Source of the DNA: Octopus vulgaris
Taxonomy: Eukaryota
DNA length: 64,000 bases
Assembly (NCBI GenBank): GCA_951406725.2
Contig: OX597832.1
Coordinates: 47,492,001 to 47,556,000 of the forward strand
Direction: 5' to 3'
The position numbers and the translations under genes are program-made. Each line of letters starts with the position of its first letter. The first letter of the stretch is position 1. Positions 1 through 64,000 of this stretch are shown here, in pieces. The notes beneath the pieces were generated by a model, which was not told the DNA's origin, made no database searches, and saw nothing but the letters and a program-made list of their open reading frames with translations.

Positions 1-1129
1 ATCTATTGCATTTCAATCTGTTTTAGGGTTAGGGTTAGAGTTAGGGTTAGGATTTGGGGTGGGGGGAAGGGTATCTTTTTTTCTTCACAAATGTAAATAA
101 ACCCAATCTGTTTCTTAAACGAGGGACATTCATACGGCACAGAATGTTTTCACCTAAAATAGACGTCGTTGATTGGTTAAAATTGCAGAAATTGAAGAAA
201 AAAAACAACAAATATCTTACAAACTATAGAATTTTCTCAATAAAGCCAAGAGAAAAAAATGTTTTATAAACACATTCTACCAGTATACGAAGTTTAAAAG
301 TGTTTAGTTACGTGGAAATTATTTTTAAAAAAAAAACTGCCGGTCAAACCGAAAAGATCCGATAATTTATATTTCAATTCGTGTTTCTGAAATCTTCATA
401 CGAATGTATTAGCTACTAATGATGTTGACTCTGCTGTTGTTTTCATTATTGTTGTTCTAGTTGCTATTTTCGTGCCGATGGTTTGTTGCTATTGTTTGTT
501 GTTATTTTTGTTGTTGCTGTTCGTGGTGAGGATGAGGTTGCTGTTGTTGTTGCTGTCGTCGTTGTTGTTGTTTCCGCCGCAGTTGTCATGTGTGTATATA
601 TGTGCATGTGTTTATGTGCGCGTGTGTGTCTGTGTGTGAGGGAGTGTGTGTGAGAGAGTGTGTGTATGCGAGAGAGAGTGCGTGTGTGTGTGTGTGTGGG
701 TGTGAGAGAGAGAGAGAGAGTGTGTGTGTGTGTGTGACGCATGCATTTTTGAACGGTTAAGAAACTCGTTTTCCAACAGTGAGTTTTCGCGTTAGGTCAA
801 GCTGTCTGACATCTTGAGCAAGTACCTTCACCATAGCCTCCAGTCGCCACAAACCAAAGCCTTCTGATCGATATTGCGTAGATGAAAGCTGTGTGGAAAC
901 CTGTAATAACACTGTTAATCAAAAGTCCAGCTTATCACACACACACACACATTGTGTCAGGCTAATTTCTACCTAAGAATTACATTACTGGTACACGTGT
1001 TTGCGAAGTATTCAACCGCAGAATCCGGGAAACCAGCTTTGATCAATACTTTGATTGCTATTTTGTTATCGATCCTGAAACGGTAAAAGGCAGTTTACAT
1101 AACCTGGATTTGAACTCAGAACGCCTTAT

Positions 1130-1445
<316 letters not shown>

Positions 1446-1555
1446 AAGGCAGTACGGACAGACTTGAAATATGCGCACACAAAAGCACACAGAAACACAA
1501 GAACATACACGCACACACAAGCACACCATGTATATGCACACATATATATGCAGAG

Positions 1556-1619
<64 letters not shown>

Positions 1620-1840
1620 GCACAAGGCATGCACATACCGTGCATACACATACAGACATATATAGGCCCACATGCATACAAAACAGGCACACGTGCACAA
1701 ACACACATACTTCTACGGAAACGGAAGCAGTAGATACACACGCACACCACACAAATATACATACACAAACACACAAGCACGCACACACGGACACAGGAAT
1801 ACACAGACGCAGAATACATACATACATACATACATACAGA

Positions 1841-1871
<31 letters not shown>

Positions 1872-2037
1872 TTACGCACGCAAGCACACGAGCCCACTGG
1901 CATGCACACACACGCACACAACAAGATCTCAGGCAGACTAACGCGGCCTCTGTAACGGACTAAGAGAAATGTAATTAAAAAGTTGCAAACAGCAAAGAAA
2001 GACCTTTGACAAAAAAAAAGTGACTTACAGTTTAACC

Positions 2038-2571
2038 CAGAGGTTCCCAACCGGGGTCCACAGAAGCTTTAAGGGTATCCACGAGTAAAAATTGCAATTT
2101 GTGGGTCCTTATATAAATTTTGTTTACTAGAAGAGGTACCTGTATCTATAGATATTTTCAAGATTTGTATTTGGAATTTATGTTATGACTATAACGAAAT
2201 TGTTCCATTATTATTTCGTTTTGGGATTTGGTTTGCAAGATTCTTTATATGAGTTCGTGTGTTGAAGCATATTCTTTTTTTTTTCTGGGAAGAGTCATTT
2301 TCTTTTTGTGCCTTATCATGTAACACACTCACCTGTAAAATTTACACTTCTTTCTTTTAAATAAGTGGAAATTTTACCGGTGAATGTGTTACTTTATAAG
2401 GCACAAAAAGAAAATGATTCTCCCCACACACAACAGAAGTTCCATTATTAGTTTTTACTAACCTACAAACAAATATTTTATTTCAAAAACTTACATGTGC
2501 ATGTATGGTGTCCACAGATGATAAGTTAGCTCTCAGGGGGTCCACAAGCAAAATAAGTTTGGGAAACCCTG
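2038..2571. mobile_element. hAT-type non-autonomous element (MITE)
   Basis: TIRs cagaggttcccaac / gtttgggaaaccctg, subterminal ggggtccaca repeats, and 8-bp flanks gtttaacc / ggttagcc (6/8 match). Confidence 0.75.
2287..2424. repeat. Inverted duplication nested in the hAT MITE
   Basis: ~63-bp imperfect arms; the 12-bp direct repeat gttccattatta occurs at ~2203 and ~2439. Confidence 0.8.
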
Positions 2572-2672
2572 GGTTAGCCAAATTAAACAAACAATCGATT
2601 AATTAGTTGAATATTTGACCAATTGGCTATTAATAAAGGAATGGAATTGATCCAATACCTGTGTTAATTAAA

Positions 2673-2995
2673 GACTCCGCCGGTTACAACGACGAGGGTC
2701 CCAGCTGATACGATCAACGGAACAGCTTGCTCGTGAAATTAACGTGCAAATGGCTGAGCATTCCACAGACACGTGTACCCTTAACGTAGTTCTCGGGGAT
2801 AATCAGCGTGACACAGAGAGTGACAAGGCTGACCCTTTGAAATACAAGTACAACTCATTTTTGCCAGCTGAGTGGACTGGAGCAACGTGAAATAAAGTGT
2901 CTTGCTCAAGGACACAACGCGTCGCCGGGAATCGAACTCACAACCTTACGATCATGAGCCGAATGCCCTAACCACTAAGCCACGCGCCCTCACAC
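2673..2995 (-). mobile_element. SINE family C (second head type, tail type 1)
   Basis: Head gcgcgtggcttagtggttagggcattcggctcatgatcg; same tail as the 39251 copy. Confidence 0.85.
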
Positions 2996-3060
2996 CTGTG
3001 TTAATAATACTGGCTTTATCACTCTCATTAAACACAACAAAACACACACACACACAAATA

Positions 3061-3092
<32 letters not shown>

Positions 3093-3200
3093 GCACGCGC
3101 ATATACGTCTGTTAGGTAAATGTGCGTGCAAGTTAGTGTGTATGTGTGCATGTATACATGTGTACACGACTATGTAAATGCATATACATATGTGTGTAAA

Positions 3201-3265
<65 letters not shown>

Positions 3266-3607
3266 GTACATATATATTATATATGGTATTTATATATATG
3301 TATAAATATATGTAAATATATATTCATGTATATATGTATGTATATATGAATGTATATAAATATGTATATATATATGTGTGTGTATATATATATGTATATA
3401 TGTGTGCGTATATATGTATATATATATATATATTTATATGTATATTATATATGTATATGTGTGTGTAGATATGTGTATATATATATATGTATATATATAC
3501 ATATATATGCATATATATATATATGTATGTATATATGTGTGTGTATATATGTGTATATATATACATATATATGCATATATATATATACATATATATGTAT
3601 ATATATA

Positions 3608-3693
<86 letters not shown>

Positions 3694-4669
3694 CATAAAT
3701 GGATATATATCCTCACACACATTCAGATACACGCACTCACATACACTCTCCCACATATCTACACATCTACACTCGCACACACACATACACAGATTACACA
3801 CACACAACCACATACACAAACACAGACACGCACACACATACTCATATATATATATATATATATTAATATATATATATATATATATATAATTTCATTGTAT
3901 TTACGTCATTCCGTGAATATAATTTGCCGTGTCCTTGTACATATGCATAAGAAATCAATTCTCTTTACGTCAGATTTTTTGTTGTCGTTGCTGTTGTTGT
4001 TGTTGTCTCGTTGCTGTTGTTTTAACTGGGAGTTTTTGTTTTTACTAATATTTATTCGTTTTGTTTTTGTATTGTTTTTGTATTGTTTTTGTATTGTTTC
4101 TTCTTCCGTTTTTTTACGAGCTTCTCAGTGAGTTTGAGTGGGTGTTTAAGTGAATACTTAAGCTCCACTTCTATCAGCACTGCAGTTAAAACAGTGGCTC
4201 TCACACGAGTACGTAAACTGACTTATACACACACACACACACACACGTACACATGCATGCAGCCACTCACACACACTCACAAACACTTCACATATACACA
4301 CGTACATTTAAACATAAATGCGTGAGTGAATGAGCGGGCTTCAACGCAGTTACTCGGCTTGTTATCAATGGCGGCCAAATCGCCATCAAATAATTGCACT
4401 TAACCCAACGTTTTTCCACAGAAGCTGGGACCTGCTCAGAATAATAATAATCTGGGCAGATAGATTGTCATGCTTAATTAAATAATAATTGTTTTTAAAC
4501 GTTTGAATTTGCTCATGGAAAAGGCACATGAATTAGATAGAAACTAGGAGAGACACAGAAGGACCATGATTCTTCATTAGTTATCGACCGAAAATATTAA
4601 TACTCAATTTCGTGCCTTTAACGATAAAACTGAGAACTTCGTATATCGGTACACACACACATGCATGTA

Positions 4670-4873
4670 TGCATACATACACACATACATACATACATAC
4701 ATACATACATACGTACGTACATACATACATACATACATACATACATACATACATACATACATACGTACGTACGTACGTACGTACATACATACATACATAC
4801 ATACATACATACATACATACATACATACATACATACATACGTACGTACGTACGTACGTACATACATACATACA

Positions 4874-4971
<98 letters not shown>

Positions 4972-5148
4972 CATACTTACATACATACATACATACATTC
5001 ATACATACATACATACATACATACATACATACATACATACATACATACTTACATACATACATACATACTTACATTCATACATACATACATACATACATTC
5101 ATACATACATACATACATACATACATACATACATACATACATACATAC

Positions 5149-5179
<31 letters not shown>

Positions 5180-5188
5180 CTTACATAC

Positions 5189-5251
<63 letters not shown>

Positions 5252-5521
5252 CATACATACATACATACATACATACATACATACATACATACATACATAC
5301 ATACATACATACTTACATACATACATACATACTTACATACATACATACATACATTCATACATACATACATACATACATACATACATACATACATACATAC
5401 ATACATACATACATACATACATACATACATACATACATACATACATACATACATACATACATACATACATACATACATACATACATACATACATACATAC
5501 ATACATGCATACATACATACA
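4670..5521. repeat. (TACA)n microsatellite, ~850 bp
   Basis: Read directly. Confidence 0.97.
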
Positions 5522-6074
5522 TGGTGGCTGCCCCCTCGTTATCGAGTATGGTCATTGCACGAAGCTTAATCAATGTTGTTATCGTGCAATGTCTGTGCAA
5601 GAAGTTTTTTTTTTAAAGTGAGGAAAGGCTGTGCACAGAGTCAATCTCACTCATTAAGCAACAGCAACCATAATCCGTAAAGAAGAACAAGTCAACATCA
5701 TCGATAACCACTGAGCCGCAGGTTTTATGTCGGAGTTATCCCAGTTACCTGAGTTACTGTCTCCTAGAAGGATGCCCTAACAAAGGCTAGGAGTCCTTCA
5801 CTCCCAATGGTTTAACCGCGCGATCGGGTATTCAGTCCGATTATTTCTATGTCCCCGCGCATGATACACCCTAAAGACATTTATTGGATGGCTGATGACT
5901 CTCAAGAGTTCCTCCACCCTTTGACGGGTTTTGTTTTTCATCCCGCAGGGTGTCCAGTAAACACCCTCCTCACCAAGCAAGCTTGGTGGGGTTGCCGGTT
6001 TAGTCGCCGACGACCCGACCATGCAACAGGTTGTACTGGGTTACATGTTACCAGTAGCACTCGAAAGTGACCTG
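5522..6074 (-). mobile_element. Non-coding, probably RTE-derived non-autonomous retroelement inserted in (TACA)n
   Basis: Unique ~550 bp island between two (TACA)n arrays. Structured minus-strand 5' end ending in ..ggcgactaaaccgg; no credible ORF. Confidence 0.5.
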
Positions 6075-6900
6075 ACATATACATACATACATACATACAT
6101 GCATACATACATACATACATACATACATACATACATACATACATACATACATACATACGTACATACATACATACATACATACATATATACATACATACAT
6201 ACATACATACATACATACATACATACATACATACATACATACAAACATACATACATACATACATACATACATACATACATACATACATACATACATACAT
6301 ACATACATACATACATACATACATACATACATACATACATACGTACGTACGTAGATACATGCGTACATACAAGTATATATACATATATGTATGTATTTAT
6401 GTATGTATATATATATTGGGTTTTGGCAAATAGAAAACCTTTGACCAAAGATTTGTTGGCTCACATCTAATCTGGGGCTAAACAAAAGTAAAAGCAATGA
6501 CATAAACGCACTCTATTTAATCTCTCTCTCTCTCTCTCTCTCCCCTCTCTCTTTCTGTCTATTTATCTATCTCTATCTCCCTCTCTCTCTCTCTCCAGCT
6601 CACTCTCCATCTCTCTCTTCCTCTCTCCTTCTCTCTCTCTCTCTCTCTCTCTCCCTCCTTCCCTTATCCTGTATTATCTACATATATCTCTACACCTCAG
6701 ACACACTCACACACCAAATAACATATATGCATATATTTACAAACTGTGTACGTGGGCGTGTGCCGCAAACTCTCTGTGTGTGTATGTACTTGTATATTTG
6801 TGTGTCTGTGTGTGTGTGCGCGCGCGTGTGCGTGTGTTTGTGTACGTGTTTGTGCTAACGCGCGCTGACGAGCTAACTTAGCAGAACATCAGTTATATAT

Positions 6901-7308
6901 ACCTATTTCTTTACTACCCACAAGGGCCTAAACACAGAGAGGACAAACAAGGACAGACAAACGGATTAAGTCGATTATATCGACCTCAGTGGTAACTGGT
7001 ACTTATTTAATTGACCCCAAAGGATGAAAAGCAAAGTCGACCTCGGCGGAATTTGAACTCAGAACGTAGCGGCAAACGAAATACCTATTTCTTTACTAAC
7101 CATAAGGGCTAAACACAGAGAGGACAAACAAGGACAGACAAACGGATTAAGTCGATTATATCGACCCCAGTGCGTAACAGGTACTTATTTAATTGATCCT
7201 GAAAGGAGGAAAGGCAAAGTCGACCTCGGCGGAATTTGAACTCAGAACGTAGCGGCAGACGAAATACCTCTAAGAATATCGCCCGGCGTGCTAACGTTTC
7301 TGCCAGCT
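6901..7308 (-). mobile_element. SINE family B dimer
   Basis: Two units with the same junction. Confidence 0.88.
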
Positions 7309-7711
7309 CTGCTACGCAAGTAATTCCTCCCGACGAGCGCGGAGGACGGAAACCGTGGATCGTCTGTCTCATCAGGCTAAACCTTATGAGTGGATTTTCT
7401 TTCAGCTCATCACTATGTGATGATGAAACTTGACTTAATTATAGAGTACCCGTGATCTATTTAAGGAAACAAAGGGGAAGGATAAACTGGTAACATCGCA
7501 GCATAGTTGGCTTGTATTTTCAGCTTGGTATACTGTGTCGACATTAATCGGCTATCGTTTAATCCGATTAAACTATAGCCGACACCCGGTCAAGTAGGTC
7601 AACCAGAAGGAATCTTACTATATATGTGTATGTGTGTGTGTGTGCATGTATGCATATGTATATGCGTGCATGTGTACGTGAGTATGTGTGGATATGTGTA
7701 TGTGCATATAA

Positions 7712-7773
<62 letters not shown>

Positions 7774-7808
7774 ATATATATATATGTATGTATATATATA
7801 TATATATG

Positions 7809-7882
<74 letters not shown>

Positions 7883-7900
7883 TATAAATATATATATGTA

Positions 7901-7939
<39 letters not shown>

Positions 7940-8231
7940 CACATATATATAAATATATATATGTATATATGTACAATGTGAGATAGGGGTTATGAGTCGA
8001 TGATTGAAATGAATCCGTTCCTCCATTTTCTTATTTGTATTATGTATATATGTATAGATATATATGTATGTATATATATATTTATGTATATATATATGTA
8101 TATATGTATATATGTATATATATATGTATGTATGTATATATATATATATATGTATGTATGTATATATATATATATGTATGTATATATATATATATGTATG
8201 TATATATATATATATGTATATATGTGTGTGC

Positions 8232-8276
<45 letters not shown>

Positions 8277-8921
8277 ATTATATACATATATATATTATAT
8301 AGCTATAGTTATCTATCTTTGCGTATAAGTGCCAGCACAGCATGGGTTATGAATAAAGAGATAAATATACTAGACGCAGATATTTATTGATAATCCATAT
8401 AAACGCTTTGCATCCACGTTTCATGTTCAGCCCCACGGCGCGGCGCTCAGAGCTAGTGTCTTCTACTATAGCTCCGGGCCGACCAAGGACTCATAAGTGA
8501 ACTTGGTTGACGGAAAGTGTGTGAATGCCTGTTGTGTGTGTGTGTGTGTAACTTGGAGTGTTGAGAGTTAGATTATACTTGACAGAGTCTTAACAAATGC
8601 TAATGTTCCGTTGTATAGATTTGTGTGTGTTGCAACAGATGCAACGATCACCTTATTATGCATGGTAGAATGCAGGTTTAATTGCTTATTGGGAAAGTAA
8701 GCCAAGCTTGACAGAATTTCTGCCTGTTTATTGCATTATCATTTGCTGTAATTTACTGCCCAATGATTAGGGCAGCGGACTCGCAGTCGGAGGATCGCAG
8801 TTTCGATTCCCACCTGTTACTCAATTTCGCGTTCCCGTTCGTCGGACGACCGGGAACGTGAAACTCAGAGAAGCAGCTTTTGTTATATTTCTGCTGCTTT
8901 TAAATAAAGTATATATATATA

Positions 8922-9088
8922 CAGGAGTGGCTGTGTGGTAAGTAGCTTGTTTACCAGCCACATGGTTCCGGGTTCAGTCCCACTGCGTGGCACCTTGGGC
9001 AAGTGTCTTCTACTATAGCCTCGGGCCGACCAAAGCCTTGTGAGTGGATTTGGTAGACGGAAACTGAAAGAAGCTTGTCGTATATATG

Positions 9089-9121
<33 letters not shown>

Positions 9122-9324
9122 TTGTGTGTCTGTGTTTGTCCCCCTAGCATTGCTTGACAACCGATGTTGGTGTGTTTATGTCCCCGTTACTTAGCGGTTC
9201 GGCAAAAGAGACCGATAGAATAAGTACTGGGCTTACAAAAGAATAAGTCCCGAGGTCGAGTTGCTCGATTAAAGGCGGTGCTCCAGCATGGCCGCAGTCA
9301 AATGACTGAAACAAGTAAAAGAGA
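8922..9324 (+). mobile_element. tRNA-derived SINE family A (internal microsatellite, CR1-like tail)
   Basis: Head ggagtggctgtgtggtaag..ggttcagtccc, CORE-like ccttgggcaagt, internal (TA)n(TG)n, tail ggcggtgctccagcatggccgcagtcaaatgactgaaac; many copies in the window. Confidence 0.9.
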
Positions 9325-9398
9325 ATATATATATGTACATATATATATGTACATATATATATATATATATACACATATATATATACATATATATATAT

Positions 9399-9494
<96 letters not shown>

Positions 9495-10109
9495 ACATAT
9501 ATATGTGTATATATATATATATACATATATATATACATGTATATATATATATATATATACGACGGGCTTCTTTCAGTTTCCGTCTACCAAATCGACTCAC
9601 AAGGCTCTGGTCAACCCGAGGCTATAGCAGAGGACACGTGCCGAAGGCGCCATGCAGTGGGACTGAATCTAGAGCAAGCTACTTACCACGCAGCCAGTCC
9701 TTACATGCATAAAATGTAATCCATACTTGACAGAGTTTCTTCTTTGATTATTACATAATTATTATTCATTGTGAATAACTGGCAGCCAGATACTTCAATT
9801 GTGAACATGCTAGAAAATCTGTTCTTGGAATTGCCAATTTCATTTCCGTAAATGTGAAGACGTGCCAATATTTCTGATGCCAACACATGGATGTCTTTTG
9901 CCACTGTATTGCATGTAATATTAGTTGTCAAACAGCCATGTCTTCAGAGTGGTTGTGGGTATATTGAAGCCTAGTTAGTGTTTCGCTTTTTCTTGAAACA
10001 AAACAATGATTTTTATCCTCTGCTGGAAAACGTTGAATAAAATGCAGGATCTGATGTCTCTTAACAATATAATGGATTCGATTGCTAAACTCTCTTGATT
10101 CGCTTACGC

Positions 10110-10445
10110 CATAGGTTCTCAAAGTGGGTGCTACCCCCCCCCCCCCCGGTGGGCGTTGAGACGGTCCAGGTGGGCACTAATGCCTAAGGTGACGGGGAGC
10201 GGTAGAGAAAAAGGAGGCGTTGGGAGAAAGGCAGTGGATTGGGGGAAGCTATGAATTCATTACAATATTGTTATAGTATTGTATACAAATTATATAATAT
10301 TATATTAAATATCAAATGATTCATAGTATATATATAAATTAGTAAAGTGCAAAATATCTATAGATAAAAATAGGGGTGAGGCGCTGAGGGTATTATGTGG
10401 CCATCGGGTGGAGGCAGAGGTCCAAAAAGTTTCAGAACACCTCTG
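10110..10445. mobile_element. hAT-type MITE
   Basis: Imperfect TIRs cataggttctcaaag / tttcagaacacctctg; 8-bp TSD gcttacgc / gcttatgc (7/8 match). Confidence 0.75.
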
Positions 10446-10529
10446 GCTTATGCTATATATCTGGCAAATAAACCATGTTTCTTACGGTCAATGGTCGCAT
10501 GATTAAGGCAGGATATAAAGACACCGAAA

Positions 10530-10598
<69 letters not shown>

Positions 10599-10601
10599 TA
10601 T

Positions 10602-10685
10602 AGGCATGGCTGCTCTCGACTATTGGGATCGCCTTAAAGCCTTGAAACTTTACTCCTCCAGCGTCGCCGTGAGCGGTACATCATT

Positions 10686-10746
<61 letters not shown>

Positions 10747-11220
10747 TAAACGATGGCTGCTGACTATTGGGATCGCCTTAAATTTATCCCTCCAGCGTCG
10801 CCAACATCATTTGCCCATGTGGAAAATATCGACCTAAACATTAGCTTCAAGGTTCATCCGAGACTTGGACCACGGGCTATACGTCCCCTGCCAAATCCAA
10901 ATTCAAGATCACAACATACATGTACACTGCAACATAATTTCTTTTCCTCAACAGGCCCTGCCCTATTTAACATTGTCCCGAGGGAGATCAAAGAGGAAAA
11001 GGATCCCATCAACTTCAAACAGAGTCTGGATAGATTCCTTCAAAGAATACCAGACAAGCCACCCCCATCACTACTTGAACAAAACTGATACAACTCACCC
11101 AACAAGAACTCACTACTTGAACAAAACTTGACTTAAACAGGATTCGAATAATCCTATCAGGTGGTGCTATTAAGTTAGACATGGCCTGGACCAATCTCTG
11201 GTCGAAACATATCTAAGTTT
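10602..11220 (+). mobile_element. CR1/L2-group LINE 3' fragment, decayed
   Basis: DYWDRLKALKLYS..QRRRERY and GPALFNIVP..FKQSLDRFL motifs. Interrupted by (TA)n with a partial duplication. Confidence 0.85.
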
Positions 11221-11222
11221 TA

Positions 11223-11906
<684 letters not shown>

Positions 11907-12231
11907 GAAAGCGAGATGTATCAAAATCTCCACCACACCAAACATCTGAAATGCAGCTGTTTCCATCTAGTTTCCACCTGTTTCCGCAGATTCAGCACTT
12001 CTAACCCATCAACAATTAGAACTGATTTCAAATTTTGGCACAAGGCCAGCAATTTCTGGAGATTACATCGATCCCAGTACTCAACTGATCCTTATTTTAT
12101 CGACATCTGAGAGGATGCAATGCAAAGTCGGCCTCGGCGGAACTCAGAAAGTGAAGACGGATGAAATGCTTCTACGCATTTTTTCCGGCATGCTAACGAT
12201 TCTGCCAGCTCGCCGCTTCCTTCAATAATTA

Positions 12232-13393
12232 TCAGGTCATCCCATAAGTTCTGTCCGATTTTACTTTTCTTAAAATTGAATGAAATTTAATAGTATTTTA
12301 GAATGTCTAATGGAATTTAAAATTATTTTTAATCATTTGTGTGCGTTTAAACTAATTAAATATTATTTTACAGAATAATAGAATTAAAATTTCTTTAATT
12401 AAAACCCTTTCTAAAACATGGATGTATTCAAAGAGCATTTAAGTCACATAATGCTTTATGAGTACAAAAAAGGAAACTCTGCAGCTGAAGCGACTCGAAA
12501 CATTCACTCAGTTTATGAGAAAGAATGCTTGAATGAAAGAATTTGCAGAAGATGGTTTGCAAAATTCAGAAGTGGAGATTTCAGCCTTGAAGATGAAGAT
12601 CGAACAGGACGTCCTGTTGAGTGTGATGATAAGCTCGTTGAAGCATTACGTGAATAAAATCCTGCATTATCAGTTGAAGAATTGGCAATAAAGCTTAGTT
12701 CAAACCGTACGACTGTTCGTTGTCATCTTCAACAACTTGGAAAGGTTCCTAAACTTGGAAAATGTGTGCCTAATGAATTGTCCGAAAGCAACCGCAAATC
12801 CCGAGTTGACATCTGCTCTTCTCTCCATTCTCACGAACTCGTTTCACCCTTTTTGGATAGGTTTGTGACTGGTGACGAAAAATGAATCTTCTATCGAAAT
12901 GTTAAACATTGAAAACAGTGGCTAGGTAAAAGGGGAAAAGCTCAACCACAACCGAAAAGGGAACTTCATGGGAAAAAAGTTCTCTCTATCTGGTGGGATT
13001 GCAAAGGAGTAATTCACTTTGAACTGTTACTACCCGATACTACAAAGATCACATCACAGAAGATCGAAGAGCTTGGTTGGAAACAAAAATCCTCATCCAC
13101 CTTATTCTCCCGACCTTGCTCCTTCAGAACACGATTTGTTTCGTAGTTTACAGAATCATTTGGGGGGACATACTTTTGCTAGCCAGGAGGAGGTCGAAAC
13201 TGAGATTTCAGAGGTCTTCGCTTCGAAACCAAAAGAGTTTTACATTGATGGGAGTAAAATGCTTGTAAATAGATGGAAGGAAGTCATAGATAATGAGGGA
13301 AAATACATTGATGATTAAATTTCAATTAGATATCACATTTGATCACTTGTTTTCTTTATTCAAAATATGGACAGAACTTATGGGACGACCTGA
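12232..13393 (+). mobile_element. Mariner (Tc1/mariner) DNA transposon, defective
   Basis: 25-bp TIRs tcaggtcatcccataagttctgtcc (12232-12256) and its reverse complement with 1 mismatch (13369-13393), flanked by TA at 12230-31 and 13394-95. Confidence 0.95.
12418..13318 (+). pseudogene. Mariner transposase pseudogene
   Basis: HTH N-terminus (WFAKFRSGDFSLEDEDRTGRP), CVPNEL (WVPHEL-like), VTGDEK, and PHPPYSPDLAPSE motifs. Broken by stops and a frameshift; the HDNARPH segment is deleted. Confidence 0.93.
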
Positions 13394-15550
13394 TAGTAGT
13401 ACTTTGGGTTTTTATTAACCACACTTGGCATTGAGAACATCGCAGTAAAGGAATGAATGGGCGAATTTGCATTTTTTCCTGACAAACTTGATTTAATTGC
13501 AATCTTGTTTCCACACAATTGTTGAAATGATTCATTAAGCATTCAAAGATTTGTAATTTAACCTTGAAGGTAAAAGAAATTTGAGTACTTTACTCAGGTT
13601 TTTTTTTTTTTTTTTTCATTTTATAACCTTCTTTTTCATTTATAACATTTTTTCGCTATTATATTCTATAAATTATTTTAAAACAAAAATTAGGTGGGAT
13701 TAGCTTTTGTTTCAAAGTATAACGAAATTCACACCAAATATCTATCGAACAGAAACGAGGTCAACTGATTTTTGCTTTTTATTTTGTTTTTCTTTTTGGT
13801 TAGTTTTTTTGGGGTTTTTTTGATAAGATGAATGCCACGCGAGTGTGTATGCATGGGTACATATTAAGTCAGACTGTCTAATTGACCTTTTAACCTCATA
13901 TATACCGCCACCCTGCTTATTTTCAGCCGAGGTTATCTTACATTGAAAACAATGATTGTCGTTTTTTTTTCTTCTTTTTTTTTTTGTTTTGTTTACATTG
14001 GTACAAGGCCAAAAAAGGTAGAAATTTATTGTTGATTAAATCAACCTCATACTACATCTGCTTATTATTTTATCGCTTTTCTCCTACCTTCAAGGTTTTA
14101 GAATGAACGAAAAAGATGATGTACTAAAACTATATATATACATATATATATTTGGCAAAAATACGACCACCCGAAATATAACTATATATATATAGGGTGA
14201 GGGCATAAGGAGAAGTTTTTACTGCATTTTTGATTTTGGGAAACAAAATATTTGTACAAATATTCACTACCTTACAAAAACTATATCATCTAAGCAAACG
14301 ACCTTCTATATATGCATTAAAAACACTATTACATATTCAGAATTTTATTTCAGTAAACTATCGCCGTTTTCTTTGAGCATGTAAAAGGCAAATTTAGCTG
14401 GGGCAAAATGAGTCAGCCAAAATAAGGTAAATTTGCCTCATCAATTCTCCAGGATTACATTTGATAACAGATTCATACATATTAATATCCATCAAAAAGA
14501 TTAGAAATGCTACAAAAATTTAAAATATCTATGTCAAAGGATCGTAAAAAATGGCGCATGATAAGAAATTTATGAAACACGACTAAATCAAAAAAAAATC
14601 ATTGAATATTCTCTATAGTTTCTTTATGGTCTGCTGGAGTGGCTCTCCTCCTGATATATTTACGTACTATGCAGTTAAAGAGGAGAAATTACTGAAATTA
14701 GTTATTACCCATTTTAGACATCATTTTCTTTTTTTTTTTTTTGAAAATTGAAAATTATCAAATTAGACATTAGTGTGGTAAAAATTAACTTGGAATCCAA
14801 GAGAGAAACAAATGTTGATTGTTAAGCATAAAAAATATTTTATTAGCAACCTTAAATACAAACAGGTCAAATTTGAGGAAAATTTCGAAAAAACAATGTA
14901 CCTGTCACTTGACTATATTACAAACTCAACTTCGATAATGTTTATAATACTACCGGTGATTTAATCTTATGTATGCATCGCCGTGGCATTCAAGAAAATG
15001 GTTTTCATACCATTTATATATAGTCATGGACTGACGATTCAATTGGTCCCCAGTTCAGTTCGGGTACGTGGTGATGATAAGGCATAAAAATAGCTAAATA
15101 TTGGTATCCTTCACTCCTGGATGGGATCGGAGGCGAGTTGTCTTGTCCGTCTATGACTTTCAGGTGTTTTGACACCCAAAATAATGAGAGCATCGTTTTC
15201 CGGGCGCTATCTCGCAGCGAAGCGGCAAACAGACATAGTACATATATTGTGTGTGTGTGTGGTCGATAATGTTTACAGCACTTGCGGTACTTCTAATTCG
15301 TTATTGAATATAGATAGATAGACAGACAGACGTACGGACGGACAAACAGACGGATATATGGATGGATGGATGGATGGATGGATAGATAGACAGACATAGA
15401 CAGACAGACACAGACAGACAGACACATACATACATACATACATACATACATACATACATACATACATGCATGCATACATACATACATACATACATACATA
15501 CATACATACATACATACATACATACATACATACATACATACATACATACA

Positions 15551-15581
<31 letters not shown>

Positions 15582-15855
15582 GAGCATGTCTAGATACACA
15601 AGTATATGCATGAGAAGACACACAAAACATACAAATCTGTACGTATACTTACATACATGCATACATACATATATATATACATACATAAATACATTCATAC
15701 ATACGTAAGTACGAACGTACGAACATGCATACATATATGTACATATACATAAACACACACATACATACTTAGATACATACATATATACATACATACATAC
15801 ATACATACATACATACATACATACATACATACATACATACACACATACATACATT

Positions 15856-16328
15856 GTGACTTCCTTCGGTCATGAATGACCATGGAAATGCACCCAGAAA
15901 GTTACCCTCCGAGGCACAAGTTTGGGCAGCCGCCCCTCTTCATGCCACCGATGTCATCCAAGGGAAAGGCAAAGGTCGATACAGCTTGGCACCAGTGACG
16001 TCGCAGTTCATTTATTTACGTGCAAATGGCTGAGTGCTCCACAGACACATACACCCTTAACGTAGTTCCCAGGGAGATTCAGCATAACACAGAGTGTGAC
16101 AAGGCTGGCCCTTTGAAATACAGGTACAACAGAAACAGGATGAAAGAATGGGAGAAAGTTGTGGTGAAAGAGTACAGCAGGGTTCACCACCACCCCCTGC
16201 CGGAGCCTCGTGGAGCTTTTAGGTGTTTTTGCTCAATAAACACTCACAATGCCCGGTCTGGGAATCGAAACCGCGATCCTACGACCGCGAGTCCGCTGCC
16301 CTAACAACTGGGCCATTGCGCCTCCACA
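15856..16328 (-). mobile_element. SINE family C, chimeric
   Basis: Arg-like head and body joined to the tail type seen at 24420. Confidence 0.75.
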
Positions 16329-16330
16329 CA

Positions 16331-16364
<34 letters not shown>

Positions 16365-16370
16365 CATACA

Positions 16371-16406
<36 letters not shown>

Positions 16407-16612
16407 TATGCATGTGTGACTACAGACGTATACTCATTCACTCACCCATTAACTCTAACACGCATGCGTACACACATACAGAGTGAGGCAGGCAGACAGA
16501 CAGAGGTACAGTGAAAAGCACTTCAGCGCAGTGCAACCACCATCACCGAATTTGTTACGCTTTAAACTTTCAAAATATCACGGAAGACATTTTTTCTTTT
16601 ATTTTTTTATTA

Positions 16613-16655
<43 letters not shown>

Positions 16656-16658
16656 TAC

Positions 16659-17067
<409 letters not shown>

Positions 17068-17085
17068 AATTATTAGTATTATTAC

Positions 17086-17145
<60 letters not shown>

Positions 17146-17509
17146 CATCATCATTATTATTATTATTATTATCATCATTATTATTATTATTATTATTATT
17201 ATGATTTTACTATTGACACATTGACACTGAATTGGTTTTAATTGGATGAAAAACGACGTATAAGTACGTGCATTATTCATTGACAGTGTTTGAATCAAAA
17301 GATGGAGTGATAAACAAACAGAAGGCATCTGTACCTAAAATCTGTGCCACACACATTCTTCCATTTCATAGAAACGGAATAAGAATATAAGCATGTGTGT
17401 GCGTGTGTGCGTATGTGTGTGTGCTTGAGTGCGTGGGTGCGCGTGCGTGAGTGTTTATATATATATGGATATATGTATATATGTGTATATGTATAGCTAC
17501 ATATATATT

Positions 17510-17742
17510 AAGGCAGCGAGCTGGCAGAAACGTTAGCACGCCGGGCGAAATGCGTAGCCGTATTTCGTCTGCCGTTACGTTCTGAGTTCAAATTCCGCCG
17601 AGGTCAACTTTGCCTTACATCCTTTCGGGGTCGATAAATTAAGTACCAGTTTCGCACTGGTGTCGATGTAATCAAACTTAATCCGTTTGTCTGTCCTTGT
17701 TTGTCCCCTCTGTGTTTAGTCCCTTGTGGGTAGTAAAGAAAT
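17510..17742 (+). mobile_element. SINE family B monomer
   Basis: Head plus one unit ending in aagaaata. Confidence 0.88.
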
Positions 17743-17766
17743 ATATATACGTATATATGCATGTGT

Positions 17767-17935
17767 CGCAGGAATGGCTGTGTGGTAAGAAGCTTGATTC
17801 CCAACCACATGGTTCCGGTTTCAATTCCACTGCATGGAACTATGGGCAAGTGTCTTCTACTATAGCCTGCGGTCGACCGAAGCCTTGTCAGTGGATTTGA
17901 TAAACGGAAACTGAAAGAAGTCCGTCGAATATATG

Positions 17936-18002
<67 letters not shown>

Positions 18003-18185
18003 TTGTGCGTCTGTGTTTGTCCCCCCACCATCGCTTGGCAACTAAGCGGTTCGGGAAAAGAAACTGATAGAATAAGTACTACGTTTACAAAGAATAAGTC
18101 CTGCAGTCGATTTGTTCGATTAAAGGTGGTGCTGCAGCATGGCCGCAGTCAAATGACTGAAACAAGTGGAAGAATAAAAGAATAA
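17767..18185 (+). mobile_element. SINE family A
   Basis: Matches the 8922 copy, with an internal deletion. Confidence 0.85.
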
Positions 18186-18191
18186 TACATA

Positions 18192-18266
<75 letters not shown>

Positions 18267-18484
18267 GCATGTGTGGCTGGCTGTGTGGTAAACAGATTGG
18301 TTCCCAACCACATGATTCCGGGTTCAGTCCCACCGTGTGACACCTTGGCCAAGTGTCTTCTACTATTGCCTCGGGCCGACTAAAGCCTTGTGAGTGGATT
18401 TCTTAGTCGGTAACTGAAAGAAGCCCGTCGTATATATATACATACATATGTGTGTGTGTGTGTATACATACATTTAAACAAATG

Positions 18485-18525
<41 letters not shown>

Positions 18526-18614
18526 TGTGTTTACGTATATATGTAGATATAAGTATATAGTCATATGTGTGTGTGTTTGTGTCCGTATGTGAACACACAC
18601 ACACAGATAGATAC

Positions 18615-18716
<102 letters not shown>

Positions 18717-18952
18717 TAAATGTGTGGCATAGTACACTCTATTAATAAAATATGCCTGGTGATGTTTGGTCCGATGCTTGTAGGTTTACTTAAACACAAG
18801 ATGCAAGCTGTGTGGTTAAGAAGTTGGTTTCACAAACTACTGCGCGGCAGTTACAACTGGTATCTTCTACCATAGCTTCGAGTTGGCCAATATTTTGTGA
18901 ATGAAATTGATACACGAAAGCTCTTAGTATATGTATATGTCTGTATGTAACT

Positions 18953-19065
<113 letters not shown>

Positions 19066-19658
19066 TGTGTGTGCGCGTGTAAGAAAAAATCATGTCGTTA
19101 CACGGTTAGAAATATCCGATATATTCACGAAAACTTGAAATGTCTGTTGAATAAAACTTCACCAGTGGTCAGGATCATTAAGTGCATCAGGTAATTAGCT
19201 ATTTAGAAATTATCAGTCAATTGCTATGGAAACCTAACTGTGTTAGATGTAGAGAGGTACTAACAACTCAAAAGCAATCGTTTGTTCTTTTTCTTTCAAA
19301 CGGCCTATTATTATGTTTGGGTAGTAAAGCTGTGTTTTGTATACGTGCGTTTTATGCGGCGCTTTGTGGAAACGAGACAGTTTATAGGTAATGTGTATCA
19401 AAACGACGGTCCTTCAATCATGTCACTTATTAATAAAGCAGTAAATTTTATTCTAAATTGTACAGTAAACTGTACTCGAGCAAATATAGAGCAAATCGAT
19501 CGTAGTTTGTGTATGTGTGTCTGTGTGTTCATGATGTATGTGTGTGTGTGCATTTGTGTGTGTATGTGCCTGTGTGTATGTGCGTGTGTGTAAGCATGTG
19601 TCTATACGGATATGTGGATATATGTATACACACATAAAAACATATACATACGCATATG

Positions 19659-19703
<45 letters not shown>

Positions 19704-19767
19704 TGGTAAAACGGTAAGATAACAAAAGAAAGAGACCTCAATATTATGTAAACAGAGGAAATTTATC

Positions 19768-19929
19768 TATAAAATAATGTTACATTACTCAATAGTCAAG
19801 TTTCAGATGCCGAAGTGGGAATCCACAACGTCATCTCTTCGGTTATCTGGCTATTTGAAAACGCTATGAAAAAATCTTCGGCATCTGAAACTCAGAGTTT
19901 TATCTTGACTATCGAGTAATATAACATAT

Positions 19930-19938
<9 letters not shown>
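19768..19938. repeat. Inverted duplication containing split hammerhead halves
   Basis: Arms share tataaaataat..tactc.atagtcaag and tttcagatgccgaag; the family is also present at 34637-34800. Confidence 0.75.
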
Positions 19939-19993
<55 letters not shown>

Positions 19994-20028
19994 AAAAATT
20001 GTGAAGCATGACTGTCAACACTACTACA

Positions 20029-20073
20029 TGAACCCGAAGATTGCAGAATTCAATGCATGAAAGTACTAGTTCA
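20029..20073 (+). ncRNA. Hammerhead-like motif with CCGAAGA core
   Basis: tgaac-CCGAAGA-t tgca gaattcaa tgca t-GAAA-gtac-TA-gttca. Confidence 0.72.
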
Positions 20074-20202
20074 ATCAGAATGAATATTTAACATTCTACT
20101 ATTTCATTTTATTTTATTCAATTATAATATATTATCTTATAATATATCATTATAAGATTGTAAATAAAACGTGAAAATCAGACAAGGTAGGAATTCTTTT
20201 TA

Positions 20203-20281
<79 letters not shown>

Positions 20282-20460
20282 GTGCATACTCGTATTTCCT
20301 CTTATTCCTTTCTGTCGAAGAGCGTAGGCTCGAAACGTAAATGACTTTTCCATTTTTTTCCCGAGCGTCAAACTAATACACTTGCTTCCTCTTCCCACAC
20401 ATGTCTTCGTCTTTGTAGACAGTTACTGTCTATACCTCGTTCTTGAGATTTATTATTGCT

Positions 20461-20690
20461 TATTTACACTTTTTCAAGATCAGCGACGAAAAGTCACTGG
20501 AAAAAGGATATATGTATTTGCATTGGGACCCTTCCATCGAAAACCGGTGATTGTCGTGCGCTGATGACGGGTCAATACCCAGAAACTGCAGTCTGTGCGT
20601 ATCACTTAGGTTGACGAGGGAAGGATGACCTCCCTTTGCAAATACAGATAGGACACAGAAAATGTGTCAACAGCCAGCTGGAGAAGGACA
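20461..20690 (+). repeat. Hammerhead-bearing dispersed repeat (Penelope pLTR-like), copy 1
   Basis: Collinear with 60641-60870 and contains the 20547 hammerhead. Confidence 0.7.
20547..20605 (+). ncRNA. Type I hammerhead ribozyme motif
   Basis: gtgat..cgtgcg-CTGATGA-c gggt caat accc a-GAAA-ctgcag-TC-tgtgcg..atcac; predicted cleavage after GUC (20593). Confidence 0.85.
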
Positions 20691-20733
20691 GACAGACAGA
20701 CAGACAGACATACAGACAGACAGACAGACAGAC

Positions 20734-20806
<73 letters not shown>

Positions 20807-21598
20807 TCTGTACCTATATATTCATATATATATGCATATCTAACAATCTAATACAGAAGTCGGAAAACATGCAAACCAGTCTACTTCAATAAATCCACGT
20901 GCCTCACAACGACGGCCTGACATGTATCACAAGTGTTACTTCTGAGAGCATCATTACATCCTGGATAGCAATTCTGAGTGTTTCTCAGCATTAGCAATTA
21001 TGCTATTAGTTCCTGCCAAAAAAAAAGTCTTACAGGGACAACTATAACTCACGTAAAATCTATTTCCGTTGAATTCATTATTAAAACTTATGATTAACAA
21101 AGAAATCCATTCTTATTAGATTTACAAAGAAATGGGCAATATTTCAGTAGATAATTAATAAAAAAAAATGGTGGGTTCTATGAAAGAATATTCTTTTGTT
21201 GGTAAAATTAGTAACAGGGCTTCATTGTCAAAATATGTATCGAACGTAGCTTCTCAAAGAATCTACATCTCACTTCAAGTCTTTCCATGATTCGCTAAGC
21301 TCGGCTAAATTGCACTTCAAAGGAAGATATACTGCGGAGGCTTTTGCTGATGTTCGCAAGGAAACGCAGCCAGGAGCTTTGAGAAGTTACGTGTGTAAGT
21401 GTATATATGTGTGTGCGTGTGTATGTGTGTCTGTCTGTGTGTATATACATATGTGTGTGTATGTATATATATATGTGTGTGTATGTATATATATATTTGT
21501 GTGTGTGTATATATGTATATATATATATGTATATATGTGTGTGTGTATATATGTGTGTGTGTGTGTGAGTGTATACGTACACATATATATATTCCAAT

Positions 21599-21633
<35 letters not shown>

Positions 21634-22223
21634 GTGTGTGTGTATACTTGTATATGGATATGAAGACTGTATAGTTACAAATACACACACACACACACAG
21701 ACACACACACACTTAACGATTCGGCGAAGAAGCTGACAGAATATGTACCATGCTTTTAAGAAAACAAATAGGTCCTGGGGTCAATTCATTCGACTAAAAA
21801 GTTAAGGCTGTGCCCCAGCATGGCCACAGTCTAATGACTGAAACAAGTAAAAAAGACAAAAGCGATACATCTTATATATATATGTGTGTGTGTGTGTGAG
21901 TGTGTATGTATATACATATAGAAGTAAATATAGATGTGTTTGTGTGCATGTGAGAGTGTTTATGTGAGAGAGAGAGAGAGAGAGAGAGCATATGTGAGAG
22001 GATATTTGCGTGAGAAAGGGTGAACGTAGGCAAGTGTACCCTCGGTGGTAAGTCTAACCCTAAAGTATATACCCTGACCCTAAAGCTCTAACCTTAGCTG
22101 TAAACTAGATATTTTTCCAGAAAAAAAAATTGTAAAAGTGAAAAGCTGGAGATCTAGCATTTCTCTTTTTACCTCCTTTTCAAAAATGGAATTTTAAAAA
22201 TTCTTAAAGAATTATGAAGAAAA

Positions 22224-22625
22224 CGCAGGAGTGGCTGTGTGGTAAGTAGCTTGTTTACCAACCATTTGGTTCCGGGTTCAGTCCCACTGCGTGGCACCTT
22301 AGGCAAGTGTCTTCTACTATAGCCTCGGGCCGGCCAAAGCCTTGTGAGTGGATTTGGTAGACGGAAACTGAAAGAATCCTGTCGTATATATGTATATATA
22401 TGCGTGTGTGTGTGTGTGTCTGTGTTTGTCCCCCTAGCATTGCTTGACAACCGATGGTGGTGTGTTTATGTCCCCGTTACCTAGCGGTTCGGCAAAAGAG
22501 ACCGATAGAATAAGTACTGGGCTTACAAAAGAATAAGTCCTGGGGTCGAATTGCTCGATTAAAGGCGGTGCTACAGAATGGCCGCAGTCAAATGACTGAA
22601 ACAAGTAAAAGAGTAAAGAGTAAAA
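22224..22625 (+). mobile_element. SINE family A
   Basis: Full-length match. Confidence 0.9.
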
Positions 22626-24419
22626 CAATTTATACCAAATGTTGAAAAATAGAAGTGCTTGACAAATTGGTTTTCATTTCTCACAATTCTGTCAATGCAT
22701 ATTCTTCGATTTATTGATTATTTGCTTGGAAGATATATCGTTTTCTATAGTTAGGTCTAAAGGTGGTTATGTGGTTATGAATGTCACTTCGTAACCATGT
22801 AGTTTTGGGTTCAACTTCGCTGTTGCTAAGAGTAATTTAATTAATGTACCCAGCTAGAATTGTTGAAAATTAGACAATACAGTGAAATCATTCAGAACTT
22901 GTTCGTTTCGTGTTCATTGAGACGTGAAAATGAGACGATTTACTCTACAAAAATAAGGGATTTCCTACAAAATAAAATTCTTTCGGGAAGTTAAAACTAC
23001 TGACGGTACAGTGTGAGAACGGCAAAAAAAATTACATCCCTCTGTGTGTGTGTGGTTGTTGCTCCGGGCACTTTCTGAAACATAATTTCTGTGAACCCTT
23101 AAAATTTATTCGTTTACATGGTAATGATTACGTATTGAGTTTAAGGGTTTATAAATTATAGGAATATTGATAGGAATTATTATATTGTTGTTGTTGAATT
23201 TTTGGTTAAAGTGGGAGGTACGTTTATGATATATATTAATTTTTAGGTTTATGAGATTAAAATATTTAAGTATTGATTGTAGTGGGGTAAGGGAGTTTTA
23301 TTTTTCTTTAGATAAGGTGTCGATGATTTTGGTTTTATTAAGATTTTGAACGAGTAGCTTGATACAATTATCTAGTTATAAATCAGTAAAAAGGGTAAAT
23401 AATAAGGTGAGATTTTTTTTCTTTTTGTGTATTATTATTGTGTTTTGTAGTGATTGTGTTTTTTTTTAGTAGAAAATTTAATTATGTTTTACTTATTTTT
23501 TGAGATTTCATTAATTCCTACATTGTTATTGATTCTAAGTTTGTAATCGACTTACAAACTTTTTTTTTAACAAATTACAAATGTTGAATTAATTGGTCTC
23601 GGAGGAAGAACGTTGCACATTGTTGATCGAACACGTGAACCAAGAACACGTGAGTTTCACTCTTGGCTCTCAGCTTCTTTGCTGTTGTTATCTTCTTCTT
23701 CTTCTTCCAATCAGGACTCACGCCATTAACCACAAAGAATAATATCTAATTCGAGCCTACTCTAAGCTACTAAGAATGCGTGTGGCAACTTGAAGATCCA
23801 CCCACCACACGCGATAGACTGGCGGTTGCACGGGTGCGAAAGCTACGTTGTTATTCCCATTCCGTAAACGGTGGCTTTTAACGGGTGGAGAGTTGAACCA
23901 TCCTGGGGTACAGAGGATTCACAATCTAGACTAAGGTCTGAAAGTTTTACCACACCATAGTGGGTTACACCATGGTTCCTCTGCTTTGTGGCAGAAGTAG
24001 GAAGAAAGAGTGAGAGAAAGTTGTGGTGAAAGAGTACAGCGGGGTTCAGCACTACCCCGCGCCGGAGTCTCGTGGAGCTTAGGTGTTTTTGCACAATAAA
24101 CACTCATAATGCCCGGTCTGGGAATCGAAACCTTACGACCGCGAGTCCGCTGCTCTAACCACTGGGCCATTGCGCCTCCACCGCTGTTGTTGATGATGCT
24201 GATGCTGATGATTATGATTCGTTTTTGTCTTTTTTCCTCTTTTCCTTGTCTCATAGACGAAGGACTATGCCCGAAGCGTTATAGTTTGACTCTACAATAT
24301 TTCTCTTTTCCTTGTCTGAACGTCAGTCTAACAGTACTAACTATAAAGGTATCTTGAGTTTTTGTGTTTTCGTTTGTATTTTTGCTTTTTTGCCTGTGTT
24401 GCTTACATATATACATAAC

Positions 24420-24749
24420 TCGACTCCGTCGGTCACGAATGACCATGGGTGCACCTAAGAGGTTCCCCATCCAGAGTCCAAATCTGGGTGGCAAGTCGCC
24501 TCACCGGCGAACGCACAATCTAGGGTTGATTTTATGGAAGACCAGCAGTCGCCCATGCCTCCCATCTCTACGCCACCGATGTTATCCAAGGGAAAACCAA
24601 AGGCGATACAGCTTGGCACCAGTGACGTCACAACTCATTTCTACAGCTGAGTGAACTGGAGCAACACGAAATAAAGTGTCTTGCTCAAGAACACAACACC
24701 CAGCCCGGTCCGGATTCGACGCTCTAACCACTGAGCCATGCGCCTTCAC
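24420..24749 (-). mobile_element. SINE family C (tail type 4)
   Basis: tRNA-like head; shares its tail with the 15856 copy. Confidence 0.7.
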
Positions 24750-24991
24750 ATACGTACGTACATACATACATACATACATACATACATACATACATACATA
24801 CATACATACATACATACATACATACATACATACATACATACATACGTACGTACATACATACATTTGATTATGAAGATTTACAAACATACTTTCTCAGTGA
24901 AACTCAATATACCTACCATTATAGATAATACCAAATGTTCCTTTTCAGACTTTTCATAATGTGATACAGGTCTTTGGTATAGCAATTGCAT

Positions 24992-25083
24992 GCGGCTGAA
25001 GAGGGCTTTAAACCATCTGTTATGTCGATTATACATTGATGTAAGAATAAGTTGTTTTATAAAGCTTGAAACACGTGTACCGC
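24992..25083 (+). ncRNA. Type I hammerhead ribozyme motif with long stem II
   Basis: gcgg-CTGAAGA-gggcttta..taaagctt-GAAA-cacgtg-TA-ccgc. Confidence 0.8.
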
Positions 25084-25547
25084 GACATCCTTTGTATTCT
25101 GTTTTTTTTTTTATTTCATTTGATACATATATCCCCGTTACTTAGCGGTTCGGCAAAAGAGACCGATAGAATAAGTACTGGGCTTACAAAAGAATAAGTC
25201 CCGGGGTCGAGTTGCTCGATTAAAAAGGCGGTGCTCCAGCATGGCCGCAGTCAAATGACTGAAACGAGTAAAAGAAAAAAAAGAAAAGAGATATCCTCTC
25301 ACCTCTGCTACTAGCTGGCATATACAGGTGCTTACATATATCAAGTATTCACCCTGAAATTATTGTACATACATACATACATACATACATACATACATAC
25401 ATACATACATACATACATACATACATACATACCAACATTTAGGGTATTGAACTGAACACTCGACGAGACACGAAACCTGGACATCAAAATCAGAAGGTAC
25501 TGGCCACGACTAGCAACTTCAACATTACCAGTGTCACCTATAGGATT

Positions 25548-25654
25548 TATCCAGCCACAGGACCTCCGTAATGCTATGATGGATCGTGAAGTCTGGCGTA
25601 GCATGGTAAATTCCATTGTCTCGACCACGGTCGAACAATGATGAATGATGATGA
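25548..25654 (+). mobile_element. RTE-like LINE 3' end
   Basis: DLRNAMMDREVWRSMV C-terminal motif followed by a (TGA)n tail. Confidence 0.65.
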
Positions 25655-25951
25655 TAGGATTTATGTGACAGACGAAATGATAGTGGTAGAGGCATACGGT
25701 CAGTCCAACCAGCCTTAGAACACATCATTGTATCACTCAGACAACACCTGCTGAACAGTAAAGAAAAAACGAGTATATTCTATGAATACTCAAACGTAAG
25801 ATCAATAACGTATTCAGAGTTTGAGAAATAAAACTGTGCAGCTACTCTGAGAATACAGCTGTCTCGTGTGATTCAAACGAATCTGGACTGGCCTACCTAA
25901 ACAAAAGCTTGGAAGAGAAGCAAGCATCATATCAACAAATTATTATTATTA

Positions 25952-26021
<70 letters not shown>

Positions 26022-26360
26022 CATTACAAGGAAAAATGCGAGCATGGAAAGTAATATTCTTAAGATTATAAACCTGGAAAAGTACAGGACAAGTTATTAC
26101 ACCTGTAAAAGTACAGGACAAACTATTACTTCATGTAAAGTAAAGAATAAGAAACTTTTTTACTTAAAATATTGCAGCAAAGAATGCCAGTTCTTCTAAT
26201 TTATCACTCTTTACAGTTCACATCTTTTAAATTTATTGTACAAAACTGTTCAGCTAATTTGTAAGTTTGTCTAATAGTCACTTTTTTCTGTATTTAAGGT
26301 AGTAAATTAGCCAAATTCTACTTAAATAATTATAGTGTTATTTGTAAACTATAACAAAGT

Positions 26361-26773
26361 CGGCGAGCTGGCAGACTCGTTACTGCACCGGGTGAAATGC
26401 TTAGCGATATTTCGTTTGTCTTTACGTTCTGAGTTCAAATTCATCCGAGGTCGACTTGGCCTTTCATCCTTTCGGGGTCGATAAATTAAAGTACCAGTTA
26501 CGCACTGGGGTCAATGTAATCGACTTAATACCTATGTCTGTCCTTATTTGTCCCCTCTATGTTTAGCCCCTTGTGGGTAATAAAGAAATAGGTATTTCGT
26601 CTGCCGTTACGTTCTGAGTTCAAATTCCGCCGAGGTCGACTTTGCCTTTCATCCTTTCGGGGTCGATAAATAAAGTACAAGTTACGCACTGGGGTCGATG
26701 TAATCGACTTAATACCTATGTCTGTCCTTGTTTGTCCCCTATATGTTTAGCCCTTTGTGGGCATCAAAGAAAT
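26361..26773 (+). mobile_element. SINE family B dimer
   Basis: Two units with the same junction. Confidence 0.88.
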
Positions 26774-26981
26774 ATATAATAAAATATTTAAATTTTAGCT
26801 GCAATATATACTAGAATACAATTATACAATTATACTAGAATGTATAATTTTCACGTTCATATTTGAATTTTTCGCGTTTCAATTTTTCTGTGTTTTTTTC
26901 TCAATACCAAAGTTGATGGACATTTAGCGGTTACGTAAAACCGAATCAGAAAATCTCTAGTGAGACTTTTCATTTTTATAT

Positions 26982-27023
26982 GTACCCGAAGAGACCCAGA
27001 ACGGGCAGAAACATGCGTCGTGC
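26982..27023 (+). ncRNA. Hammerhead-like motif with CCGAAGA core, decayed
   Basis: gtac-CCGAAGA-ga ccc agaac ggg ca-GAAA-catgcg-TC-gtgc, followed by AATAAA. Confidence 0.6.
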
Positions 27024-27283
27024 TGAATAAAATCTTTTACTTTCCATCTATTTTATTAATACTGTTACCTCAACCGCCACTACTAAGTTCCTGCAATAAA
27101 CCTATGGGTAACAACAGGTAATCAAAACTGTGCTAGTGCTTTACTCATCATCTAGTTATACAATTTGTATAATTTCTTCATTATATATGCATATATGAAA
27201 AATAAATTTCTACCCTACAAATTTATGAAGTAACTCATCTCATTAAATCTATAATTGCTTATAACTGAACATAAAAACAAACA

Positions 27284-27347
<64 letters not shown>

Positions 27348-27883
27348 TGTGTGTATGTGTGTGTGTGTGTGCATGCATGCATGTACGTATACAAGCATAT
27401 ACGAAACATATATATTTATGTATATACAATATATATGATACGTATATACACACATAAATATAAATATAAATATATATATGTATAATTTATATATATATAT
27501 AGATAGATAATGCTCAAGGTTAAAGCTTGCTTAATTACGCCCAATGCAGTATATTCTCATGAATAATAACACTTAAATCAGTTTTCTTATTGTTTCAAAT
27601 AGTTTAAATGAATAAATTCTCACTGCATTATATATATATAGGTAAGTGTATGTGAATGAGTGTATCTGCAGGTTTACATGCGCGCGTGTGTGTGTGAGAG
27701 AGAGAGACAGAGACAGACAGACAGACAGGGACCTAATGAGAAAAAGATGGGCGAGAGTATTTTGTGCTTTGTTTTTAATTCATTGTTTTAATTCATTAAT
27801 TCTCACAGGACCATATACTTGATTAACAGGCTCTATGGGTGGTTATTTGGCATCGAAAGATGTGCTTAAATTGGTTGGATTAT

Positions 27884-27934
<51 letters not shown>

Positions 27935-28469
27935 CGTATATATGCGACACGGGTTCGTATATTTGCACTGACACATTTATGTGTTTACATAATAGGGTAA
28001 GAACATAAAAGTTTCCCTAACCTTGATTGCGCTTACGTCACGAAACAACAATAACAAGAGAAACAAAGGGGATGAGAAAGGTAAGGAAGGAGGAAGAGAG
28101 AGAGAGAGAGAGAAAAAAAAAAGAAAGACAAGCAGAAACAGGCAGACAAAGAGAAAGAGAAAGAGAGAGAGGGGGGGCGATTGATCGATGAGATAACTGG
28201 ATGGTGAGACATTCAACGAATTAAAGTATATTGGCATCAAATTTTAGCACGAGGCCAGCAGCTTTGGGAGAGGTGGGGTCAAATCGATTGCATCGGTCCC
28301 ATTGCTCAATTGGTACTTATTTTATCGACCCCCGAAGGGATGAAAGGCAAAATCGACCGCGGTGGAATTTGAACTCAGAACGCAGAGCATTCTGCACGGC
28401 GTGCTAACGATTCTACTAGCTTTCCGCCTCATCTAAGTAAAGAATATTGATCGATACGCGAGGCCACAA

Positions 28470-29200
28470 AGGCGGTGAGCTGGCAGAGACGTTAGCACGC
28501 TTGGTCAAATACTCAGCGGCATTTCGTCTGTCTTTGTGTTCTGAGTTCAAATTCCACCGAGGTCGATTTTGCCTTGCATCCTTTCGGGGTCGATAAATTA
28601 AGTACCGGTTACGCACTGGGGTCGATATAATCGACTTAATCCGTTTGTCTGTCCTTGTTTGTCCTCTCTGTGTTTAGCCCCTTATGGGTAGTAAAGAAAT
28701 AGGTATTTCGTCTGCCGCTACGTTCTGAGTTCTAATTCCGCCGAGGTCAACTTTGCCTTTCATTCTTTCGGGGTCGATAAATTAAGTACCAGTTTCGCAC
28801 TGGGGTCGATATAATCGACTTAATCCGTTTATCTGTCCTTGTTTGTCCTCTCTGTGTTTAGCCTCTTGTGGGTAGTAAAGAAATAGGTATTTCGTCTGCC
28901 GCTACGTTCCGAGTTCAAATTCCGCAAAGGTCAACTTTGCCTTTCATTCTTTCGGGGTCGATTAAATAAGTACCAGTTACGCACTGGGGTCGATATAATC
29001 GACTTAATCCGTTTGTCTGTCCTTGTTTGTCCCCTCTGTGTTTAGGCCCTTGTGGATAGTAAAGAAATAGGTATTTCGTCTGCCGCTACGTTCTGAGTTC
29101 AAATTCCGCCGAGGTCAACTTTGCCTTTCATCCCTTCGGGGTCGATAAATTAAGTACCAAATGTGAACACTGGGGCCAATGTAATCGACTTGTCCCCTTC
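28470..29200 (+). mobile_element. SINE family B, head-to-tail array of 184-bp units
   Basis: Head aaggcggtgagctggcag; the junction aagaaata|ggtatttcgtc recurs at 28702, 28886 and 29070. Confidence 0.9.
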
Positions 29201-29792
29201 CCTGAAATTACTGTTCTTCTACCATAATTTGAAATCAATCTACCCACCATGTAATACTGAAAGCAATCTTTTATTAAATAATCTTTAATATTTCTTTTAG
29301 TAGGATTCTTTAAGCATTACATCAAATCTAATATACTCATTTTACAAGCCTCAGCCACCCGACTGCGGCCATGCTAGATTGGAAGTGTTATCATGTACGT
29401 TGTTTTGTCTCGGTATAAAAGATGGGCTACAGCAAATATTCTGCTCAATACCACAGATTTGCTTGTCAGTTGTTTGACCTTAACCAGTTGAGCATGTCCC
29501 TTAGTGGCTGACGATATGAGCACCTCTGATCACGAGCAGAAGTAGTGGGGGAGCATCATAGCCATGTGTTGAGAGGGATTCTTTGGGGTTTTAATAATTC
29601 ACCTTTGGAAGCATGGGTGTTTCATTCAACATCCTTAAACAACCTTTATTCCCATGCATTCAATGTAAGTTTAATCCGAGAATAAAGTATTCAACGTCAC
29701 CATCGGAAGGGCGTAGAAGAATCGTGTGAGAGCGCATTAATAGGAAGATCAACAACAAAAGACGGGCAAACCAATAAAACTTCACTATACGT

Positions 29793-29868
<76 letters not shown>

Positions 29869-30168
29869 CACATATATATATATTTATACATATATATACG
29901 CACACACACACGCTTACATAAATGGCACCAGACATCTGGCACTTCTGTACAGAGTGGGAATCTAGCCTTATACGCCCGTTTTGAACAATAACGAAGTTCA
30001 TTTAAATAAAAATTAATCTTTTTGGTTTCATAATTAGTCATGAGAATATAGCTCGAATGTTTTACTCCCAAGTTTTCATTTAACCTTGAACATACATACA
30101 TATATACTAATACAATTGCTTGTTGTCCATACACCTGTCTTCGTCTTCTGTTTTTCTCTAAATTTCAG

Positions 30169-30225
<57 letters not shown>

Positions 30226-30295
30226 TATTGCTTGTTGTACATACACCTGTCTTCGTCTTCTGTTTTTCTCTAAATTTCATATATATATATATATA

Positions 30296-30686
30296 GTGGC
30301 AGTATCGCCCGGCGTTGCTCGGGTTTGTTTCGACCCTTTAGAATTGGAAATTTTGAAAAGTAAAAATTTTGCATTATGTAGCTTGTTATTCTCTTCAAGT
30401 GAACATTTTTCTGGTTGAAATACACCGAAAAGTGGCGACACAGCAGCGAAAAAATCGTAAAAAATAGGGATGTTCATAGAAAAAAAGCACCTTTTTGATG
30501 TAAATAATTTTTGGTGTTAACATGGTCCGATTTGAATTTATCTTCAACGGAAGGAAGAGCAAGCCTTCTTCTATCATACTCTCAATTTTGGTCAACTTGC
30601 GCCGCAGGGTCTCGGAGGAGATAGTGTTAGTTGAAGGCTACCAAACCTGCCGCACATAGACAACTTCAGCTTTATATAGAGAAAGA
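30296..30686 (-). mobile_element. Non-autonomous Helitron-like element
   Basis: The minus strand starts with TC-tttctctatataaag and ends with a GC hairpin (cccgagcaacgccggg) about 10 nt before a degenerate CTAG-equivalent terminus. Confidence 0.6.
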
Positions 30687-30706
30687 TAACACACACACAT
30701 TAATAC

Positions 30707-30737
<31 letters not shown>

Positions 30738-31363
30738 TGTATGTATGGATGGATGTATGGATGTATATATGTACATCTGTCCACTTCTTGCCATATTTTT
30801 ATCCTTCACTTCCTACACACACACACACACACACACTCTCTCTCTCACACACACACACACGCACACACACACACATAAACACACACACACCTTCTTAGCT
30901 TACAATTTCTTTCTTTCAACAATTGACAACTGAAGTACGCTCGCCAATGAATACTACCAAAAGTTAGCGACAGATCTCTGTTTCCTTCTTCTTTTTAGGA
31001 TTAGTTTAAGCATTAATAAGAGAAAGTAGCAGAATGTGTGATGTTGAATAAGAGTTGCAGAAAGAGGATATGATAGTGGTATACACTTGCAAAGAGAAAG
31101 TAGGAGAACGTGTGGTAATAGCAGGAGTAATGCATTTGAAATGAGAGAGGCAAATCATAAAATATTGAGTTTTCTCGAATTTTTGCTTAATTGGGGGTGA
31201 AATTGAAAAAAATGTATATGCCATGACCCAATCGAATCTACTTCGAAAAATCATAGGTAAATTCCAATTGAAGAAATTCTATATTGTACAATTGTATTAA
31301 AAAGAAACATAGTCACAAGCAGAGAAAATCTGCCTTTTATCATAAGAGATATACATATATATT

Positions 31364-31416
<53 letters not shown>

Positions 31417-31542
31417 ATACATATATGTATATGTATATATAGTTACATGCGTTTATTTATTGGAAGCATCTTTGGAGCAAAATCTCGAAACGTCAATGCA
31501 CCCAAGAACCTTATAGTCCTAAACTAAATACAAAATAAAGAT

Positions 31543-31848
31543 CCGTGGCTTAGTGGTTAGGGTACTTGGCTTACGATCGTAAAGTCGTGAGTTCAATTCC
31601 CGGTGATGCGTTGTGTCCATGAGCAAGATACTTTATTTCGCGTTGCCCCTGTCCACTCAGCTGGCAAAAATGAGTAGTATGTGTATTTCAAACGGGCCAG
31701 CCTCGTCACATTCTGTGTTACGCTGAATTTCCCTGAGAACTGTCTTTAGTGCAAACGTGTCTGTGGAGTGCTCAGCCACTTGCACGTTAATTTCGCAGCT
31801 GGCTGTTCCGTTGATCGGATCAATTGGAACCCTCGTCGTCGGAGTGCC
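31543..31848 (+). mobile_element. SINE family C (second head type, tail type 1)
   Basis: Matches the 2673 copy. Confidence 0.8.
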
Positions 31849-31985
31849 AAATACAAAATGCTAATTAAGAAATATGAATTCTGGAAAACCTTCAAGAATA
31901 ATAAACCCCACTCTCCCACAAAGCTGACACTGTTATATCTTCTACAGAGTTTGCATATATGTGTGCTTACCAGTGTGTGTGTGTG

Positions 31986-32029
<44 letters not shown>

Positions 32030-32189
32030 GTGTGTATTTATGTTTAAAAGTTGATGGAAGGAAATTTTGGGCCTCAATAGTTTTATATAAGTTTCCTATG
32101 ACAAGATTTTCACAATTTGGACTAATGAGCACTTCAATGCATTCTTTTAGTAAAAATAAAAACACTATACACACATACACACACATGCG

Positions 32190-32222
<33 letters not shown>

Positions 32223-32331
32223 ACACACACAAATATATATGTATTGTGTATGTTTATATATATTATATATGTTTATATACATATATTATGCATGTTTATA
32301 TATAAATATATATATACATATGCATATATAA

Positions 32332-32401
<70 letters not shown>

Positions 32402-32569
32402 CCTTCACACGTGTTTATTTTCAAGCGTAAATAAGACACCCAGGAATGCAACATAAGCACAAATACGAAGACAAACAATCGGACTTTATCAGTGAACGGA
32501 CCTATAATGTATATTCTTCTGTCCTGTCTTTTACTCCCTGTCTCTCCCTCAATATACATTTATGCACGC

Positions 32570-32584
32570 GCGCATATATGTATG

Positions 32585-32639
<55 letters not shown>

Positions 32640-32861
32640 CATATATATATACATATATGTATACATATATGTATACATATATATACATATTTATTTACAT
32701 ATATATATACATATATATACATATATATATACATATATATATACATATATGTATACATATATATACATATTTATTTACATATATATATATACATATATAT
32801 ACATATATATATACATATATATATGTATGTATATATATATGTATATATATATATGTATATA

Positions 32862-32934
<73 letters not shown>

Positions 32935-32953
32935 GTATATATATATAAGTATG

Positions 32954-33028
<75 letters not shown>

Positions 33029-33230
33029 ATATATATATATATATATTTATGTATATATATATATGTGTGTATGTATAAATATATTATGTAAATGCGGATG
33101 TATATATATGTGTGTGTGTGCTTGTGTATATATTTTTGTGCATGTGTGTGTGCGTTTCTGTGTGTGTTTGTGTATGCGTGTGTTTGTATATGTGTGTGTG
33201 TGTGCGCGCGTGTGTATGTGTACGTGTGTA
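32570..33230. repeat. Compound (TA)n/(TG)n microsatellite
   Basis: Read directly. Confidence 0.95.
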
Positions 33231-33438
33231 CAGAATATAATATCACTACCACAGCTTCTCTATCTTTTTCGGTAAGTGCTCACCAAAACTAAGAAACATT
33301 ATTTATTAATTATAATAGAGTTGTTTGCTGAGTGTTTGTATAATAGATTAGGGGATAAAGCGGATTTTATCGAAATTCTTAAAATGTATTTCGTACAAAG
33401 ATATATTTGTGTGTGTGTGTGTACTATGTGTGTGTACG

Positions 33439-33509
<71 letters not shown>

Positions 33510-33510
33510 T

Positions 33511-33741
33511 ATCGTGACGAATATTTGCCATTTGAATATGGCTAACCCATAAGGGTGGATGCTACTGTAGTTTGTAGCCCCAGGAAGACACCTCCTCCCG
33601 CTGGCTATAGACACACTATCTGTGTCCTCTCAGTATTGTGTCTATAGCCAGCTGGAGGAGATATCTTCCTGGGGCTACAAACTACAGTAGCATCCACCCT
33701 TATGGGTTAGCCATATTCAAATGGCAAATATTCGTCACGAT
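33511..33741. repeat. Long inverted duplication (hairpin)
   Basis: ~95-bp near-perfect arms and a short loop, embedded in (TA)n. Confidence 0.92.
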
Positions 33742-33785
33742 GTGTTACCGCTACTGTTTATAACTCGCTCTTTGATTTATCATTG

Positions 33786-33870
<85 letters not shown>

Positions 33871-33874
33871 CGAC

Positions 33875-34620
33875 ATGAGTGAAGATACCTCTTTCCAAGT
33901 GCACATTACCAGGATGGCGACAAAATGCAGACGACTGGCTGGATGGATCCTAAGAACATTCAGAACCAGAGATAAAGAAACCATGATGGTCCTCTGGCGG
34001 ACATTCGTCCTCAGCCGACTGGATTACTGCTCACAGCTATGGTCACCCACCAGTGTGAAATTAACAGCAGACCTTGAAGCAATCCAGAGAAGATACACAA
34101 AGAAGATCGTCTCTTTGCAACAGCTCAGCTACTGGGAAAGGTTGAAACAGCTAAGACTCTACTCCCTGGAGAGAAAACGGAAGAGGTATGCAGTAATATA
34201 TGTCTGGAAGATCCTGGAAGGAACTGTGCCAAATTTTTGCATTTTAAGCTACACCAATGCTAGAACGGAACGACACTGCATAGTGCCAAAGATCCCAGCA
34301 ATGCCATCACGCTTCAGGACCAGCTTCTGCAACAGCCTGGGTTTCAAGGGCCCACAGCTTTTTAATATTCTCCCAAAGAGTCTGAGGAACTTGCACAAAA
34401 TAGATGTAGCGGTTTTTAAATCAAAGCTGGACATCTTCCTGTCGAGAGTCCCAGATGAACCTACCTCACGGCAAGAGGTGCAAATGAGAGTAGCTATATC
34501 AAACTCCATTCTTCACCAAGTGCCCCATTATTAGAGGAGGTTCTTCGTAATAACAGTGTAGCACAAAACGGCGGTGCATCAGCATGGCCGCAGCTCTGAG
34601 CTGAAACAAGAAGAAAAAAA
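33875..34620 (+). mobile_element. CR1/L2-group LINE 3' fragment (RT C-terminus ORF 33875-34534, 3' UTR and tail)
   Basis: 219-aa ORF with ILRTF..VLSRLDYCSQLWSP..LEAIQRR..YWERLKQLRLYSLE..GPQLFNILP..FKSKLD motifs; 5'-truncated at (TA)n. Confidence 0.92.
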
Positions 34621-35848
34621 TATATATATATACATATATTGGTAAAAACGGTAAGATAACAAAAGAAAGAAAGTGACCTCGATATTATGTAAATAGAGGA
34701 ATTTATCTGTAAATGTAATATGTGACAATTATTCGGTAGCCAAGATAAAACTCTGAGTTTCGATGGCCGGATAATTGAAAAGATGGTGACGTGGATTTAC
34801 ACCACCGCTTAACTTGTTTGGGTTTGTTTACGTCCCCGTTACTTAGCGTTTCGGTAAAAAGAGGCTGATTTGATAAGTATGAAACTTAAAAGAAACCCTG
34901 GACTCGATTTTTTTTTCATTATTTTATTCCCAGACCCTGTAGTCCAATGACTAAAACGAGTAAAAGATTAAAAAGATATAAGATAAAGAATGTAGTTCCG
35001 TTGGTTTCTGTTTATTCCATTCCACCACGTGACGTCCTAATTACAACTTGGTCAAGCACGACTCTGAAATTTAGCCAGCTGCCAGACTTCTTACGGTCAA
35101 GAAGCAAGAAGTAGGTGTTGACAATAAAGTTTCCATTACTTGAGCGTCGTAATCCGTCAAAGAGATAAACAGATTGTGGATGAAAGAAAATCAATTTCTA
35201 AAACCTTTTCACGCCATGAAAACGTTATGGTTAACATTTCCAGTTTAATGCCACAGAAACTGTTGAACTTTATTTTTATTATATATATAGACAGAAGTTG
35301 ATTTCTGTTGCTCTAAGACTTCTATTTTCATCATCACCATCAGCAGCAGCAGTAGCAGCAGCAGTAGCAGCAGCAGCATCTTCACCGCTGCCGCTGCCAT
35401 CACCACAGCGTTGCCACCGACGACGTGGCATTTTGAATTCATGCATGTTTCCCAACATGGACCAACGTGACCGTCTGATTGAGCATCAAAAGATATTGTA
35501 AACATTCGTGAAACTTAAAACCGTAAATTTACATAGGTAAATACCACAAGGTATCTTGTCTGGTGATCTACTGATTTTGATTCAGGAAAATTACAAAAGT
35601 AATTACAATACTAATTTGCGAAAGGGTTAATAATTTATCGAATAGTGTTGTGCCTGATAATGGTTTCAAACTTTGGCAGAAGGCCAGCAATTTCTGGAGA
35701 GGTGGTAAGTTGATTACATCGATACCAAGTGCTTGTGTGATACTTATTCTATCGATCCCGAAAAGATGAAAGGCAAAGTCGACCTGTGCGGATTTTGACC
35801 TCAGAACATAAAAACGAACGAAATACCGCCAAACATTTTACCCGGTAT

Positions 35849-36250
35849 ACTCTTTTACTCTTTTACATGCTCCAGTAATTTAACTGCGGCCATGCTGGGG
35901 CACCGCCTTTAGTCGAGCAAATCGACCCCGGGACTTATTCTTTGTAAGCCCAGTACTTATTATATCGGTCTCTTTTGCCGAACCGCTAAGTGACAGGGAC
36001 GTAAACACACCAGCATCGGTTGTCAAGCGATGTTGGGGGGACAAACACAGACACACACATACATATATATATATATATACATATATACGACAAGCTTCTT
36101 TCAGTTTCCGTCTACCAAATTCACTCACAAGACATTGGTCGGCCCGGGGCTATAGCAGAAGACACTTGCCCAAGATGCTACGCAGTGGGACTGAAACCGG
36201 AACCATCTAGTTGGTTAGCAAGCTACTTACCACACAGCCACTCCTGCGCC
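35849..36250 (-). mobile_element. SINE family A
   Basis: Reverse-complement full-length match. Confidence 0.9.
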
Positions 36251-36780
36251 TTACGATTCTTTTCTACTTTAGGTACAAGGCCTGAAATTTGGGGGGAGGG
36301 GGCCCAGTCGATTAGATCGACCCCAGTATGCAACTGGTACTTAATTTATCGACCCCGAAAGGATGAAAGGCAAAGTTGACCTCGGCAGATTTTGAACTCA
36401 AAACATAAAATCGAACGAAATACCGCTAAGCATAGGCCGCCACATTCATTGTGTTTAATAATACACATGACTCTGTTGCTAGTCTAGAAAAATGCGATTA
36501 AGGCGTTGGTAAGAAACGTAAAATGAAATTAAGCTGTATTTTCCTTGACCCTTAGCAAACGCACTAATGAAAAATCTGTCAAGTGCTTTAGATTTAGTAT
36601 ACATGTAAATACACGTGTGTAGATGCTTTCAGACATACATACATACATACATACAAGCACACTCACACACACATACACACACATGCATGCTGATACTTAT
36701 ATGAGCGTAAATACTAGGATGCTGATATATGAGTGTCTGGCATGTATCAATAAAATATACTAATGTCGGTGTGAATCATA

Positions 36781-36823
<43 letters not shown>

Positions 36824-36858
36824 GTGTGTGTATGTATGTATGTTTGTATGTATATATG

Positions 36859-36914
<56 letters not shown>

Positions 36915-36957
36915 GAGAGAGAGAGAGATGTGTGTGTACGTACGTGTGTTTATATAT

Positions 36958-37049
<92 letters not shown>

Positions 37050-38112
37050 AGAATTCGCAAAAAAAAGCAAAAGACGAAGACAGGTGGTGTAGACAACAAA
37101 CAGATGTATTAGTATAACGCTCGGGAAGTGAAAAAGTCTTTAATGTTTCGAACCTATGCTCTTCCACAGAAATGAACACAGAAAGAAACAAGGAGAGAAA
37201 ATAAAGAATGTGTACAAAAAAAGTTTAGAAAATATTAAAAAAGTTACGAAAAGTTCAAAAGGTTCAAAAGTTTCAGACGTCGTGGTGTATTGGGGCGATT
37301 TTTCATCAACAGAGGAGTGCAGTGTAATCCATAGACAGGAGAGGTGCAGGTAGAGTGTAGAAAGTCCAGTAGAAGTGGTGGTGGTGCTGGTGGCGGTAGA
37401 CGTCGTCGTTGTCGTCGTAGGGCGGGCGATATGTGTGCGTGTGTGTGTGACGGAGAGAGAGAAAGAATATGACACAGACATGGCCGCGTAGTTTAGAACA
37501 ACTAAGGATAATAATTCTGTTTTAATTATTTATGTTTGCATTTTTATAAAATAAAACTTTCAAGTCTCCTGTTTTCGTGAATGTCTTGCTTATTGTTTCT
37601 TTGGGGTTTTTTTTTTGTTTCTTGTTGTTGCAGTTGATGTCGTTTTTGCAAGATTCTTGATATGAAATCGCATGTTGTAACAGATGTTGGTTTTGTATAG
37701 GTGTCATTTTTGCCATTAAGAAACATACACACTAGTTCTAATTCACCGCTTTTTTCTCATCAATATTAACCATCAAGTGAAGGGCAGTGAGCTGGCTGAT
37801 GCCGTTAGCACGCAGAGAGGTTGTTTGTCTCTGCAAGGAACCTCAGAGACTTTATTAGCAAAAGCATGATACGTTCTGCCAAATTATAATTGCTTCCAAG
37901 TAAGAGCTGTAGTTTTTAGTTTATGGTTCTAAATTACAATTTTCTGGAGCTTATCTTATAACAAACAGACCGTATACTCATCACAGAACGAATGCCTTGC
38001 GTTAGTTGTTCCGAATCTCTGTGCTCGAAGTTCGAATCCCGCTGAGATTTATTTTAATTTTCATCTTTCCTGGTTCAAAACTAAAAGTACCAGTCAATTA
38101 TTAGATTCAATT

Positions 38113-38144
<32 letters not shown>

Positions 38145-38611
38145 CCTCTCTCCCTCTTTCTCTCCCTTCCTCTTTCTCTTGGAACCGGCTACATTGCGTT
38201 GAGAGGAGGGTCGAGGAACTCTCACCGAGTTCCTACAGAAAATGAAAATTTAAGTGAGAATTTGAGTAAGAAAAACTGAAGTGTTACTTGAATTGTCTAA
38301 TGGCAGGCCTGTGTGCAACACAGCACAGAACGAGAAATTAAGAAAAAATTTATTGTAAACCAAGAAGCAGCCGAGCCTTGATTGATAAAGTGGAATAAGG
38401 CCTTAAGACCTATGCGCAGGCTCGGTTATGATATTTTAAAGAAGACTAACCACTGAAAACTTGCAATACGCTTGTTACGACGCTAACGTCATTATCCAAG
38501 AGAAAAGCCACCACCTTGGGTCGATACATTGATAGAAGGGGAAAATTAGGAAATTTACCTATATATATATGTGTGTATGTGTGTGTGTGTGCGCGCGTGT
38601 ATGTATGTATG

Positions 38612-38676
<65 letters not shown>

Positions 38677-39250
38677 CATACTTACTTACATACATAGATG
38701 GTGTGTCTGTATGTCCAGCTGGGCAAACCTATGATCTTAAACACTCCAATAATGACCACACTGTTTGGATTTCATACATAATGTATTTACGAACTCATCT
38801 CATTATCAAATGTGATCTTCAGAGGAAAATGAGACTGCTGTGTCTAGCAGGTTACGCGACCACGAAAGGCTTCTTGTTTGCGCATGCGTGTGGTGTCTCT
38901 CTATCTGTTTGTCATTTTAAAATTTCTTTAGCTGAAACAGTTGACACTTCTCACTAGAACGGTGTTCTTCACAGTCTACTAAATAGGTAAAAAAAAAATA
39001 TTGTTTATATTTTTCATGTTTCGTACACGTCTTATGCCCACAGAAACACCTTGTGTAAATGTAAGCAAGCATTCAACATTTAATCCCAAGTTAACCATCA
39101 ATAGTATTTCATTAATAGAAACTACGAACCTAGGGCTTCAGTGAATAGAACAGGCGTTATTGTTTGGACTATGGAGAATTTAACGAATGTTAATACCAGG
39201 ACGTTGACCAGGCTTCGACTTGTTTAGAGTCCTAAGAGTGTTGGACAGAA

Positions 39251-39630
39251 GTGGAGGCGCAATGGCCCAGTGGTTAGGGCAGCGGGATCGCGGTCGTAGG
39301 ATCGCAGTTTCGATTCCCAGACCGGGCATTGTGAGTGTTTATTGAGCGAAAACACCTAAAGCTTCACAAGGCTCCTGCAGGGGGGGGGTGAACCCTGCTG
39401 TACTCTTTCACCACAACTTTCTCTCACTCTTTCTTCCTGTTTCTGTTGTACCTGTATTTCAAAGGGCCAGCCTTGTCACACTCCGTGTCACGCTGAATCT
39501 CCTCGAGAACTACGTTAAGGGTAGACGTGTCTGTGGAATGCTCAGCCACTTGCACGTTAATTCCACGAGCAAGCTGTTCCGTTGATCGTATCAGCTGGGA
39601 CCCTCACCGTCGTAACCGACGGAGTGCTCC
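39251..39630 (+). mobile_element. SINE family C (tRNA-Arg-like head, tail type 1)
   Basis: A/B-box head tggcccagtggttagg..gtttcgattccc; tail cgtcgtaaccgacggagtgc. Confidence 0.88.
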
Positions 39631-40442
39631 TAATTGGACAGAACAACTAGAAATTTTTGACCTGATTCTCTGTGCTCTAATTTCAAATTCTACCAAAGAC
39701 AACCTTGTTGTTCAACCTTTCAAGGTTCATTAAATAAAGTCCTAGCCCGTGGCGGTTGATTGACAGAACCGTTAGAGTATTGGGCAAAATGCTGAGCAGT
39801 ATCTAATCAAGTTCTGAGTTCGAATCCCCTCCAAGACAACCTTGCATTTCATTCTTTCTAAGGTTCGTAACTAAAGTATCAAACAATTCTGGATTGACAG
39901 AATGGTTAGATCGCCGGAAAAAATATTTTGCAGCGCTTCGAGTTCAAATCCTGCAGCGGCCAAACTTGCTTACCATACTTCAGAATTCGATAAAATAAAT
40001 TTCAATCAAGAAGTTGGACTCATCTAATCGACTGTTCACCAAACATTACTGACACTATGTTAGAAGATACTCTTTTCTACTCTAGGCACAAGGCCCGAAA
40101 TTTTGTGGGGAGGGGGTCAGTCGATTAGATCTATCCTAGTACGCAAATGGTACTTAATTTATCGACCCCGAAAGGATGAAAGGCAAAGTCGACCTCAGCG
40201 GAATTTGATCGCAGAACAATTACGTATATCAAGGACTATAATGTCCGTCGAGGTCTCTAAAAAAATCGGTTTGAGGGTGATTTCACAGCTATTTCTAGTG
40301 GTCGAGTGACCGCATGGATGTACCTTCGTTGACTCGTAGTGGTATTGACGGTATTGATGATGATAATGCGCTGCTGTTGAAAGTAGAAGATAAAGCGGGG
40401 GGGGAGCTTATGGTGGCGGCGGTGGTGGTGGTGGTGTGTGTC

Positions 40443-40506
40443 TGAGAGAGGGAGAGAGAGAGAGAGAAAGAAAGAGAGAGAGAGAGAAAGAAAGAGAGAG
40501 AGAGAG

Positions 40507-40546
<40 letters not shown>

Positions 40547-40564
40547 AAGAGAGAGAGAGAAGAA

Positions 40565-40621
<57 letters not shown>

Positions 40622-40779
40622 AGAAAGAGAGAGAGAGAAAGAGAGCAAGAGAGAGAGAGCAAGAGAGAGAGAGAGAAAGAAAGAGAGAGAGAGAAAGAGA
40701 GAAGAGAGAGAGAGCAAGAGAGAGAGAGAAAGAGAGCAAGAGAGAGAGAGCAAGAGAGAGATAGAAAGAGAGATAGAGA
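40443..40779. repeat. (GA)n polypurine tract
   Basis: Read directly. Confidence 0.95.
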
Positions 40780-41109
40780 GCACGATGCTATCTGGGAACG
40801 AAAATATTAAAAAAAAAGAAACCAAAGCGACGACCGAAAGTTATGTTTGGTGATTTATTAGCAGCCGAATGCCATGATCCCATACAGCAGCGAATTACAA
40901 CTGCACTTCCTCACATTACTAACGACGTGTTACAATTAGCAAATACACGAATAAAAACTTTTATTTTGATCCGTCCAGTTTATTTAAGTTTTTGGACAGA
41001 AATACCCTTTCGGTTGATGATTGATGGGATTTCGGTTGTTGCTGTTGCCGCTGCTACAGTAATTGTTGTTGCTGGTGTTGTTGTTGTTGTTGCTGTTGCT
41101 GTTGTTGTT

Positions 41110-41468
41110 GAGCGAACAGTCTTCGTCCCAGAGCTCGCAAGATGGGAGAAGTCCGAAACGTGGTCCTTTGCTATTCGTAAGACCCGCAGAAGAGAAAGCA
41201 GGTCAACCTCCACCCCGACACCGAGAGCATCGACGGGTGGATAAATGCGCATCCAGGCTCAGCGGTTGCGTAGGAAGTCGGGGACAAGAAACAGGAAGAA
41301 AGAGTGAGAGAAAGTTGGGGCGAAAGAGTACAACAGGGATCGCCACCACCCCCTGCCGGAGCCTCGTGGAGCTTTAGGTGTTTTCGCTCAATAAACACAC
41401 ACAACGTCCGGTCTGGGAATCGAAACCGCGAGTCCACTGCCCTAACCACTGGGCCATTGCGTCTCCAC
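41110..41468 (-). mobile_element. SINE family C (tail type 3)
   Basis: Arg-like head, a different body and an (AAC)n-type tail. Confidence 0.75.
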
Positions 41469-41539
41469 TGTTGTTGCTGCTGCTGCAATTGTGGATGATG
41501 ATGATGATGATGTCAGCGTTGTAGTCTTATTTATCTTGT

Positions 41540-41718
41540 TCGTTTTGCTTGTTTCAGTCGTTAGACTGCGGCCATATTGGGGACCCGCCTTGAAGAATTT
41601 TCAGCACTTAAATTTTGTTAAACCTGGTACTTACTTTATCGGTTCCTTTTTGCTGAACTGCTAAGTTACGGGGACGTAAGCACACTAACACCCGTTGTCA
41701 AGCGGTGGTGGATGAAAA

Positions 41719-41758
<40 letters not shown>

Positions 41759-41922
41759 GCGACAGGTTTCTTTCGGTTTCCATATACCAAATCCACCCAC
41801 AAGGCTTTGGTCGGCCCGAGGCTATGGCAGAAGACACTTACCCAAGGTACTACGCAGTAGGACCGAACCCGGAATCGTGTGGTTGAGAAAGAAGCTTGTT
41901 ACCACACTGCCATGCTTGCGCC
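41540..41922 (-). mobile_element. SINE family A, diverged
   Basis: Reverse-complement match. Confidence 0.8.
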
Positions 41923-42089
41923 TATTTACTTTTCTTCAATTTATAACATTTAGTCCAAGAAGGTCAACTTCCTTTTATCGGAGTGGGGGGGACCAATTTT
42001 GTAATGCCTCTCCCTTTTTTTCTACATTTACTCATTATAACATATAATATATTATACATATAAATTTTTTTTTAATTCTACATTGTTAA

Positions 42090-42392
42090 GTTTTGTTCCT
42101 TCTCGAGCCACGCCTGGCTCATAAGGCCGGTTTCCCGGTTTCCTTGGCGTTTAGATTCCCCACCTGGACAGGACGCCGGTTCGTCGCAGGTGAGCTGCAA
42201 GATGCAGGAAGAAAGAGTGAGAGAAAGTTGTAGCGAAAGAGTCAGCAGAAGTTTCGCCATTACCTTCTGCCGGAGCCGCGTGGAGCTTAAGTGTTTTGCT
42301 CATAAACACACACATCGCCCGGTGTGAGATTCGAACACGCGATCCCTCGACTGCGAGTCCGCTGCTGTAGCCACTAGGCCAGGTGCCTCCAC
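42090..42392 (-). mobile_element. SINE family C (tail type 2)
   Basis: Tail gaaaccgggaaaccggcc..atgagcc; also at 54580-54893 and 55032-55322. Confidence 0.85.
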
Positions 42393-43079
42393 ACATTGTT
42401 AAGTGAAGCTCACTTTGTTAATGCTTGGCTTTGTGTTTAGTTCCACTTGCGTAGCAAGTGTTTTCGATAGCCCCGATAGTTGTTGTTGCTGCTGCTGCTG
42501 TTGCCGTTGTTGAGCTCCAGGCCAATCCCTGATTGAGTAGACGAGCGATTAAATGTGTTATAGCTGTGGCTATCCTATTGATAGCGTGTAAAACATTCTG
42601 CATTCTGCATAAGGACCTCACAATCCGGAATGTTGCTTACAGCAATCTCACATACACTTGCGTCAGAAATTAATTAGCACTTCTCAAATTTCTACATTAA
42701 ATAGGTTAGATCAATTAACCTATGAGCTGTTCAAAACGTCTTACGCGATGAGAAAACTTAGTATGGTGTGATTTCGGTCCTTGCGAGGCGCTACCTATAT
42801 ATATTAAACAAAGGAAGATTTGTCTGCATCCGCACTCCAAGTTGTTGTTGCACTGCTATGTCAACATCATAAGGCTGTAGACTCTCAAACTGCTCTGCAA
42901 ACAAAGTTACGTCATCGTTCTGCGCAACAGTGAACTCGCAACAAAGCAATAGTTCGAGATATGGCCACTAGGTGACAGCACATACCTTGAGTGAAGAGCA
43001 AATCAAGGGTGCTAATTAATTTCTGACGGTAGTGTACATTCAAACTCATAAACGCATGCACACACACACACGCACACAA

Positions 43080-43120
<41 letters not shown>

Positions 43121-43152
43121 TATACACTGTGCCAACGAAATAGTTAATAAAT

Positions 43153-43560
43153 ATATTTCTTTACTGCCCACAAGGGGCTAAACACAGAGAGGACAAACAA
43201 GGACAGACAAAGGGATTAAGTCGATTACATCGACCCCAGTGTGAAACTGGTACTTTATTTATCGACACCGAAAGGATGAAAGGCAAAGTCGACCTCGGCG
43301 GAATTTGAACTCAGAACGTAAAGACAGACGAAATACCTATTTCTTTACTACCCACAAGGGGCTAAACACAGAAAGGACAAACAAGGACAGACAAACAAAT
43401 TAAGTCGATTATATCGACCCCAGTGCATAACTGGTACTTATTTAATCGACCCCGAAAGGATGAAAGGCAGAGTCGACCTCGGCGGAATTTGAACTCAGAA
43501 CGTAACGACAGACGAAATACGGCTAAGCATTTCGCCCGGCGCGCTAACGTTTCTGCCAGC
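43153..43560 (-). mobile_element. SINE family B dimer
   Basis: Two units with the same junction. Confidence 0.88.
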
Positions 43561-44067
43561 TATACAAACAGTTTTTTTTTTTTTTCTGCCTTGGTTATTT
43601 AGATTTTGGTCAGAAAAGCTCTTTAGATATCGTTCTTCCAATTGGCCATCGGCATTCTCTGCAATAGAATTTATGACACATGAATCTTCAGCCAAATAAC
43701 TTCCACTTTGACAACTCTGACCCCCATGCTTTGGAGTCGGCAAGAACAAAAATTTTAACATGATTTACAATAACAATGTCTGGCCACTTAATTGATTTAC
43801 GTTCTCAGTTAAACAATGAATGACATCAGCTGAAAACTGTCAGTACGTTTGAATATCACTCTTAATATTTTCTTTTAATTTAACCGAGAAGAAATGTGTG
43901 CCTTTTATTTCCTTTTAGTTTTGTAAGAACGCAAGGAGATATAGATGACTCACCCGAACATGACTGCAAGGAAAAGAATGATAGTGAACAGGAAAGCTTG
44001 TACGGAACTAAACAAGTGTGCTCAAAGCCGATAACTTTTTTTTTATTAGTCGCCTCCTCACAAGTCT

Positions 44068-44301
44068 GCCGTGGCTTTGCGGTCAAAAAGCTCGCTTGGC
44101 AACCACATAGAACCACATAGTTGCGGGTTCAATCCCACTGCGTGGTACTTTGGGCAAGTGTCTTCTTTTATAGCCTCGGACTGACCAATGCCTTGTGAGT
44201 GAAACTGGCAGACGGAAACTGTGTGAAAGTCTGTTTTGTGTGTGTGTGCGTGTCTGTCTGTCTGTCTGTCTGTCTGACTGTCTGCTGTTTGTATGTATGT
44301 A

Positions 44302-44332
<31 letters not shown>

Positions 44333-44762
44333 GTATGCATGTATGTATGTGTGTGTATGTATGTATGTATGTATGTATGTATGTGTGTATGTATGTATGT
44401 ATGTATGTATGTGTGTGTGTATGTATGTATGTATGTATGTATGTATGTATGTATGTATGTATGTATGAATGTATGTATGTATGTATGTATGCATGCATGT
44501 ATGCGTGTGTATGTATGTATGTATGTATGTATGTAGGTATGTATGTCTAGCTTTGTAATTGTGTTGTTCCTCCACCACGTGACAACTGGAGTTGATTTGT
44601 TTACGTCCCCGTAACAAAAAAAGGACCATTACATAAGTACCAAATTTCTTTTAAAAATATAAATATTGGGGTCAAGCTGTTCGAATAAACCCTTCGAGGG
44701 GGTATTCCAGCATGGGAACAGTCCAATGACTGATATAAGTAAGCGGCAAAAAAATAAAAGAT
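44068..44762 (+). mobile_element. SINE family A, diverged, with expanded internal (TATG)n
   Basis: Head and tail match family A. Confidence 0.75.
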
Positions 44763-44821
44763 ATACAAGAAACATTGCCAAAAGACGCTGCTCAGATTAT
44801 GTTCAGTCTATAATTCCCAAA

Positions 44822-45207
44822 GGTGGGGGCGCAATGGCCCAGTGGTTAGGGCAGCGGACTCGCGGTCATAGGATCGCGGTTTCGATTCCTAGACCGGGCG
44901 TTGTGAGTGTTTATTGAGCGAATACACCTAAAGCTCCACGAGTCTCCGGCGGGGTGATGGTGGTGATCCCTGCTGTACTCTTTCACCATAACTTTCTCTC
45001 ACTCTTACTTCCTGTTTCTGTTGTACCTGTATTTCAAAGGACCGGCCTTGTCACTCTCAGTGTCACGCTGAATATCCCCGAGAACTACGTTAAGGGTGCA
45101 CGTGTCTGTGGAGTGCTCAGCCACTTACACGTTAATTCCACGAGCAAGCTGTTCCGTTGATTCGGATCAACCGGAACCCTCGTCGTCGGAACCGACGGAG
45201 TGCTTCC
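44822..45207 (+). mobile_element. SINE family C (tail type 1)
   Basis: Matches the 39251 copy. Confidence 0.88.
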
Positions 45208-45436
45208 ACTTCCAATTCCCAAAGACATTCCAACCACGACCACCGTCTACTTTCGTTTTCCATGCTGAGTCTAATCCAGTATATCCCTTTACATATTTGA
45301 AAGATAATCGGGCGTGATTTTTAGGTTAGATTTAGCTGTTGTTTATAGCAGATCGATCGATCGATCGACAGTGTAGAGGCTCTTGCACTTTGGTTCATTT
45401 TCTTCTTATTGCCATGATCATTATTTATTATTTGTA

Positions 45437-45890
45437 AGGCGGCGAGCTGGCAGAATTGTTAGCACGCCGGGTTAAATGCTTAGTGGCCTTTCATCGGTCT
45501 TTACGTTCTGAATTCAAATTCTGCCAAGGTTGACTGTGCCTTTCATCCTTTCGGGGGAGGGACGATAAAATAAGTACCGGTGAAGTACTGGGCTCGATGC
45601 GATCGACTTTCCCCACCCCACCCCCCCAAGAAATTTCAGGCCTTGTGCCTTTAGTAGAAACGATTATTATTATTGTTTGTAAGGGGGGTGGGCTGGCAGA
45701 ATCGTTAGCACGCCGGACTAAATGCTTAGCTGCATTTCGTCCGTCCTTACGTTCTGAGTTCAAATCCGCCGATGTTGACTTTGCTTTTCATCCTATCGGG
45801 ATCGATAAATTAAGTACCAGTTAGGCACTGGGGTCGATGTAAAAGACTTACTCCCTCCCCCAAAATGGCTGCCTTGTGTCAAAATTTCAA
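45437..45890 (+). mobile_element. Two adjacent SINE family B copies with an alternative tail
   Basis: Family B head and body with tail ..ggccttgtgcctttagtagaaa. Confidence 0.8.
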
Positions 45891-45970
45891 AACATTTTTT
45901 GTTTGTTTTTACATGATTTTTTCCTCTCATTTCTTTCTTGTTTATTTTCTATTCTATTCTTCTCTTGCAG

Positions 45971-46339
45971 GAACTGTCCAGCTGTTGTTATCCTTGTTTT
46001 AAGATCAAGATCAAACTACAAAACATCTCGGATTATATAACCCAGTAAAAAAAAAAAGAAGGGAATAATTTTAACACTAATAATTACAAAAATATATAAA
46101 ATATTATATATAAATATATATAATAAAGTGGAAAAATAAATTACAAAACGAAAAAAGAAAAATACAGGAGAAAAACGGATTGAATGGCAAATGGCGAGAC
46201 ATTCTCTTACGTCAGTTTTACCAAAGGATTATTCTACGATGATTACGCCATTTTGTTATTTCAACAACGCTTCAGTTATTCATCTCAGGCATGTTATGTA
46301 GTCAACCAAAGATTCTTGAATTTCAATAGAATCGGTTAG
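45971..46339 (+). other. Candidate spliced exon (5' UTR, small ORF or lncRNA)
   Basis: ~50-nt polypyrimidine tract ending in TTGCAG|G, unique sequence, and the consensus donor AG|GTAAGT. Confidence 0.55.
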
Positions 46340-46496
46340 GTAAGTAATACTGTTGTTTTATTGTTTTATTCTTTGATTTTTTACAAGATTCATTCATTGG
46401 ACTGCAGCCGTGCTGGAACATTGCCTTAAAAGAGGTTTCGATCTCTAACATCGACCACATACACACACCACCTTCACCAACACCACCACCAATACA

Positions 46497-46840
46497 TTAT
46501 CGCTCACAACATCATAAGCGGAAAGTGTAACCTCTCGAAAGAGCTGTCCTTCACTCCTCCTCCAGAGCGTCGGCTGCGGGGTCACTCCGAAAAGCTCTAT
46601 CTGCGACGATTTCATCTCAATCGAAGGAGAGGGGCTTTCTCTGTCCGGGTTGCGGATCCGTGGAATAAGCTGCCGGACGAGATAGTGAAGATGCCGACGA
46701 CCGCTCGGTTCAAAGTCTCTCTTGACCAGAAATGACCTGAACTCTTTGCATGACCACCCTCCCTGTACATAACTCCATGTCCCCCTACATGGCCTTGCTT
46801 TTTACTTTCTGAGCCAAAAAATTAACTTAACTTAACTTAA
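46497..46840 (+). mobile_element. CR1-like LINE 3' fragment with (TTAAC)n tail
   Basis: Translates to ..RLRGHSEKLYLRRFHLNRRRGAFSVRVADPWNKLPDEIV..FKVSLD, a CR1-type ORF2 C-terminus, and ends in ttaacttaacttaac. Confidence 0.85.
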
Positions 46841-47733
46841 TTATCTGACACTTATTTCATTGGTCAATGCGACTGTTTTTTTTTTCCCATGATACGTCAA
46901 TACTGGCTTCTTAAAACAGTGTTTGTAAAGATGAAATCTTTTTGTTTTATATGTAGAACAAATTTGGCATAGAATAAAGGTAAAAGATTGAAGAAGTAAA
47001 TAGAGATACAAAGGTGAAGAGACGAAAGTTTTAGTAAAAAGTAGAAGTAGCAAACAAGAAAAGGCTAGAATGAGGAGGAAAACGATTTACCAGGTTCTTC
47101 GTCAGTCTTGTAATAAACTTCCTATTGAATTCGTTAATACTATTGAACATTTACTCCAAAATGGCTAATCGCATAAGTCTTTCTTTCTTATTCTGTCGAC
47201 CTTTTTGCTTGTTGCTTTTAGCTGTAACAAATTAATACGATATATAACAAAACTTTCATCATCCCTTTAAGAAACCAGTATCTACGAAACAGCCAGGTAA
47301 ACAGTAATCTTTGGTGACCTTACATTTTGCGTTTTGCAGTAGATTTGCATCCATTATTCAGAGCATGTGACGTGTACTTTAACAAATAAACTTATAGAAC
47401 TAGCGAGTAATTACCAAATATTATGTGTGTGTTTTGTAAAGCATGAAATACCATATATGGAAGACAAACTGGCAGCAGACAGACAGATAGGTATGTATAT
47501 ACCTATCAACATCTATCTATATATACTGTGTATATATGTATATATATTACTTTTATTACTACCTCAGTGCATCTAAATGTATATATCTGCCGTTACCTTT
47601 CATATAAAGCCTTTTCTTTCTTTATTTCCAATGTGCATTTTCGTTGATTTTTCTTTCTTTACCCTTACATTTCCACGTGTAGTTTCTATTTTCTTTTTGT
47701 AACATATTTCTATTATATATACATATATATGTG

Positions 47734-47788
<55 letters not shown>

Positions 47789-47900
47789 GTATATGTATGT
47801 TTGCATATGTATGTATGTATGTATATATATATATTTATGTGTGCATATACGTATGTATACATATGTATGTACATATATACATGTATATATATATATTATA

Positions 47901-47933
<33 letters not shown>

Positions 47934-48210
47934 GTATTTATATATATGTGTGTGTGTGTAAGCGCATGTGTATGTATGTTTACATATATACAAAAACATA
48001 TACATAAACACACATGCGTGTCTGTGTGTCTGTGTATGTGTGTGTGTAAAATACAGAAAGCATGTATGGTATTTTCTGCTTTATAAACAATACGCGAGTT
48101 TGTGGGCAAATGACAACCAAGATTACACAATTGCTTGCTGAAGCATTAATTCTGTTAATTCCTGTTAAACAAATTATCAGCAACATTTATAGCATAGTAC
48201 AGTAGGAGAT

Positions 48211-48460
48211 GTGGAGGCGCGTGGCTTAGTGGTTAGGGTGTCAGCATCATGATCGTAAAATTGTGGTTTCGATTCCTGGACCGAGCGACGCTTTGTGTTC
48301 TTGAGCATAACACTTCATTTTTGACATTGCTCCAGTCCACTCAGTTGGCAAAAATGAGTAACGCTGCGATGGACTGGCGTCCCGTCCAGCTGGGGAACAC
48401 ATACGCCACTGAAACCGGGAAACCGGGCCCATGAGCCTGGCTAAGCTTTAAAAGGGCACA
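48211..48460 (+). mobile_element. SINE family C (second head type, tail type 2)
   Basis: Head as in the 2673 copy; tail as in the 42090 copy. Confidence 0.8.
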
Positions 48461-48494
48461 TTTATTACTTATAGTAGGAGATAAAGAAATTGAG

Positions 48495-48654
48495 CACAGA
48501 TGAGTGGCTGTGTGGTAAGTAGCTTGCTAACCAACCACATGGTTCTGGGTTCAGTCCCACTGCGTGGCATCTTGGGCAAATGTCTTCTGCTATAGCCTCG
48601 GGCCGACCAAAGCCTTGTGAGTGGATTGGGTAGACGGAAACTGAAAGAAGCCTG

Positions 48655-48703
<49 letters not shown>

Positions 48704-48925
48704 GTATATGTTTGTGTGTCTGTGTTTGTCCCTCTAGCATTGCTTGACAACCGATGCTGGTGTGTTTACGTCCCCGTCACTTAGCGGTTCGGCAAAAGAG
48801 ACCGATAGAATAAGCACTGGGCTTACAAAGAATAAGTCCTGGAGGTCGATTTGCTCGACTAAAGGCGGTGCTCCAGCATGGCCGCAGTCAAAATGACTGA
48901 AACAAGTAAAAAGAGTAAAAGAGTA
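48495..48925 (+). mobile_element. SINE family A
   Basis: Full-length match. Confidence 0.9.
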
Positions 48926-49571
48926 CAGTATGATGATTCGAGGCCAGAGAGACAGAACAACAAAGAGGAAAAGAGAGAGAGAGCGAGAGAGAGAGAGAGA
49001 GAGAGAGAGAGTTGTATATCTTTATCCAAGATATCAGACATATTTCTTTTATCGTCCTTACATAGTGTGGTGTCGTTATTTTTGTAAATAAAATATTGTG
49101 TTTGGGATTCGTTTATTACTGTGTGAGATTTTTTTATTGTATTCCCCTTCGAGTAAATCTTAAAGCTTATTGTCTGCTTCTATAACATTTTCCAAATATC
49201 AAACTAATACGCTGTAAGTGGAATTTAGTAGAGAGAAAGTGTGTTGCGGTCCACCATGCTTACGTGCATGTGCTCCTATTTGTGTGTGTGTTTGTACGTG
49301 AGCGGTGTATGTGTCTATGTGTGTGTGTGTGTGTGTGTTTTAGGTGGGTTTTTATTGACGTTTATACAGGTCAAAAATTTTTTTTAAGTTGGTGCTTTTT
49401 TATGTTATATGACTTAACGAGACCTATAAAATAATTTTTAAAAATTAGTCACTACACTGGACTACAAAAACCCCTAAAAACGGCACCTCAGTATGCCCGA
49501 TACGCACATACACACGCTAAATCAAATGCGCGCACGCACGCATATACACACATACACACATATACACACAC

Positions 49572-49720
49572 AGAGCGGGTGAGTTGACGAAATATGACAA
49601 GCGTTTGGAGCTACGTCGATGAGGAAGTCACGATCCAGAGAGGGATGAACGGCGTATTGTGACCAGCGGTGTCGAAACGACGCCCGACGACAATCCGGTC
49701 GGTCAAGGTGATCAAGGTGA
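49572..49720 (+). mobile_element. Possible RTE-like LINE 3' remnant
   Basis: SRSREG* resembles the terminal (D)REGW motif; short tandem tail tcaaggtga x2. Confidence 0.35.
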
Positions 49721-49875
49721 AACATATATATATATGTGTGCGTGTGTGCGTGTGTGTGTATGTAAGTATATATATATGTGTTTATGTACATATATATATA
49801 CATATATAAAAATAGTAATGCAATACGAGAGTATTGCTTTCCAGTAAAGAATAGCCCGTGAGGGAAAATTATACA

Positions 49876-50289
49876 TAGAAGTAAATATATGGCACAACGA
49901 AGTACAGATATTTACTGGAAAATAGCGAACGTAATAAATACGACGCTAATGTATAGCTTCACCGCGTATGTACTAGCAAAAATGCCTGTGTGCAACAAAT
50001 TTGAAAAAAATTGTCTTACCTCCAGGAGGACATCTGAAAGATGAAATACCTAGATAGGGATAATGTGGGACCGGTTTCAGATTTTTCAAGATATGTCTGC
50101 ACACATATACTTGATTTATCTTCATCAGCCAACATATACCCGACAACATTTCAGATGTTGCCACATCAATGCCAATACACTCGACTGAAACGCCAAAACG
50201 CTGACAGAACGAGAACATTAGCGTCGTATTTATTACGTTCGCTATTTTCCAGTAAATATCGGTACTTCGTTGTGCCATATATTTACTTC

Positions 50290-50292
<3 letters not shown>
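49876..50292. repeat. Inverted repeat pair enclosing a hammerhead
   Basis: ~76-bp near-perfect arms at about 49876-49951 and 50215-50292. Confidence 0.88.
50057..50141 (-). ncRNA. Type I hammerhead ribozyme motif with long stem II
   Basis: Minus strand: atgttgg-CTGATGA-agat aaa tcaag tatatgt gtgcag acatat cttga aaa atct-GAAA-ccgg-TC-ccacat. Confidence 0.85.
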
Positions 50293-50329
<37 letters not shown>

Positions 50330-50462
50330 TTCAGCAAAATTAGATTCAAATGAATATGGTACTTAAGTTAGATGCACCAGAATTTCGTATGGTGTTATCC
50401 ATAATATATATCCATGGGGTGATTATAATCAAAATAAGCAACAAGAATAACTTCTCGTAATT

Positions 50463-50546
50463 TGGTACGATTGTTTCGCACTGCATCATTTTATTAAATG
50501 TTGAAAGTATTACAACAGTTTTAAAATGCTGAGCACTCATCAGCCA
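50463..50546 (-). ncRNA. Type I hammerhead ribozyme motif with long stem II
   Basis: Minus strand: tgg-CTGATGA-gtgc tcagcatttta..taaaatgatgca gtgc-GAAA-caatcg-TA-cca. Confidence 0.75.
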
Positions 50547-50589
50547 TTAATAGAGGTTTTCCATTAATACATAATTTTCATATCAAGTG

Positions 50590-50675
<86 letters not shown>

Positions 50676-50712
50676 GATGCATATATACATATATGCATAT
50701 ATACATATATAT

Positions 50713-50792
<80 letters not shown>

Positions 50793-50874
50793 TTACATAT
50801 GTGGCGCTGAGTACTGAAACGTAATGATTGGAATGAAAGGGTAACAAGTTCTGCGCATGTTCTTTTCCTTTATT

Positions 50875-51258
50875 ACTCTTTTACTTGTTTCAGTCAGTTG
50901 ACTGCGGCCATGCTGGAGTACCGCCTTTAGTCGAGCAAATCGATCCCGGGACTTATTCTTTGTAAGCCCAGTACTTATTCTATCGGTCTCTTTTGCCGAA
51001 CCGCTAAGTAACGGGGACGTAAACACACCAGCATCGGTTGTCAAGCAATGCTAGGGGGACAAACACAGAAACACAAACACATATATACATATATACGACA
51101 GGCTTCTTTCAGTTTCCGTCTACCAAATCCACTCACAAGGCATTGGTCGGCCCGGGGCTATAGCAGAAGACACTTGCCCAAGATGCCACGCAGTGGGACT
51201 GAACCCGGAACCATGTGGTTGGTAAGCAAGCTACTTACCACACAGCCACTCCTGCGCC
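50875..51258 (-). mobile_element. SINE family A
   Basis: Reverse-complement full-length match. Confidence 0.9.
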
Positions 51259-52113
51259 TTATTAGTATACGTACATTTATAAAAAATTATAATTTTATTG
51301 ATATACATACATATGTATGTATGTAAGTATGCATTTTTATATATGTTTATATGTATGTATGTGCGCAGATTTGTATGCATGTATTATTTGTGTATATGTA
51401 TGTCGCAAAAATTGGTTCGTTGACCCAATTCCTGAGAAAGCAAAAAAGATTACTTCTGCTGTTTTGTAAATGAAAATGTTTCATTCGCAAATGTTTGCTT
51501 AAAATATTTCAGCTTATCTAAGGAACATAGAGAGAACTATTCACACATCAAATAACACCGACTAGACAGATAAATATATAAATAGAGCCTTAAGCACTTG
51601 TACCAACTTTGCATTCGTTTCTGCTGTTGAGCTGTCATTCACAAACACACGTCTTTGCAAAGTACGTAAGCGGCACTTTGACGGCTCTTTTGTTTAAGAC
51701 TTAAGAGATATTAGATCAATGGCTGCTGGTTGCAGAGATGGTCAGCCATTTTTTTCAACAACGCCTTGTATATATTAATGGAGCAGTCGTCCTTCAGCAT
51801 CTGAATTTTGTTTTATTTTTGTTTTCGTGATTTTCTTTTTATTTATTTCTCCTTCTAGTTCAACTTCAGCTTCGACATCAGAGCATCGTTTCTATCTTTT
51901 CCGTTCTGTTCCTCTCCATCTCCGCGTAAAGAAAGGAGGGAAAGTGAGAGACAGGAAATAAGAGACTGAGATAGAGAGAAAGAGAGAGAGAGAGAGCTGG
52001 GAGAGACAAATAGCTGCTAAGATGTATATATTTTTATCTGCACATGTGCAGTTGCATACAAGCATGATATTCTTTCTTCCGATAGTCGTAGGCATGTATG
52101 TTGATAGAGATAT

Positions 52114-52182
<69 letters not shown>

Positions 52183-52216
52183 GCGTACACTACATAAATA
52201 AACTGCATCATAAATA

Positions 52217-52257
<41 letters not shown>

Positions 52258-52290
52258 GTATATACACACATATATATAAGTATATATATA

Positions 52291-52343
<53 letters not shown>

Positions 52344-52689
52344 TACATACATACGTATATATATATTTATATATATGCGATTGTATGTGTGTATGTGTGT
52401 ATGTATCTGTATGTATGTGTGTATATAAAATATATATATACATATGTATTATATGTATATATATATATACTATATGTATATTATATGTATATATATATTA
52501 TATATATATTATATGTATATTATATGTATATATATATTATATATATATTATATGTATATATATATACACACACTCGTGTATACATGTGTATGCACATGGG
52601 TGAGCGTGTATATTTCTGAATGGAAATTTTGTTTGGGCGTAAAAAGACAAAGAACTAGTTGTGTAAATAGACAGATAGATGGATTGATG

Positions 52690-52936
<247 letters not shown>

Positions 52937-53299
52937 TACACAGTGGCCTTATTCACTCATACACGCACATCACCCACATGCACACTCATGTACACATACT
53001 TATATACTGAAACACACATGTTGGTTAGAATTACATGGAACCTTTAGTCCGTTCGAATGCGACCATTTTCAAGTTCATCATAACTGAATAAAACAGTGGA
53101 TGTTCATCTGTGTGTGTGCGTGCGCGCGTGATACGAGAGCTGATGACGTATTATAGTAGCTAACCATAATCTTTTTTACTCTAGGCACAGGGTCCGAAAT
53201 TTTTAAGAAAGAGCCAGTCGATTAAATCGACTCCAGTACTTAATTTATTGATCCCCTGATACGTATACACACATATGTGTGTGTACGTATGTGTACGTA

Positions 53300-53750
53300 C
53301 GTATGGCTGCGTAGTAAGAAGTCTGCTTCTCATCCATATATTTCTGTGATCGGTCCCACTGCGTTGCACCTTCGACAAGTGTCTTCGACTATAGCCCTGG
53401 GCCGACCAAAGCTTTGTGAGTGGCTTTGGTAGATGGAAGCTGAAAGAAGCCTGTTGTATATATACATTTATGTGTATGTGTGTGAGCGTGTGTGCGTGTG
53501 TGTATGTGCATGTGTGTGTCTTTGTGTCTGTGTTTGTCCCCCACCACCGCTTGACATCCGGTGCTAGTGTGCCCACGTCCCCGTAACTTAGCGGTTCGGC
53601 AAAAGAATCAATAGAATGAGTATCAAGGCTTATAAAAAATATATATACTAGGGTCGATTCGATTCATTCGACTAAAAGCTTTTCAAGGCGGTGCCCCAGA
53701 CTGGCCGCAGTCTGATGACTGAAACGAGTGAAAGGTAAGATAGGTAAAAG
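53300..53750 (+). mobile_element. SINE family A, diverged
   Basis: Head, body and tail recognisable. Confidence 0.8.
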
Positions 53751-53865
53751 GCTTATGTATTTCGTCCCCTTTCACTCCGGGACCCGAACAGATGAATGAT
53801 GAAATCGATGATGTACAGGAGTCAGGCGTGATTTGAACACAGGGGATCAATGACTCTGAAATACC

Positions 53866-54097
53866 TATTTCTTTACTACCCACAAGGGGCTAAATACACA
53901 GAGGACAAACAAGGACATACAAACGGATTAAGTCGATTACATCGACCCCAGTGCGCAACTGGTACTTAATTTATCGACCCCGAAACAATGAAAAGCAAAG
54001 TCGACCTCGGCGGAATTTGAACTCAGAACGTAACGGCAAACGAAATACCATTAATCATTTCGCCCGGTGTGCTAACGATTCTGCCAGCTCGCCGCCT
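53866..54097 (-). mobile_element. SINE family B monomer
   Basis: Flanked by the direct repeat ctctgaaatacc (53854-65 and 54105-16). Confidence 0.88.
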
Positions 54098-54579
54098 CTT
54101 CCAGCTCTGAAATACCGTAACACTTTACACCCATTGTTCTAAATATCTCACTTGATAACCCACAGCAATGAAGAATAGGGCCCAAACCGTTCGAATTGTC
54201 CTCTTTCCAGTAAATTAGGGTTTCTTCTCGGTTCTATGTCAGAGCATTGATATCACACCACTAAAATTTCAGCGACTTTTTCAAATTTTATCAATGTCAA
54301 ACTTCAAACACTTTTATCGTGATTTGTATATAAACTTACACCCCGCCACACACACATACATATATTTTCGAAAATATATAAAACACGTATACACACACAT
54401 ACACCAATGAAGTGTCATTATCCTGTAGACCAACGGAATGAAGTTGGCTGGAAAAAATATGCGCCCGAATTCTTTTTGAAGACGTTGTTAGATATTAAAG
54501 ATTGACAGTTCCTTCCCAGTTTCTGTTCCGTAGCCTTCGTCAGACCGTTCGATGAAAATTACATAACCGAAACTTGCTG

Positions 54580-55322
54580 TTGTTGTTCCTTTTCGAGCCA
54601 TACCTGGTTCATAAGGGCCGGTTTCCCGGTTTCTTGGCGTATAGGTTCCCCACCTGGACGGGACGCCGGTCCATCGCAGGTGAGCTGTGAGATGCAGGAG
54701 GAAAGAGTGAGAGAAAGTTGTGGCGAAAGAGTCAGCAGAAGTTTCGCCATTACCTTCTACCGGAGCCGCGTGGAGCTTAGGTGTTTCGCTCATAAACACA
54801 CGCATCACTCGGTCTGAGATTCGAACCTATGATCCCTCCCATGATCCCTCGACCGCGAGTCCGCTGCTCTAACCACTAGGCCATGTGCCTCCACAGTACG
54901 ATTTGTATACTGCTCAGTTCTTTAAACGAAACATTAACGGCGTCGAATTCAACGCTCTCGGAGATGATGGAAAAATACTTATGAAGCGCTTCTTCCACAT
55001 TCAGCAAATACAATAAGAAGTAGTACGCTTTGTTTGTTCCTTCTCGAGCCATACATGACTCATAAGGGCCAGTTTTCCCGGTTTTTTGGCGTATAGGTTC
55101 CCCACCTGGACGGTGGGGCCGGTCCATCGCAGGTGAGCTGTAAGATGCAGGAGGAAAGAGTGAGAGAAAGTTGTGGCGAAAGAGTCAGCAGAAGTTTCGC
55201 CGTTATCTTCTGCCGGAGCCGCGTGGAGCTGAGGAGTTTTGCTCATAAACACACACATCGTCCGGTCTGAGATTCGAACCCGCGATCCCTCGACTGCGAG
55301 TCCGCTGCTCTAACCATTAGGC
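54580..55322 (-). mobile_element. Two nearby SINE family C copies (tail type 2)
   Basis: 54580-54893 and 55032-55322 both match the 42090 copy. Confidence 0.85.
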
Positions 55323-55564
55323 CTCCGCCCGGCGTGCTAACGTTTCTGCCAGCTCGTCGCCTTGTATACGCCTATATAATTCAGCTTATCAGCTGTCTTA
55401 GCAAAACGAAGGGCAATCGAAACACTGAACAAGACAGGGGCGAATTTGCGGCCCTATACGATAACAAAAAAGAATATTTGGACTGTATTTTCACTCAAGA
55501 TTTCTCAATCGTCATTCTCTTTTACTCTCTTTTACTATTTTACTTGTTTCAGCACCGCCTTTAG

Positions 55565-56020
55565 TATGGATGTATGTATGTATGTATGTATGTATGTATG
55601 TATGTATGTATGTATGTATGTATGTATGTATGTATGTATGTATGTATGTATATATGTACGTATGTATGTATGTATATATGTACGTATGTAAGTATGTATG
55701 TATGTATGTATGTATGTAAGTATGTATGTATGTATGTATGTATGTATTTATGTATGTATGTATATATGTACGTATGTATGTATGTATGTATGTATGTATG
55801 TATGTATGTATGTATGTATGTATGTATGTATGTATGTATGTATGTATGTATGTATGTATGTATGTATGTATCTATCTATCTATCTATCTATCAATCTATC
55901 TATCTATGTATCTATCTATGTATGTATGTATCTATGTATAGAAGGATGGATGGATTGACATATGTATGTATGTATATATGTATGTATATATGCATGTATG
56001 TATATATGTATGTATGTATG
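55565..56020. repeat. (TATG)n/(TATC)n microsatellite
   Basis: Read directly. Confidence 0.95.
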
Positions 56021-56092
56021 TTGTGTGTATGTATTTATGTATTGGTTTTTGCATGTATATTTGTATGCATGTTTGTATGCACACACACATGC

Positions 56093-56158
<66 letters not shown>

Positions 56159-56561
56159 TCCAAACAAATATTTCTAATGTCCATGTTACTTCTTTACCCA
56201 ATCAGTCAAATTCGAATTCCAGAGTCTCTATGATAAGGTTACAATACAGTAGCAGTCCTCAAACCCTTGGGGGTCACGATATATATACGAGTGTGTGTGC
56301 GTGTGCTTCTGTGTGCGTGTGTTTGTTTGTGTGTGTGTGTGTGTGTGTGAAAAGGTCAGCAAGACAAAACGTAAAATATTCATAAATATTTTGTACACAA
56401 CGTCTATAATACATAACACGACATTAATTACAACATAAAGTGAGAAATATTTTGCCAAGAATTTCTGACTACAGGTGAGGGGGTAAAATATACCTGTGGA
56501 AATTGCTTTTTAAGTGTCAGGATGTGATGTCAAGTATATTTCGATATCATATTATATATCA

Positions 56562-56607
<46 letters not shown>

Positions 56608-56721
56608 CATACATACATACATACATACACACACACACATACATTCATACATACATACATACATACATACGCACATACACACGCACATACACACGCACAC
56701 GCACACACACACACACACACG

Positions 56722-56754
<33 letters not shown>

Positions 56755-56879
56755 GCGTGTGTGTGAGTATGTGAGTCCGTGTATATTTGTATGTATGTGC
56801 GTGGATGTGTTTGCGACGGTAACTAAGAAACAAAATCCATACCATGGTTTCACATGGAGACTTAAGGGAGAAACAAGCA

Positions 56880-56909
56880 GAAAGAAAGAATGAAAGGAAG
56901 GAAGAAAGT

Positions 56910-56945
<36 letters not shown>

Positions 56946-57048
56946 AAAGAAGGAAGGAAGGAAGGAAGGAAGAAAAGAAGGAAGGAAGGAAGGAAGAAAA
57001 GAAGGAAGGAAAGAAGAAAGAAAGAAGGAAAGAAGAAAGAAAGAAGGA

Positions 57049-57116
<68 letters not shown>

Positions 57117-57155
57117 AGAAAGAAAGTATGAAAGAAATAATGAAAGAAAGTATGA

Positions 57156-57206
<51 letters not shown>

Positions 57207-57310
57207 TATGAAAGAAAGAAAGAAAGAACTAAAGAAAGAAAGAAAGAAGAAAGAAAGTATGAAAGAAAGAAGAAAGAAAGAATGAAAGAAAGAAGGAAAG
57301 AAAGAAAGAA
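56880..57310. repeat. (GAAA)n/(GAAG)n polypurine tract
   Basis: Read directly. Confidence 0.95.
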
Positions 57311-57655
57311 ATCAGAGTCGAATCCAGCAACACCGATTGAGAAGTGCGGTCAGGGCTTCACAACCCTATCCAAACTCAATAGGAATGTTCAAGGAATCTT
57401 TATTTCTTCGTTAACGGTTCGGAGAACTGAGAGTCTCACGTGTCCTCGTGGGCATATGAGCTTCTTTTAAGCTGTGTGTGTGTGTGTGTGTGTGTGTACA
57501 TACATGCATACATATATATGTGCATATAGATGTATGTGTGTGTTTGTATATGCATACATATGTATTTATGCAGGTATGTACGCGTGTGTGTGTGTGTATA
57601 CATACATGCACACACATATATATATACATGCATATAGATGTGTGTGTGTTTGTAA

Positions 57656-57691
<36 letters not shown>

Positions 57692-58128
57692 ATGTATTAT
57701 ATACGCACGCACGCGTGTATGTGCGTGGATCTGCATGCGTCTTTCAGAGTCAGAACCCAACAGCGACTCCGACCAGTCAAATCAGTGCACCTTGGAGATA
57801 TTTTATTTCATCTCAACCAATAAAGAATAAGCTCAAGAACCCAGTTACCAAAAGATGTGACCTACTTCCCCTTTCCTTTGTCAATACGCACCTAACCTTT
57901 CAGGAGTTTTTTTTTTTTTTCTATTTTGCTCTGTCTTGTTTTGTTTTCAAAATTATGCATCCGTTCGTCGGAATGGTTTCTAACAAGATTTTGCACCTAA
58001 AATAATGTGAACTTTCTGTCAAGCATTGGTCTCTTCATGACCCGTGTACATTCATTTGGGTAGATATTATGTCCTTTCTTTCTGTAAGAATTCTAAGGAC
58101 TCTTAGAGCACTTACTTTATCGGACTAT

Positions 58129-58173
<45 letters not shown>

Positions 58174-58237
58174 TACATACATACACACATACACACATAC
58201 ACACATACATACATACATACATACATACATACATACA

Positions 58238-58273
<36 letters not shown>

Positions 58274-58301
58274 TATACATACACACACGCACGCACACAT
58301 A

Positions 58302-58534
58302 CAGGGTTGACCAAAAGTCACCTGAAAGTAAATCAAAACCACATAATTCCAGGATTTATTAATGCTTAACAACTGAATGAATTTAATAAAAGCATCTATA
58401 TATGAAACCATGAAAATTGTTCAAACTGAAGTCCTTCTTGAGCGACACATTTTTCCCATTCGAGTCAATACAGAATCACAGATAGTATCTATGGAATTTT
58501 GATTTTACTGTTGGGTGACTTTTGGCCAACCCCG
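58302..58534. mobile_element. Tc1/mariner-type MITE (233 bp)
   Basis: ~38-bp imperfect TIRs (cagggttgaccaaaagtcacc.. / ..gggtgacttttggccaaccccg) with TA on both sides; no ORF. Confidence 0.85.
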
Positions 58535-58582
58535 TATATACATATATATACACACAAACACACACACTCATAAATATACATC

Positions 58583-58687
<105 letters not shown>

Positions 58688-58718
58688 GAGATGTGGAACA
58701 CGAGTTGTGATATATAAA

Positions 58719-58936
58719 AAAGGATATGAAGAAAATGCTGACAAAATAATTTAAGTAATTTAAGTAATTTAATTAGGTGAAAGTTCTTTTTAACGGTTGC
58801 GCATTTGTTATGCTTATCAGATAAGAGGAAAAAACTTTTGATAAGCATAACAAATGCGCAACCGGTAAAAAGAACTTTCACCTAATTAAATTACTTAAAT
58901 TACTTAAATTATTTTGTCAGCATTTTCTTCATTTCC

Positions 58937-58939
<3 letters not shown>
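58719..58939. repeat. Long inverted duplication (hairpin)
   Basis: Near-perfect arms at 58719-58819 and 58839-58939, inside (TA)n. Confidence 0.92.
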
Positions 58940-58998
<59 letters not shown>

Positions 58999-59124
58999 TA
59001 ATCCAAACAAGAAAACAAAAAAGACAACAACGCAAAAGGTGGAACAATTAAAGTATTATTAGGCGCTCAGGAAAAAAGGGAAGAAGGATATATATGTATA
59101 TATGTATATATATATTCTTTCGTT

Positions 59125-59299
59125 CATTCTTTTACTTGTTTCAGTTATTTGGTTGCGGTCATGCTGGAGTCCCACCTTGAAAAAGAATTTAGTCGAACAA
59201 ATCGACCCCAGTACTTATGTTTTCGTTTTCTTCATACCTGGTACTTATGCTATCGGTCCTTTTCGCTGAACCACTAAGTTGTCCAGCGGTGGCGGAACA

Positions 59300-59388
<89 letters not shown>

Positions 59389-59570
59389 AATATATATGTA
59401 TATATATATACATATACGAGGGGCTTCTTTCAGTTTCTTACAAACAAATCCATTCACAAGGCTTTCGTCGGCCCGGTGCCTATAGTAGAAGGTTCTTGCC
59501 CCAAAGTTCCACGCAATGAGACTGAACTCGGAATCATGCGGTTGGGAAGCTAACTTCTTACCACGCACCT
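59125..59570 (-). mobile_element. SINE family A, diverged
   Basis: Reverse-complement match. Confidence 0.75.
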
Positions 59571-59634
59571 TATACTCCATATTCATTCCTTTATTTCTAT
59601 TGTTAATAAATTTGCTATCATATGTGATAATACT

Positions 59635-60048
59635 TATTTCTTTATTACCCACAAGGGGCTAAACACAGAGGGGACAAACAAGGACAGGCATAGGTATTAA
59701 GTCGATTACATCGACCCCAGTGCGTAACTGGTACTTTATTTATCGACCCCGAAAGGATGAAAGGCAAAGTCGACCTCGGCGGAATTTGAGCTCAGAATAT
59801 AACGACAGACGAAATACCTATTTCTTTACTACCCACAAGGGGCTAAACACAGAGCGGACAAACAAGGACAGACATAGGTATTAAGTCGATTACATCGACC
59901 CCAGTGCGTAACTGGTACTTAATTTATCGACCCCTAAAGGATGAAAGGCAAAGTCGACCTCGGCGGAATTTGAACTCACAACGTAACGCAGACGAAATAC
60001 CGCTAAGCATTTCGCCCGGCGTGCTAACGTTTCTGCCAGCTCGCTGCC
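59635..60048 (-). mobile_element. SINE family B dimer
   Basis: Two units with the same junction. Confidence 0.88.
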
Positions 60049-60571
60049 TATATATGATAATAACTTCAATCATTTTCCTTGAACTTCATTATAATAATAA
60101 GGGTTTTTTTTAAGGGATAATTTTCTGTATGACCTTTGCGAGATTTAGCCTATGCCTTAATCCGGCCAGCAAAAACCAACGAGTTTCTTATCCCTCTACA
60201 ACTTTACTTTTCTTAAGTATTCTTCAATGTGTTTCTATATTTCTCCTTTACAATCTCACACTCGATCTTATCAGCTAACTACCTGCAGATGAAGTTTCGT
60301 AGCAACACTAGTATTAAAAGCAGTAGTAGTTTCATTAGATGCGGCGGCAGTCGCAGCTGAGCATTCTCAAGAGACAATCAGTTTCAACAACTAACACAGA
60401 ACGGTTATGACGATCGCATGCCACATAGCTATAAACACATACTTAGATGTATATGATACGATTTCAATTACGGATTAAAAGTAGCTCTAGCAACGGAAAC
60501 ATTATCGGCTACACTCACACTACGTATGTGACCGATAAACTCTCTTCATATACATAAACATATATATATAT

Positions 60572-60633
<62 letters not shown>

Positions 60634-60640
60634 TAAATCT

Positions 60641-60938
60641 TGTTTACACTTTTTCGGGATCAGTGACTTTTCGTAACTGGTAAAAGGATATATGTATTTG
60701 CATTGGGACCCCTTCGCATCGAAGACCGGTGATTGTCGTGCGCTGACGACGGATAAATACTCAGAAACCCGGGTCCGTGCGTATCACGTCAGGTCGACGA
60801 TGGGAAGGATGGCTTCCCTTTGCAAATACAGATAGGGCAAAGAAAGTATGCCAATAGCCAGCTGGAGATGTTCTCCTGGGGCTACAAGCTACAGTAGCAT
60901 CCACCCTTAGTGGTTACCCACATTTAAGTGGCAAATAT
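60641..60938 (+). repeat. Hammerhead-bearing dispersed repeat (Penelope pLTR-like), copy 2
   Basis: Matches 20461-20690; its 3' part matches the arms of the 33511-33741 palindrome. Confidence 0.7.
60729..60787 (+). ncRNA. Type I hammerhead ribozyme motif (paralog of 20547)
   Basis: cgtgcg-CTGACGA-..-GAAA-cccggg-TC-cgtgcg. The stem III palindrome differs from the paralog; stem II is weakened. Confidence 0.78.
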
Positions 60939-60940
60939 AC

Positions 60941-60975
<35 letters not shown>

Positions 60976-61122
60976 ACATACAAACATACATACATACATA
61001 CATACATACATACATACATACATACATACATACATACATACATACATACATACATACATAAAAGTCGAGATTCTTTCAGTTTCCATTTATCATATTCATT
61101 CACAAATCTTTGGTTGATCATA

Positions 61123-62013
61123 CATTGGGTCATCCCATAAACAATGCTGTTTTTTTCAGTTGCATGAACGAAAAATCGGAGGGATAAACTACCTGCATCA
61201 ATTTCCTATAAGAGGAGGTAGTAATTTTACTCTGTACTTTATCTTAGTGCAAGTTTTGAAGAGTGCAGATCGATTTTAACAGTTATTTTTTTAAAGCTAT
61301 AATGAAAATGACAAAAGAGCATACTCGGCATATGTTGCTTTATGAATTCAATAATGGCAACAAGTGCGAGAAATATTAATGCATTATGGAGATCGGACAT
61401 TAAGCGTAAGCCGATGTCAACAGTGATTCTAGAAATTCCGAGCCAGAAACTACAACCTAGAAGATGAGCCTCGACCTGGAAAATCTGTAGAGCTTGACGA
61501 GGACGTCCTGGAAACCCTGGTGGAACAAAATATCATCTTAATTGTTGAGGATCTAGCAGAGAAGCTTGAATTTGGTCATTCGACCATTCATCGGCACCTG
61601 CGTGCCATCGGAAAACGACCATCTTTGGTTTGAAGACGAGAGGGATTCTTCCATCAGGATAATGCTCGGTCACATAGAACGAGTCTGGAGCAATCGGAAT
61701 GGGAAACGATGACCCACCCAACATATTCGTCGGACATGGCTCCATCAGGTTATCATTTATTCAGCTGTCTTCAAAACTATTTAGACGGAAAAAATATGAA
61801 TTCCGTAGATGAGACCAGAACAGTACTGGAGGAAAATTTTTCGTCACGGACAAATGAATTTTGGAAAAGGGGATTTGCAAGTTTACCAGCTAGATGGAAG
61901 AGCATTGTAGAAAATGAAGGAGAGTATATTTTAAATTTAAAAAGGACTTTGGTTATCTTAATTTTGGAAAATAAAAGTATTTAAAAACCGCATTATTTCT
62001 GGATGACCCAATA
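61123..62013 (+). mobile_element. Mariner transposon of a second family, internally deleted and decayed
   Basis: Imperfect TIRs attgggtcatcc..aatgc / gcatt..ggatgacccaat. Fragments translate to MKMTKEHTRHMLLYEF, LEDEPRPGK, FFHQDNARSH, HPTYSSDMAPSGYHLF and RWKSIVENEGEY. Confidence 0.88.
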
Positions 62014-62558
62014 TATTCGTTTTCCATTTTGGCACAAGGTCAGCTAGAATGCTCTTTGCAGTATTCTCTGCGTTCTTAATTCAAACTCCATAGAGGGCAA
62101 CATTGCTTTTTATTCTTCTAAGGTCGATGAAGTACCTGAGCGGATGGTGGAATGGTAAAACTTAGACCATCATAAGAGATGCCTCGCGGTATGTTCCAGT
62201 TCTTTGTGTTCTGAGTTAATCATTCGTCCACTGGAACACCACCCTTATTCCACCTGGCCAGTGTGAACAGGTAGACATACATTCAGTATAGCTAAACCGG
62301 TAACAAAACGTTGAGGCTTCAACCAGCAGTGGATTGAGAATGGTTACATGGAAATGTTAAGTAAACGAAGAGGTTATACCACATTCATCTCGCCGTGATC
62401 AGAAATAGTTGAATAGATCAAGCTATTAAACCGTCATAAAAGAAATAATACTCGGATTTTCTGTTGCTATTTACAGCGTTTATAAACTAGAATCTTGATA
62501 AACGGGCATATCTAATTTGCATAATAGTTCGTGTGCTAAAATTATGGAGTTAATTTAT

Positions 62559-62708
62559 AGGCGTAGGAGTAGCTGTGTGGTAAGTAGCTTGCTTACCAAC
62601 CACATGGTTCCGGGTTCAGTCCCACTGCGTGGCACCTTGGGCAAGTGTCTTCTACAATAGCCTCGGGCCGACCAAAGCCTTGGGAGTGGATTTGGTAGAC
62701 GGAAACAC

Positions 62709-62770
<62 letters not shown>

Positions 62771-63015
62771 GTATGTGTGTGTGTGTGTATGTGTGTGTGT
62801 GTATAGGTTATGTGTCTGTGTTTGTCTCCCACAACATCGCTTGACAACCGATACTGGTGTGTTTATGTCCCCGTAACTTAGCGGTCCGGCAAAAGTGACC
62901 GATAGAATAAGTACCAGTCTTACGAAGAATAAGTCCTGGGTTCGATTTGTTCGACTAAAGGCATTGCTCCAGGATGGCCGCAGTCAAATGACTGAAACAA
63001 GTAAAAGAGTAAAAG
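62559..63015 (+). mobile_element. SINE family A
   Basis: Full-length match. Confidence 0.9.
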
Positions 63016-63019
63016 GGCA

Positions 63020-63054
<35 letters not shown>

Positions 63055-63473
63055 TGTATGTATGTATGCATGTATGTATGTATGTATTTATGTATGTATG
63101 TATGTATGTATGTATGTATGTATGCATGTATGTATGCATGTATGTATGTATGTATATATGTATAGGTATATGTGTGTATATAATATTTACATTTATGCAT
63201 AGGCGTGTATGTATCTATAAATGTTGCTTTATTAAGCTACTCATCAACTTGGCACTTTAAAGATTTTTATTGTTTTCATTAACCGTTGGCCTCGTCATAG
63301 CCTTAGCTTCTTTCGTTTCCCATCGTCTGTACAAATTTCTCACAATTTATTCCTATAAACTCATAAAAACATGTACAATCCCATACCGATATGCAAACAC
63401 ACACACACACGCACAAACGCGCATTCCCACATGCGTACAGGTATCTATATATGGACTCTAAAATACACAAGCA

Positions 63474-63519
<46 letters not shown>

Positions 63520-63608
63520 AATAATAATAAGGGTAAAATTAATTAATTAGTAATTAATAATTTTACCAAGCAGTGTTCAGTATGTAAAAGGACCATTTAG
63601 GGTATATT

Positions 63609-63814
63609 TAAAACATTACGTTATATAATTAGGGTTCAGCAAAAAAGATTTACTTTACCACACGCCGAACTTTTAGAAATAGCAGCCAAAGAATTTAGCC
63701 ATTTCTCCTACTTCTTATAGTAGGAGGAAAAGCTAAATTCTTTGGCTGGTATTTCTAAAATTTCGGTGTGTGGTAAAGTAAATCTTCTTTTGCTGAACCC
63801 TAATTATATAAAGT

Positions 63815-63823
<9 letters not shown>
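63609..63823. repeat. Long inverted duplication (hairpin)
   Basis: ~105-bp arms centred on ctcctact-tcttat-agtaggag, inside (TA)n. Confidence 0.9.
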
Positions 63824-63879
<56 letters not shown>

Positions 63880-64000
63880 TATATTATATATTATATACAT
63901 TTGTATGTGAGTGTGTCTCTGTGCATATACAAAAATGTGTGTATATATGTATATATGTGTGTATGTCTGTATGTGTGTGTCTGTGTGTGTGTATGTGTGA

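What the first reader, a model, noticed from the sequence alone, without database searches (positions are those of the whole stretch)
20547..20605. Paralogous hammerheads with covarying stem III palindromes (CTGCAG vs CCCGGG)
Seen: the copies at 20547 and 60729 are collinear over ~230 bp. The inner four bases of stem III differ (tgca vs ccgg), yet both stay perfectly self-complementary, and the catalytic core differs only at the variable N7 position. Inference: selection acted on the palindrome, which supports a functional, probably dimeric, ribozyme in the source elements.
Basis: partly seen in the sequence, partly recalled or inferred. Interest (0 to 1): 0.7.

Follow-up and report, generated by a model that had tools for sequence, protein, structure and literature searches.

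The report
Retrozyme hammerhead with evolving palindrome
These are two broken copies of a 353-base repeat with about two thousand hammerhead-motif matches in this animal genome; its short palindrome stays self-pairing as lineages change its letters, so two ribozyme units likely pair to cut the RNA into circles that a Penelope-type retrotransposon likely spreads, a known kind of element.

Summary
Both are sub-unit fragments of a 353-bp non-coding repeat with a type I hammerhead motif, a non-LTR retrozyme; young relatives form tandem arrays of up to 5 units in (TA)n. Across lineages the four loop bases take nine states (TGCA, TATA, TCGA, TCGG, CCGG, CTGG, ACGT, CGCG, CATG), all self-pairing, two through G·U wobbles; neutral simulation gave this in 0 of about 10,000 runs. 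The inner pair cannot form in a hairpin, so selection acted on pairing between two units, and a natural dimer folds as a double hammerhead. Insertions carry Penelope marks (two 3' ends about 43 nt apart, 5' inversions), shared with a young intact Penelope-like element. Cleavage and circles were not testable. Palindromic, dimer-forming helix III is already published, and the scan noted a like element on other DNA (e1-9531557). New member of a known kind.

The parts
20420..20686 (+). Retrozyme copy 1 (subfamily A, TGCA loop), 0.76 of a 353-bp unit, truncated at both ends
   Evidence: 93.3% to a natural unit (L010); unit length
20547..20605 (+). Type I hammerhead motif of copy 1: bulged stem I 20547-20560 with 20594-20605, core 20561-20567, C10.1·A11.1 at 20568/20581, stem II 20569-20580, GAAA 20582-20585
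   Evidence: sequence; pairs counted on alignment A1
20585..20592 (+). Palindromic helix III octamer ACTGCAGT; predicted cut after C 20593
   Evidence: self-duplex -11.1 kcal/mol against +2.9 as 2-bp hairpin; cut site inferred from the hammerhead consensus
60641..60946 (+). Retrozyme copy 2 (subfamily B, CCGG loop), about 0.87 unit, ending at the family's usual first 3' end next to (CA)n
   Evidence: 86.2% to L010 unit; 3'-end clusters
60729..60787 (+). Type I hammerhead motif of copy 2, stem II weakened
   Evidence: monomer fold +2.8 kcal/mol
60767..60774 (+). Palindromic helix III octamer ACCCGGGT; predicted cut after C 60775
   Evidence: self-duplex -14.9 kcal/mol
33514..33785 (.). Third fragment of the same family, without hammerhead: minus-strand 33514-33637 joined to plus-strand 33637-33785 (5' inversion), both ends at the family's two 3' end sites
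20280..20418 (+). Fragment of another high-copy repeat with a minimal-hammerhead-like motif, directly upstream of copy 1; likely the end of a Penelope-like element
   Evidence: 2851 candidates; 76-80% to 2 of 40 GIY-YIG-bearing loci (L336, L338)

Best explanation
The two sites are decayed fragments of a 353-bp non-coding repeat whose hammerhead motif keeps a self-pairing 8-base helix III across lineages, so two adjacent units in a multimeric transcript likely pair through it and cut, releasing a monomer that would be closed to a circle and copied back into microsatellites by a Penelope-like element's enzymes. Steps: (1) tandem arrays exist (shown); (2) read-through transcription (inferred); (3) the octamers of neighbouring units form an 8-bp helix III giving a double hammerhead (covariation shown, fold predicted); (4) two cuts release a 353-nt monomer that folds tightly (predicted); (5) host ligase closes it (from published retrozymes); (6) target-primed reverse transcription starts at monomer position ~174 or ~217 and runs through the cut site for up to 5 units, with 5' truncation and inversion (end pattern shown, enzyme inferred). 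Selection acts only on source elements; inserted copies decay neutrally.
For: Exact-core patterns with a free loop: 1066, 623 and 497 matches, controls 0, 1, 0 (some belong to a second family). Loop-masked tree of 233 copies gives subfamilies with one loop state each. In 23 hand-picked representatives helix III is 100% paired: outer pair UA 11, CG 7, UG 4, AU 1; inner pair CG 14, GC 5, AU 3, UG 1; stem I 97.8% paired with double changes at 5 of 6 pairs. Simulation on the 21-representative tree: nine or more states all pairable in 0 of 10,021-11,067 runs per root. Loop-blind set: 136 of 170 copies pairable, 106 perfect palindromes; 7 of 8 clusters have a pairable majority. Decay inside subfamilies: 14 of 30 variants pairable, 0 new palindromes. 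MFE of a natural dimer is the double hammerhead; inter-unit pairing 0.27-0.95 in 23 of 26 natural tandem pairs, intra-unit 0.00 in all 26. Monomer z -7.67. 105 of 113 segments end at two sites; young arrays lie in (TA)n with inverted 5' parts; a young 781-aa RT plus GIY-YIG element shows the same (TA)n target, two 3' ends 38 nt apart and an inverted part.
Against: No cleavage or circle data. The window's lineages have C10.1·A11.1 (17 of 23 representatives unpaired there) and miss Rfam RF00163; young G-C copies score 32.2 bits against a cut-off of 34. No copy of subfamilies A or B among 60 loci reaches two units. L054 and L178, with different flanks, share the non-pairing loop CCGA and three other changes, so at least one source with a broken palindrome seems to have moved. 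Copies do not pile up at the predicted cut site. No sequence is shared between the unit and the Penelope-like element examined. ViennaRNA ignores tertiary contacts and under-predicts a short helix III in a monomer. Representatives were chosen by me; CGCG and CATG rest on single copies picked after seeing the loop.
Confidence: 0.8

Rival explanations
1. The ribozyme cuts mainly as a monomer (2-bp helix III plus tetraloop, helped by loop 1-loop 2 contacts); the palindrome is kept for an optional dimer or another RNA-RNA pairing step, such as during reverse transcription.
For: PMC7229834 and PMC7761336 report efficient monomer cleavage for invertebrate retrozyme hammerheads with a 2-bp helix III. 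The bulged stem I and loop 2 resemble the usual tertiary motif (recalled, not tested).
Against: The 2-bp hairpin is unfavourable (+1.9 to +2.9 kcal/mol) against -7 to -15 for the duplex; the axolotl hammerhead with a 2-bp helix III and a 10.1-11.1 mismatch cleaved much better as a dimer.
Confidence: 0.12
2. The palindromes are regenerated by template switching or conversion during copying, not by selection on RNA pairing.
For: A 5-base hairpin loop elsewhere in the unit is inverted between subfamilies (GAAAA 29 of 29 in A, TTTTC 29 of 31 in B), so template switching occurs; TCGA to TGCA has no wobble intermediate.
Against: Wobble states TCGG and CTGG are whole subfamilies, whereas their strand mirrors CCGA and CCAG arise as often in decay (TCGG 6, CCGA 6 in B) yet form no cluster of three or more loci; a DNA-level process would be strand-symmetric. 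No new perfect palindrome among 30 within-subfamily variants.
Confidence: 0.05
3. The motif is a non-catalytic relic in the C·A lineages: pairing was selected in older ancestors or for RNA structure, and the elements move as uncut read-through RNA.
For: C10.1·A11.1 mismatch; no pile-up of 5' ends at the cut site; 8 of 9 Xenopus dimers tested in 10.64898/2026.07.22.740005 did not cleave.
Against: Compensatory changes in stems I, II and III occurred inside C·A lineages; core letters are invariant over lineages that differ widely elsewhere (partly by pattern choice); natural U10.1·U11.1 variants are known.
Confidence: 0.03

Closest known systems
Metazoan non-LTR retrozymes (Cervera and de la Pena 2020, PMC7229834), especially mussel 350-390 bp and axolotl 353-bp HHR_Amex2 repeats
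   Same: Unit size (353 bp), GC 42-43%, type I hammerhead, tandem arrays, strong self-pairing, short helix III with palindromic loop, mismatch at the base of helix II in some lineages
   Different: Mismatch is C·A (also U·U, A-U, G-C by lineage); most copies are dispersed fragments of about one unit; here the loop's history is resolved on a subfamily tree; circles and cleavage not shown
Hammerheads of Penelope-like elements with palindromic helix III (PMC4209133; Lunse et al. 2017, title only)
   Same: Palindromic loop 3 read as a dimer device; microsatellite target, tandem and inverted insertions, terminal extension at one end (PMC8557442)
   Different: No ORF; canonical-size stems I and II rather than a minimal motif; no sequence shared with the Penelope-like element examined
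Repeat-type dimeric hammerheads of Aedes, newt and ASBVd (PMC3088659 Fig. S8 legend)
   Same: Palindromic stem III and loop III across many sequences
   Different: That work lists palindromes across ribozymes; the legend seen gives no lineage-resolved compensatory path
Vertebrate non-LTR retrozymes as non-autonomous Penelope derivatives (bioRxiv 10.64898/2026.07.22.740005)
   Same: Monomer, dimer and multimer copies; co-occurrence with Penelope-like elements
   Different: They find pLTR homology in Xenopus; here only the insertion signature links the two

Membership tests
Type I hammerhead ribozyme | Core C3 U4 G5 A6 N7 G8 A9, G12 A13 A14, A15.1-U16.1, H17 | tested here: met
   (U3 in 3 of 23 representatives, not the window copies)
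Type I hammerhead ribozyme | Stems I, II, III supported by covariation | tested here: met
   10 of 15 pairs with changes on both sides; 0 of 500 shuffles reach the score
Type I hammerhead ribozyme | Paired 10.1-11.1 (usual, with known natural exceptions) | tested here: not met
   C·A in both window copies; G-C or A-U in 6 of 23 representatives. Filed as a variant for this reason
Rfam RF00163 Hammerhead_1 | Gathering score 34 bits | tested here: not met
   window none; young copies 32.2 bits, E 8.5e-05. Not filed as a member
Type I hammerhead ribozyme | Site-specific self-cleavage | not testable with these tools
   genomic proxy negative or neutral
Non-LTR retrozyme | Head-to-tail repeats of 150-450 bp, each with a type I hammerhead | tested here: met
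   351-360 bp spacing in 26 natural pairs, up to 5.1 units; met by the family, the window copies are sub-unit fragments
Non-LTR retrozyme | Non-coding, no LTR structure, GC under 45-50%, dispersed high copy | tested here: met
   GC 0.425-0.428; 3843 and 2624 candidates; no non-repetitive ORF of 150 aa over the copies
Non-LTR retrozyme | Highly self-paired monomer | tested here: met
   z -7.67, z -3.87
Non-LTR retrozyme | Expressed as linear and circular monomer RNA | not testable with these tools
   only contigs of runs not on record as RNA were available
Non-LTR retrozyme | Target-site duplications where present | tested here: inconclusive
   (TA)n flanks hide them
Non-autonomous partner of a Penelope-like element | Microsatellite target, 5' inversion, terminal extension at one end | tested here: met
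   same marks in the 781-aa element; features from PMC8557442
Non-autonomous partner of a Penelope-like element | Sequence shared with a pLTR | tested here: inconclusive
   none with 40 GIY-YIG loci, a small part of 6136 candidates

The most novel reading that the evidence does not exclude
The helix III palindrome works as a lineage self-recognition code, like a retroviral dimer-initiation palindrome: co-existing young lineages carry TCGA, TCGG, TATA, CTGG and ACGT, most cross-duplexes are weak (TGCA with CCGG -1.7 against -11.1 and -14.9 kcal/mol), and lineages move between codes along G·U-wobble bridges while twice regaining G10.1-C11.1. This genome would then hold a natural fossil series of a ribozyme dimer interface evolving under competition between RNA circles. 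Against: TCGA recurs in at least four lineages, and pairing in cis needs no code.
Probability: 0.08. Interest if true: 0.7.

Novelty: new member of a known kind. Interest (0 to 1): 0.33.

Why it matters
It gives lineage-resolved comparative support for the dimer model of animal hammerheads (published from folds and a few assays), in an invertebrate-type 2-bp helix III usually read as monomer-active. It also offers a ready test pair for the open question of which enzyme moves animal retrozymes: young, near-identical 353-bp arrays and a young intact Penelope-like ORF with the same insertion marks in one genome.

Tried and rejected
Rfam at gathering level: nothing in the window; nothing relevant at E up to 10 over copy 1. 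Isolated 66-nt folds do not give a hammerhead for the window copies (z about 0). Expression: no RNA holder listed; contigs laid cover much of the unit in runs labelled as up to four organisms but show no ends, strand or level. Starts at the cut site: 4 loci among 28 matches begin there, 2 of 19 for the young pattern, against 4 of 11 at a control position 10 nt downstream: no enrichment. Autonomous partner by sequence: none in 40 GIY-YIG loci. A second old repeat with a C·A hammerhead and ACGT-type loop (L096 and relatives) has no similarity to the unit outside the motif and no ORF found; left out of the trees. The TCAT cluster is one local inverted array with no match to the unit. Watson-Crick covariation between loop 2 and the stem I bulge: looked for by eye, not seen. 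Sequence look-up in earlier findings: nothing. Lunse et al. 2017 not held; supplement of PMC7229834 unreadable. Heterodimer of the two window copies rejected: 5 of 8 pairs, 40 kb apart.

Full report
Observation. The two sites align over 230 bp at 84.8%. Both read stem I - CUGANGA - stem II - GAAA - octamer - C17 - stem I, a type I hammerhead layout; the octamers are ACTGCAGT (20585-20592) and ACCCGGGT (60767-60774), and the core differs only at N7. Two copies are weak evidence: 9 of 81 four-mers that differ from TGCA everywhere are palindromes. Rfam finds nothing in the window.

What the element is. Each copy has thousands of candidates (3843 and 2624). Copies are circular permutations of a 353-bp unit, GC 0.43, folding far better than shuffles (z -7.67 for a young unit; -3.87 for a subfamily A unit). 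Patterns with a free loop gave 1066 matches with C10.1/A11.1, 623 with G10.1/C11.1 and 497 with A or T at 10.1; reversed controls 0, 1, 0; a minority belong to a second, unrelated old repeat. The G-C class is mostly one young subfamily (1.1% from its majority) in head-to-tail arrays; 13 of 23 loci mapped exceed two units, up to 5.1 (8 of the 23 were picked as arrays). The window's subfamilies A and B are older (4.2% and 4.5%), and none of 60 loci reaches two units. Copy 1 covers 0.76 and copy 2 about 0.87 of a unit; a third, hammerhead-less, inverted fragment lies at 33514-33785.

The palindrome. A tree of 233 copies with the four loop columns masked (37 of 270 left out as too short, too diverged or of another family) resolves subfamilies with one main loop state each: A TGCA in 39 of 44, B CCGG in 36 of 58, young TCGA in 25 of 28, TATA in 8 of 8 (the last two groups were picked partly by loop label), plus TCGG, further TCGA and a second CCGG lineage. 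Diverged lineages add CTGG (3 loci), ACGT (4 loci), and single copies with CGCG, CGTG and CATG. In 23 hand-picked representatives all four helix III pairs are 100% paired, the outer loop pair as UA, CG, UG, AU and the inner as CG, GC, AU, UG. The inner pair joins adjacent bases, so it can only form between two units (sequence logic). Neutral simulation on the tree of 21 representatives gave about 7.4 states at the element's mean rate (9 observed), all tips pairable in 0.14-0.33% of runs, and nine or more states all pairable in 0 of 10,021 to 11,067 runs per root. In a loop-blind set, 136 of 170 copies are pairable and 7 of 8 clusters of three or more loci have a pairable majority; the exception is one local array outside the family. 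After insertion the loop decays neutrally: 14 of 30 variants pairable, none a new palindrome, TCGG and CCGA 6 each in B. Only the G·U-compatible member of such mirror pairs founds subfamilies, which points to RNA-level selection. One exception: L054 and L178 share CCGA and three other changes with unrelated flanks.

Folding. The 2-bp hairpin form costs +1.9 to +2.9 kcal/mol; self-duplexes give -7.2 to -14.9. The minimum-energy fold of a natural dimer is the double hammerhead with the 8-bp inter-unit helix. In 26 natural tandem pairs inter-unit pairing is 0.27-0.95 in 23 and 0.00 in three with a broken palindrome; intra-unit helix III is 0.00 in all. The program ignores tertiary contacts, so monomer activity is not excluded. 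The two window octamers are incompatible (5 of 8 pairs, -1.7).

How it moves. 105 of 113 mapped segments end at unit positions 165-183 or 212-226, while 5' ends are scattered and often inverted; copies run through the cut site. Young arrays sit in (TA)n, and inverted ones often use one end site at each side. PMC8557442 (passages) lists tandem and inverted structure, microsatellite targets and a 30-40 bp extension at one end as Penelope-like marks. The genome holds a young element with a 781-aa frame (9 of 10 fetched; one 771 aa) matching RVT_1 (28.9 bits, cut-off 29.6) and GIY-YIG (30.6, cut-off 22.6); 8 of 10 copies end at one site before (TA)n, 2 carry a 38-nt extension, one has an inverted 5' part. 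It shares no sequence with the unit, so the partnership is inferred from marks only. Copies starting at the cut site are not enriched, as expected for a circular or multimeric template and neutral on cleavage.

Comparison. Metazoan non-LTR retrozymes are described in PMC7229834 (parts 1-4 of 6 read, supplement unreadable), including an axolotl motif with 2-bp helix III and U·U at the base of helix II that cleaves better as a dimer. Palindromic loop 3 as a dimer device is in PMC4209133 (parts 1-2 of 4), PMC3088659 (passages and Fig. S8 legend) and PMC6765202 (passages); PMC7761336 (passages) says most invertebrate motifs cleave as monomers. The Penelope link is argued in bioRxiv 10.64898/2026.07.22.740005 (parts 1-3 of 5). 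Lunse et al. 2017 was seen only as a reference title. Searches showed no paper on this family or on a lineage-resolved loop history; unseen supplements (PMC7229834, Lunse 2017) may hold either. Earlier scan notes report a like 352-base element in another genome.

Verdict. Shown: motif, unit, arrays, covariation, end pattern. Predicted: dimer fold. Inferred: cleavage, circles, Penelope mobilisation. The window copies are likely inactive fossils. New member of a known kind; interest 0.33.

Noticed in passing
window 20280-20418: High-copy repeat with a minimal-hammerhead-like motif (about 20312-20340) abutting copy 1; 76-80% similar to sequence at two GIY-YIG loci, so likely a Penelope-like end.
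   Followed up: partly
L361-L370 (G000:C16:20834500-20841500 and others): Young Penelope-like family with many intact 781-aa frames, (TA)n target, and a hammerhead-like motif with U3/A8 core and ACAUGU palindrome near its 3' end.
   Followed up: partly
tree; L230, L226, L268, L301: Position 10.1-11.1 goes from C·A in old lineages to U·U, A-U and G-C in young ones; G-C appears in two separate branches, two young G-C lineages also carry U3.
   Followed up: partly
window 20480-20500 and 60660-60680: A hairpin loop is exactly inverted between subfamilies A (GAAAA) and B (TTTTC), a sign of template switching.
   Followed up: yes
L096, L110, L128, L144, L181-L210: A second, old and unrelated repeat (1556 candidates) also has a C·A-closed hammerhead motif with an ACGT-type palindromic loop; no ORF or unit length found.
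   Followed up: partly
window 53712 (+) and 54543 (-): Two more loose hammerhead-core pattern matches without clear stems.
   Followed up: no
window 33776-34534 (+): 252-aa stop-free frame that reads like the C-terminal end of a LINE reverse-transcriptase ORF (impression, not searched), next to the third retrozyme fragment.
   Followed up: no
L088 1413-2238: Three tandem copies with a shortened 249-bp period, an internally deleted unit amplified as an array.
   Followed up: no
loose ends in runs X1, X3, X14: Contigs with further hammerhead 5' halves joined to the same downstream sequence, suggesting more lineages than sampled.
   Followed up: partly
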